Below are positions 1 through 64,000 of a stretch of 64,000 nucleotides of DNA, piece after piece (the first letter of the stretch is position 1; every line of letters begins with the position of its first letter). The notes beneath the pieces are model-generated. The model was not told where the DNA came from, searched no databases, and was given only the letters and a program-made list of their open reading frames with translations. This stretch comes from Corallochytrium limacisporum Hawaii (lineage: Eukaryota; Protista; Pluriformea): assembly GCA_002811645.1 (NCBI GenBank), contig PDIP01000087.1, positions 1-64,000 of the forward strand. The letters are read 5' to 3'. The position numbers and the translations under genes are program-made.

Positions 1-3000
1 GGGGGGGGGGGGGGGGGGGGGGGGAAGGGGAGGGGAGGAGGGGGAGAGGGGGTCCAACCCCCTCTCCCTCCACACCCAATAAGGAATAGATTCGCAATTT
101 CGTGGACTCCAACTTGATTTTCTCGCTTTCCCGAAAGGATCCGAGAATTTGGAATTATCCTTTATCACTTTTTTTTGATTCCCGTTATCACTCTGTTGTT
201 TCTCCTTGTGTCAAACCTGCACGGGACCACTCCTGCCCCCTCCCCCCAGAGCAGTTCCCAACCACGGACCTATTTTTTTCTTTCATCAGCAATATTCTAT
301 TATTTCAATACCGAAGAATTAGGGCTATTATTTTTTCCTCCCGGACGTTCCAAATCTATTGAGATGTCCCTCCATAGAATTGCTATGGGTGTACGTGTTT
401 TCCCTCTTCCCCTGGTCCCAGGATCCCCCGCACTGAGCACCCACGAAGGCGGTGTGCTTCAAAATTCCTTCAATCTAACGAGGTCCCCCTTGCATACTTC
501 ATACAAACAAGCCGGTCAGACTCTCACAATGGGAGCACAGAGCCTCATACATCAACAAAGAGTGGGAAATTCATGTTGCACCAAATTAGCGGGCCGCATC
601 AAACTGCTATGCATCCATGGTGCATCCCTAGCGGGAATCCAGGACAAACTTACAGACCGGCGCGGAGCTTTGAACCCTGTTGCCCATGGTTCACAGAGCA
701 AGATCTGTAAACACAAGCACACAAGAAGGGATGGGCATATGTGCCTCTGTGGGTCTGTCCGGGTGTGAGCGTTGTGTGTTGGGGAACTTTTTGGTTGCTC
801 CGTCTCCAGTGTACATATCCGTAGTGAACAGTCAGGGTAGGTAGTGGTTGTCCGTTTAGAGTATGTGGTTTCGATGCCACAGACGTGCATCGCACTTGGA
901 TGGCCCAAACGGGATCACTCGACAGTAACGGGACAAAGAAAGCCAAATGATGCGGACAATACACTATGCGCGTTTGGACGGAAAAACAGCGATTCCACAT
1001 GGTGTGAGTGGAGAAAATTAGGCAGTCCGTTAGATATATAACCGCCTATCTGAAGTTCTCGTGTGGGGGGGAGGGGGGGGGGAGGATTTTGCCCAGATGT
1101 TTCCAGGTTTTCACGAGCCACCTTACAACAGAGCAGCACAGAAGTGAAGCAATTCAGTTTATCCCCATACAAATAGGGATACACTGTGTTGCCGTGATCA
1201 CCTGGATGCGTGCGGACCCACTGCCATGTAACATATCTGTAAGGGCTAAACCCCGAAGCGAATTGCACTACCACAATAACCTCAATACGCTGTGCTTATT
1301 TAGACGCCGTGGTACGTATTTTGAGATCAACGTGGAAATGGGTGCTGTTCTACTCAGCGGCCACAATCCATTAGCGCAGAATGTATGCCTTAAATCACGC
1401 ATACGTGTGCATGATACCATTTGGTGTATTCCACGCCTCTATTCATCTTAGTCGTCCTCTGGGATCTGTGTGTGCCGTGCGACTCCAGGTCTGTGTGTTC
1501 ACGATTGTCTTTTCCCCCTTTCTCCAAGTTTCGTTGGCTTGCTCTCTTCCCAAGAACAGGGCAGCCACCAGCGAATAGTGAACAAAAAAAAAATTTGTCC
1601 AGGTTCTGGTGCCAGCGGAAGATCCTATTGATATACTCCATTGCCCTAAAATTAACCTATTAGTAAGAATCATCGTATTGGACATCGGGGCAATAGTGAT
1701 ATACTTGCATCTTCCAACAATGGCGGAAACAGCTCTGGGTAGGGGAGCTGTTACCCCTGAACCAGGCAGTGGAACTCCTCTCCTATTTCTAAATTGAAAC
1801 CTGGCATTGCTCTTGTTGCCTATGTTTCTTTGGAAAGCGGCAATTGCATCAGAGATGTGTCAAGAGTGCACCAGTCAGAGCCTGAGTCATGTAGAATAGC
1901 GGGCAATGGAAGTTGTACATCAGACGAGAGCTAGCATATCATAGCGAGATTATGAATTGCGAGCAGGCTTGTTATGCGTGAGCTTGTTACGGTACGGAGA
2001 GCGAAACCAATTACTAATCCCAACTAGGAGTAATAACTCAAGAACATATATAACTCAGCGGCGGCGGCGGCGGCATTTGTCGTGCCCACTGAACGGCAAG
2101 AGCCAGGCAGGACATCATAGACAACACCGCAAAAAATAGCTGCGGCCGGCAAGCTCAGCAGCAGTTGCCCGTCTATTCAGAGCGCGAACGGATGTTGGCG
2201 AAATCAAGTTGACTCACTGTGCGGAGGCTTTTCGTCGGATATGAAATCCGTTGCCTTGTTTCCAGAGGTGGCTCAATAGTCTGCCTGTTTTCCTCGAAAT
2301 CGACACTTTACGACAGACCGCGAGATACCGAAGCAACAGTATCGATTCTGCAGTGTGGAGCTTTGAGGAAACCTCGCCACTGTTGAACGAGGAAACCTGC
2401 GTCTGGTTGCACCTCTTTCAACAGCTTTCACGTGGATATGTAGGAAAAGACAGGTTCGCTCAGTAATACATTATTCACTTCATATCTGCGGAAAACGGGC
2501 TTGCAAAATACAAATATTACAATGATAAATTTTTATCAACCGCCAAATAACCAGAATTGTGCTAATATCCCTCAGGCATTTCCCATACTACCACTACCAA
2601 TATTTCCTAGATGACAGTAACACTTTTAACCCCCAAAGGTTTATATGGAAATTAAAAGCGCAGTGGCTGATAATCGGGCTGCAGCCTCCCGCAGTGCGCT
2701 GATATACCGCTCTTGTGATGAAGATAAAGAGGCCCCCGAGGAATAGTACCACTTCGGTATATCAAATGAATACCTCTCCAGAGCGAATCAAAACAAATGT
2801 GTCAGTTTGACGCACAAATTCTATTATTTTGCTTGGTTTGTGATCCGGTGTTTATGCGTGTGTATTGGACGTCATCATATTACCTACCGTGTCCATCCCC
2901 CTAGTATCAAAACCTTCGAACGCACCCCAGCGAGAATCTCGCTCTTTGCGTGAGCGCCCGTTTCTTTCTTTTTCACATCGGTGTCGTGGTGTCAAACACC

Positions 3001-5120
3001 GCCCCCCCCTTCCCCAACCCCCGGCGGGGCTCCCCCCGCGGTGTGGCGCGAGACAAGCAGCAAAGGAAGAAAAAGGAAAGAAAAGAAAAAGATGGAGAGG
3101 CGCGGTACTGTGGGGTTCTGTGTCGTATGGTCCACACAGATTTGGAACACAACGGCCAGGGAGATTAGTGTGTAGCTTAGCCATGGAATTGCTATTTATA
3201 TTCCTTGGACGCCTCAATCTCTCGCAGTACGTGAAAGTCACTGCTCTTGTACTTTAGCTCCTGCCGAATAAAGCAACTCTTCGCAAACCCCCGAACCCAC
3301 TCCCTTCCTCATTTCGATGTTCTTTACTTTCCTTTTTCTTTACATTTCGTGTGCTGTTGCGCAGTGACAGTCTGCATTGTATACGAGGGACACAGGCCAC
3401 TCGCACCATCATCGATCGAGAAAGGAAAGATTTTTCCCTCAAACTTGACGACACTTTCGTTGTCCTATTTCCTGCAACGCTTGCGTGAGTAGGTTTGCTC
3501 ACCAAGAGAATTGATAATATTGGAGAATATACCCAAGGAAAACGGACGGCGACGACGCAGGTTGCTTGCACATTGGGCACGGTGCCTAAAGGGTTTGGCA
3601 TTGTGCGGGAATGATGGGTGTGCGCGTATGATAATGAGGAAAACAGAGTTCTGTCAGTTTCTTTGAAGTTCTCGCTGCATGTCGTCCATTGACCTGGAGG
3701 GTTTGCAGTATGTATGTAGATCTGCCTGATACGTCGCAGCTTTCTCCACATATAACCGCCATTATACCCCAAAACTCATCTCTGGCATCACCATCGCGGT
3801 CGTTTGTGAAGTTTTTGCGCGTATTTTCTACATAGTTGCACGGTCCACATTCTCCCTCTGTGATCTTCCAGTTGGCTTTCGTTGGAAATTGGAAGTGTTT
3901 GCCTTTGCTCCTCCTCCTCCCTGCGGCCAACCATTGGCCCTCCACCAACTGATCCATGATTCATCAAGCACATCAAAATTTGAGATGCAACCCAATAAAA
4001 GACACAGCCATACCAGTGTGGATCCACAAGCTATGAGCTAGCGGTCAAAAAAATTGGGGCACCGTCCACAGTACTGTGGAGACCAGTCAACAGAATCGTG
4101 GTCGCAACGTAGAACTTGACTGGTCCTCACCGTTCAGTGGATGAGATTTAATAGAACCCAATAGGAGGAGCAGAGCCAAGATTAAGGGGTAGTCAACGAC
4201 AGTTGAACAAGTGGGATTTTGTTTGCACCACCACGGGGACGAAGGTGCTCTTCAATGTGGACAATCGTCAAACCAACGGCAACACCAATATAACGAAGAC
4301 ACTAGCGATCGAATGATATCGTAAACGAGAAAACTGTCGGCACCAGGCGTACGCATTGCTAAACTAAGCGAGCTCCGAGGAAACAGGAACAACCGAACGG
4401 AACAACAATGCGGGGGTGTATCTAATTTCTCTCACATCCTCTCCCATCGGGGCTAAGGTGTGGCGTGCCTTTGGTTCTATACTGATAATCGCAAAGAAAA
4501 AAACAGGAACATGGGGGAGGCGCTTAGCACACAGACGCACACTGACACTGACGGAGACGGTGGGCGGGAACTCCCTCAGCTGATTCAACGGAAGTGTGGA
4601 GGCTTAATTGTACCCTTCCTGCTATGGGAGCCCAGCATAGGTCCGTTGAGATAACGTATATAAGCTTTGTGTGAAATGAGCTTGTGCCATTGTGTATGGT
4701 AGAGCAAGACTGTGATGGGCGATGGATAGGGCATCATAACAAGCATCTGCGCACCATGCTAAAGCACGACACTTCTTAATCTGCTTGGTATGGCTACTGA
4801 CCGACTGGAAACAGGCGCATAAGCAGCAGCTTTGATTAGGATCGGATGCAAGATTCACACGTCGGCCGCCTACGGACAAACTCCTGTGTGAGCAACAATG
4901 GGAATTATCATGATCCTGCAATATATTTAAAATATATATGAAATATATAAATATATAACAATCATAAAATCAAATGTTCTCAAGGGCAATCTGGACCTTG
5001 GGGGGGGGGAACTCGTTTTTGCCTCTTAGGGTCTCGTCTCCCAGGCTGCCCGAAGGTGCTGTGCTCCAGAGAGGGAGTTCGGGGTCCCCGGTGCGGCAAC
5101 TTAATCCGAGCATTTACTAG

Positions 5121-6083
5121 GTCAGACGCAAGGCACTTCAGCTGCTCGGTATTCGCAAGAAACGAAAAAATAACGTTGTTAATGTTGCTACGGTGGTGCA
5201 AATGATTGTCAATTCGATTCTGTCCACGGCATCCAAAGCACCGCTCTGGCTACATCTACTCGAGTATCGAGTCTATGTTGCCGCGTGCATACACGCTACT
5301 GGGCATGAGCAAAGCATCTTGCGGCGCCTACTTATTGATCACTTAATCGGAGCTGAGCTGCTCTAGAACAGTCCTGGGACTTTGGCCTAACCGGCGCTGT
5401 CGAACGCCAGAAGGAGGCAGCATCAGTGCTGCGGGCCCTGGCTGGCATTGTTCGCCGGTGTTTCGACGGTCGTATGTTCCGCACTGACGATGAAGTCGAG
5501 AGTGAATGCGTTGTCTTCAACGCTAACATTGAAGCCACCAAGCCGTCGCTACTGTCGTTCTGGAAAACCTTCGCGTCACCACCCTCCGCGGACATTGCGC
5601 AGCATACATTGCTCACAACGACCACCACAGAACGGATCCGGTCCCTTGGTTTCTCTAAGGCTGTCGAGGACAGTCGGGAACGTAGGCAGACCGAAACCCA
5701 CGCTTTGGCCATGGTATACGAGTACATGGTTGAGCACACGCAACCAATTATTGGAGAAGTCGAGGCAGTCACGGACGAAGTGCGTATGGAACGCACAGCG
5801 GTGCCCCAGGAGGAGCGGTTGATACGGTTCCTGTTGCAGACATTGAGCCAGCGGGTGATCAATAAGCATGCCTTACTCAGAGAGAAAGGACTTGGGCCCG
5901 ATGCCGGTAAGCACGGCCAAGAAGAAGCCCACAACGCGGAGGAAGGGGGGCTGTGTTGTGGAAATCAATGAACAAGAGGTTCGTGGTGTTATCAAACGGC
6001 GAAGGCGTAGCATCCTCGATCCTTTCCGATCCACCTCTGTGAGAGCTAATCCATTCAAGGTGGAGATGTGGAAGATCGCGTAA
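5121..6083 (+). pseudogene. Possible degraded gene of unknown family in three overlapping reading frames
   Basis: Open segments at about 5121-5366 (..MIVNSILSTASKAPLWLHLLEYRVYVAAC..), 5357-5971 (..ALEQSWDFGLTGAVERQKEAASVLRALAGIVRRCFDG..) and 5868-6083 (..KKKPTTRRK..IKRRRRSILDPF..) have protein-like composition and overlap one another. No family recognised. Confidence 0.3.
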
Positions 6084-7703
6084 AGTCATCCATGGATGCG
6101 GAAAAGAGAGAACGACAAGGGCGGGATGGAACAAGTAGGACCAGAGCATATCATGTAAATGTAGCTCTCAAACCTGCCACTTTCTGCTTATAAATCAGTT
6201 AGCTATAGTTTCACCGTGCCCCCTTCCGAAGAACCACGAAATAACAAAACGAGAAGCCTACATTAACGTCCACTGTGATCGTCGTGTAATCGGTAGTAGG
6301 GGGCCGACAACGGGGGTGCACGCTGTACAGAGATGACGGCCCATTGATCTGAAAGCCAGGGCACCAAACGCCCGCTTACGCACCGGTGCGGGAGCCAATC
6401 ACCGCCCTCACCCCGGTTGGCGCAACTGAGTGGTGTTACCCGCACAGGGAAAATGGACTCCCTTTTCTTTCCTTTTCCGGCGAAGAAGGTTTGAAGGAGG
6501 ACGAGACTTGGCCCCCCCCCCCGGGGGCGGCTAGTTTTCCTCGGTGGTACGGTAGTACACCCTCGCTTCAGTGTCTCTCCCCGTTTTATTTTTGGGGGGT
6601 TTGGGGGGGGGGGAGGAGTGTTGGAGGAGGTTTTCCCTTTTGTTTTTTTTTTTGGTCTGTGTTTTTTCTTTTATTGGGGAATGAAACGAAGGGAAACGAA
6701 GAAGTCGATACTGGGAGAGAGGGGTCTCCTCCCCCCCCCCTCCCCTCGCTGACCACAGTACCACCACAAAGTGTAGGATTGGATGGGTATGGCGTCAAGC
6801 GTGAGGCGGTGCGCGTGTGTGTGTGCTACAAAGACGAAAACGACAAGGAAATTGGACCGTGGACAACCCAACGAAAAGAAACAAAAATAAAACGGGAGAT
6901 GCGCCATCGCGGGCCGGCATAACATAGCAGCAGCGGGGCACAGGGGCACAGCATCCGACACCACCACCAAAACCAACTTGCACACAACTAGACACACCGC
7001 TCGCAGCACACACGAGACGGCCTCCGTAGAACGGCCTCCGTAACAAGCAAGGACCAGAAAAAAGTTTGAGAAAAGGTGACCTCGTTCGGTGGTGGAAGGT
7101 GCAGCTACGCGTTGAAGAAAAAAATTCACCGCCCGCCTTCTCCTCATCCGCTGGAGGACGGGTGACTTTTTCATTTTGGGCACACGGAGCGCCAGGGGTG
7201 ACGTACCGCTCTGGCCCGCCGACAGGTGAGCGGAGAGGTGAGATGGTTCTGTATGGAGGAGCAGTGCAGTCTAAGGCCGGCACGAACCTGTTGTCGCATG
7301 TGAGTGTTCCATTTTCGCCATACTTTGGGTATTGGGGAAGGGTACCGGTGTTGGGAATGGAGTCTGGCCTTTTTGACCCGTGTTCTGAAAGCATTCCGGA
7401 CGCTGTCTGCGGGATCAGCGTGGTACAAACAGATGCCTAGCAAATGAATGACACAGGTCTGAACAACTTCAAAAGGAGTCCGGTACTTTAGTGTTTTCAA
7501 TAAAGTGTGTATATCTCCTTGTAAGTCTGTGCACAAAAGCATTTTTGGTGCACGCACGATTCAAGGCAGAAAAGATTTCGACTCATCAGAACCTCCCTCT
7601 GGACCAGAGCCCGAACAAACGTTTTCGGGGGCTTGAAGAAGAACAGAACAATCCCTCCATCGGTGGAACAGTAGCTAACGGAAGCAACAATACAAGAGAC
7701 ACC

Positions 7704-8897
7704 ATGACGTACGGACAGGTCGACATTGTTACTGCAGTCCGCACCCCAGTCGGTGCCTTCAACGGAGGCCTCTCCTCCTTCCCTGCCTCTGACCTCGGCT
7801 CTGCAGTGATCAAAGAGTGCCTGAAGAGAGGCAATGTCAACCCTGATGACGTCGATGAAGTGATCATGGGTCAGGTGCTGACGGCCAGCACTGGTCAGGG
7901 CCCTGCACGTCAGGCTTCTATCGGAGCTGGCATTCCTAAGGAAGTCCCGGCCTACTCAGTCAACATGCTCTGCGGATCAGGTCTTAAGGCCGTTGGTCTG
8001 GCCTACCAGTCCATTCGCGCCGGTGACAACACTGTAGTCGTTGCCGGTGGCCAGGAGTCTATGTCTCGGGCGCCGCACGCTGTCCACATGCGCGCAGGTA
8101 CCAAGTTCGGTCCGGCGACCATGGAGGACACAATGATCAAGGACGGTCTGACTGACGCCTTCTCCAACATTCACATGGGCATCACCGCTGAGAATGTGGC
8201 AAAGATGTATTCGGTCTCGCGCCAGGACCAGGACGAGTTTGCAGCTGAATCACAGCGCAAGGCCGCGGAGGCTACCAACGCCGGCAAGTTTGAAGCGGAG
8301 ATCCTGCCAATCTCTGTACCACAGCGCAAGGGTGATCCTATCATCGTGAACAAGGACGAGGGAATCCGCAGCAATACCACTGCCGATGGTCTGGCAAAGC
8401 TCCGTCCGGCGTTCTCTAAGGATGCCGAGGCCTCCGTCACGGCCGGCAACGCCTCCACTTTGAACGATGGAGCCGCCGCTATGCTGGTCATGGACCATAA
8501 TGAAACGCTCAAGCGTGGACTCAAGCCTATGGCTCGCATCGTGTCTTGGGGCCAAGCGGGTGTCGATCCGAAGATCATGGGTATGGGACCCTTGCCGGCC
8601 ATGGAGAAGGCCTTGAAGCGTGCTGGCTGGACTTACGCCGACCTCGACCTCGCTGAAGTGAACGAGGCATTCGCTTCGCAGTCCCTGGCCGTGCGTCGGG
8701 AGACCGACCTCAAACCCGAGGTGATCAACGTCAATGGCGGTGCCATTGCCATCGGCCACCCCATTGGCGCCTCCGGTGCTCGTATCCTCGTCACCCTGTT
8801 GCACGCTCTCCAGCAGTCGGGTAAGAAGCGTGGCATTGCCGCTCTGTGCATTGGCGGAGGTATGGGTGTGGCAATGTGCGTAGAAATGTGCGAATGA
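7704..8897 (+). CDS. Acetyl-CoA C-acetyltransferase (biosynthetic thiolase, ACAT2/PhaA-like), 397 aa
   Basis: ATG at 7704 (MTYGQVDIVTAVRTPVGAF). Thiolase motifs NMLCGSGL (catalytic Cys), NEAF, GHPIGASG and CIGGG. No obvious targeting peptide. Confidence 0.95.
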   Translation: MTYGQVDIVTAVRTPVGAFNGGLSSFPASDLGSAVIKECLKRGNVNPDDVDEVIMGQVLTASTGQGPARQASIGAGIPKEVPAYSVNMLCGSGLKAVGLAYQSIRAGDNTVVVAGGQESMSRAPHAVHMRAGTKFGPATMEDTMIKDGLTDAFSNIHMGITAENVAKMYSVSRQDQDEFAAESQRKAAEATNAGKFEAEILPISVPQRKGDPIIVNKDEGIRSNTTADGLAKLRPAFSKDAEASVTAGNASTLNDGAAAMLVMDHNETLKRGLKPMARIVSWGQAGVDPKIMGMGPLPAMEKALKRAGWTYADLDLAEVNEAFASQSLAVRRETDLKPEVINVNGGAIAIGHPIGASGARILVTLLHALQQSGKKRGIAALCIGGGMGVAMCVEMCE

Positions 8898-9946
8898 ATG
8901 ACCTAAGCTACCATTCGCACTGCCAGCCACGGCCATGCCAGCAGGTTGCGGGATGTGCGCGTCTTGCTGCTATCAAAAGCCCCTAGCCTCTGATTGGCAA
9001 GCAACCCACACACCCCATTGTCTATGTATAGGATGCCAAATATAAAGCCTTCCGGATATCTATAACTGTCTATCAACAGAGCTGTAGACGTAAAATTTAC
9101 AGAGCTCAGTATACACACTATTGGACACCCGCCAGTTTTCAGCCACATCCCGCCCTCTGACTATGCCAAACACGAGCTAGCAAAAAACCCCCGTCGGATC
9201 CCATAGCGAAGAAAGGACCAAACACACTTGGGAAAAGGGAGCAGAGAAACTGCCGTAGAAGTGAAACGGAAGGGAAGCACACAAAGGACCACTACTAATT
9301 TTATATACTGAATATTTTAGAATCTGTCTCCCTGGCCCACCCGTGTATTTATTAATAGAAATAACTGTTGTCTCTAAATAATATACTGACTTCTATATTA
9401 AGTGAGCTTACCCTGGGTAAACAACCGAAGGACCAGAGTGGGGAGGGGGGCCACACTCTCACACACACACGGGCCCCGTGGGGCCTCCCTTTTTGAATGG
9501 GTGCCGTTTCCTGACAAGCAATTCACTACCGTCACGGTCGCGGGTTGGCTGTTGGCACCAAGGAATCAGTGTGTTTGTTTTGTGGAGAGGCCTGTTATGT
9601 GGCCCCGTGGATGGGTCATGTCTTTTGCAATGCCCTCGATGTATATACCAGCACATTACACAGTCATATCAGTGCAATAATGCACAGCAATTCTATTGTA
9701 TGGTCGACTATTTGAGATTATGGTGTTTTTGCATCGCTCACAGTTGTTTGTATTTGCACATAAGGACATCATTTAATCGTACATAGGGCGATAGTCTTTC
9801 AAGCAAGTGGGTGTATTTCTGTTCACGGGAGCAAGCATCTAACCCGACAACATACTTCTCGGGTATTGTAAATTACACGGGAAGCACAAACACACGCATT
9901 AGTCTTCTTTCTAAACATTTCCTCTTAGATCCAAACATAAACGAAC

Positions 9947-10315
9947 ATGGCTGCTCGTATTCCTATTATTGAGAAGGCGGTCGATGCCGTCTTTGCGCTG
10001 CCCGGTATGCGCGGCGTCTATTCGGCTATGAGCAAGTGGGCTATTAATGCTTCGGGATACCGCAAGTACGGATTGACCATGGATGACATCCTCATGGAAG
10101 ATGACAACGTGCGGGAAGCTATTCGTCGTCTGCCCGCTAACGAGATCGACGAGCGCAATTTCCGTCACAAAATTGCCATTGATTGCTCCATGAAGCATCA
10201 GATCCTGCCCAAGGATCAGCAGACTACCGACGAGACTGACCGGCGGTATCTGAAGGACATTCTTGCTCAGGTTGAGAAGGAGTCCGACGAGCGGGACAGG
10301 TGGGACGTCCAGTAA
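9947..10315 (+). CDS. QCR7: Cytochrome b-c1 complex subunit 7 (UQCRB/QCR7)
   Basis: 122 aa; ASGYRKYGLTMDDIL..VREAIRRLP..ERNFR..HQILPKDQ..YL matches the QCR7 family pattern. Confidence 0.93.
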   Translation: MAARIPIIEKAVDAVFALPGMRGVYSAMSKWAINASGYRKYGLTMDDILMEDDNVREAIRRLPANEIDERNFRHKIAIDCSMKHQILPKDQQTTDETDRRYLKDILAQVEKESDERDRWDVQ

Positions 10316-11664
10316 AGAATGGGAGGAGCACCATGCCATTCTGGACCCTCTTCTCTACCTATCTCACACCATTTAGCATGATCTGACATATAATTTCTAT
10401 ATTTTGCATCAACAAGGTATCATGTACGAGTTGAAAGGAAGCAATCTTAGGGATTCGACCATCTGCTTTGATCAGCCGCAAGGATTCGTGGGTCTGATCT
10501 CTTGCTGTGCGTTTGACCAGCAATTGCATACTGCAAGTACTCGTATCAACATCTGAATGACGAAATTACAAATTTTTAAACAATCTTCATAACAGTTAAG
10601 CTATACCCTGGCGATTGGTTATGTCTTTCACTTCTGGATTTGGGTCACCTTGTGCCCTCGCTCCGCTGGACACATCTCCACACCCAAATCCGCTGCGTAC
10701 GAGCACTTCTCCTCCAATGCACGGAGCCGATGGAAGCAGCCGTTTTGGGCGGCAAGACCTGTGAAAGCGATCCAACATCACAACTGGAATAACCTCAGGC
10801 CAATCCCAGACGACACTTTCTACGCAATTCGTAAACGCCTACGATCCACACCCCTTTTCTCACACAGAACATCCACCACTCCACCATGTGTACAACACAC
10901 ATTAGTTCTAATGTTTAGGAGATGGCAAACAACAAGGATGGACTACACTGAGTCTTTACATGCAGCATGATCTTCTGCGACGGCCAACGCCCTTCTTCAC
11001 ACCGAGATTCATCCACCAATCATTGCAATGCGACGCCAGGCCCGCCTCTCTGGGGACTCACCGCCATTAGCTCTTCGCCACTTCCCCTTTCAGTCCATTA
11101 CGTACTGGGAGGCGCATTGACGAAAGAAATAGAATCCCGTTTGACTCACCCGTCTCACACTCGCGCTGCCTCTGCGTGTGTGTGTGTGTCTCTCTCTCTC
11201 TCTCTCGCTCTCCCTCACTTCTCCGTGTCTCCGGTCTCCCTGTGTACGGCGGCGGCGGTCTCGGGCTTTTCGTCGCGCTTTGCTTCACCCGTCTCGAACT
11301 CTGCGCGAGCAGTGTGTAGTAAGGGCAGGCGAAGGGGGAGGGGGGTGGGTCTGCTGGTGGCGCGACGGGTTCCACCCCTGACTTTTCCTAAAAAGAAGGA
11401 AAAGGCCAAGGTTGGTTCACTATGGCCAGCGCCGGACGTCGTGAACCCCTCCCTCCTTCCCCNNNNNNNNNNNNNNNNNNNNNNNNNNNNNNNNNNNNNN
11501 NNNNNNNNNNNNGGGGGTCCTTTTTCTTGGGCAGGACGGGTCTCCGTTACATTTTCTTTTTGATTGCTCTCCGTTATTTTTTTCCAATAATTTTGGGAGG
11601 AAGGGAGGGTTCTCTCTCCGAGCTTTTTTCTTTGCTTTGGCGGGAGTAATAAAAACCTACTCTC

Positions 11665-11695
<31 letters not shown>

Positions 11696-14640
11696 TTTTC
11701 TCTCTCTCTGTCTCCGTTGGCACACGAGTTCTTGCCTGCTTCCTGTGCCTCGGGCGGCGTGCCTTTTGTCCATTTGCGGTAGAAAGGGTATGGCCGTCCC
11801 TGCGCTCAGTAACGAAACTGTTTGGAACGAGAAACAAGGCACGGAGATGTGAAGAAAAAATTCAACCAATTTTTTCTCCGTTGGGGATCGTTTGATATTA
11901 CATATTATATAGTGAATGAACTGTATATCCTGGATGCTGCACACGCAACAGAACGAGTTTTTGCCTCCCTCTGTGAATCCAAACAAAAACAAAAATTGAA
12001 AGGTCAAGTGGTAGGGAGTGATACCACCACCACCACCACCACAGGCCTCGAAGATCATATGCCTTGCCATATTATAGGACAAAGGGGGGCAACACACAGG
12101 TAACACAACAATCTGGCCCCCGCTGTTTGCTCTTTTCGGGCGAGCGAGAACACCAAAAAAAGAAAAGAGAGAACAAGAAAAATGGAGAAGAGTAGAGCAT
12201 CCTACGATAATGTTCTGTCCCAGGTGCAATACCATCAAATTATTCATATATTTAGTACGTACCGAACGATCTTCGTCAGGGCCCCCGGACTGTCTCTACG
12301 GTGTTCTCCTTTTCTATTTTCTTTGTTTTGGAAGATAGACGTGTGGCGAAACGTAGGACGTAGACCATGCGCGTCACCTGAGGTGCGCAACCACGGCTCA
12401 GCTGACCCCGGGACACGGGTTATTTTTTTTTTTCTTTTTAGCTTCACTGACACTACTCTTGGAATATAAGCCTCGCCCTCCTCTCCCCCCCCCCTTCTGT
12501 GTCTCTTTTCCTCTCCCTTCTCTTCTTCGCTCTCTCATGTCCCTCGCTCTGCGTGTGTCGGTTGTGCCCAGGGTCAGGCACCATTGGGGGAACTGAGGAT
12601 CATCGTCGGGCAGGCATGGTGTGACATTGTTGAGGGAAGAGATGAGCCTGGTGTGCTAACGAGGTTGACGTTGGGGTTTGCTATGTTTGGAGGATGCTGG
12701 ATGTTGTTCTGTCTTCTTCCCCCGGTTGTTGTTAAAACATGTGCCCGCTCGGATGCTTAGGCCTCGTGTGCCATCGGCCTGCAAGAACTTCGATCTCCCA
12801 TCCAGTGCGTGGTTTCACAGAGTCATTGACCGTCCCTTCCAAACGGACATGGCACAGCATCGTAAAGCACACTGCCTTTCTTGCTCAGTGCGCTGGCTGT
12901 GAGTTCCAAACACACAAGACCAACAAGAACAGCAAACGCCCACCACAGTCTACAAGTTTACGTTTCCCCGATGGCAAAACAAAACCCATGTCCTTGCCCC
13001 CCCCCCCCCCCGGGGGCGCCCCGGGTAAGCGAGGAAGGATGGGACACGCACGCACCCCCTGCGCAATTTGCGATGAAACGCAGCGCTTAGTCACTACCAT
13101 AATCAATTCCTCATCTTATATCGCCCTAATACACACAAACCAAACAGATTTGGGTGGCTGGCTAAACCCCGGGTCCGGTTTCCTTTCCATCGTGTTTTAG
13201 AAAAGAAAAAAAGGAAAAAAAAAAAGAGAGAGAGAGAGAGAAAGGGGGAAGGGGGGAGGGCGGGCCGGTAAGCAACGCGAGGGCATATTTTTCTACTCCC
13301 GCTGGCCTGACAGCTCCCTTCCCCCCTCCCGGGGTCTCTGCTTTCTTCTTCTGCTCCTCGTTTCTCACCTTCCCTTCCTTTTTCCCATTTTTTTCACTGT
13401 CCGTTTTTTTTCATTTTTTTTTGTTTTTGGGACAAACAAAAGGAAACAACGAGCCAAAAGAGAAAAGGAAAAAGAAAACAGCGAAATCAGACCCCGGTTC
13501 TTTGGCTATGGAGCAATGGCTCGCGAAGGCGAGGGGAGGCTGGGTGTGGTTGGTCGGTCTCCGGCACAATCCAAAAAGACAACAAAAAGAAAAGAATTAT
13601 TAGAGGTGGTGTTTGGAACGTAGTAAAATAAGTATGACTATGCAGAGCTGATAAATAGGTCTTTGGAATTTTCAAATCGTAGTAAAATAGTAGTTGGCAA
13701 GGAAATATTGTAAATAAAAATTAGACGAGGAGGAGGAAGGGGATAAAGGGGAAAAAAGACAAAGAACATTGACTATAGCCAAGGCAGGAAAGATCATTCG
13801 TGGTGTGGAAACAGAAAAGGAAAGGGGGAAGGGGTCTCACCGGCACGGGGCCCCTTCTCGCCGGTGGAGGTTCGGGGGTAGGGGAGAGGAGGGGAAGAGA
13901 CCCCCCCCCCCCGAAACCTTAGAAGAGAGAACTTTTAATAACAGAAAGGAAAATGTTTGGTATTTTTGGTCGGTTTTTAACCGTACGGACGATGGGGGTC
14001 TTGCGTGGCGTGAGGTAAGGGGGAGGGGGGGGGTTAAAACTCTTTGGCTGCTCTCCCCCCCCCCCCGCGGTTCTCTCTCCCTGCCTTTCATCTCTCCCTC
14101 TCTTCACCAAGAGAACACCCTTTTGAAAAATTTGAATAGTAAAAAAAATAGAGGAGAAAAAAATGAAATACCGAGAGCCAGTAGAAGGTGTGTGGGTGGG
14201 GAAGAAGAAGGGGGGGCAGTCTTCTCCCTCTCATCTCTCTCATCTCCCTTGATTTTCTTTTTCTTCCCTCTGGCCTTTTCAAACCGCCCGATTTATTTTC
14301 CCTTTTTCTCTCTTATTTCTTTTCCTTTGTCGTTTTCAACTTTGGGTGCGCTTCCGTTGGTTGCAGGGTCGTTGTAGCGTGAGTGAGTGCGGGGACGTGT
14401 GTGTAGGTCCGTTTTGTGTCCTGGGTTGTGTGTGAGCTGTCGCGTTCGCTTTGCATCGCATTTCACTGCTTCTTTGCTTTCTTGGTCCACTCGGGCGAGA
14501 AGGGAACCGTCACAGGTATATCAAGGGATCCTCAATAGATCTGCAGCTCGCGCACGGTTGTGATCGTTTCATGTTCTCAGTGCTTGCTTTGCGCAGTCGA
14601 AAGAACAACAAGTCTCCAAGAACACTTAGACATTCAGATC

Positions 14641-16632
14641 ATGAAGGTCCTCGCCGCCTTCGCGACCATGGCTTTGGTTAGCCAGGTCGCTGTTGCTGAA
14701 ACAGGGTCCAAGCAGAGGCCCAACTTCCTCTTCATCGTCACTGATGAGGAGCGGCAACCGCCGGCATACACCCCGGAGGACGTCAAGGAATGGATCAACA
14801 ACCTTCCCGGTAAGACCTCTCTCGACAAGTTCGCCACGCACTTTGTCAGCCATCGCACGAGTGCCACGGCGTGCACTCCATCTCGCACTACGCTCTACAC
14901 CGGCCACGTCCCTGCTGTCCACGGCGTGAGCCAGACGTACGGCATTGGCAAGGAAATGACCGACCCGGGCATGAGCTGGCTAGATGTTGGTACTCTGCCG
15001 ACAATGGGCGACTACTTCCGTGCTGCGGGCTATGATACGTACTACATTGGCAAGTGGCACATTAGTTATGAAGATTTGCAGGACGAAGAGGGATACATCA
15101 TCGATGATCCCGATCCGTACCGCAAGGCGAACGTGCTGGACAAGTTTGGCTGGAACCGTTGGATTGGACCCGAGCCACACGGTGCCGCGTTCAAAAACAC
15201 CGGATGGATGCGTGATCCTGAATACATTGCCGACTATCTGGACCTGATCAAGGAGAAGGAAGAGGAGGCAAAGAAGGCTGGCGGAGCGGACAAGATCAAA
15301 CCGTTCATCATTGCCCTCAATCTGGTGAATCCGCATGACATTGTGTTCCCTGACATGGCCTGGCGCGCAGCCAACAAGGCCCCGCTCTACGACAATGAAA
15401 CGCCCAAGGTGCCTCTTGCACCGACCCACCGGGAGAACCTGCTCGGTAACAACAAACCACCCGTTCAGACCGACTACCTCAACAAGATGGGTTTGGCTAT
15501 GTTCTACCCGCTGATCTGGACTGACTTCATGCGCTTCTACCTCTTCCTCATCAAAGAGGTCGACAGGCACATCAAAACTGCTGTCCAGGCCATTGATGAT
15601 TCCGTGTTTGGCTCCAACACTATCATTCTGCACACTGCGGACCACGGTGACATGCAGGGTGCCCACGGTGGTATGATCCAGAAGTGGCACCAAGCCTACG
15701 AAGAGACCGTGAACATTCCTCTTGTTGTGCGGGACCCTCGCATGGACAATGCCAGCCGAGTCAAGAACGTTACCGAGCCGACCCAGTCTATTGACATCCT
15801 GCCCACCATGTTTGACCTGGCCGACATTAAGTTCTCCGATGTAGCACCGAAACTCAAGAAGTCCCACTCTGAGGTCCATGAGTTCAAGGGACGTTCCCTT
15901 GCTAAGCTCATGAAGAAGGCGACACACGATACCGCTATCAAGAGCTTTGGTGAAGCTAACCCCACCTACTACCAGTACGATGACCAGATCACAAATGGTA
16001 AGGAACGCCTGGGTGCTCCGGCACGGATCAACCCAGTCATGCGATTGATGGGCAACTGGGAGTACGATGCTGTTGAGGGAACTGTGAATATTGAGGGCAT
16101 TGTCTTCAAGCGTGACAGTGACGGGCATGTGATTAAGTTTTCCCGCTACTACGACGACCCCCAGTACTGGTCCGAACCCTTCGTCCAAGACGTCTACACC
16201 GTCAAGAGCGGCGTCTTTGCTTTGCCTTACATTACAGACTACGGCAAGACCAGGACGAAGACAGTACCTTACCCCGAGGAGTACGAGATTTACGATCTGG
16301 CCAATGACCCCTATGAGGAGTACAACCTGGCCGCCACCACTGAAGGTAAGGCCATGCTCAAGGATCTCCTGAGCAAGCTGGATGGTGCCCGCAAGAAGTA
16401 CCGCGTAGAACGCAACACCCCTCTACCGCCTCCTGCGCTGCGTCCCAAGAATCTTCCGATGCTCGTCAAAGAGCACGGGGATGTCCCCACTGGTGTGCTT
16501 GTCCTCGGCTACACTGTTGTCACCGTGGTCTACGGTACTGGTTTCCTTTTGATCATGGGTGTGTATCGCTACCTGGCCGGCAGCAAGCAGCCAGCCCCTC
16601 GTCCAACCAAGGGCAAGAAGAAGATTCACTAA
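14641..16632 (+). CDS. Cys-type (formylglycine-dependent) sulfatase, type I membrane protein, 663 aa
   Basis: ATG 14641. Signal peptide MKVLAAFATMALVSQVAVA; motifs RPNFLFIVTDEE, CTPSR..LYTG, GKWH, NPHD and ADHG; C-terminal TM helix; KKKIH di-lysine tail. Confidence 0.9.
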   Translation: MKVLAAFATMALVSQVAVAETGSKQRPNFLFIVTDEERQPPAYTPEDVKEWINNLPGKTSLDKFATHFVSHRTSATACTPSRTTLYTGHVPAVHGVSQTYGIGKEMTDPGMSWLDVGTLPTMGDYFRAAGYDTYYIGKWHISYEDLQDEEGYIIDDPDPYRKANVLDKFGWNRWIGPEPHGAAFKNTGWMRDPEYIADYLDLIKEKEEEAKKAGGADKIKPFIIALNLVNPHDIVFPDMAWRAANKAPLYDNETPKVPLAPTHRENLLGNNKPPVQTDYLNKMGLAMFYPLIWTDFMRFYLFLIKEVDRHIKTAVQAIDDSVFGSNTIILHTADHGDMQGAHGGMIQKWHQAYEETVNIPLVVRDPRMDNASRVKNVTEPTQSIDILPTMFDLADIKFSDVAPKLKKSHSEVHEFKGRSLAKLMKKATHDTAIKSFGEANPTYYQYDDQITNGKERLGAPARINPVMRLMGNWEYDAVEGTVNIEGIVFKRDSDGHVIKFSRYYDDPQYWSEPFVQDVYTVKSGVFALPYITDYGKTRTKTVPYPEEYEIYDLANDPYEEYNLAATTEGKAMLKDLLSKLDGARKKYRVERNTPLPPPALRPKNLPMLVKEHGDVPTGVLVLGYTVVTVVYGTGFLLIMGVYRYLAGSKQPAPRPTKGKKKIH

Positions 16633-17804
16633 TTTTTTCGGTCAAGCACATAAACATAGACTCACACATAAATGTCTCTTTGTCAATCCAACATCACAAG
16701 CACCGACTACGAAATGTACCCTCAAACAGAACATTGCATCCATGTCTTTCGGGCTAGGATACAATACACAGTCGGGCACCGAAGGCACCGATTCAGTGTC
16801 GTGTTTGCTCCACCGTGGCAAACCCTCTCCGGACCCGACTCGCACGGCCCATTAAACCCAATACACTCAATACCCAAATTCCGCTCCGTCGTGACGAGAT
16901 GATTTCACGCGGATGAATGGCGGCCTCCCACCCTCCCCTCTTCTCGACCTAATCTCAGGGCTCTCAACTTCCACGGGTGCCAGACGGGTTTCGAAGGCCC
17001 CCCTTCCCCGGGGGGGGGGGGAGCGAGCTAACCCTCCCGGCTTTTCCTTCACTCACACTCTCTCTCCCTCCCCCGGGGCGTGACGTAGTGGAGAAATTAG
17101 AGAAAAGAACAAACTTGCCCCCCTCTCCGCGCACACGCACACGCCCCCCCCCCCCTTGGGTGTGTGCCAGCAGCAGGGGACGAAGCGCTTCAGTTTTTCC
17201 CAGCGGAAGAGAGGGAAGGCTGGCACTCCAAATTTAAACCTTTCCGGCGGTCCGTGCGTGCCTGGGTGGATGCAAAGGGCAAAGAAAGACCCTCCGGGGT
17301 TCCATCTTCCCCCACCACTAAAAAAAAAAAAAAAAAAATAGAACTAGGCCCGTTCGTGCGAGCAAATAAATTCCCCCCGGGAGGGGGGGGATTCCCATCC
17401 ATCCACCTCGGAAGTAAAGATCTATCTTGCAAAGGAATCCCCCCCCCCCCAAATTTTCCACAGCCGTGTACGTAGGGACCGATGATGGAGTGCGCGTGTC
17501 CCTATGTGTTTTTTTGGGATGCCCGCCGGATCGAAACCAAGGAGTTCGCAAGGCTGATTTGACATGGAAGCGAGGACTGATGTGGGGCTTATGTTATTCA
17601 CGTGTAGCAGCACGACATGTGATCCGTTGATAAACGTACTTCAGAAAGAGAGTTAGTCAGCTTTTGTCACCCTCAATACTTGGAAACAAGATTTGTTTTT
17701 GTTTTGTTCACAGGGGACACAGAGGAGCGGAAGTTTGTTCTTAGTACGTTTCCGTCAAGTTGCGCGAGATCTAGAGTGCTGGTTCGCATGAAATCTTGGT
17801 ACTC

Positions 17805-19160
17805 ATGAAAATACACAGTGTTTTTCTGGCCTTAGGGCTAACGCTCGCCAGTACGAACACCGTAGCTGCAGAATCTGGCGCTGACAAGTACATGCCTGAG
17901 GCCCAGGGAGATGTTGCGTGTAGTGATGCGTTAGCCACCTCGACGGTCGCAATCATGGGCGGTACGGGCAAGCAGGGCCTTGGAGCAGCCATTGAGCTAA
18001 TTCGTCTCTTTCATGAGCGTGGCAATTTCTCAGAACAGGCCCTTGAGCTGCGCTTGCAGACGCGTGAGCCTAATAGTGAACGTGCTCGGGCTGCCAAAAA
18101 GCAGCTCGAGTCGCAGATTGGTACAAAGGCAGACGCGTGCGTCACAATTCAATGGGTAAAATCTGACCCTTACGATGAGCCTGAGAATCTGAACCACCTT
18201 TTTCACAACGTGGACGCGGTCTTTGCTCAAACCTTCGGAAAAGTGTATGCGGGAGATGTCAAGGACGGCTCTAACGGGGAACATCCGGAATCCAAGGCCG
18301 CACGAAACATTGCTCAGGCAGTTCTCAGGGAGAATGCTCGAAACCGTTATTCGGACGCTGAAGGACAGCACCCAAGCCACCATGGTGTGCAAATGCTGAT
18401 CTTCAGTGGGGGAGCTAAGACCAAAGAATCTGCGCTCAACGCCAAATGGAACGCGGAGCTCCGACTCTTTGCCGAGTTCAAGCAAGAGCTCGACCACGCT
18501 CCGAGCACGGTTATTGCCATCCATACGAGCATCTTCATGGAAGATATGCTTTTTAAGGATGGCAAGCCACTCCTTCAAAAGGTAACAGATCCCAAGTCAA
18601 AGTACACGCACACAGTTACGGGACATCTCATGTTGGACGCGCGCGTTCCTATGGTTGGTGCTGGGGATGCGGGTGCCGCTGTTGGGCGTCTGATCATGGA
18701 CAAATTAGTACCACCTCCGCCGAAGGTCGTGGCTGACGACGATTGGGATGACGATGACAGATCCAGACTGACAGCACTCACTCTGTTTAAGCAGCGGGCA
18801 ACGGAAATGTCCACCGACGATAAACACTTCTTCGCAATCTTTGACTTGGTTGGGGCATTCGCGCCGCCCATGGAATTTGTCATCGAACTCGAAGAGGCTT
18901 TGAACCGTCGCGCAAGAAAAGCAAGGGCCTTTAAGCTTGACTACGTCTTTGATGACCCGAAGAAGTTTCTGCAGTCCGAAGAAACCGCTCCCATACACAC
19001 CTTGTATCAATGGTACAGAGAGGGGGCAGATGTACCGCTTGCGCGAGCACATACTTTCGTCGGTCAAACCATGGATGTCTTCCACAGCGGTCCGGTACGG
19101 CATCTTGTGGCATGGACCAATGAGAAGGGATTGGAGGTATTTGATGAGTTGGTCGGATAG
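17805..19160 (+). CDS. NmrA-like / atypical SDR NAD(P)-binding protein with N-terminal signal peptide, 451 aa
   Basis: ATG 17805. Hydrophobic leader MKIHSVFLALGLTLASTNTVAA; Rossmann motif VAIMGGTGKQG; NmrA-like VDAVF, AKW.AE, IFMED and PMV..GD.GAA segments. Confidence 0.7.
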   Translation: MKIHSVFLALGLTLASTNTVAAESGADKYMPEAQGDVACSDALATSTVAIMGGTGKQGLGAAIELIRLFHERGNFSEQALELRLQTREPNSERARAAKKQLESQIGTKADACVTIQWVKSDPYDEPENLNHLFHNVDAVFAQTFGKVYAGDVKDGSNGEHPESKAARNIAQAVLRENARNRYSDAEGQHPSHHGVQMLIFSGGAKTKESALNAKWNAELRLFAEFKQELDHAPSTVIAIHTSIFMEDMLFKDGKPLLQKVTDPKSKYTHTVTGHLMLDARVPMVGAGDAGAAVGRLIMDKLVPPPPKVVADDDWDDDDRSRLTALTLFKQRATEMSTDDKHFFAIFDLVGAFAPPMEFVIELEEALNRRARKARAFKLDYVFDDPKKFLQSEETAPIHTLYQWYREGADVPLARAHTFVGQTMDVFHSGPVRHLVAWTNEKGLEVFDELVG

Positions 19161-19320
19161 TGTGACATGATGCTAGCCCTTTATCAAAACCCTAGGAGAG
19201 GAAAACCTGCTGTATCTCGACGTTACATTGACCTGACTATCAAAGCTGAATGTGAGAGGCTTTGAAACACGATATTCCAAATGTTTCAAAAATACTATAG
19301 GTACATCTATTCACTAACAT

Positions 19321-21183
19321 TCACGTCCTAGAAACAACCTGATGTTCTTGGGTTTTCTTCCAATCCTCTTTCACTAGTACATATATAGACGTGGCCAGCC
19401 CACCATTCTCACTGTCAAAGACCTTGAGCACACGTAGTGGACTGTTACGTGTGACCAGGCCTCCAGCAACCTTTTCTTCACCGGCAGCGCTTCTCGCACC
19501 TTTTGGTTGCCCATCCTTCTCTGGCAGCGCCACGCCCGCGTGACGCAACGAAGTCCGCATACCGCCACGTTCCGACGTCAGGAGGACAGCTATACCCCCC
19601 ACGCGAAGCATTCGGCCTAGCTGACGTAGAAACCGTGGATAGAGGCGACGGTTGGAGTTGTAGCTGCCGTGGCGCCGCCCGTATGGCAGGTCACTGACGA
19701 CGAGATCGATGCTGCAGTCTTTCCAGGGACCCTGAGTGGCATCAGCGCAGACGAGGCCAAGGTTAGCAATCCGTGCAGTTCCCGTCCCCGAGAAAGCGGT
19801 AGTGAAGAAATTGTAGTTCTCCTTGCATGGCGTGAGGCCCTTTGTGTCAAAGTCAGAACCAAGCGCGAGGGTCACCGCAGGATATAGGCGTGCCGCTTCC
19901 ATAGGTATGACGCCTGTTCCTGCCATAGGATCGAGCATGACAAGGCCTTGGGATTTCTGCACAGCACCCTCGTCGTCAAGTTTCTGGAGTCTCTCCTTCC
20001 TCTTCCTTTGCTTGGCCTTCTGCAGCTCGTCCAGCCCGAGTAGAACCATTGTCGATGCGATCGATCCAGAGAGTGCAGTCCTGCCTTTGTGCGGGTAGGC
20101 CACGCCGTGGTTCTTGTCTAGCGTCACACCCAGCATCAGCCGACAATTGGTCGATCCGGCAGGCCTATGCAGTATCATGGCCAGATCCAACGACGCTTCT
20201 TTCAGTTTGACATCGTAGTTGTATCGTTGGCACGGGCCTGTGGCGAGCTGGCCCGCAGCTTGGACGGACGCGCCACGCTGGCCGTGATTCCGCTCATCAT
20301 CCGGGTACACATGAGCTGATCTTGCCCTCATGGCGGTCACGCGGAAGTAATGATGTCGGTGCATGCCGCTGGCGTCCACGTCGGAAGTACTTGTCCATTG
20401 TGTCTCAGTCGACGGACCTCCATCACGCTCAAGTGTAGCAGCTACGACGCGCTCCCTTGCACCTTGTGGTGTCCACGCGAGGGTCGATGCATGTCCGTGA
20501 ACATAATGGTGGTCCAGCAGGCGTACTGCAGCCTCGTACTTGGGCCAAAGTCCTTCGTCGTCGAAGAGGGACATCAGTGTAGCGGAAAAAGGCCGCTGGT
20601 TGTCCGTCGTGCTTCGATCAGTTTGACCTTGGTCCCGTTCCTGATCCTTTCCTTTCTCCACTTGTTTGATGATCTTTGTCCACATGACCTCCTTGGTGTC
20701 TCTGAATTGCGGCAAATGGATCGTATCGACGTATGCCAGCAACTGACTGGCAACCCGCACAATGGGTTGATCTGCAGCAGTTGCTTCAGCGTCAAGCAGG
20801 GAGCTGTAGCTTGCCTCGAAAACCACTGTGCCTGGCACGGTCACAGGATCTTCCGAGCCTTCGAATGCATTTGGATCCATGGCTGATCCGATGAACTCTT
20901 TATCACTGTCTGGGTCCTCCATGAACTTCGCTGCCCGTTTTGATGGGGTGAGGCCCCGTTGGTATTGTCCCTTGTTCGAGCCGAAATCATAATCCTTGAT
21001 CTTCTCTCTGCGGTGAGGTTTCAGCTGCTTGCGCTCTTCTCTACTGAGATCCCATGCTTGTCGAGGCAACAGGCGCTCACAATAGTTGCCGATTAGTTCA
21101 GATCCCTTCACGTTACGCAAGATATCTTTAGCAGCAATGTGTTCCAGACCGACAGGTACAATTGCTATGAATTTGGCGCGCAT
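19321..21183 (-). CDS. THUMP-associated SAM-dependent RNA methyltransferase (THUMPD2/3, Trm14-like), 620 aa
   Basis: N-terminal VPVGLEHIA; motif I LDPMAGTGVIPMEA; motif IV DLVVSDLPYG; LYPRFL..LGRML. Confidence 0.75.
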   Translation of the reverse strand: MRAKFIAIVPVGLEHIAAKDILRNVKGSELIGNYCERLLPRQAWDLSREERKQLKPHRREKIKDYDFGSNKGQYQRGLTPSKRAAKFMEDPDSDKEFIGSAMDPNAFEGSEDPVTVPGTVVFEASYSSLLDAEATAADQPIVRVASQLLAYVDTIHLPQFRDTKEVMWTKIIKQVEKGKDQERDQGQTDRSTTDNQRPFSATLMSLFDDEGLWPKYEAAVRLLDHHYVHGHASTLAWTPQGARERVVAATLERDGGPSTETQWTSTSDVDASGMHRHHYFRVTAMRARSAHVYPDDERNHGQRGASVQAAGQLATGPCQRYNYDVKLKEASLDLAMILHRPAGSTNCRLMLGVTLDKNHGVAYPHKGRTALSGSIASTMVLLGLDELQKAKQRKRKERLQKLDDEGAVQKSQGLVMLDPMAGTGVIPMEAARLYPAVTLALGSDFDTKGLTPCKENYNFFTTAFSGTGTARIANLGLVCADATQGPWKDCSIDLVVSDLPYGRRHGSYNSNRRLYPRFLRQLGRMLRVGGIAVLLTSERGGMRTSLRHAGVALPEKDGQPKGARSAAGEEKVAGGLVTRNSPLRVLKVFDSENGGLATSIYVLVKEDWKKTQEHQVVSRT

Positions 21184-23843
21184 TGTTGACTCTGGTATGC
21201 TGGAATTGGCATATTGTTGGGCTGCATAGGCACCTTAGATCCAACCAAGCTCTCACTAGAACCACTAGCTATGAACGAAAGCAAAACCGGTGCGAACGGG
21301 GTACTAAAGGTTACCTTTCAGTGTTTACTGCGTCGGCTTATTAAAAATGTACTCGAAACCCACTCTGGTTTTTCAAGTTTCGTCTCGGATCACGCTGCAA
21401 GTAACTGCTTAACTACTGAAGTGAATACGAACTCAGTGCACATTCAGACACACTAGGACATAATTGGCGCTTGACCAAAACGGTCCATTGTTCAGCCATA
21501 TGCTCAATGAAAAGAATTTCTTCGCACCAAGTGTCCTCGTGTAGACTTCAATTTAGTAACCGTTTGCCGAAGTCCGAATGAGCACGCAAATTTCAGCTCA
21601 CGACGTAGCTCTGGTTTTCCTTATGTGCGCCGCTTGCAGGTCGTTGTTTTTCCTTGCTCTGCACGCCAGGGCCGCACACACACACACGCATCGCCCCGTC
21701 ACCCGCTTTCGTCACGCATCCCCCCCCCCCTCTCCTTCCTTTCTACGACCCTTCCCCCCTTTCCCCCCCCCCGGCTCCGAAAATCGNNNNNNNNNNNNNN
21801 NNNNNNNNNNNNNNNNNNNNNNNNNNNNNNNNNNNNNNNNNNNNNNNNNNNNNNNNNNNNNNNNNNNNNNNNNNNNNNNNNNNNNNNNNNNNNNNNNNNN
21901 NNNNNNNNNNNNNNNNNNNNNNNNNNNNNNNNNNNNNNNNNNNNNNNNNNNNNNNNNNNNNNNNNNNNNNNNNNNNNNNNNNNNNNNNNNNNNNNNNNNN
22001 NNNGCTCCCCCCCCCCCTTGCCGGCCCACCGCCCGCGGTCCGGCGGGGGACGGAGGGAGATCTGAGACTCTTGGGGCCCGAACGCGGTGGTCACTTGCAT
22101 CGCTCTGGTTGTGGAACAATGCTACCCGTGCCGTTGAAGTAATTGGACATGATTTTCCGTATATTATAAACCCCTCAATTTGTTCAATTTTTATTAACTA
22201 GAAAGGGGAATGATAGACTAAACTTATAAAATAAAACGTTCCGTATATGAAATTTGAAAAGCGGCGTGGCCCCTCCACGGCGGTAAGACCACAGGTGCCG
22301 GTTGGGGAGATCGGGAAGTATGCGAACCGTTTCTTGTACTGGTCTCTAATCTGTTATTGTGATGATGATTACAGCATCCCCCGTGCTCAGTCACCATCAC
22401 CTATCGGTACACGAGAAAGTAAATATTTTTTTGCAGTAAAACATTATTAGTAGCTACCTATGCGCATCTTCGTGCCCATGGTTTATCACCTTCGGTGACG
22501 TGCCATCCAACGGGGGGACATAGAATACCCATACAACGTTCAGATCTTACATGTTTCGTACGGGTTTGGTTCTCTTCATAAGCAAGGAGTGGGTCCGCGT
22601 GTGGTTCCCAATGTTCTCCAAGAGACAGGTCCCAGTTCGGCATTGGATGGTCAGAAATCTCTCTTGTGCGATCGGTCAGAAGGTCTTTCGATGCGAGAAG
22701 TCCACCATTGCCTTAGGACAAGGTCTGGTCAAATCTAGAACACACGCAGTGATGAGTTCTCTCCTGTGCTTGACCGGACAATGCCAAGGAGTTCCTGCGC
22801 AATCAAACCCATCTCATCGTACACAGTGTGTAGTAAGTGGTGAGTCCCTGAACAATACACAAACGGCATTCCTTGTCCATTTCGTTTAGCATACTCTGCA
22901 CTCCTAATGATGATGATGAGGATTGTTGTGGGTCGAATATTAGAAAACCAGGAGTAAGGTGAACCGGTAATCACTGCGCGCGGCGCCCGGATCGACCTTT
23001 TCAGGTTTAGCCTGGGCGGTGCCAATGCTGGGTCCAGCCAGATAGTCAAAGACAATTCGCAATTATACCCCAAAATGTCTCTTTGAAAGTCCCATAGTAA
23101 TTGAACCGCTAATATAATGCAAAGGCAACAGTTCAACAATTGGGCTACGGGGTGGGCGCCCTTCTATATTACAAATTAGGCAGCGGAAATAATGGGAAAC
23201 AAGTGCAATTTTTTTCGTGCGAGGCGACCTGCCATAAAAGAGGTCGAGACGGGACCAGAGAAAACCAGCACAATCACACTATGTCTCGTAATGAAGCACA
23301 GGTGTCCTAAATTGAGGCCCGGGCCCAAAAAGGGACTATAATCTTGGGTTTTTGGCATGGGATCCGAATGATTAGAGGCCACGCGAGCGGGAGGCTAGGG
23401 AAACGAGAGGGGGGGAGAGGGGGGAAGGGAAGCTGATTTTATTTTTCCGACTTCTCCTGAGCCTCTCTATACTGAATATATTGGACTTTGTGTGACACGA
23501 GGCAGCAATGACTGAGTTGGGTAATGAAGGGGAAACGTTCGAAAATTTCAAGTATAAGGCTTCACAGCGTGTGCATATGCTGCTGTGTGGCGTGACAAAT
23601 CCACCAATTTTGGTCATAGCATCTCTCTGACTGAGCTGAGAGTACTAGTGTAGATTCAGGGTCTTGCATTTTGTAAGAGGTGGGTACGGCTTTGCATGCT
23701 GGTACACTCGGGTATTTAAAGGATCTTCGTACCGCCCACCCCGGACTGGAAGATTTGATCACTATCAGTACCAAACACAAAATACCTTACACGGGGGTCG
23801 TTCACAAGGACTAAAACAACTACAAACACAAAACCAATCCATC

Positions 23844-24125
23844 ATGATCTCCCAGATTGCTGTCAACGCTCTTTCCATGGCCGACGAGATTGTCCTCATG
23901 TCAAGCTCTGACGCAAACGCTGCGACCGGACAGGACGGTACTGATTCCACTTCTGACAGCGGTTCTAGCCTGAGCGCTGGTGCCATTGCTGGTATTGCCG
24001 TTGCTGCTGGTGTTGTTGTCGTCTGCGTTGCCGGTATCACCTACTCACGCTTCTCACGCTTGAGCAAGAAGACTCCTGAGACTGAAGACTCTCAGGGTGC
24101 CATTGACCCCTCTATGATGGCCTAA
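23844..24125 (+). CDS. Small single-pass membrane protein, 93 aa
   Basis: ATG 23844 after an AC-rich leader. S/T/D-rich N-terminal part, TM helix LSAGAIAGIAVAAGVVVVCVAGITY, basic juxtamembrane RFSRLSKK; biased codon usage. Confidence 0.7.
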   Translation: MISQIAVNALSMADEIVLMSSSDANAATGQDGTDSTSDSGSSLSAGAIAGIAVAAGVVVVCVAGITYSRFSRLSKKTPETEDSQGAIDPSMMA

Positions 24126-24620
24126 TGTGCCACAGTTGATGCGGGCCATCACCATACTTCACATTAACACATCTAACATCATTGTAACATAAGCTAGTAA
24201 AGCCGCTAGGTAACACAACCACTTCTACTACATATATACATATCCTTTGAATTTAAAACAGTATGCAACAGGGGGCAAGAATATCGTTTGACATGCAGAG
24301 GTGATGATGCTGGTCTACTTGGCCACTTCTGCGACTCATTTTGCCCGTTTGGATGGGTTGGGGCGGGTCACCCCCAAACAAGCAGTTGGCGGCTCTCCCA
24401 GTGCGCAGTAATAAAATTAGGCCCCCGATCCACCTCTGCCCTCTCCAAGTTGGACAACTCAGTAAATAGACTCCTATTTAATTCACTTTAAATGCTATGG
24501 CTTAGGTTGCTCAGTTTACAACCCAACAACGTTGGGCCAGGCCGAGTACTATGGGCGTTCGGCTATAGGGACACCACACTCATGTTCAAGCCGTCGGAGC
24601 ACGGAAACCTGTGTTAATAG

Positions 24621-24922
24621 CGCTTCCGTCGTCAGCTTGCATCGGTTTTGTACGCCACCAACGTGCCCGGACTTAAGGGCCCTCGTATAGTCCAGATCAT
24701 TATGCGGTCGATACGAGACGGCCAGATTGTGAGCTACCGTCCCACCAATTCCTTCGCAGAGTGAGTTCCTGGCTTTTAAGTCCGATGACAGCCGTCCGAT
24801 TCTTCAGTTCGGTCGCATGGGCGCAGGTGTCTTCACGATGGACATTGAATTCCCCATGTCTATTCTGCAGGCATTTTGGTATCTGCCTTACCTCGTTCGA
24901 CACTAAGCTTCCATGTGAATGA
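24621..24922 (+). pseudogene. Tubby (TULP) C-terminal domain remnant
   Basis: Hand translation gives RRQLASVLYATNVPGLKGPRIVQIIM..SYRPTNSFAE*, then in another frame ILQFGRMGAGVFTMDIEFPMSILQAF, then after an extra T (GCATTTTGGT) GICLTSFDTKLPCE*. These match Tubby blocks YETNVLGFKGPR, LQFGR..FTMD..P..LQAF and SFDSKLACE*. The N.K.P.W..Y.LNF.GRV..ASVKNFQ block is absent, and in-frame TAA TAG precede the segment. Confidence 0.8.
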
Positions 24923-25006
24923 AGAAAAGAGTAATAGTCCTACATAAGTTCTTAAAATTGGTCTGAAAGATTGTGCCCTTGATATCTATTGTCCATAGAT
25001 GATAGC

Positions 25007-25008
<2 letters not shown>

Positions 25009-25040
<32 letters not shown>

Positions 25041-25053
25041 AATGTTGATGATG
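25009..25053. repeat. (ATG/GAT)n microsatellite
   Basis: About ten tandem GAT units, followed by an imperfect continuation. Confidence 0.9.
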
Positions 25054-25237
25054 CGACTTTGTCATGCTACAGTTGTTGATTACTTTTGTTCTGATTTCCT
25101 TCAATACAGCAGAGAGTGTTTGTTTGTTGGTTTGTTTGTTTGTAGATCGTCAGATCTACTGCTTCACAGGTATGGACTTGCATCAGTCAATGACGCGAAA
25201 ATACATCACACCTTTCTCTTCCATTGGCTCTTGGAAT

Positions 25238-25972
25238 TCAAAAGAACTCGCCATCCAGGGCGTCAAAGAGTGAGATATTGCAGCGGAACACCTCTAGACT
25301 CTCATCGACCACTGCCGCCCGCTGCTCCTGATCAAGGGTGATCTGATTGATCGCAGACTTGTACAAGTCCTTGCAGGCCTTTAGATCCCCAACGTCTCGG
25401 AACTGGTAGAACTCTAATCCTTGGTTCAGGTTCATGCTGAGGTCGGCCATGTACTTTTCGAGTTTGGAGCCGATAATTTGCCCTCCGCTCAGGTCTCCCA
25501 AGTACCGTGCATAAGCATGGGCAATCAGACGGAATGGCTCCTGCTCCGCCACCGTTGCAATGCGCATGGTGTAGGGTTCAGCGCATTGGGCAGCGGCAGA
25601 TAGAAGTGCGGCTGCGGTCTCTTCGGAGCCGCACATGTGATCAAGGTCTAGCAGGATCGCCTCCTTGCGAAAGATCTCGGGAACGGCAATGGCAGCGATC
25701 TCCGACGTCTGTGGGTTCTGTGCCGCAAGCACCAACCCAGTCTCCAGTGCGAGATACACGTGGTAAAGACAGGCCATATGCAAGCTGTACTCGCTAAGGC
25801 TGACCTTGCCGCGTAAGATCCGCCTTACAAAGAAGCGTTTCTCAGCGTCCCGGTGAAGATCGTGGGTGGCGTCACGCATCTCGTCGGTGAGAGATTTTTC
25901 AATGGTCAGCGATGATCCGCTCTTGACCGCCTTCAGGGGCTGGGCCAAATCACGACCTGCAAGGTCCCGCAT
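25238..25972 (-). CDS. Heme oxygenase, 244 aa, no C-terminal membrane anchor
   Basis: MRDATHDLHRDAE (proximal His), LYHVYLALE, R..AI..DL, HAYARYLGDLSGGQII distal helix, GLEFYQF. ATG at 25972. Confidence 0.92.
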   Translation of the reverse strand: MRDLAGRDLAQPLKAVKSGSSLTIEKSLTDEMRDATHDLHRDAEKRFFVRRILRGKVSLSEYSLHMACLYHVYLALETGLVLAAQNPQTSEIAAIAVPEIFRKEAILLDLDHMCGSEETAAALLSAAAQCAEPYTMRIATVAEQEPFRLIAHAYARYLGDLSGGQIIGSKLEKYMADLSMNLNQGLEFYQFRDVGDLKACKDLYKSAINQITLDQEQRAAVVDESLEVFRCNISLFDALDGEFF

Positions 25973-28048
25973 GTTCACAGCTGCAATCCTCTCCTGCAGC
26001 CAAAATGCTCTTCCACTGTCCGGATTTCAAAGTCGTTCTGTCCCGCTCGTACTCAAGCTTTGCACAGCTATTCACAAGTTGCCTTCATCCTTGTCGTTCA
26101 AAGGATACAATGCATCACATTATCTACTGCAGCTGTCAAATGCCAGATCGGTTGAAATATCTTTCCTTTCTCGTGACTGATGTCAACACACCCATCAACA
26201 CAGGCCAACAGTTCACGAGTAGAAAAGAAAACGCGTTCGGGGATACCAAGATTGATTACATCAACCCAAACGCTTTCCCATGGAGACTCTGAAAGCGCGA
26301 TCACTCCGACATCCCAGCCACTGGCGGGACAGCACGGTCAGAACTCAAGCAGTCGAGTAGGACCCGCCACATACCGAACGGACGCCAAACCGGTCGGCCC
26401 TCTCCTGCTATTCTCTCTCGCCCTCTCCGCCACTATGTCTTCTCTATACCAATGGTACCTCTCTGTTCACTGGCAGGCACTTTTCCTTGACTCCCGTCTC
26501 CCGCAATTGCTACCAACCTTAGAGCACACTTTTCCAAGCCAATACACTCAGAGGCACGCCGAGGGGGGNNNNNNNNNNNNNNNNNNNNNNNNNNNNNNNN
26601 NNNNNNNNNNNNNNNNNNNNNNNNNNNNNNNNNNNNNNNNNNNNNNNNNNNNNNNNNNNNNNNNNNNNNNNNNNNNNNNNNNNNNNNNNNNNNNNNNNNN
26701 NNNNNNNNNNNNNNNNNNNNNNNNNNNNNNNNNNNNNNNNNNNNNGGGGGGGGGGGGGGGGCCGGGTGTTGTGGGGTCAGCAGACCGAGCTCCTTTGTCC
26801 AACACGACCCCCACCGCCGAAAATCCCGGGACGGCGGGGGCAATGTGTTTCGGTTGTAAACGTGCGTCAGGTTTGTCCGAGTTGGGGGGGTGGGGGGGCC
26901 TCCGTCCGGTGGCACCGCCCCCGTTCGAAAACCCTTGAAACCGGGGGCAAAGGAGAAAATAAAGTCGGGAGTGGCGGAAGTTGGTGGTCGGTTTCGGTTT
27001 CGGTCCGGTTGCCGGTATTACGTAAAGAACTATTCTTCCCCCACCCCCCCCCAGGGGTCCCTCCAGGAAAGTTTTCCTTCTCTCTTGCTCGGCACTTGGC
27101 CGACCTTTATTATATTTTTTTTTGGGTTCTGAAGCACCACCACGAACGGGAAGGCCAGGTAACCGGCTCAAACGAAGACACAAAGCCGGGGTACGGGCCG
27201 ATATCGTCATCAGACGAAATTTCATATAATATGTATTGAGATTCCTGACTGAGCCCTTCACGTAAAGCTTCGAACGAACGTTGTTAGCGAAACATTCGCG
27301 GACTTTCCCGCAGTACATTCACTTCCAAATGGAATTGTCCAAATTTGGTCTGTTCAACACTTTTGGTCCTTTTTTAGTTATTTATGTACTGCGCAGAATT
27401 TTCATGTCCCAATATTTATGGTGCACTCGAACAGGAATTCAGTATATTTACTATGGAACTAGGCGCAAGGGGGGAAAGGGTGGTTGCCCATCTGTTCAAC
27501 ACTTTTGTACATTTTCTGGTACCACCCTCTGTCTGGTATGTTAGGGTCAAAACTCCGAAAAACTTGACTCCCGAGGATCTTTTTTAATCTTGATTGTATA
27601 ATAACTTATATTGATTCCATTCTATTTCATTATATTTTGCTCTTTTTAACAATCATAAAAAAATATTTCAATAGCTGATTCAAACGAAGAGTCCCTGCTA
27701 CTCTCAAAAAAGGACTATTTTGACTTTGGCTTGACATTGAACACATCGTAGTCGTACAAANNNNNNNNNNNNNNNNNNNNNNNNNNNNNNNNNNNNNNNN
27801 NNNNNNNNNNNNNNNNNNNNNNNNNNNNNNNNNNNNNNNNNNNNNNNNNNNNNNNNNNNNNNNNNNNNNNNNNNNNNNNNNNNNNNNNNNNNNNNNNNNN
27901 NNNNNNNNNNNNNNNNNNNNNNNNNNNNNNNNNNNNNNNNNNNNNNNNNNNNNNNNNNNNNNNNNNNNNNNNNNNNNNNNNNNNNNNNNNNNNNNNNNNN
28001 NNNNNNNNNNNNNNNNNNNNNNNNNNNNNNNNNNNNNNNNNNNNNNNN

Positions 28049-28807
28049 CGTGAAGCTGATCTCCGTGTCGGAACGGCTGGCAGCAGAAGTGAACCACTTA
28101 ATGCCGTACAAGCGGTGAGTGAAGACGTTCGCGTCTGGACTTCCGCCAGGGAGCTGATTCTCGGGCAGGTCCTGAGAGTTGAGCGGAACAGCAATCGTCT
28201 CCGTGGCAGCGGCAACATCGGAGCCGCCCATGCGCTCCGTCATCCACTGGCCGCATGTCAACCACTCCTTGGGATCATTGGTCAAGAGCCTTGGCATGAT
28301 CTCCTTAGTCAGATACGGGTCCTGAAGGCTCTTGCACACGGACACGGCCGCGTCGGTCATGCCAGCGGGGCAGCTGTAGAGGCCGGAGAGCGGGTTGTAG
28401 ATCATTGCCTTAGCCACCCAAAAGATGCGTCCTTGCTCCTTGTATTTGGGATCCCACGCAATAGAACTGATACGTTCCTCACATGACATGTCGTGAAGCT
28501 TTTCCCAAGCGCTGCAGACTTCAATATTGTCAACGCGATTACCAAAACCATCGTACTGGTACAACACCGGTTCTTGGGCCTCGGCCAGTTGAACCAAGCG
28601 GCGCAGTTCCGGTGCGCGTTTGCCAAAGCGAATCAGATCCATCTCGACTTCCTTCCGGAGCTGTTTGGGGCTGAAATATCTCTGTACCAGAGACTGCAGT
28701 GCCAGATCCGTCATGTACGGGTTCTGACCCATGTACGGTACAGGAGACGCCTGCGGCTGGCAGGACTCCAGAGGCACCTGGAAGGGCAGCTTGTTGCTGT
28801 GGGGCAT
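28049..28807 (-). CDS. AidB/ACDH-11-like acyl-CoA dehydrogenase, copy C (5' part only, runs into gap)
   Basis: Paralog of 33592-35577 (MPHSNKLPFQVP..GQWMTERMGGSDV..LYGIKWFTSA), interrupted by the N-gap at 27761-28048. Confidence 0.75.
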
Positions 28808-29863
28808 GGCTGGTTTGCTGCTGACCACAAATTATCATAATTTCTCTTTCTTGATGAGGACTGAAACCATCAGAGGGTGCGGTGATCGATTTCAGGGACA
28901 GATCTCTCTTCTACCTTTTTCTGCAGGTCTTAGGTATGTCTCTTTGACTGCCCGCCTGTTGATGGGCTCAAAATAGACCTCCCGGAACGGTATGCAAGAA
29001 TGTCCAAGAAACTTGTCGTACTAAGTCCCCGATGATCTGTCCCAGCCAAGGAAGGCCTACTCACCATACCAGCAACGGTCCATCGTCCCTACACACACGC
29101 AGTTATGTTCATGGATCAGTCTTGTCTCTCTGCCTCGTCCTTCCCCCTCTCCCACCAAAATGGCCTGCGGGCACGTAACAACGGACACACGTCCTTGGGC
29201 AGAAATCACCCACCCACACACACACACACACAGCCCCTTCTTTCGCTTCCTAAACCACACACACCACACGCGTAACGGACAAAACCCCAGCCCTTTCCCC
29301 CCCCCCCTTTGCGCCTGCTGGGCTCCCCGGTTTCCTCCGCAGTCGCTGGCAAAAACCCAAACCGTTCGGCCGGTTTGATTTCAGGCCCGGACACTTTGGG
29401 TATTTTGGTACGCAGTGAGTGGTCTCTGTTTGTGGCTTTTGACGGCCGGGTCAGTGCGGGCCACGTACACACTCGCTCCCCGAAGCGCGCACAAAATCGC
29501 GTGACGGCGAAGACTGAGATTGCCTTCCTCCCTGCGGGCAAAGACTGTGTCGTGTGCGAAGCCGATGAAACATGGTCGCGGGTTTGTGCGGGAGAATTTG
29601 GTCATTGTTCTTTTGGCACGTCCAGGTCATTCAGAGGTGTCCAGTACCCAAATTGTTTGAGAAACCTCATCGTCCTTGCGGGAATAGGACACTTTCATCT
29701 ATGATGCAATATGGGACGTATATAGATACTGTATTGGATATGGCGTCCAGGTCACTAGAGCACGACGTTATCCTACGATTTCCCTTCTGTCACTTTGGCC
29801 GTTGTAAGTTAAAGAAACGACTGGGGACAACAGGGGTTAGTTGGTCATGACCAATAATCATGT

Positions 29864-31925
29864 TCACAACCTCGCACGTTCAGAGGAGGATGATTTGTCA
29901 CCGCCTGAGCTCTTGATCCCGTTGAACGTACGCGAGACGCTGCCGTAGTCCGACACCGACCGGCGGCCACGTTCAGTGAGGTCCCGCAGACGGAGCGCGA
30001 CTTCACCAGTCACACCGGCCAGACCACCAGTCGCCAATGGTGCGTGGTTAATGTACGTCTTCAGCAGCTGCACATCGTGGTCTTCCTGAGTCAAGACAGC
30101 ATGCTCGTACAGCAAGCAGGCGCTGTAGACGCGACCAACCAGCAGAGAAAGGGATCGCATGATGACAGTAATCTTGCCCATTATGTCCTTCTGATCGGCG
30201 CCGTAGCCACCGGTCATGGCCTTCTGGAAGGCATCAGCACACGCCGTCACAACGTTGATGGCATCCGTGATTGCACTTTGCTCAAGACCACAGTCGTTCA
30301 AAGCGCCAACACCGAGACGGTCGCGGCAGATGGCAACGAGGTTCTTCAGCGCCTTGCCGCCGCTCTTCTGCTCCACACGCAGCACATCCAAAGACAAAAT
30401 GTTCGTGGTGCCCTCCCACAGGGGCAGAACGTGAGTATTGCGGAAAATGGTGGGTATACCCGTGTCTTCAATGTAACCGTTGCCACCGAAGCATTCCAGG
30501 AGCTCCTGATTGTTGTGCACAGCGTTCTTTGCAGCGGAGAGCTTGACCACAGCAGTCAGAGTCCGCAGCGCCAAAGCGTCACGGGAGTTGATCTTCTTCT
30601 CCTGATGCAGACCCATCATGCGGGCCAAGTCGAAACTGCAGTGCATATCTGCCGTGCTATCTGCCTGGATCACGTCCAGAACATGCATGTGCATCGGGTT
30701 GTCAATCAGACGGCTGCCAAAGGCAGTCCGCCGCTGTGCGTAGTCCAGCACAAGTTGCAGGTGGTAGCGCTGACTTGCTACGCTGCCAATGATGTTGTGC
30801 ACACGGGTAACGTTGAGCATATCGGAGATGGCTTGGATGCCCTGTCCACGCTCCGACAGTTTGNNNNNNNNNNNNNNNNNNNNNNNCGTTGAGCATATCG
30901 GAGATGGCTTGGATGCCCTGTCCACGCTCCGACAGTTTGCGTGCAGGAAGACCGTCCAGCTGCATTTCCGCAGTCGGAAGCGACCTCGTGCCCATCTTGT
31001 TCTTCATGCGCAGGATCTTAATGCCTGGGTGCAGAATACGGTCTGCTCCAGATTCCTCCTTGTATTTCTTGCGCGCTTCCTCTACCATCCTCGTGGACAC
31101 AAAGAACAGAGTCAGGCCCTTGTTTCCTGGGATAGTCTCGCCGGTCTTCGGGTCGACCTCACGAGCGAGCGTCAAACTGATCTCCGTGTCGGAACGACTG
31201 GCAGCAGAAGTGAACCACTTAATGCCGTACAAGCGGTGAGTGAAGACGTCCGCGTCTGGGCTTCCACCGGGGAGCTGATCTTCGGGCAGGTCCTGAGAAT
31301 TGAGCGGGACAGCAATCGTCTCCGTGGCAGCGGCAACATCGGAGCCGCCCATGCGCTCCGTCATCCACTGGCCGGAGGTCAACCACTCCTTGGGGTCGTT
31401 GGTCAAGAGCCTTGGAAGAATCTCCTTGTTCAGGTACGGATCTTGAACGGTCCTGCACACGGCCACAGCAGCGTCGGTCATGCCAGCGGGGCAGCTGTAG
31501 AGGCCGGAGAGCGGGGAGTAGATCATGCTCTTGGCCATCCAAAAGATACGTCCTTGCTCCTTGTATTTGGGATCCCACGGAATGGCCGTGTAGCGTTCCT
31601 CGCATGTAATGTCATGCAGTTTCTCCCAGGCACCACAGACTTCGATATTGTCAATGCGATTGCCGAAACCATCGTACTGGTACAGTACTGGAACTTGTGT
31701 CTCAGCCAATTGAACCAAGCGGGTCATTTCCGGTGCGCGGTCGCCAAAGCGAATAAGATCCTCTTCGACTTCCTTCAGGAGCTGCGGGCTGACATATCTC
31801 TGTACCAGAGACTGCAGTGCCAGATCGGTCTTGTACGGGTTCTTACCCATGTACGGCACAGGAGACGCCTGCGGTTTGCAGGACTCCGGAGGCACCTGGA
31901 AGGGCAGCTTGTTGCCGTAGGGCAT
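29864..31925 (-). CDS. AidB/ACDH-11-like acyl-CoA dehydrogenase, copy B, PTS1 (ARL)
   Basis: The split is an assembly artefact: 30811-30863 is repeated exactly at 30887-30939 across a 23-N gap. Removing 76 nt gives 1986 nt, the same length as copy A. Motifs MTE..GGSDV, KMGTRSLPTAE, FGGNGYIED and WEGTTN; ends SERARL*. Confidence 0.88.
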
Positions 31926-33144
31926 GGCTGGTTTGCTACTGACCGGAACTAGTTTCGACTTTTCTTTCTCAATGTGAACACAAAACCTGAGCGGCTGTTG
32001 GTGATCGACCCTCGTATACGGTTCCCACTTATACCTTTGTGATGACTACTCTTAGGTCTTTGTGGACAGTCGAGCAAGGTACACTTTCCGGAAAACCTAT
32101 TTCAAGACCATGGTCGGAGAATTTTGTTGTTCCAAAACGACCCCAATTCCTGCGAGTTTCTGCTTTTTTGGGGGGAAACGAAGGAGTAGTAATCTCTGAT
32201 CCCAGTGCGATACAAAGAGGTGCACATACGCACACACACGCACACACACACACACACACACGCGCGCACACGATCTAAAGACATCACCAACTTTTTTGGC
32301 CGCCGTCCAAAAATAAGAACCAAAAAGTCCCGTTCGAACCAAGGGAAAAAAGGCAAGCTCTCGCTCACGTCCCTACGCACTCTTTGCCCTCCGTGCCCCC
32401 CCCCCCTCACTCCTCCCTCTCTCCCCTTTGACTCGTTCCCCGGTTGAAAATTAAAGATTTGGCCAAACCCCCTCCCCCCCAAGGAAGAAGGGCAAAGCGA
32501 AAAGCGGGTCTGCCACACACGCTGCCCAACCCCCCCCCCGCCGCGAAACCCCAAAAAAAATGAAAAATGAAAAATCCTACCCCTCCCCGACCCCCGGTGC
32601 TCTGCCATCTCTGCCATCTCTGCCAGGTCTTTCACTATAGGGGAGCACCCCGACACGGGGTGGTCAGACCAAAGTAAATGAAGCAAAGGAAAAAGATAAA
32701 CAAAACATCTCAATTTTTCGATCGGGACGATCAATCCCGCGGGGTAGACTCATTATTTCACTATTCACGGAGGGGGGGACTGGAAAACCAAAAAGTAAAA
32801 TCAGCGGAAAAGATGGGTTAAGAAATTGAAAGAAAGGGTGCTAAGCCCCTAAGCCTTTACCCGGAAACCCCTAAGAGATTTTCTGCGGTGCTTCCGGTAA
32901 ATTCAGTACTGCTGTCCGGAATGACAAATATAAAACTAAAGAATAAAAAAACTGCTGAGACCAACAAAAAAAAACAAGAAACGATCGAAAGGAAAGGAGA
33001 AGGAGAACGAAGGAAAGGAGAGAGCAAAATCGCGCCATCCTTGTCCGGCCGTTGGGAATGGCACCTGGGCGGGCCGTCCCCGGCGCCCATCCCAGCTTAG
33101 TCGGTACCTAAAGTACTGGAGCAAATAACACGCGTACAAGGAGA

Positions 33145-33236
33145 TCTCTCTCTCTCTCTGCTCTGCTCGGCTCTGCTCTGCTCTGCTCTGCTCTCTCTGC
33201 TCTATCTCTCTCTGTGTCTTGCAGCAGCAGCAGCAG
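33145..33236. repeat. Compound microsatellite (CT)n/(CTCTG)n/(CAG)n
   Basis: ctctctctctctctg ctctgctcggctctgctctgctctgctctg ... gcagcagcagcagcag. Confidence 0.85.
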
Positions 33237-33591
33237 GGTTTGTCCGGCCAACTCTTTTTTCCCCCGCCCAGCTAAAAGCTAGGGCCAACCAAGGGCCCGG
33301 AGTTGGCTGGTGGAAAAAAAAAATGGGAGGAAAAGTTTTTAAGGTACGCTATCTCTTCCCCCCTGGGCCCTCCCCCCCCCGCTGGCTCTATTTTTGGCAC
33401 AAAAGCAGAAAGGCCCGAGCAAGAAAAAGACACAAAGCTCAGACGGGAGCGCTCCCCCCCTCCCCCCCGGGGGGAGGGGTTGCCTAGCCATACACAGCGC
33501 TGAGAGGAGGTGGGATTCTTTTGATTGACGACCGGGGTGTGCGGTGGTGCGGATTTATCGTTTGACGACAAACAATGGATCATTTCTTGGA

Positions 33592-35577
33592 TCACAGTCT
33601 TGCGCCCTGGGTTGAAGACGGTGGACGGCCGCCCGAGCTCCTGATCCCATTGAATGTACGGGAAACGCTGCCGTACTCCGAGGCCGACCTGCGCCCACTC
33701 TCGGTGAGATCCCGCAGGCGCAGCGCAACTTCATTAGTCACCCCGGCAAGACCACCGGCGGCCAGCGGCGCGTGGTTGACATAGGTCTTCAGTAGCTCCG
33801 CATCGTGGTCTTCTTGGGTCATGAGAACATGCTCGTACAACATGCAGGCACTGTAGACACGACCAACCAGCAGAGCCAGGGATCGCATGATTACGCAAAT
33901 CTTGTCGTTCACTTCCTTCTGGTCGGTGCCGTACTCACCGGCCATGGCCTTTTGGAAGGCATTAGCACACGCCGTGACGACATTGATGGCAGAGACAATG
34001 TCGCCTTGCTCATTGCCAAGGCCGGTCAGGGCGCCAATGTTGAGAACGTCACGGCAGATTGCAGCGACGTTCTTCAGCGCCTTGCCGCCGCTCTTCTGCT
34101 CCACACGCAGCAAGTCCAGGGCCAGAATGTTCGTGGTGCCCTCCCAAAGTGGTAGAACATGGGCATTGCGGATGATGGTAGGTATGCCTGTGTCTTCAAT
34201 GTAGCCGTTACCACCGAAGCATTCTAGCAGCTCCTGATGGTTACGAACAGCATTCTTGGCAGCGGAAAGCTTCAGCACAGCGGTCAGAGTCCGCAGCGCC
34301 AAAGCATCACGGGAATTGATCTTCTTCTCCTGGTGCAGACCCATCATGCGCCCTAGGTTGAAGCAGAAGTGCATATCTGCTGTGCTATCTGCCTGGATCA
34401 CGTCCAGAACATGCATGTGCATCGGGTTGTCAATCAGACGGCTGCCAAAGGCAGTCCGCCGCTGCGCGTAGTCCAGCACAAGTTGCAGGTGGTGGCGCTG
34501 ACCGGCCACGCCACCGATCGAGTTGTGCACACGGGTAACGTTGAGCATATCGGAGATGGCTTGGATGCCCTGTCCACGCTCCGACAGTTTGCGTGCAGGA
34601 AGACCGTCCAGCTGCATTTCCGCAGTTGGAAGCGACTTCGTGCCCATCTTGTTCTTCATGCGCAGGATCTTAATGCCTGGGTGCAGAATACGGTCTGCTC
34701 CAGATTCCTCTTTGTATTTCTTGCGCGCTTCCTCTGCCATCCTCGTGGACACAAAGAACAGAGTCAGGCCCTTGTTTCCTGGGATAGCCTTGCCGGTCTT
34801 CGGGTCGACCTCACGAGCGAGCGTGAAGCTGATCTCCGTGTCGGAACGGCTGGCAGCAGAAGTGAACCACTTAATGCCGTACAAGCGGTGAGTGAAGACG
34901 TTCGCGTCTGGGCTTCCGCCAGGGAGCTGATCTTCAGGCACTTCCTGGCCGTGGAGCGGAACGGCAACCGTCTCCGTGTAGGCAGAGACATCGGAGCCGC
35001 CAAGACGCTCCGTCATCCACTGGCCGGATGTGAACCACTCATCGGGAGTATTGGTCAAGAGCCTGGGCAAGACCTCCTTATTCAGATACGGATCCTGAAG
35101 GCTCTTGCACACGGACACGGCCGCGTCGGTCATGGCAGCTGGGCAGCTGTAGAGGCCGGAGAGTGGGTTGTAGATAATGCTCTTAGCCATCCAAAAGATG
35201 CGTCCTTGCTCCTTATACTTCGAATCCCATGGAATGGAAATGATACGTTCCTCACATGTCATGTCGTGCAGCTTTTTCCAGCCATCGCAAACTTCGATAT
35301 TGTCAATGCGATTACCAAAACCATCGTACTGGTACAACACCGGCTCTTGAGCCTCAGCAAGATGGTGGTAACGTCCTAATTCTGGTGCGCGGTCGCCAAA
35401 GCGGATCAGATCCGCTTCGACTTCCTTGGCGAGCTCTGGGCTGAAGTACCGATGGACCAGGGACTGCAGTGCGAGATCGTTCTTGTAAGGGTTCTTGCCC
35501 ATGTACGGCACCGGGGAGGACTGTGGTTTGCAGGACTCCGGAGGCACCTGGAAGGGCAGCTTAGTGCTGTACGGCAT
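33592..35577 (-). CDS. AidB/ACDH-11-like acyl-CoA dehydrogenase, copy A, 661 aa, PTS1 (ARL)
   Basis: Intact ORF; SGQWMTERLGGSDV, LYGIKWFTSA, KNKMGTKSLPTAE, YAQRRTAFG, ECFGGNGYIED and catalytic Glu in LWEGTTN; ends QGARL*. Confidence 0.93.
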   Translation of the reverse strand: MPYSTKLPFQVPPESCKPQSSPVPYMGKNPYKNDLALQSLVHRYFSPELAKEVEADLIRFGDRAPELGRYHHLAEAQEPVLYQYDGFGNRIDNIEVCDGWKKLHDMTCEERIISIPWDSKYKEQGRIFWMAKSIIYNPLSGLYSCPAAMTDAAVSVCKSLQDPYLNKEVLPRLLTNTPDEWFTSGQWMTERLGGSDVSAYTETVAVPLHGQEVPEDQLPGGSPDANVFTHRLYGIKWFTSAASRSDTEISFTLAREVDPKTGKAIPGNKGLTLFFVSTRMAEEARKKYKEESGADRILHPGIKILRMKNKMGTKSLPTAEMQLDGLPARKLSERGQGIQAISDMLNVTRVHNSIGGVAGQRHHLQLVLDYAQRRTAFGSRLIDNPMHMHVLDVIQADSTADMHFCFNLGRMMGLHQEKKINSRDALALRTLTAVLKLSAAKNAVRNHQELLECFGGNGYIEDTGIPTIIRNAHVLPLWEGTTNILALDLLRVEQKSGGKALKNVAAICRDVLNIGALTGLGNEQGDIVSAINVVTACANAFQKAMAGEYGTDQKEVNDKICVIMRSLALLVGRVYSACMLYEHVLMTQEDHDAELLKTYVNHAPLAAGGLAGVTNEVALRLRDLTESGRRSASEYGSVSRTFNGIRSSGGRPPSSTQGARL

Positions 35578-36769
35578 GACTGATTTTGCTATTCACCACA
35601 ACCAAAGTTTTGATATTCTTTCCCCTTGTGGACGAGGACTAGAAATCTACACAGGCTGTGAGGTTTTGTGCGTCCCTTCTTCTACCTTTGTCTCGCGAGC
35701 TCGCGCCAATGGGTTTAATAAGTTCGGAAATACATCGCCGAGAACTATATGGAGACAGACCTCCAAGAACTATTTAAAACGTAATGGAGAATTGTCCACG
35801 GCTGCGATCCACGAATCTTTGGGGTAGGAGACATTTGTGCCTTCATTGGCAACCCCGGTACCAGTCCTTTACTGGTCGTCCGTACGCAATCTCGTACGGG
35901 TTATGCGGGATTGAAGATTGGCCCTCTGTTCCCTGACCATCTACGGTCCAAAGCCACTCCTCTTCAAGAAATTCACGCACTTTCGTTACTGTGAAGGGAG
36001 TGCCACAAAACAAAGGAATGAAACGCGGGCTTATCTTCAGAAACGCAAAGAACGGGCGAGTATCGGCCCGCCCTCCTCGGGACGGCCAGCTCCAGGGGTA
36101 ATTTCTCCGAGCGAGGCGTTCCTGTGAGAGTGGGGGCAGTTACAAACTCGACCTGTCAGAGAGAAATTTTTGGTGAGGAAGACAAAACTCTGCCCAGTGG
36201 GCAAGCGATCTGACAAAATATGAGAGAGATGTGTTTCTCTGTGTGTGTGCCAGCCAAAGCCCGGGGACGGAAGATTTTCAAAAGTATTTTTTTTGGTCGT
36301 CGGTTCATTCATATCCATCTCTAGTAACACTAAGCATGTGGGGGGAAGCCCCACAAGCGAACGAAATCGCACCATCCTTTCGGGCGTAGGAAGCTAAGTT
36401 AAACCTGTATGATGTGGCATGTTTACTCCGTACAAAAAGTACTGTCCCTGAAAATGGTCCGTGGTGGACTTGCTTCGAGGAAGAGACCTGTCCAGAGCTG
36501 TCCATCGCCCCGGGAACCCCGTGTTCCCCCTTGGTCCCCCCCCTTACCTCTGTACCCTATTTTTGGGTCCCGCCAGCACCCCCTCCCTCTCTTCCGCCTG
36601 CCTTCCGCCAAAGGCGGGAGGAGAGAAGCAGGGAGGGGCGCAAAACTTAAAATACACACAAAAAAAAACAAAATCAACCAAAAAAATAATGCGGGTCCTG
36701 CGCGAAATTTAAAATAATGATAATAATTAGGTTTTCAGTTGATAGAGTGACGGCAAAGCAAACCCCCCC

Positions 36770-36823
36770 CCCCCGGCCCCATTTGCGGAGCCCCCCACCC
36801 ACCCCCGGCCCCATTTGCGGAGC
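36770..36823. repeat. 22-bp direct repeat in the divergent ACAD / AAA intergenic region
   Basis: CCCCCGGCCCCATTTGCGGAGC occurs at 36770-36791 and 36802-36823. Confidence 0.8.
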
Positions 36824-37706
36824 AGAGGGGTCAGATGACATTTGTCCTAGGCTGTCCGGCTATTTGCGCTGGGTGCGCCGGGGTTTACAGAAACGGAGAC
36901 ATCAGCTACTGCAGTCGGTAATGGCTGTATTCCAAAATTTAGTAATGAATGTATGTAATAACAACGAGATAGCATAGGTAGTATCTCTAAATCAACGGAA
37001 GACAGTCCATCCGCGGATATGCTCTATGCCCCGCGACACCGCGGGCTATTTTCGACCCTCCTAACTGAACGTCTTAGGCGCCGACTAGCGTCATCTACGT
37101 GACAATTTCTATACAAATCATATACCTAACCCAAACCGTCCATAAATTGGCAGGTATGCACACCGACTCCCTGTTTCCCCGTTGGGCCCCCTGGGCCCCG
37201 GCTCGCCAGCTCCTAAACCCCCCCCTCCCCAACCCCCTCTCCCGAAGGAACTGGGGGACACGGGCCCGGGCACCCCACAGCCGGCCCGCGGAACAGCCCT
37301 CTACGGAGAGGGGTCTCAGTGCGCAGAGAAGGGGGTGTCCAGTGGCCGCAAAGGACTGGGGTTGTCTGGGGATGTGGGCGTGTGAGTATCGGTTCGGTCT
37401 GTTCGGATGGCCAGTCTAACGCGCACGGTTGTTGACGGTGGATCACTGGTCTTTTCTCACTAGACAGAGGGAAGAAGGCCTTGATGATGTTTAAGTGGGT
37501 GATCGTCTGGTAAATAACAGTCCTGCCAGGTCGACAAGGTTGGGAAAGTTGTACGGACGGGTAGTTCAAGAGGCTCCAATGGTTTACCACTAGCCCTTGC
37601 GGTTATTTGAGTCTAATTCCCGATGTTCTCAGAAGTACTTGTATAGATCTCACTTTCTTGGGTGATCAGATAGTACCAGGAAATAGTATCAGCTTAAGCA
37701 GTCCAT

Positions 37707-39080
37707 ATGCTGACCGTCAGTAGGCACGCTGTCGGCGGGACGCTGCTAAGGGCGTCGTCGCAGCAGCTCCGCAGAAGCCCAGCCATGATGTTCCTTGCCA
37801 CGATTACTACGCAGAAGGGCAAGTCCGCAGCATTCCCAGTGCAATCGAATAATGGCGCCGACCAGGGGGTCGGATGGCGCCTTGAGACAGACAAAAACCT
37901 TGACTACAACTTCTTTATTGATCCCCCGCAGGGTGTCGAGATCCCTCCGGGTGCCAGAGAGGCCGCGGTATGGGCCAGTGAGCACCCCATGACGCTGACC
38001 GCAACGGGTGTCGAGATTGGTAACTTTCGGCTTCCTGTCGACGATGCGGAGGCCACAGCCAGCCACGCGGAGAAGCCACCCGTGAGTGATCAAGACTGGT
38101 TCCTGATCAATCTTCCGACCAATCGCAAGATTGTCTACAATACACTCAAGGCCTTCAGTATGGGACAGCACGTACTCTATTCGGGAGAGACTGGCACGGG
38201 AAAGACTTGGATTGCCCGAAAGATTAGTCAAATGCTTGGTCGTGACCTATACATGGTAAGCCTAAACGAATATACAAAGAACGAGGACCTCACCACGCGG
38301 AACACTTTCGGTGAGGAGAGCGAGGGCAAGACGGCCGTGAGCAAAGCAACAGTGTTGCAATGGATGGAGAACGGAGGCGTGCTGCTCTTAGACGAAATGC
38401 ACAAGCCACTGGAGGGCGTCAGTGTGCTGAACAACATTCTGCAGTATGGCGAGTTCCGCATGAGTCATGGTGCAGTGATTAAACAGAAGGATAGCATCCT
38501 ATGCTCTTGCATTGCTACCATGAATCCACCCAGGCCTCCATACCGAGGGGAGTCACCTTCTGGAGAACTGGCGTCTCGGTTCGGTATTACGCTTGAGGTG
38601 CCGTTCCTGCCCCCAGCTGAAGAGGAGGCTTTGCTATCGTGCTTCATGTCGCCAGAACATGGAGCCAACGGGCGGCCCTTGAGTCGCACACTCGTCTCCA
38701 TTGCCACAGAACTACGCGCGAACTACCCGACAACTATTCCTCTGCCCCTGTCCACACGGTCGTTGATCAACGTTGCACGACACATTGAGGCTTTCCCGGA
38801 GGACAATCCGGAGGAAATCTTCCTGATGACCTTCAACCCCTGCACCGTGGTCGAGGATCTGACAGTACGAAAGGCAATTCACAAGGTCCTAGAGGCCCAT
38901 GACTTGGCTAATCGGGGCGCAAATGCACTGGCTGGGCATGCCAGTCGTCAGGCTGCTGCCACAGCCGGTGCGACGGGCGGTATGTCACGCATGGACCAGA
39001 AAATGATGGAGTCCGAACGTAAGAACAAAGGACTGCTGAACCAGTTTCAGGTCAAGGACAATGAGCCGCAGTTTTTTTGA
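37707..39080 (+). CDS. MoxR/CobS/NorQ-like AAA+ ATPase (AAA_5 type) with putative mitochondrial presequence, 457 aa
   Basis: Walker A GETGTGKT, Walker B LLLDEMHK, sensor I ATMNP, Arg finger LASRF, sensor II STRSL. The N-terminus MLTVSRHAVGGTLLRASSQQLRRS is R/S/L-rich with no acidic residues. Confidence 0.88.
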   Translation: MLTVSRHAVGGTLLRASSQQLRRSPAMMFLATITTQKGKSAAFPVQSNNGADQGVGWRLETDKNLDYNFFIDPPQGVEIPPGAREAAVWASEHPMTLTATGVEIGNFRLPVDDAEATASHAEKPPVSDQDWFLINLPTNRKIVYNTLKAFSMGQHVLYSGETGTGKTWIARKISQMLGRDLYMVSLNEYTKNEDLTTRNTFGEESEGKTAVSKATVLQWMENGGVLLLDEMHKPLEGVSVLNNILQYGEFRMSHGAVIKQKDSILCSCIATMNPPRPPYRGESPSGELASRFGITLEVPFLPPAEEEALLSCFMSPEHGANGRPLSRTLVSIATELRANYPTTIPLPLSTRSLINVARHIEAFPEDNPEEIFLMTFNPCTVVEDLTVRKAIHKVLEAHDLANRGANALAGHASRQAAATAGATGGMSRMDQKMMESERKNKGLLNQFQVKDNEPQFF

Positions 39081-41845
39081 ATGATCCCAATTCATCTCCA
39101 TCCTCCAAACCCATCTCTCCTGTGACTATTCAGGAAAGCGAGCAGAGGTCTCTCGATATATCACAATCGCTGGCGCGTAAAATGGCCACGCTCAGAAAAG
39201 CCGCGTCCGATACAGTACTGACGCAGAGCCAGCGGACAGAGATCGATCGGGCTCTGTTGCATGCACAGGATCCCGCCTTGGACGTGGTAAAAGCAGCAGA
39301 AGAGGACGGGCCTGAGGCACCGATCGAGACCCTGGAGCGTCATGCAGCAAACATCGAATCGATTACCAAATCGGAAGAGGCACTCTTTGGTCATATTATG
39401 CAGTGGTCGGACGTTCGTGATCCGGGCAGTGGTCTTGGCTACACCCCAGGTGGCGATTCCCTGCTGGACTTGAAGGCACAGATTGGAGAAGCCATGATCC
39501 GCGAAGAGGCTCAGAAGCAGGCCCTGCAGCGGCACACCGTAAGGAATGGACAAGAGAGGAACGGAAATAAGGATGGGCGACGCTGGTTCAGTACCGGCAA
39601 GGCCCCGAGGTGGATTGGGATATCATCATCAACAAATCATACTAGTCATCATAGTAGTACTTTCAGTAACACTGACCAGTCTATGAGCACAAACACGGAC
39701 ACTGTCGGTCAGTTCGTTAAGCGGGACTTTACAGTAGTAGTGACTCAGCGGCGACAGATTACCACTGGTGCGGCGGCACCCATGTCCAGGCGTTCGAACC
39801 CGAACGCTCCGAAGTCACAGGCGTTCATCGAAGCAGCAGCAGATGTCCTCACGCAGGCCATGCGTGGCCGTGGCACTTCGACTGAAGGCATCACCGGCAC
39901 CAATCGGCCTCTGACGAGCACAGAACAGCTCCAGATTGCCGCGGAACGGCGCGAATTTGTGGAGGAGCTCGCCAAGGTCGGCCGTATTTTAAGCAAGAAC
40001 CCGGACCTGAAGATGCAGGAGCAAGTCGGGTCCAAGGGCTGGAACTATGATATGGACACCGGCTGCATGAAATTTGAAGGATCCGATGCCTACAACATGA
40101 CGCCACGCGGCCAACAGATCACCTTTGGTCGCCTCGCACACGAATTGTGGATGGCAGAGCATGGCAAATCTGCTGAAGTTGTGGACGGCATCAAGGGCGT
40201 GACCTGCGAAGGTAAGCGTGTGCTCGAGCCGCTGATCACTGTCCTCGACAGAGCCCGGGCTCAAAGCATTGGTTTGATTAATCATCCAGGCGCAGCACCA
40301 TGGATCAACGCCAAGTACAGCGTGGAGCACGAGGTCCATAATCTGCCGCTTCAACAACGTGCGTGGCAGCAGATAGCGAAACCAGAACAGTTGCGCATGG
40401 CCGTGGACTACCGCTGGTGGCAAGGAAAGTGGGATCCCCGCGTCACGGACAAGGAAGTGCTCAAGTGCGCACAGGAAATTGCCACTGCAGTTGATCGCGT
40501 GTTCGATCCGGAGTTGAGTGTTGAAGACGTCAGGCGTGTTATGATGGAAGAAATCGTTCCTGCGTATGCCCAGCTCCTCCCACCAGAAGATCAGCAGAGG
40601 ATCAACGTTCCTCCGGAGGAGGACGGCGACCAGCCTCCCGGTGAGAACGACGAGAACAACACTCCAGGATCCGGCGCTCCGGACCAGGATCCAAATCGCC
40701 CGCAACGGGGAGCATCTGGCAAAGACGACCCAAACTCAGAGCGCCAAGAATCGGACCAAAATCATCCCGGTGAAGATAATGGGAACACGGGTATGGGTGG
40801 ATATTCGGATAAGGAGAACGACCAGGTACCGCCGAAGCCAGAAGAGATGGAAATGGTCGAGCCCGAGACACCGCCGAACCCGCGTAAAAAGTTCATTCAA
40901 GAACTCATGGGCACCAGTCCAGGACAGAAACGGGACCAGGAGGAACGGGCCAAGACTGCAGATGTCTATGAGATCCCCTGGGACACGCGGTACAGCTACG
41001 AAGACATTCGGCTCATGGTCGCGGATCAGGTACCACTGGTTAAGCACCATATGCGCACACTCATGAAACGCAAGTCACGTCGCCGCGTCTCCACGCATAA
41101 GTACTATGGTGATTTGGACGTGAACCGGCTGTATGCCATCCCTGGTGGCAGTCGCAACATTTTCCAGACCGAATCGAAGCCCACCAAGAGTGTCTATCGA
41201 ATAAGTCTAGTCATTGACATCTCCCTGTCCATGCGAGAGCACGACAAGTGCGTGGATGCAGCCCAAGGTGCTGTCATGCTGATGGAGACACTGAACGATA
41301 TTCCTGGAATTGAGTACGAGGTAGTGGGATTCAATTACAGTCCCATGATTTACAAAGCATTTAAGGAACGGCTGCAGCCGGAAGTCAGGGAGAGGGTCGC
41401 GCGCAACATAATGACTCCGCGCGGTGGTACGCGCTGCGGGCGGGCGCTAGGCGACTGCCTCGACCGCCTCAAGCTCACAGGCTCCCGTGGTGAGAAGATG
41501 GTCATTGTGGTGACGGACGGTGATGACCGTCAAGCGGACGAGGTTCATGATCTGTCCAACCATGCTGTGTTGTACGATGGCATAGATGTGCATGGCATTG
41601 GTCTGGGTGAGGAGTGTGCCAATGTCGAGTCTCTTTTCCCGCCGGGTCGTGGCTGGTGGCTCCAGGACGCCAAGGAGATTCCCGAGGTGGTCCGCACGAT
41701 TCTCATGCGCAGCGCCAGTGTACACATTGACTACGAAATGGAACGGGAACGCCGAGTGAAGGCTCAACAGGCAATGCAATCTACATCAACCGAGGCAAGA
41801 GCGAAGTTAACTAATCGGCTTATGAGCATGTTTGATATGCACTAG
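39065..41845 (+). CDS. CobT/NorD/CbbO-like VWA (MIDAS) protein in the -1 frame relative to the upstream AAA ORF
   Basis: Frame is open from 39065; first ATG at 39182. CobT-like LDRARAQSIG..HPGA, acidic D/E/P/N linker, GDLDVNRLY, and a complete MIDAS (DISLS ... GGT ... VTDGD). True start is uncertain. Confidence 0.8.
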   Translation, partial: AAVFLNDPNSSPSSKPISPVTIQESEQRSLDISQSLARKMATLRKAASDTVLTQSQRTEIDRALLHAQDPALDVVKAAEEDGPEAPIETLERHAANIESITKSEEALFGHIMQWSDVRDPGSGLGYTPGGDSLLDLKAQIGEAMIREEAQKQALQRHTVRNGQERNGNKDGRRWFSTGKAPRWIGISSSTNHTSHHSSTFSNTDQSMSTNTDTVGQFVKRDFTVVVTQRRQITTGAAAPMSRRSNPNAPKSQAFIEAAADVLTQAMRGRGTSTEGITGTNRPLTSTEQLQIAAERREFVEELAKVGRILSKNPDLKMQEQVGSKGWNYDMDTGCMKFEGSDAYNMTPRGQQITFGRLAHELWMAEHGKSAEVVDGIKGVTCEGKRVLEPLITVLDRARAQSIGLINHPGAAPWINAKYSVEHEVHNLPLQQRAWQQIAKPEQLRMAVDYRWWQGKWDPRVTDKEVLKCAQEIATAVDRVFDPELSVEDVRRVMMEEIVPAYAQLLPPEDQQRINVPPEEDGDQPPGENDENNTPGSGAPDQDPNRPQRGASGKDDPNSERQESDQNHPGEDNGNTGMGGYSDKENDQVPPKPEEMEMVEPETPPNPRKKFIQELMGTSPGQKRDQEERAKTADVYEIPWDTRYSYEDIRLMVADQVPLVKHHMRTLMKRKSRRRVSTHKYYGDLDVNRLYAIPGGSRNIFQTESKPTKSVYRISLVIDISLSMREHDKCVDAAQGAVMLMETLNDIPGIEYEVVGFNYSPMIYKAFKERLQPEVRERVARNIMTPRGGTRCGRALGDCLDRLKLTGSRGEKMVIVVTDGDDRQADEVHDLSNHAVLYDGIDVHGIGLGEECANVESLFPPGRGWWLQDAKEIPEVVRTILMRSASVHIDYEMERERRVKAQQAMQSTSTEARAKLTNRLMSMFDMH

Positions 41846-42913
41846 CGCGTGTACACGACAGCAAAAAGTGATCCCATCTTGCCCTCAACAATACTTTCAT
41901 ACACATGTACAAAGATAGAACAGACAATTGCCAGGCTGCCTTAGATCCCTTCTCCCACTTCCGGTCGGTCACTCTCGTTCACCCGCGCCAACAATTTGAG
42001 GTCCTCGCGGCGGCCCCACACCTTTGATCCGCCTGAGATTATACTAGAAAAAACAAATCGTGTCCTCCATAGCCAAGACACTCGTGGGTTATTTATATAC
42101 TGACTTCCTATATAGCGTTCACTAGCAATAAACAATTGGGCTATATAGTGAATAGTTTAATATACTTCTTCCTTAACATTTCTGTTCTTGGCACTCGAAA
42201 GCCAGTACCGAGTGAGCTGACCTCCCCCCGGAGGGGGGGGGAGGGCATAGCGCACACACACAACCGCTGGCGGGCCCAGAAAGGCCCAAACTTTCTTTCG
42301 GGAAAAGGCCTGGACGAAGAAAAGGGGGGGCGAAGGGGGAGGGGTCGGGCCCCCCGGGTGACGGTGTGTGCGCCATGCGATCTCCCCTCCCCCCCCCCAC
42401 CCTCTTTTCTCCCCCTTTTTGTTTCGCCGAGGGGCCTGAGGCGGAAGCAGTGCCCGGGGTATTGATTGGAAAAGATTTTTCCTCCATTTATTTTCTATGG
42501 AAAATGATGTGTCGGCCGAGGGGTAGCGTGATGGGGGGGGCCTTTGCCTTCCTTCGAACTTTGGGAGTCCCCACAACCACCAGCAGGCCTTGCTGGCTGG
42601 CTGCTCACGACCCTGCACCGAGATTCCCGAAATCACGGCCTGTGGCTTGGCGCTGCGGATCATGTTCTCGTCAGAGTCCTCCTTCGAAATGTGTTTGCCT
42701 CTTGACTGTTCCATTGACTAGAGCAGTATGTCTCATGTTCCTTGGAATGGTAGTTAAAGCACAGAGTGGGCCAAGGCTATTTGTTTGGATGACTCACCTA
42801 AACAAACACTGGAAAACGATCAAGTCAACGAGCGGGACAAGGTTGTAACCTCTCAGGCTTAAAAGTCTATTCTATTTCGGTTTAACAGATCCATACCTAT
42901 TCAAAGAAAGAAA

Positions 42914-43426
42914 ATGCCTCGCAGCCGTCGTTCCGGAGGAGCAGCCCGCGGTCCCACCGCTGGCATGGGCGCTGCTCGCGCCGCACCCCCACCTCGCCAG
43001 CAGCGCCGGGAACATCATACCACCACTCAACCCGCCCGCACTCAGCCACCACAGCAGTCCGTGCCCATGCAAGCGCCTACTGGTGGGTCTGGTGGTGGTC
43101 TTTTTGCCAATATGGCCTCCACCGCTGCTGGTGTAGCGGTTGGGCATACAATGGGCAACGCCATGTCGAGTGCTCTCGGATTCGGAGGCGGAGGATCTGC
43201 GCCTGAGCAACAACAGCAAGCGGCGCCTGTCCAGGGCCAAGAATATGCGGTCAATCAGCAGCAGGGCCAGTACCAAGCAGCTGACCAACAGAATCCCTGC
43301 GCCTGGGAAATGAAGGACTTTGTAGATTGCGTCCAGAAGAACTCGAATGACATTGGCTTTTGCCAGGGATTCATGGAGAGCCTGAACCAGTGCAAGATTA
43401 ACAATGGCATTCCTCTTGACCAGTAG
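42914..43426 (+). CDS. CHCHD2: CHCHD2/CHCHD10/Mix17 mitochondrial intermembrane-space protein, 170 aa
   Basis: MPRSRRS.. N-terminus, GGLFANMASTAAGVAVGHTMG helix, twin CX9C (C-AWEMKDFVD-C..C-QGFMESLNQ-C). Confidence 0.92.
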   Translation: MPRSRRSGGAARGPTAGMGAARAAPPPRQQRREHHTTTQPARTQPPQQSVPMQAPTGGSGGGLFANMASTAAGVAVGHTMGNAMSSALGFGGGGSAPEQQQQAAPVQGQEYAVNQQQGQYQAADQQNPCAWEMKDFVDCVQKNSNDIGFCQGFMESLNQCKINNGIPLDQ

Positions 43427-43880
43427 ACATATCAACATCAAAGTTGCCACAAAGAAGCCATAGTGTCACATCACGTTCCAGCGTGATGCTTGCAGGATAG
43501 ATCGGGTACCTGTGTTGACGACGTCGACGCCATTGTCATTATGCCATAGACCTACCCTAAACCCACATAAACTTGTAGAACATGATTTCATTCGCAATGT
43601 GAAGCCTAGTCCACAGTCCCGATGGCGGCCAGCGGTGTCAATGACACAAGACTATAAAATCCCCAGAGGCTATGTTCTCACATTTTTGAACTTTTTTAAT
43701 ATATGTACGTGTTCTTTTTTTTTTTGTCCCTCGATTCTCGGCTCCGCAAGATCGTCCTGAAAAGCATACAGTGAAACTAGCATGTTCCTTGCCGCTCTCA
43801 GAAGCTCAAGAGCAAAATTATAAGTGCACGCTTCGTCCTCATGATCCTTTGACATCATGCACTGAGGTTCCTATTGCAAC

Positions 43881-46361
43881 TCACTGTTCCACAGCCATGG
43901 CCTCAGCAGCAGCAGCGGCGGCGGCAGAGTGGCCGGAGCCGTGGTGTTGCGGCGACGGGCTCATGCTCCGCGAGGAAGAAGGACTTGGCGTGGTCGCGGT
44001 GCTGTCGTTGATCTTGACGACCCTTTCCGCAGCAACGACATCTTCTGCCATCAAGTCCGTAGGGCCAGCATTGGGCAGAGGGTAGGCAATATGCGAGCGC
44101 GCGGTGCTGGCCCCGGAGGACATGACCGCAGCCTCGCCTCCCTGTGCCGCCAGAGTCTTCTCAAAGACAGGCGTGGCCATGAGAGCAGCGTCGTGGCAAT
44201 CCATGCCCTTCTCCTCGTTGTGGGCAAGAATGGAGCTGCAGTAGCTGAGCAGATCGAGGCCATTGTAGGTCCGGCCCACAGGGGCAGGAGGCACGTTGTC
44301 CATGCCACCGTTGATCATGGTACTGGATGTCGACTCCGTGCGGGTCAGTCCGACGCGCTTGGGGATGGTGGCGGGCACATTGTCCTCGTTGCTGGATTCG
44401 GTTGGAGAAGGCTCCGCGGACTCCCGACGGCTCGAATTCATGCTCATCGTGGCAACGGACTGACCAGAGATCGACGAACGGTGAGTCAGACCTCCCGCAA
44501 CGTCCGCGCTAACGCTGCTGCTGGAGAGCTGCTTCTCCTCCTCGAGGGTCTTGATCACCTCGCGGGACACGAGGGCTGCCGCAGCAATGGCTGCGGCACG
44601 CTCCTTGGCGGCAGCATGTGCGTCCGCGACCGCTTGAGCAGCAGCGATGGGATTAATGTGGTACCAACTGTCTCCGTAGCCATGGGGCACATTGCCGCCA
44701 GCACTCTGCATAATCGCTGAGAGATGCTCGGAGCTCAGACTACCGTCCCCTCGGAAGGTCAAGTGGGAGGCGGACTGGTGCCAGTGGTCTACACCGTCCT
44801 TGGACGAGACTCCAGAGTCCTTGCGTGCCAAGGAGTGGGGGTGGTGGCCATCCCGGTCAGACTGTGCCTGGGCAGCCGCAGCAGCCTTGCGAGCCTGGCG
44901 CTCCTTCACGGTCGAACTGAGGCGTTCAATGGTCAGGCGGTGCTTATCAGCAGCGTTGCTGGTACCCTGCTCACCATCCCCCTGGTGTTCACGCGCAGCA
45001 GCATCGACGAGGTCCGGGTGGACAGCGGCGGCTGCGGCGGCGGCCATGAGAGCGTTGCCACCGTCCTGGAGGTGAGCGCCGTGGAGCGGGGGAGCGGGGT
45101 GGTAGGCACCACCGTAGGTGCCGCGGTAGTAGTCGTGGGCATGGTGCGCAGCGGCGGCCGGGTGGTGGGCGTAGTAGGTGCCACCGTTCAAAGACTGCTC
45201 AGAGCTGCGACGGTGGTCGGCAGGAGCAATGGGGCGCATAGCGTCGGGACCGCTGACACTGCTGCCGCTGTCCTCGGCACGAATGATTTCGCGAATGGTG
45301 CGCTCGCGCTCGCCCTTGGCCTTCTTGGAGCTCTTCTTGCCGGAAGCGCTGGCAGGGTCGTGGATAATGTTGCCATTGGCATCACGCTGCTTCGGGGGAC
45401 GCCCCACAGAACGCTTAACCTTGGGCTGGCCATCTGCGTCCTTCTTGCCGGAGCCGGGCTTGCGGCCGGGCTTTTTCTTGCTGGTCATGGCCGCACTGGC
45501 GGCAGCGGCGGCGGCGGCGGCGGCATCCATGTCGTGACTGACCGGACCATAGGGCTGATAGGCGTTGAACCGCGGATAGTCACCTTCGCCGTCGTTCTGG
45601 CCGTTCATGGTGCTGCGGCGGCGCTTCTTGGCGGAGGTGCCTGCGGAGGCCTTGCCCTCTTCGCTGTCGGCATCCTCCACATCCTCGTCCATCATGTCCT
45701 CATCGTCATCGTTGGTCATGGAGATGCGACGACCATTGACAGCAGCCACGGCCTCCTGGCCGTAGGCTTCGTGCGCGCGGCGCACAGCTTCGACGTTAGT
45801 GTGCAAGAGGCCGCCGTAAATGTTATGCACACGTTCCAGGTGCTCGTGCAGACTGGCGGCATCGTTGGTGACCTTGTCGCATCCGGGAACGGCGCACATG
45901 AAGGTCGAATGGGTGCGCAAATGCTGGGTTAGGTTGCCAGACTCAGTGAAGCGCTTGCCGCAGCCAGGGACGGTGCACCCGTACGGCTTGAGGCCGTTAT
46001 GGCTGCGCATGTGCTTGGTGAGAATGTCAAGCCGGCTGAAGCGCTTGCCACAGCGGGGGTGCTTGCAGACATACGGTTTCTCGCCAGTGTGCGTGCGCAG
46101 ATGGCTCAGTAGCTTCTGGCGAGTGGTGAAGGGCCGCTCGTCACGCAGACAGCCCTGCCAGCGGCAGGCACCGTCCCAGTGGTCGTATGGGCTCTTCTTG
46201 GGGCCAACGTGACTCTTGGTCAGGTGTGCCACCATGGTGTTCATGCTTGGGAATTCAGCAAAGCATCCGCGCCAGCGGCAGATGAAGGGTCCTTGGTAGA
46301 CGCCCACAGATTCATCGTTCGGGTCCACCCGACCGGCCATACGTGAGTCTACCGCGGGCAT
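43881..46361 (-). CDS. GLI/GLIS/ZIC-like C2H2 zinc-finger transcription factor, 826 aa
   Basis: Five fingers; the first two have CRW..C (tandem CWCH2); linkers HTGEKPY and HNGLKPY; FSRLDILTKHMRSH; AT-hook-like KPGRKP and VGRPPK; Ala/His-rich tail. Confidence 0.85.
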   Translation of the reverse strand: MPAVDSRMAGRVDPNDESVGVYQGPFICRWRGCFAEFPSMNTMVAHLTKSHVGPKKSPYDHWDGACRWQGCLRDERPFTTRQKLLSHLRTHTGEKPYVCKHPRCGKRFSRLDILTKHMRSHNGLKPYGCTVPGCGKRFTESGNLTQHLRTHSTFMCAVPGCDKVTNDAASLHEHLERVHNIYGGLLHTNVEAVRRAHEAYGQEAVAAVNGRRISMTNDDDEDMMDEDVEDADSEEGKASAGTSAKKRRRSTMNGQNDGEGDYPRFNAYQPYGPVSHDMDAAAAAAAAASAAMTSKKKPGRKPGSGKKDADGQPKVKRSVGRPPKQRDANGNIIHDPASASGKKSSKKAKGERERTIREIIRAEDSGSSVSGPDAMRPIAPADHRRSSEQSLNGGTYYAHHPAAAAHHAHDYYRGTYGGAYHPAPPLHGAHLQDGGNALMAAAAAAAVHPDLVDAAAREHQGDGEQGTSNAADKHRLTIERLSSTVKERQARKAAAAAQAQSDRDGHHPHSLARKDSGVSSKDGVDHWHQSASHLTFRGDGSLSSEHLSAIMQSAGGNVPHGYGDSWYHINPIAAAQAVADAHAAAKERAAAIAAAALVSREVIKTLEEEKQLSSSSVSADVAGGLTHRSSISGQSVATMSMNSSRRESAEPSPTESSNEDNVPATIPKRVGLTRTESTSSTMINGGMDNVPPAPVGRTYNGLDLLSYCSSILAHNEEKGMDCHDAALMATPVFEKTLAAQGGEAAVMSSGASTARSHIAYPLPNAGPTDLMAEDVVAAERVVKINDSTATTPSPSSSRSMSPSPQHHGSGHSAAAAAAAEAMAVEQ

Positions 46362-47106
46362 TGTGGTTGATGTTAAGATGTTGATGTTAAGAAATGTAGA
46401 TGTTGATGGATGGTAAGGAAGCTACTATGTTGATGCAAAATGTGGTGCAAAAAAGATGTTGGTGAAATGCAAAGGTGAGCGAAAGATAAACTATGGCTTC
46501 TCAGATCGAAATCGGTTTGAGTGTAGTGGGAAAAACACACGCACGTTTACAACACAGACACTCGAATTACTTGAGCTTTTCTATGTTCAGAACAGGTGAG
46601 TAAAGGTGAAAATCACACACGCAAAGTTTGCTCGAACTCTCTGTTACGCACACAAAAAGGAAAAAGGACAGTACCTCAAGAAGACGGTTACCAGCGGATA
46701 GGGATGCCAGATCCTTTCTTCGGCCAGTAAACTAGTCTCACACCAAGAAGACCGCCAGACTCTTTTTCTTTTCGTACACTTAAGCAGCAATACAGCTGTT
46801 GCCTTTGGTGAATTCAAGGCTGTTGGTTTACCCTTTCTTTCGACGAAGAAAAGGTCCGGTTTAAAAACCAAACAGATCCTTATACGCGCATGAAGGGAGC
46901 CACCTTCTGCCGTGTATTCCAGAAACCCTCTCGATCTTTATACCCTCTGATCAAACACAGGCTTGGGCGACAAGAGCACGACGTATGAACACGAAGAAAG
47001 CACCACAGAGTGCGCGTTCGGAACACTGGAGCAAGAGAGCGCGTTCAGAACTTCCAGCTCGGATGCGCGAGCAAAGGAGACAAGAGACTCGCAAACGAAC
47101 AACCCC

Positions 47107-47176
47107 ACACACACACACACACACACAGACACACACACACACACGCTCACACAATCGCAAACACACACACACACAC
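47107..47176. repeat. (CA)n microsatellite cluster upstream of the zinc-finger gene
   Basis: Interrupted acacacac tracts. (GA)n at about 47480-47503 and (CACG)n at about 47683-47703 lie nearby. Confidence 0.85.
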
Positions 47177-50100
47177 CCCGACCGACCCATTTGTCCGGAA
47201 CGCTTGCTACCAGGCCACGGAGAGAGAGCCCACAGATAAAAAGCCCCCCCCCACTCCCTCTCTCTCTCTCTCCTGCACTCTTCCTCCGGGGGAGGGGGGG
47301 ACTCACTCTCTCGGCTTTTTGTCTTCGCCTCCCCCAATTTCCGGGCCACCCTCCCAGGGGGGAGGGAGGCCCGCGGGGGAGGCGGGGGGAGGGGGGGGGA
47401 CAAAACCCACCACCACCACCAGCGCCACGGACGCAAAAAAAAAAAGAAAAATTAGGAAAAAGAGACTTCCGAGCCAAGGGAGAGAGAGAGAGAGAGAGAG
47501 AGACAGAAAGAAAAGCGATAAATTCAAAAAAACTTAGAACCAAAAAATTGAAACAAAGGAAGAAGAACACAAAGCAAGGAAGACACGCACACACACACCC
47601 CCACGGGGCAGAGAGTTTAGGACACGAAACCCACAAACGAGAGAGACCAAAAGGTTTTTCGCGCAGCGGAACACACACACACACGCACGCACGCACGCAC
47701 GCACAACCGTTCCTTCGCTTTGGACCGCGTCGTCCGCCGCCCGTCGGTTTCTGGCTAACTTTTTCTTTCTTTCTTTCTTTTGTTGCTGTTTTTTGGGGGG
47801 GAACGCGCAAAAAAAATAGGGGCAGAGCCAAAGTGCCAAAAGTTGAGAACGGGTTCTAAAAAATAACGCGGGGCGGGCGACGGGACCGTTCGGCCCGATT
47901 CTAACTCCCTTTTTTTTTCTGTTTCTTTCGTTTTTGTGTGTGGCTGGGCCTCATTGCCTAGACTTCCCGCGAGACCCCTTCCTTACTCTCCTCCCCTCCC
48001 CCGCTTCCTTTTGTCCGTCGCCTCGCTTCCCCCCCCCTCCCCCACCACCACTCCCCCCAACCAACACACACGCACCGTCGCTCACTCACTCTCGAAGGGC
48101 CCACCCGCAGTGCCTAACCACCGTCATAAAAAAACACACACACAACGAAAGACAAGAAAACAGAAAAGCGGCCCGTTGGACTGCGTACACGCGTGTGCGT
48201 GGTTGTGCGTGTGTGTGTGTGTGTGTTTGGTTTTTGAGGGGACCCGTGGGTGGGTCGACGGAATCGTCAGTCTCCCTCCCTTTCGTCCACCGGTACTGAG
48301 CCTTTGGTTCAATTGGCAAGAGGGAGAGAGCGCGCGCCCTTTTTTTCTCCCTTTCTTTTCTTTTCCCCTTTTCCCCCGAAGGGACCCTTTTCCCCGTCGT
48401 TCTGGCTTTGCAGGACTCTTGAGTTCGCTGCTCCCTCCCTCCTCCCTCCCCCACCGACGGCCCCAGCAGCGCGTATACCCGGGCTACTGCAGATTCGTTT
48501 CCTTTTTTAGAGCGGAGACTGTGACGGTGCTGTGTGTTCCACCGCGCACATTTGCGTGTGCCAGCCAAACGGCGCGATAGGACAAAGAGCGGCCGGGGGG
48601 AGAGGGAGTCTTTAAAAAAAACCCGCGAGCACATGCTCACCCATCTCGGGCGAGTTTCTATACTGAATGTATTGACGCGCCTTTTTCCCGGCCCGGGGGG
48701 TGGGGGGGGGGAGAGGGTGGTTTCGCAGGCACCCGCGGTGGGACGGGCAGGGAGAACAAGAAAAAAGACAGGGTCGGAACGGAAGAACGTTTCAAAAAAA
48801 AAAAAAAAACAACCGAAAGGGCCTGCGCTACCCAAATAGAAAAAAAAAAGGAATAACGGGAGGGGCCGTGAGTTTGAGTCCACTTTATTATGTATACGAT
48901 TCGGAGGGGCCCGCCATTCTCTAAACCCACCCACCCCCCTCCTCCCTCCTTCCCCTGCGATGGATGGTGTCCTCCTTTCATCTTCCTCCGTCCCTTGTTT
49001 TCCCTTTCCTATCCGTTGCATATTAGTCTTTCCTTGTTTTTCACAGCTCGCTTGTTTTATATTCTGAAGGTACTCACTGAAAATGTTAGAAATCTTAGAA
49101 ATGCTAGAACAGAGGAAAAAGCCAACATCTGCCGCGGGTAAAGAGGGGAGGACCCCCCGGGGGGAGAAGTGGGCCGGCCAAGGACCCCGAAAAACAAAAA
49201 GAAGAAGAGAAGCGGGTTCCTTCTCACCCGACCCCCCCCCCTACGAAAGTGCGTGTTCTTGTGTGCCCTGCCTTCACTTCCCCTCGGAAAGAGAGAGAAA
49301 AGAAAAAGAGTTTTCTTTTTATATCGAGTTGCGTAGCACTTCAAGTGTGTGTGTTTTTTGGGCAATCCGGCAAATTTTGGTGACACGTCCCTCTCTCTTG
49401 TCTTTTTAGCTTCGCGTCTTTGCTCCGGCTTAGGGGAAGGTGGGGTTTTATGTGGCAGGCGTTAGTTGCCGTGCAGCCAGGCCAACTGTCCAATTTGGTG
49501 TAACGGAAACCGTCTCCACCAACCGGTGCAATTTTCTATAGAATATGTGTATTGAATCACACAAGTTCTCTAGGAATTTAGCACAAAGAACCCCCCCTCC
49601 CCCGGCGGGATTGTGCGCCGTGCTGATCGGTGGTGATGATCTAACCCACCCCACCGACCCTCTCTTCCTTCTGTCCTGGCGAACGCCAGCCAATTTGTCA
49701 CGACACATACGTGTACGGCTGGGCATGTGGAAAAGCTCTGTTTTTTGTTGTTGGGGTGTGCTGTGGGGGGATGTGTGTGTGTGTGTGTTATCTTTGATGG
49801 CTTTAATCTGTGACCCTTTATTCACATGTGGGAGTGGAGAGTTTGTTACCCAGTGGGGGGTCTTCTTCGTTCATTTCTTTGGAGAGAGGCTCTCCCTTCC
49901 TCCGCGGTGGGTGAGACGGGAGGAGAAGGAGAGGGAACGGGAGAAGGGGGGGGGGGGGGCACTTTGCCCGCGCAGCTTTATCCCCTGAGAATGTTGTCCA
50001 GTTCTCTTCTCCATGTGCCTACAAATAATTGTTGATCAACAGAAAAAATGTGGATGAGAGGGGCTTTTGGGCACGATAACAGTAATTGGCCGATGGGGGT

Positions 50101-53100
50101 CTTTACGGGTGACGGTTGTTTTGTTCGGTGTGCCGGTTCACCCAATTTCTAACAAACGGAGCGGCGGTATCGATGTATTTTTGGTGGCGCCGAACAAAAT
50201 TCGGAAAATGAGCGGATAGAGCGTCCCCTTCCCCCTCTCCACTGTGGTGGTCTACGTTTGGTTTTTTCCTATACTGAATCAACTGAAGAAAAGAATGGAA
50301 ACTCAGAAATCAGCCAGCAGAGGGAGGCGGCCGGCGCGTTCCATCCGGGAGGGGGGGGGGGGAAGCCCCTTCGCGAAATCCGCAATTTGTGCCAAAAATA
50401 AACTACGCCTGTTTTTCCCTTGGTCCCGCTCCAAAATGGGTCATGGGTTAGAATCCAACACACACACACAAACCCCTCCCTCTTCCCTTTCGTCTCTGTA
50501 ATTTTTTCCTCCGGGTTCCACACTCCCGAGTGTGCTTGCTTGCTTAACTTTTTCCATTTCCTATTTTTTTCTATTTGGTCAGAACACCCTACAGTGTACC
50601 TCCACCACCACCACCGACTTCCGGTATCTTTGTAACATTGGGCGAGATGTGTGCGTGTTTTGTGTCCCGGTTCCCCGGCGGAGATAGGGAAGAATGGGCG
50701 CAGAAAGGCTCAAGGTTCCCGTTCACCGTGAATGTCGGCTTCCCCTCTCCCCCCCCCCGGGCCCGCCCTCTCCTGCGCGCACCCAACTACCCCCGCTTCC
50801 TGAGGCAAAAAAAAGTGCGGGTCAAGGGCGGGTCACTGGAATTGTTAGTACTTTCATTACTGGATCTGGCCGCTACCATATTTATTACTTTTTGGTCTTT
50901 CGTTCTTGTATTCGCTGTTGCCTAAAGCGTTGACTTAGAGACAAGACAGCCGGAGAGAAGGTGTCCTTTGCCATGGATCAACGTTCTCTTGTGAACCCCC
51001 ATTGCTTAGCCATGGTAAGGCCAGGCAAAGGAAACGGGTGAGCGATCGAAAGGATGCGGCCAAGAAACCGAACACGTCCGCGGAAAGGGAGGGGGTGGAA
51101 GCGTGTATTTTGGGTGAAAAAGGACTCTGCGAAAACTAAGCAAGAACCCATCCCGAAAAAAGAAAACAAAGGGAAAAATTGCAGAAAAAGTCGGGTGTTT
51201 CTTTGTCGGTCGAAACCCTTTCATCTGACCCGGCTTTTGTTCGGTGGGGGCATTTTTCTTGGCCCCAGCTCACACCGCACAGGCCCAAGGAGAGAAATCG
51301 GTAAATAACCCACCCACCCCCCCNNNNNNNNNNNNNNNNNNNNNNNNNNNNNNNNNNNNNNNNNNNNNNNNNNNNNNNNNNNNNNNNNNNNNNNNNNNNN
51401 NNGGGAGAAACCCACCTTGGCGGGCGGGTTCAACTACCCGCCAAGGTGGGTTTCTCCCGGTTTAAGTACTCGACGGGAGAGAGATCCTTCAAAAAGTGTT
51501 GTTTTGGTTGTGGACAGGAGAGTCTCTCACGCACCGACTTCACCCGCGACCCACGCACTCACAGACCCGCAAATTGGGACATTGTTGTCAAGACGAGTAT
51601 CTGTGTTCTCACCGTATCAGCAATCGGGAAAATTTGTTTTGGTTGGTGCGTCGACGAAAGTTTCTTACCGTGATGACTGCGAGCAGTACTTTACGAAGAA
51701 ACCGAACAACGAGGGAGAAAAAAAAGAGAGGTTGGCACCTGCCGTCCCCTCACTTTTCGGTGATTTGGCCTCTCTCCGCAATGGGAGTGTATGTACTGCG
51801 ATCGCATAAGTCCTAAACCCAAACAACATTCGACCAATTTTTTACCGGGTTTCTAACTCTCAAGAAACCGGGAAACGAAGGAACAGCTTTTGACTTTTGT
51901 ATATTCCGGAACAAAAGGGGACGGGGATCCGTGGTTATGCACCGGCAATAGCGGTGCCAGAGGCATAGGAGGGTCATAATCTGCGTAACAACAAACCCGC
52001 GTTTTAGTGGCCCGCTGCATTGATGCGTTCCATGAGGCAAAAGAAAAAAGGAAAGGAGAGGTGGTGGGGAGACACGCGAACAACGCCACGAAATGATTCG
52101 CGCTTTCCATATTTTCAATATGAATGAAGTCTGCATTTCTGCTGGCGCCAGCTTTTTTGGGGCGCGAGGAGGAGAGGGGGGGGAGCAGGGCATGGGGTTT
52201 TCCGAGTCCTGGCTTATTATTTAACAAATGAACCAATTCTCTCAATTTCAGTAGTCAATATACTTCTGTCCCCAATATTTTCTCAGAGTCATTGGTTGTA
52301 GCGAGTACGGGCCATTATTTTTCCGCAGCACTGGAGTTTCCCTTCGATAGCCACCTGGCGTCACCGTTACCCCAACCCTTTTCCGTGTGTTGTGTCGAAG
52401 GATTCTATTGAATTTACTGCCGCTTTTTCCGGCGGCAGCCAAATCCCGTGCTTGCACACAGAATAGACGAGACCCAGAGCGTGCGTGTGTGTGTACGTGT
52501 ATCTGTCTGTCCGGACGGCAAGGGCAGCGGTTCGTTGGTGAGCGGAGGGAAAAAATAACGAGAGCTTTTTTCTTGGCTCGTCCAAGGGTGTGCGGTCATC
52601 CATTTTTGATAATTGTTGATCGTTCCTGTCTATGCGAAATATACTGTTCTCTGCGGAACCACGATCTCGCTCGACTGCAAACGTTGCAACACGGGCCCTC
52701 CTCCCTTCCCAGCCTCCATCGTTCGATTCACCGCGCGTCTCCTTCTTCTTGGGCTGGCCAACGTTGGCGGGCGACCCGACCGATTTCTCCATACTTTCGC
52801 TATACAACCTGCCGCTTGAGACCCCTTCGCAGAAAATCCGACCACCGACAGTTGCCCTTTTTGTCGACCCACTTCAGCCAATCACGGGGCCGCATGGTAC
52901 CGGCCGGTTGTCGATGGAGCGATGCAAAATGTTTGGGACGTTGTGAGCCGGCGGAGGGGTGGGAGGGAGGCATCCTCCAGCATGCCCAGCTCCTTTCCCG
53001 TTCTCCCCAAACCACCACCACCTTCGGCCTCTTGCCACATCGCCTCCTCCCACCGACGCTCGTTCGGATAGACTTCTCGAGTAAACGATACTGCATACAT

Positions 53101-56100
53101 CACTGTTGTTAGCTACTGCATTAATGGGACCATTGTGCTACAATCCCCGGCGCGCCCAACCTCCACGAGATGCGAGCGGTGAGAGCTTAGCGCTGTTAAA
53201 CGAGGCTCATGTCTTTCCTCCGGGCAAGAGCGACGCTGTCCTCTTTCTTTTTGTTTTTTGTTTTTTTTCTTTTTTTGGCTGGGCAAGATAAAGGCACGGA
53301 GAACCCTCCCCGCCATCAGAGAGAGAGAGGGGGAAATGCCGACACGCTATTTTGATCTCACATCGGACTAGATAAGAACTTTCATATGCGGGTACGTGCC
53401 CAGCCACTTTTGCAAACAGAAAACAACAACAACAACAACAACAACGACCACCCACGACTCCCCTCCTCTCCCTCCAAGGCACCCCAGGACAAAAAGGAAA
53501 AATATAAAGAAGTTTTGAAAAAAGCCACTTTGTCTCCCGCGCCCGCCCTCCCTTTTTCATTATGTACATTTGCTTCGCACACACATGTCGGCAGAAACTC
53601 TACTTTTCGGGCCGTTCTCCTGCGGAAAAATAGAACAAAGAAAAGCAGGTGACGTATGAATGGTAGACATACCCAGAGACCCCCCCCTTTCCTTCAGCGG
53701 CCGTAGGAATCTGCTAATCCTGATAATGAATATATGAGGCCATGGACACGGCCGCGTTACTNNNNNNNNNNNNNNNNNNNNNNNNNNNNNNNNNNNNNNN
53801 NNNNNNNNNNNNNNNNNNNNNNNNNNNNNNNNNNNNNNNNNNNNNNNNNNNNNNNNNNNNNNNNNNNNNNNNNNNNNNNNNNNNNNNNNNNNNNNNNNNN
53901 NNNNNNNNNNNNNNNNNNNNNNNNNNNNNNNNNNNNNNNNNNNNNNNNNNNNNNNNNNNNNNNNNNNNNNNNNNNNNNNNNNNNNNNNNNNNNNNNNNNN
54001 NNNNNNNNNNNNNNNNNNNNNNNNNNNNNNNNNNNNNNNNNNNNNNNNNNNNNNNNNNNNNNNNNNNNNNNNNNNNNNNNNNNNNNNNNNNNNNNNNNNN
54101 NNNNNNNNNNNNNNNNNNNNNNNNNNNNNNNNNNNNNNNNNNNNNNNNNNNNNNNNNNNNNNNNNNNNNNNNNNNNNNNNNNNNNNNNNNNNNNNNNNNN
54201 NNNNNNNNNNNNNNNNNNNNNNNNNNNNNNNNNNNNNNNNNNNNNNNNNNNNNNNNNNNNNNNNNNNNNNNNNNNNNNNNNNCGAAGGGTTCAACATCCT
54301 TTCCTCCCGTTTGTTGTGTTTTTTTTTGTTTTTTTTAAAAGAACATATTCTGATTCACTGAGACGCGCGGGACGTGCTGATCCAACAGAGGGGTATGGGA
54401 GTCATATGTACACTCGGGGTCACAAACTATTGTACTTTCATTACTGAGGATCTGGGTTCCCTTTTCAGGCAGTGTATCAGCCCCGGACTCCTGTCCGCCG
54501 TTTTTCTTCTTCCAGGTCTGCAGTTTACGAAGTTGCAAACAGTCGCCCGGGGTGACGCCGCGAAGCCGCCCATTTTTTTTTCCCCAATGGCACAGAAATG
54601 CACAAGGCAGAAAAAGAGAGAGAGAGAGAGAGAGAGAGAGCTGTGTGTGTGTCGAAAATTCTCGCTTCCTGTAAAATTAAACAGTACACTAACTATATAA
54701 TCACGCGGAGTCTATTTTTAGACCCTGGTGAAAACATCGCCCGGTGGTGCGTTCCTCTCCCGGGAAGGGCTTTCGCGATCGCTGGCGAGGATGTCACACG
54801 CGGGAACACTGACAAAAACCGGAACACAACCCCCCCAGGAGCAAAAGAGTGCCAATGAATTTTCTCCAGTTTACTGAATAACATTCCTGTGGGCAAGGAA
54901 CGAGCAGTTTGGGAGAATGAGAGGTGTTCACAACATCCAATCTGGCTACAGAAAGGAAAACAAGGAAAGAAGGATCGACAACTCTCCCCCCCCCTCCCCC
55001 CGGGAGCTCCCCCCTTTTCCTCTTGTGCGGTAGAAAGAAGGGGGTTTCTTGCCCAATGATTTGCGATTGTGTAATTGGGTTCTTGTACACCGTTTGGTGA
55101 ACTTGATTCTTCGGTCTCATTGCTTTTTGCTTCTGTCTGCTGGTCAGTGTTCTTTGGGAGTGTGCTGAATGGCTGACTGATCTGTCATCAAGTTCTCATC
55201 TGACCGAATCGTGTCTGTTTGCGGTCAAACATCTCCATTCATTCAATATGGACATGATTGTCCACTTGGCACTTTAACTCTTGTGTGCAAGGCTTGCATG
55301 ATGGTGATGGCCATGATGATGGAATGATAGTGCAGGCTGTTGGTTGCAGACGAGGAAGGCGGCGTGTTGACTGTGTTTCTTCTGGCCAATGTCACTATCG
55401 CTTGATCGGAGACTCGCTCGCCTTTTGAAACGCAACTCCCGCTCTCCTCGATTTCAGACCTTGTTTTTTTGGGGTGCTCCACGCGGAAGTGTTCGACAAC
55501 GGTGAAAATAGAGAGAGAGAGGTAATGACATTCCACTATCGTCGTGATCATGTACACACTTCTGTACGAAGAAATAGGACACAGACACCCCTCGGTCACT
55601 CATCTTGAGGATCTATTTACAAATGTTACCATCACACATCTAACCCATCCAGAAATTCCACGGATTCTTTCGCTTCATCTCCCATCAAAGGCACTCATTT
55701 GGAGAAACCCCGTGGATCCTGTCCAGTCATCTACCCTCCCCCCCCCGCTGATGACCCACGCACTCCCCCCCCGNNNNNNNNNNNNNNNNNNNNNNNNNNN
55801 NNNNNNNNNNNNNNNNNNNNNNNNNNNNNNNNNNNNNNNNNNNNNNNNNNNNNNNNNNNNNNNNNNNNNNNNNNNNNNNNNNNNNNNNNNNNNNNNNNNN
55901 NNNNNNNNNNNNNNNNNNNNNNNNNNNNNNNNNNNNNNNNNNNNNNNNNNNNNNNNNNNNNNNNNNNNNNNNNNNNNNNNNNNNNNNNNNNNNNNNNNNN
56001 NNNNNNNNNNNNNNNNNNNNNNNNNNNNNNNNNNNNNNNNNNNNNNNNNNNNNNNNNNNNNNNNNNNNNNNNNNNNNNNNNNNNNNNNNNNNNNNNNNNN

Positions 56101-59100
56101 NNNNNNNNNNNNNNNNNNNNNNNNNNNNNNNNNNNNNNNNNNNNNNNNNNNNNNNNNNNNNNNNNNNNNNNNNNNNNNNNNNNNNNNNNNNNNNNNNNNN
56201 NNNNNNNNNNNNNNNNNNNNNNNNNNNNNNNNNNNNNNNNNNNNNNNNNNNNNNNNNNNNNNNNNNNNNNNNNNNNNNNNNNNNNNNNNNNTCCCCCCGG
56301 GGGGGGGAGAGAGAGAGAGGGAGGAGAGCAAGGAGGGGGAGAGTGAGGCAGAGCGCACTCTGGGGCCGGCCCAGCCAACCCACCCCCCCACCGACCGCAG
56401 GGGCAGTGCTGGCCTCCCCGCCCACCCCGCCTTTGGCCCGGAGAAAAAGAAGGGAATTTTTCACGGGTTCTCTTCGTAATGTACTTTTTTATGCGGAGCA
56501 AAAATGAAAAAGTTCGGTTCGGTTCTGGGCCGATGGGTTCAGTATATACCGCATCGCCCAAAGGAAGGCGCGCCCACCGACAAAAAAAAAGAAAAAGAAA
56601 TCATTAGAATTTGCCAGTCAGTGAACACCACCACAACAACAACAAAACCGTTCTGCGGGTATTTTTCCTTTTATTTTTTTTGGCTTTCTCTGTTGTACGG
56701 GAGATGACCACTCCTGCGACTCTACCAAAAAAACCCTGGAACCCAAAGGAAGAAGGTCTGCTGAAGCATTCTTCTACTGTCCCCGGTGGTCGGCCCGGTA
56801 AAGCAAAGGACAAAAACAAAATAGGAATCAACACGGAATGTGAAAGAGAGAGAGAGAACAAAGCCAAAACGACGAATAAAAAAAAAACATTGTGAAACAC
56901 ACACTCTGCAGCCTACGATCCGGAGACGCGAAAAAAAGTAATCAAGAAAAAAAGATTATACTAAAAACAAGGGAGGCACTGCACCGACTCCTCCCTAAAG
57001 CCAAGGTTTGTATACCAAAACTTAGACCGCTGCTGCCCGGCGGGAAGTTTCAAGAAAGAAATTGTTAGAAAACAAAATCTAAAAACTAACTGGAGGAAAA
57101 GAAGGGTTCAGGAAGGTGAGCGAGGCAGGGAAGGAACGGAGGAAAGGGTGCCACCGGGAGCTTAACACACACGCACAGACAGACACAGCGATAGAGTCAA
57201 AATAGAAAAGGAGAAAGTAGAAAAGCAAAACAAGACGAAAAGTCCAACCCAACCCAACCCCTGGGCCCCCCGCGGGGGGGGTGGGGCCAGGGGGAGGAGG
57301 AGGTCGGCTCCTCTCACCACGACCCTTCCGATCCCGAAAAAAGCCGCCCTCTCATGATTGGGCAATTTCTTTATGCCGTATATTATAATAGCCTTTAAAT
57401 AGTAGATTTTAAGCTATTATTTAATTTCCGTATGAATAATTTGAGAACCCCACCCGACCACATGGGCCACTGTTTTGGCGGGTTGGACGCGGAGTGTGTG
57501 TGTGTGTGTTTCTTCGACACTTACTGTCCCGGGAGGAAGGAACGAAGGGCGAACAATCCGGCTGCTAGTGTGTGTGTCTTTGCTTTGCTGATAGGGGTTC
57601 CGGATGCGATGGACTCTGGAGGGTGGTAACCCGTCCCCTGCTAGGATAGTGTACAAATACACTGTTTCGTGTCAGTCTTCTGGTATCTCACTCGTTTCGT
57701 GCGACCGACCTTTCCTTAGAAATGAGACAGCGAATTGGGAAGCTAGCGTCACATATTCGGTACCTAAATACTCTGGCACCCAGTAGCACATGCACGGCAG
57801 ATCGCGCTTTCAAGCATAGTACTGGACCGACATGGTTGGAACATGATTACTCCCGCGGAAACGATGATAGATCCCCAGTGTTTTACCATCACCATCTGAC
57901 TGCGCGTCAAACGCGCGCATCTCTCATCAACAGACCCTCGATTTTGTGTGTTGGTGTGAGTGTGGTTTGATGATTTGGTGCGCCGCTTCCGAGCATCTCG
58001 CTATCGTGTGTATGGCGGCAGGTGTCACCACTTCACTACCCCGTTGTTGAGGGTGATTCTATGCGACCGGAAATCTCCCCTCATGTGTGAGAGTAAACCC
58101 CGCTGCTCTTATACATGAAGGGCAGGCATCCACAGCCTGTGGTAAAGCATGCTTCTACCTCAAATTGATTGCAGTGATGATGCTGATGACTGGCTGTAGA
58201 GTGCAATGCGAGGTCAGAGAGCAAAGTCTAGCCAGCTTGTTCTAGGCAGTCCGTTAAATCCGCCACTGCCAGCAACAACCCCAAAATGACGCCGATGCTC
58301 TAGGACAGAGAGGGCCACAGGGAGCAGCAGCGAAGGGATGATGACAACAATAATGACCTCTTGGGTCTTGCGAGGGTGGCTGGTGTATACATGGAACGGT
58401 GCGATGCGTGTCAGGCTCGTACTTCGTGACAGTCTGTAAGCACTCTCGAAGTGTGTCCCAGATTGGGTGCCTTACTAGAGGCGGCGGTCATTGACTGAGA
58501 AAGAGACGGCGCGATGAAATGGGTTCCAATGTCGCGTGGTGAAGAAGGAAAGGCCTTTGATACCATCACACTTTATGGCCCAACGCAGGCTCTGTAAATG
58601 CGCAAGCGCTATGTTTGGACCCATCACCACGAATTCTGTTGGTTTCGTGTGGAGGAAGAGGGTAAACGCGTACGGGTTGCTCCGCAAATTAAATGGCCCG
58701 AAATCTGAGTGTATCACGGAGCGGGTCATTATAATTCTCACTGAGGGCAGCCTCTAAATATTTTACTTGCCTCCAAAGGGACGTTTACAAAGGGGGGGGG
58801 CCAGTTTGGCCTTTTCAAAAGAGGGGGGGGGGCCGGCAGAGGGTCTCGGGAGAGGGGGTTACCCATGCGACCATTGCCCCCGCCGTTTTGGCAGCATTTT
58901 TTTTTCTTGCAGTTTCTCTGCCTCTCTCTCTCTCCGTCCGCCGATGGCTGCTGTGTTGAGTGGCCCCCCCCCCTTCTGTGCCGCTGACTCTTTGCCNNNN
59001 NNNNNNNNNNNNNNNNNNNNNNNNNNNNNNNNNNNNNNNNNNNNNNNNNNNNNNNNNNNNNNNNNNNNNNNNNNNNNNNNNNNNNNNNNNNNNNNNNNNN

Positions 59101-59712
59101 NNNNNNNNNNNNNNNNNNNNNNNNNNNNNNNNNNNNNNNNNNNNNNNNNNNNNNNNNNNNNNNNNNNNNNNNNNNNNNNNNNNNNNNNNNNNNNNNNNNN
59201 NNNNNNNNNNNNNNNNNNNNNNNNNNNNNNNNNNNNNNNNNNNNNNNNNNNNNNNNNNNNNNNNNNNNNNNNNNNNNNNNNNNNNNNNNNNNNNNNNNNN
59301 NNNNNNNNNNNNNNNNNNNNNNNNNNNNNNNNNNNNNNNNNNNNNNNNNNNNNNNNNNNNNNNNNNNNNNNNNNNNNNNNNNNNNNNNNNNNNNNNNNNN
59401 NNNNNNNNNNNNNNNNNNNNNNNNNNNNNNNNNNNNNNNNNNNNNNNNNNNNNNNNCCCCTAGCAAAACATCGGAAAAAAACCAAGGCGCGGGCTGCACA
59501 CAACCCAGCCACCTATTGATCAGTCCGAGCGAAGGTCCCCGGACGGAACCGGGCCGTAGCAGGCCCTTCCCGAACAAAAAGGAGCGAAAGGCGAGCGAAA
59601 AGAACGGGGGCTCTGGGGCTGGGCGGGTTTTGGGAAAAAAAAGGGAAGAGAGGGAAAAGTTTGGAACAGGGAGAAGGGGGGCATTCATTAAAACTGTTTA
59701 CCCTAACATTCT

Positions 59713-60371
59713 TTAACGATGTCCGGGTTCGGTGGGTCTTTGACACAGGCAGATGGGCTCTTTGGTTTTGTTGGCGGACGTGCCGCCACAAAGCACGTTG
59801 ACCGGCATGACATAGTGCCGTCCATCGTACTGATTCAGCGAACGGGACAGAGCGTAGGTTTGGAAGACCCGAAACAGGAGCTCGTCACGCTCTTTTCATT
59901 ATATAGCATAAAGTCGTCGCTCTCTTCTTGGACAAGCATGGCTCGCAACTTATCGGATACACTGATGTCGTAGACAATCTCCTCGAGCTGTTTACGAATG
60001 TAGCCTTCACCGCGGCAGATGCCGTTGTCCGCGTTTGCAACACGGATCAGCAGACCCATAGTTGTGTACGAGGAAAGAATTGGTTTAATCTTTGCGTGCT
60101 CACCCAATGGCTGGGCTCCTACCTTGGCCCACGTACCCGATGCGGCCAACACTGAAAAGGCTGAAATGAACGCATTTGAGCAGAGCAGATCCCGCAGAAC
60201 CTTCTCCTCCCTACAAGCTTCGACATGTCGATCAGAGCAAAATTTATAGGCCCGTAAAGAAACGTTTAGATTCCACTTCTCAAGCAGCGTGGCATTGTCC
60301 TTGTTCTCATGAACGGGCAAACCCGACCTCATGAAGTGGAACGTGTTCTCGGGCTGCAGTGAGGACACCAT
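59713..60371 (-). pseudogene. CFAP300: CFAP300 (C11orf70, DUF4498) dynein-arm assembly factor, frameshifted and C-terminally degraded
   Basis: ATG 60371. LLEKW.L..SLRAYKF, G.IRK....VSDKLRAMLVQEESDDF.LY match the family. The conserved continuation ERDELLFRVFQTYAL..LNQYD lies in the -1 frame after GAAAAG (T-run at 59893-59896); similarity then decays to a stop at 59713. Confidence 0.7.
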
Positions 60372-61269
60372 ATTCCCTTTCCGAATACTATTTAATTTGT
60401 GGTGTTTCTGTCATGAGATGGATAACACTCGTTACTCTATTTCTCCAAATAACAGTCGGATCAGCTCCGGATCCCACGCGTTTGTTTCCGTTGGGAGTTG
60501 CCTTGCCATCACATCAAGTAGTCGATGGCCCGCTCCCCGCCCGGCGACCCTGCAGCCACGTCCCTACCCGAACCGGCCCTAGCCCCGCACGCGTTGCGAA
60601 GGTTCCCCGCACACTGTCCATTCCCGTACTGAATGTACCACCGAAGCCACCGTTGGTGGCCCGGGGGGGCAATCGACGATCTCCCACTCACCCCGGCCTC
60701 TGGAATTGGGGCCCCCCCTTGAATTAACTAACAAGGGTATCAGTTGGGTAGGCATTCTCTCAGCCCAGTGCCAAGTCACTTTGTTGGCCATACGTTCCCA
60801 GCCCCCTAAACCCACCCCCCCCCGGGGGAGGGGGGGGGCAAAGGCTCTGAAGAGCTCGGATGGTGAAAGCAGCCAAGGAACGGTGATGTTGTGCCGCACC
60901 CCATTCGGTGCTGCTGCCACGTCTCAAGATCATTCTGCTTTGTGGCGTCTTCGTCGGTTCTTAGCTAAGCTTTTTTTTCTTTTGCTACACGACATCAATT
61001 GGCACCTCATACGTGGATGCTTTTTGTTTGAATCCATGGTATTTGGAAAGTGAGAACCAAGGTGACGTTGAAGAAGTAGAGCAGCCTGTTCCCATACATC
61101 AGCGGTGAAGGTCTTGCCCTTGAATTCCCTTGGATCATCAGGGAGGGCACGCATAGGAGCAGTAGACAGAAGGACCAATACACTGCCCCAGTAGGAGCTG
61201 CAGCCCACGCGGTGGCACATCACCACCGCAAATTAAGCAAGGAACATTCTAGCCCGGAACCGACGCGCA

Positions 61270-62649
61270 ATGCCCCAAAGGCGGCCCACACGGTCGTCGC
61301 ATCCACAGCCGCAGCAGTACCAGCGGCCGGTGGAGCGATCGAGCTCGCTCGCGGCTGGCGTGATCGGTGCTGCTTTGGGGGCCGGTGCGGTACTACTCGC
61401 GGGTTATTTCGCAGGGCCCGGGGCTGATGCCGAATCTGATCATCGGCAAGCGGAGGGACCAATGGAGGAACGGATTGACCCAGAGTATGAGCAGCGGTAC
61501 GTAACTACGTCATGCCAACAGGATTATAATGATCGGTGTCGCGGAAAGTCAGCAGTGAATTCGGGCAGTAGGCGTGCCAGCTCCCCGGCGGGAGACAGCT
61601 TCCACTCCGCAGATGGTGATGAAATGGTCGACGAAGAGGATGACCTCGCCCTCGATGATTCGCAGGTCTTGGCGAGTACTTCAAACCAGACCTCCCTGGT
61701 CAGCGGCAGTATCGATGGTGGTGCTCACGTGGAATCCGGCAGATCAGTGTCCCTGCTTACCGACCCACGCAGCCGCCAGGTGCTAGAGGACAATTTGGTA
61801 TGTCCGATTACCCAGTGCATACCCTCGCGCCCACTGATCTCAAAGTACGGGCACATCTACGACGGTGAAGCTATACATGAGTGGGTATCACATAGTGGTC
61901 GGTGTCCGGTTACAAACTTAGAACTGACGGAGGATGATCTTTATCCGTGCTACGGCTTGGCAAATCTGATCAATGCCTGGCATCAGGAACAGATGAAGGG
62001 AGACATTGCTGCGAAACAGGAGGGAGGTACAGACTCAAGCGTGGGCTATACAGTCACCGCTGATGGCGGACTACAGAGTCTGTCTAGTTTTGAAAGAGCG
62101 CCCCGATTTCGTTTCGAGCGCTACACTTCGCGCGTGGAAATGTGCACACCGGCAGAGATCGAGGATCATTTGCATCGATTGAATCTGAGATTGCAGCAAC
62201 AGCCACGTGTGCGGAACGTGGGTGGCAGTGATGCGCAGCTGGAAGACATCACAGCGACGTTCACTCCCGCTCCGTTGCCATCGTCCAGCATTTTTATCCT
62301 CCTTCCGGGCATTCCCTCATCGAAACAGCCGGGCGAAGTTATCCTAGAGAACCGGGGACGTTGCACAGTAAACGTCTACGGGCGGCACTTGGCCGATCCG
62401 CAGAGGCCAATCACTGGCGTCGGTACTGTACGACCACAGGGGCGACTGCGCATGGCCTTCCGTCAATGTCACACTGGACCCGGCAGCACAGGACGGCCGC
62501 TGTTCGGAGAATGGGCGGTGGAGGTGCAGGCATCTTCCCTCGAACACGTTACGCACGTCGCTATTCTCAAAGTCAGCGGCAGGGCCAGTGGAGGCGCTGT
62601 GAATGATCTGGGCATGGTTACCGCCGCGTCCGATGTGGACGTGCTGTGA
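61270..62649 (+). CDS. U-box domain protein (putative E3 ligase) with N-terminal hydrophobic anchor, 459 aa
   Basis: LVCPITQCIPSRPLISKYGHIYDGEAIHEWV...RCPVTNLELTEDDLYP..LANLINAW is a U-box; AAGVIGAALGAGAVLLAGYFAG is TM-like. Confidence 0.8.
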   Translation: MPQRRPTRSSHPQPQQYQRPVERSSSLAAGVIGAALGAGAVLLAGYFAGPGADAESDHRQAEGPMEERIDPEYEQRYVTTSCQQDYNDRCRGKSAVNSGSRRASSPAGDSFHSADGDEMVDEEDDLALDDSQVLASTSNQTSLVSGSIDGGAHVESGRSVSLLTDPRSRQVLEDNLVCPITQCIPSRPLISKYGHIYDGEAIHEWVSHSGRCPVTNLELTEDDLYPCYGLANLINAWHQEQMKGDIAAKQEGGTDSSVGYTVTADGGLQSLSSFERAPRFRFERYTSRVEMCTPAEIEDHLHRLNLRLQQQPRVRNVGGSDAQLEDITATFTPAPLPSSSIFILLPGIPSSKQPGEVILENRGRCTVNVYGRHLADPQRPITGVGTVRPQGRLRMAFRQCHTGPGSTGRPLFGEWAVEVQASSLEHVTHVAILKVSGRASGGAVNDLGMVTAASDVDVL

Positions 62650-62830
62650 TATTCAAAACCTCACACCGAAACAAAACATTTGATGGCGACAGAGGGAAAA
62701 CCACCGCTTTGTTCCTTCGTGTCCAAACAATGTCATTACATGAGTTGCTAGAGTTTTAAATAAAGATTAGATATGGTTGACCCACAAAAACACGCACTGT
62801 GGTCAATTCCGTTCTTCCTCATATCTGTTG

Positions 62831-64000
62831 TCAGTCAGTGTCCGAATCAGTGTCGTCAGTGAACATCAGAGACAGATTCCGGCGGCTATACTCCGGCTGT
62901 GACGATTCATGGTCCTCGTCATCGTCCATCGCGAAGCTCTCCTGTGTGCTCGGCTGTGAATGAGCCTGCTGCAGTGGACTGGAGGTTGGCATGGCGCCGG
63001 GCTGACGGTAGCCGCCAAAAAATTCCTGTGCAAACGGCGACGGGTGCGTCGCAGGTGATCCCTCGAAATGTAGATCGTTTCCTCCGGTGCTGTGCTGCAC
63101 CTCTTCATCCTGGGACGAAGACGCCGCGTCGAAATCATCAAAGAGTTCGCGCCGTGGGGTACGGCCGTTCTTCGCTGTTGTGCCGCCGGCTGCAGTGACC
63201 TTCGTCGCTATAGACGACCGCGCTGCGGTGTGGTCCTCGAGCAGTGCCTCACCAACCCCGGTTGTCGCAGCGCGGCCGGATCGTGGGTGCACCCAAAGTT
63301 TTGAGTCCGACATTGATCCGCGGTTGGCCATGACTGCCGCTGTGCTTGATGTGCCGTCGCGGATAGCTTTCCAGGGGGTTGACATGGTTGGGCATGGTGA
63401 AGCAGGTGGATTGTGCCCCGAGTGTTGGAGTTGCTGTCCCTGTGGTTGGGTGAGGTAGCGACGTGGTGCGGGAGAATTCCGAGACGGCACGGATACCGTC
63501 GACGGACGGCGCGGCAGTGATGCAACGGATGAGGACGATGTTGAGGGCGATGACCCAGGGATCGCCATGGGAATGGTTGGTATACCCTTGCCGATCGAAT
63601 TCGGCACCATTGATGCGGAAGCTGAGCCACCTGACATGGTCACCCTTTGTTGCTGCCTAAGCAAACTGTTCGCGTCCGGAGATGGTGTGACACTGAAATC
63701 CAAGGGTCCTTTAAGCCCGAAAGGTTCTGATGGTTCACGCCAGAGGACATCACCATTGGACGACGGCGTCTGACTGTTCTGCTGCTGTAGTTGACCGCCT
63801 GTGCGATCTCCATGCCCCTGGCTCTGACCGTAGAGCAAAGCACTGTCCGTGGTGCGGAAGTTGTGGTTTAATCCTGGAGACAAACTCGGTGGTGGTTGCT
63901 GACGCGTTGATGAGGAGCCTTGGACGCTGCTGCCGCCAACGCTTCCGCTTGCAAAAGACCCGAGTGGGCTGGGACTGTTATGCGCTCCAACACTATCTCG
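62831..64000 (-). CDS. 3' portion of an S/T/P/Q-rich disordered protein, 5' end outside the window
   Basis: Frame is open from 64000 (RDSVGAHNSPSPLG..) to the stop at 62831. Many SP/TP sites; RRELF and terminal RRNLSLMF motifs. Confidence 0.7.
   Translation of the reverse strand, partial: RDSVGAHNSPSPLGSFASGSVGGSSVQGSSSTRQQPPPSLSPGLNHNFRTTDSALLYGQSQGHGDRTGGQLQQQNSQTPSSNGDVLWREPSEPFGLKGPLDFSVTPSPDANSLLRQQQRVTMSGGSASASMVPNSIGKGIPTIPMAIPGSSPSTSSSSVASLPRRPSTVSVPSRNSPAPRRYLTQPQGQQLQHSGHNPPASPCPTMSTPWKAIRDGTSSTAAVMANRGSMSDSKLWVHPRSGRAATTGVGEALLEDHTAARSSIATKVTAAGGTTAKNGRTPRRELFDDFDAASSSQDEEVQHSTGGNDLHFEGSPATHPSPFAQEFFGGYRQPGAMPTSSPLQQAHSQPSTQESFAMDDDEDHESSQPEYSRRNLSLMFTDDTDSDTD

Follow-up and report, generated by a model that had tools for sequence, protein, structure and literature searches.

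A candidate programmed −1 frameshift between a MoxR-type AAA+ ATPase and its VWA partner in a protist nuclear gene

We analysed a 64,000-nt stretch of the Corallochytrium limacisporum genome (the window), in which two long reading frames, one for an AAA+ ATPase and one for a VWA protein, overlap on the forward strand (Table 1). The first, ORF1, closes with CAG TTT TTT TGA, the seven Ts lying at 39072-39078, and the −1 frame opens right after the TGA at 39062-39064, its first ATG being found at 39182 (887 aa). A −1 join of ORF1 and ORF2 gives a predicted protein of 1379 aa. Recomputing the frames returned, at the same coordinates, the ORF end at U7 plus TGA, the overlap and the joined length that the sequence-only reading had proposed. 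ORFs that overlap in the −1 sense on one transcript characterize a programmed −1 frameshift gene, and ORF1 and ORF2 show this layout at contig level. The site can be read as G_UUU_UUU or as U_UUU_UGA, allowing re-pairing but being non-canonical with respect to the X_XXY_YYZ heptamer.

Table 1. Features of the AAA+/VWA locus (window coordinates).
Feature	Position	Strand	Basis
5' leader	37577..37706	+	RNA-like contigs start at 37577/37578 in the two strains (contig ends)
ORF1, MoxR/CbbQ-type AAA+ ATPase, 457 aa, 0-frame product	37707..39080	+	ORF calling, Pfam, fold search
Presequence-like N-terminus, 45 aa	37707..37841	+	Composition: 6 R/K, 0 D/E, 10 S/T
AAA_5 core, with GETGTGKT as Walker A and LLLDE as Walker B, plus CbbQ_C helical lid	38169..38897	+	Pfam
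ORF2 open frame, −1 to ORF1, 926 codons	39065..41845	+	ORF calling, purifying selection
Overlap of ORF1 and −1 frame, 16 nt	39065..39080	+	Sequence
Candidate shift site G UUU UUU UGA, U7 run and stop	39071..39080	+	Sequence, contigs, chance estimate
Out-of-frame AUG immediately 3' of stop, 14-codon mini-ORF	39081..39125	+	Sequence
Internal spacer, rich in R/S/T and poor in acidic residues, containing the motifs RRWFST and RRQITT	39542..39826	+	Composition
CobT_N/NorD-N-like helical domain	39908..40594	+	26% to P0002, E 1e-22
Acidic low-complexity linker	40595..40925	+	Sequence
VWA domain with MIDAS (DxSxS, T, D)	41204..41704	+	Pfam, homolog alignment
3' trailer	41846..41924	+	Ends of RNA-like contigs (41884, 41924)

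We compared the junction with a control set of 55 ORFs of at least 300 aa (108 kb of coding sequence, from the window and 200 kb of the same genome). Among them, ORF1 was the only one to end on a T or A run of at least six bases, and its overlap with ORF2 the sole case on the same strand. The chance of a T7 falling within a given 16-nt coding window is about 5e-4; the U7 at the frame overlap is more than chance. The weak hairpin 3' of the junction, pointed out in the sequence-only reading, was not above shuffled sequence (z 0.05-0.09) and was rejected as a stimulator; folding of local hairpins against shuffles revealed no 3' stimulatory structure at the protist site (z about 0).

Logan contigs were used from one deep DNA run, possibly the source of the assembly itself, and from two RNA-like runs of two other studies, one of them on a different strain. 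Results showed an identical T7-TGA junction in the DNA contigs and, for two strains, in the RNA-like contigs; it is free of indels, introns and joints. A T8 run, as expected of an ordinary fused gene, was absent from DNA and RNA-like contigs, as was an intron removing the stop, while the prediction of one transcript was borne out at contig level by a single 4.3-kb RNA-like contig bridging both ORFs without joints. Assembly error was rejected because separately assembled DNA and RNA-like contigs carry the same junction, and a constitutive intron because the RNA-like contigs show no joint; the frame break is confirmed as genuine. Contigs drop rare variants and cannot prove a start site. In the second strain 15 nt are inserted in frame at 40618, in the acidic linker, and 10 of the 14 ORF2 SNPs between strains are synonymous (4 non-synonymous; dN/dS 0.12, p=1.4e-4). 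ORF2 is under purifying selection, and the gene is single-copy in the genome.

ORF1 and ORF2 were searched in databases as separate pieces, joined models being translated locally for a frame check only. ORF1 matched AAA_5 (E 3.6e-17, 63 bits against a Pfam cut-off of 22) and, just under the cut-off of 20.6, CbbQ_C (20.3 bits), and its best Foldseek matches were NorQ/CbbQ. That ORF2 encodes a VWA domain with a complete MIDAS, as claimed from the letters, was upheld by Pfam and a motif check; P0002, the homolog aligned to its helical domain, carries Pfam CobT. The locus has the make-up of a MoxR/CbbQ-type AAA+ with VWA partner: an AAA_5 core with Walker motifs and CbbQ_C lid, linked to a VWA with intact MIDAS. 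We found no Mg_chelatase Pfam match and no chelatase NCBIfam match for ORF1, and CobS was matched by profile search at just E 1.6e-8. A chelatase subunit of the fs-chlD/ChlD kind was rejected, there being no ChlI-type AAA and no ChlD/CobS equivalog match, and so was identity with VWA8 or midasin, which have three or six tandem AAA modules versus a single one here. An ESM Atlas search with the first 130 aa of ORF2 gave no match, and the VWA-domain tree gave the protist no resolved position.

By its composition, the presequence-like N-terminus of ORF1 is a putative mitochondrial targeting signal. The ORF2 product started from its own ATG has no presequence (nine D/E in 45 aa). The RRWFST and RRQITT motifs of the internal spacer are possible candidate processing-peptidase sites.

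The nearest relatives of the protist gene are AAA_5–CobT_N–VWA genes of Elusimicrobiota. Homologs with the same domain order are fused in frame in P0002, P0042, P0044, P0048 and the eukaryote-like P0053, while five Elusimicrobiota loci (L020, L025, L027, L033, L038) carry a −1 break at an A9-A10 run in the final codons of their AAA ORF, four of the five with strong 3' hairpins (z −3.2 to −4.3). A sixth bacterial run is located at a contig end. L013 has the inverse, dnaX-like layout: frame 0 reads through A_AAA_AAG into the fusion, and the −1 frame closes three codons later. The slippery heptamers of the bacterial homologs are A_AAA_AAA or A_AAA_AAG. All seven A/T runs of at least eight bases in 330 kb of homolog loci sit at the AAA–VWA junction. 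The locus is single in 6 of 6 genomes with a run; among the loci read from nine multi-copy genomes none has a run, and in the complete multi-copy cases an AAA-only gene adjoins the fused gene. This association of run and copy number (Fisher p 2e-4; 0.002 with two ambiguous genomes counted against) comes from incomplete MAGs that collapse to about three independent lineages. A literature search found no paper on this recoded Elusimicrobiota family, which is apparently undescribed.

The frame break recurs in the second protist strain, as expected if it is conserved. In Elusimicrobiota the break at this linker is also in the −1 sense, and slippery runs occur there in about three lineages. The protist site differs from the bacterial A-runs in its base, and its distance from the AAA lid is greater by about 45 codons. 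Inheritance of the signal cannot be claimed, because the eukaryotic sequences branch outside the Elusimicrobiota clade in the tree. L053, the other eukaryote-like homolog, is fused and has no run. A homolog is also present in Jenningsia.

Considering that fused homologs (P0002, P0053) exist and that single-copy Elusimicrobiota genes are split at A9-A10, we favour recoding, and regard the locus as a candidate for programmed −1 ribosomal frameshifting, the probable products being AAA-only and AAA–VWA subunits that are likely located in mitochondria. A single mRNA, from about 37577 to 41900, would encode the two kinds of subunit in a MoxR-type AAA+/VWA remodelling machine. The majority of ribosomes would terminate at the UGA 39078-39080, giving the 457-aa ATPase, and a minority would shift −1 on the U7, most simply with P-site tRNA-Phe on the second UUU and the A site waiting at UGA, to make a 1379-aa AAA-CobT_N-VWA protein with the junction Q-F-F-L-N-D. 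A P-site −1 slip at a stop has been reported for potato virus M and is treated with caution in a review (PMC5009743). Both products would have the presequence-like N-terminus in common and may assemble as a hexamer in which few subunits bear a VWA. The recoding advanced by the sequence-only reading is thus supported by the comparative data, while we infer the ribosomal mechanism, its low efficiency, its role in stoichiometry, the mitochondrial location and the mixed hexamer.

The main rival, which we consider unlikely, is gene fission with an independent start at 39182. ORF2 would then be translated alone, either because ribosomes reinitiate on a bicistronic mRNA or because an internal promoter drives it, and a NorQ/NorD-like protein pair would result. 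This ATG has a strong Kozak context, EukProt lists ORF1 and ORF2 as separate proteins, and at least 39 open codons precede the first ATG in 7% of ORFs by chance. The 34 codons ahead of it (39080-39181) have a codon-usage score of −0.06, an uninformative position between the UTR mean (−0.17) and the coding mean (0.11). However, this gap is 101 nt, whereas same-strand neighbours elsewhere are at least 361 nt apart; 39000-39300 contains no poly(A)-like signal; and the out-of-frame AUG at 39081 precedes the ATG, where its mini-ORF would compete with reinitiation. Fission also leaves the U7 within the overlap unexplained and the 887-aa product without a presequence. In RNA-like run X3 the 3' contig is deeper (112 vs 62), but we rejected its gap as an internal start: the break (39376-39403) is probably technical, because it lies 3' of ATG 39182 and begins at an Illumina-adapter-like 10-mer.

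Transcriptional slippage, in which a minority of transcripts would gain an extra U (U8) from RNA polymerase II, yields the same two products at a different step. The bacterial A9-A10 runs have the length for efficient bacterial RNA polymerase slippage (PMC5009743), and a rare variant would be dropped by contigs; yet seven bases fall short of the nine cited for efficient slippage, neither RNA-like run has an indel variant, and the stop directly on the run suits a ribosomal pause, making slippage improbable here. A minor spliced isoform lacking the stop appears slightly more doubtful still. An 83-nt (39051-39133) or a 53-nt (39019-39071) GT-AG intron would join the frames, and the VWA8-like gene of this genome appears to make its short/long choice by intron, but neither RNA-like run has a joint, the junction lacks the GTAAGT and CTAAC branch point of the C228 intron, and the genome has an intron density of 0.0 per coding kb (PMC5560861). 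A genome-wide GTAAGT..CTAAC..YAG scan had no discriminating power, giving 66 matches versus 310 in the reversed control. Finally, although homopolymer runs are prone to indels and fused homologs are known, a recent 1-nt deletion with ORF2 decaying, or a sequencing artefact, is largely refuted and very improbable, as the break is common to two strains with mostly synonymous, frame-preserving ORF2 differences and separately assembled DNA and RNA-like contigs are identical.

Returning to programmed frameshifting, we give somewhat better than even chances to the fuller proposal that structure-free, stop-stimulated −1 shifting at U7-UGA sets how much ATPase is made relative to adaptor in a mitochondrial MoxR-VWA machine. 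Elusimicrobiota would have arrived at this solution through A-run recoding at the same linker, and the protist's own VWA8-like gene apparently through an intron. If true, a eukaryotic nuclear gene would use such a mechanism for this ratio. Conserved frameshift cases in nuclear genes are few, and some of them are disputed (PMC11451614); this candidate comes from a unicellular holozoan that can be cultured, and comparative data back it independently.

Among known systems, NorQ and CbbQ are closest to the ORF1 fold, and the NorD/CobT layout (N-domain, disordered linker, VWA) is matched by ORF2; identity to the NorQ/NorD, CbbQ/CbbO and CobS/CobT systems is about 20%. A NorQ hexamer binds one NorD (PMC9976466), and by analogy the protist hexamer may carry a substoichiometric VWA subunit, here tethered to an AAA subunit whereas in those systems the partner is a separate gene. 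VWA8, a mitochondrial protein that has both long and short isoforms (PMC8517341), and midasin share a eukaryotic AAA_5 with C-terminal MIDAS but are multi-AAA polypeptides, and VWA8-like and midasin-like loci are present separately in this genome. The dnaX gene makes short and long AAA+ forms (tau/gamma) through −1 shifting or through slippage during transcription, and both orientations occur (PMC5009743); its A_AAA_AAG and −1 stop recur in L013, although dnaX belongs to the unrelated clamp-loader family. PEG10 and the Pezizomycotina Rab-GDI displacement factor gene (U_UUU_UCC; PMC5009743) are, like the protist gene, nuclear with a U-rich site and a long downstream ORF, but have pseudoknot stimulators and encode unrelated proteins. 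As for fs-chlD, with 10-63% shifting in reporters (PMC3711429), the protist AAA is AAA_5/CbbQ-type, not ChlI-type, with no chelatase assignment, and the family comprises Elusimicrobiota and a eukaryotic nuclear gene whose U7-stop site has no hairpin. The likeness lies in one gene encoding the AAA+ module together with linker and VWA, and in a −1 shift at an A/U-rich site giving AAA-only and AAA-VWA subunits, as proposed here. The fs-chlD signal is lost once the N-terminal part is duplicated (PMC9227772), and a single gene with a slippery run versus two run-less paralogs repeats the pattern proposed for chlD/chlI, which suggests that AAA-VWA machines in general require both a short and a long subunit.

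The frame break at the protist junction is a real feature. Translation of the frames and domain searches agreed with the sequence-only reading: the two frames overlap by 16 nt at a U7 run and its stop, the AAA part precedes the VWA part, and joining them by -1 at the run gives 1379 aa. A survey of 264 kb of the genome covered 55 long ORFs; of these, ORF1 and ORF2 were the only overlapping same-strand pair, and ORF1 the only frame with a terminal T or A run of at least 6. T7 occurs at 0.046 per coding kb, or about 5e-4 per 16-nt window.

Features of the window and of related loci
Position	Feature	Details
37707-39080	ORF1	457 aa; AAA_5 and CbbQ_C-like lid (Pfam); 3' end CAG TTT TTT TGA
39065-41845	ORF2, -1 frame	open; VWA domain (Pfam)
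39072-39078	U7 run	
39078-39080	UGA stop of ORF1	
39182	ATG of ORF2	101 nt from ORF1 stop
39182-39540	Linker	~120 aa, helical-looking, strongly coding-like; no homolog in Pfam, protein searches or ESM Atlas
39542-39826	Presequence-like spacer, internal to ORF2	RRWFST and RRQITT; absent from bacterial homologs
37577-~41900	Coverage of both RNA-like runs	
38372, 38402	Two minor-variant bubbles in ORF1, DNA run X2	depth ~7 and 65 vs 370-440
39369-39378	10 bases like Illumina adapter start	same place as contig gap in RNA-like run X3
G000:C228:33407-38850 (-)	VWA8-like gene of the protist	loci L004, L076
L013:12673-12690	Linker of frame-0 fusion, genome G005	A_AAA_AAG, -1 stop three codons on
L048:2844	Frame break within AAA domain of AAA-only paralog, G183	broken gene or assembly error

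We consider the junction probably to be a site of programmed -1 recoding by the ribosome, and programmed recoding more broadly, polymerase slippage included, to be quite probable. Most ribosomes would terminate at UGA while a minority slip on U7, the P-site tRNA-Phe re-pairing perfectly at -1 with the stop in the A site; tandem slippage on G_UUU_UUU would yield the same protein. The site is non-canonical, and folding of the downstream sequence found no hairpin above shuffled sequence, the weak one noted earlier included. As one NorD is bound per NorQ hexamer (PMC9976466), a low-efficiency shift would give the expected ratio. The first 45 residues of ORF1 are basic and acid-free, as in the other two eukaryotic members, and ORF2 read from its own ATG has no such start; this composition points to mitochondrial import via the shared N-terminus, and the ORF2 spacer might permit cleavage afterwards. 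Independent initiation at that ATG is the main rival, unlikely in our judgment; the next-closest same-strand gaps measure 361 and 369 nt, compared with 101 nt here.

Contigs from a DNA run of high depth, which may itself have been the source of the assembly, reproduced the junction without any change. Two further runs were transcriptome-like (13 Mb assemblies): the first was identical to the window, and the second, in which a single 4326-nt contig covers both ORFs, carried about 18 SNPs relative to it, of which 17 are listed, and a 15-nt insertion that keeps the frame. At the junction, the contigs of both RNA-like runs were free of indels and joints, which answers the earlier concern that an eighth T or an intron might explain the break; minor isoforms are possible, considering that contigs lose rare variants and one contig does not prove one molecule. 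Slippage by Pol II instead of the ribosome appears improbable. Minor splicing, which would remove the stop, is slightly more so: GTAAGT and CTAAC are absent at the junction, whereas both are present in the candidate intron of the VWA8-like gene. Recent breakage of the gene is barely credible, and among ORF2 SNPs 10 of 14 were synonymous (dN/dS 0.12, binomial p 1.4e-4; two of the four others lie in the spacer), so that ORF2 is, by its substitution pattern, a working coding sequence.

The protist genome measures 24.11 Mb in 286 contigs; for Corallochytrium limacisporum, a genome size of 24.1 Mb and an intron density of 0.0 per coding kb have been reported (PMC5560861). In its VWA8-like gene, the TAA stop of the AAA ORF overlaps a GTAAGT donor, and a 536-nt candidate intron (TACTAAC branch point, CAG acceptor) lies between the AAA and VWA parts; in sequence, its removal joins the AAA ORF in frame to a MIDAS-bearing 865-codon frame. 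Intron retention would leave a product with the AAA part alone, a short/long choice of the same logic made via splicing.

With ORF1 and ORF2 queried separately, the gene was found as one copy in the protist, and its closest relatives were Elusimicrobiota proteins (43-55% identity across the AAA part), including in-frame AAA_5-CobT-VWA fusions of 1400-1600 aa. The predicted AAA structure (pLDDT 72) was nearest NorQ and CbbQ. A eukaryote-like homolog is an in-frame 1035-aa fusion with eukaryote-like contig neighbours, and the euglenid Jenningsia has a 370-aa AAA homolog (P0011, J. fusiforme, EukProt), AAA-only and ending in SKK, resembling split bacterial ORFs with a terminal A run. Proteins of Elusimicrobiota (P0002, P0018, P0042, P0044) begin with a long extension, often including a signal-peptide-like start and a beta-rich region, which is missing from the eukaryotic ones. 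Remoter CobT_N-VWA profile matches lay within giant proteins of 1,800-6,400 aa (P0200, P0056, P0058, P0066), two labelled Omnitrophota by their source.

In five Elusimicrobiota loci (L020, L025, L027, L033, L038) an AAA ORF precedes a CobT_N-VWA part that is read in the -1 frame. All five have an A9 or A10 run within the final codons ahead of the AAA stop, and four have a strong hairpin just 3' (z -3.2 to -4.3). Such runs could also work through polymerase slippage, besides ribosomal shifting (PMC5009743). Across the GC-rich homolog loci, 330 kb in total, seven A or T homopolymers reached 8 nt or more: those of these five loci, L016 (a near-identical sister of L020, ended by the contig end) and L013. 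All six run-bearing genomes held one locus, that of L013 included (G001 counts as one, its two matches being overlapping halves at contig ends), and nine multi-copy genomes had no run among the loci read; there, where contigs were long enough, an AAA-only gene adjoins a fused gene. Fisher p was 2e-4, or 0.002 if two ambiguous genomes count against, values that overstate the case because the genomes are incomplete MAGs and, in the tree, the genes with a run come from only some three lineages. Counted from the AAA lid, the protist site comes some 45 codons later than the bacterial runs do. In the tree, long branches place the eukaryotic sequences outside the Elusimicrobiota clade, a position that does not separate inheritance from convergence.

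In an incomplete literature set we found no paper on frameshifting in Corallochytrium or in the Elusimicrobiota AAA_5-CobT-VWA family. Domain and family searches did not place the protist gene among chelatases; the class into which its parts fall is MoxR AAA+/VWA. L013 has the dnaX layout, an inverse version of the split-locus signal, and the protist gene would work like dnaX and frameshifted chlD.
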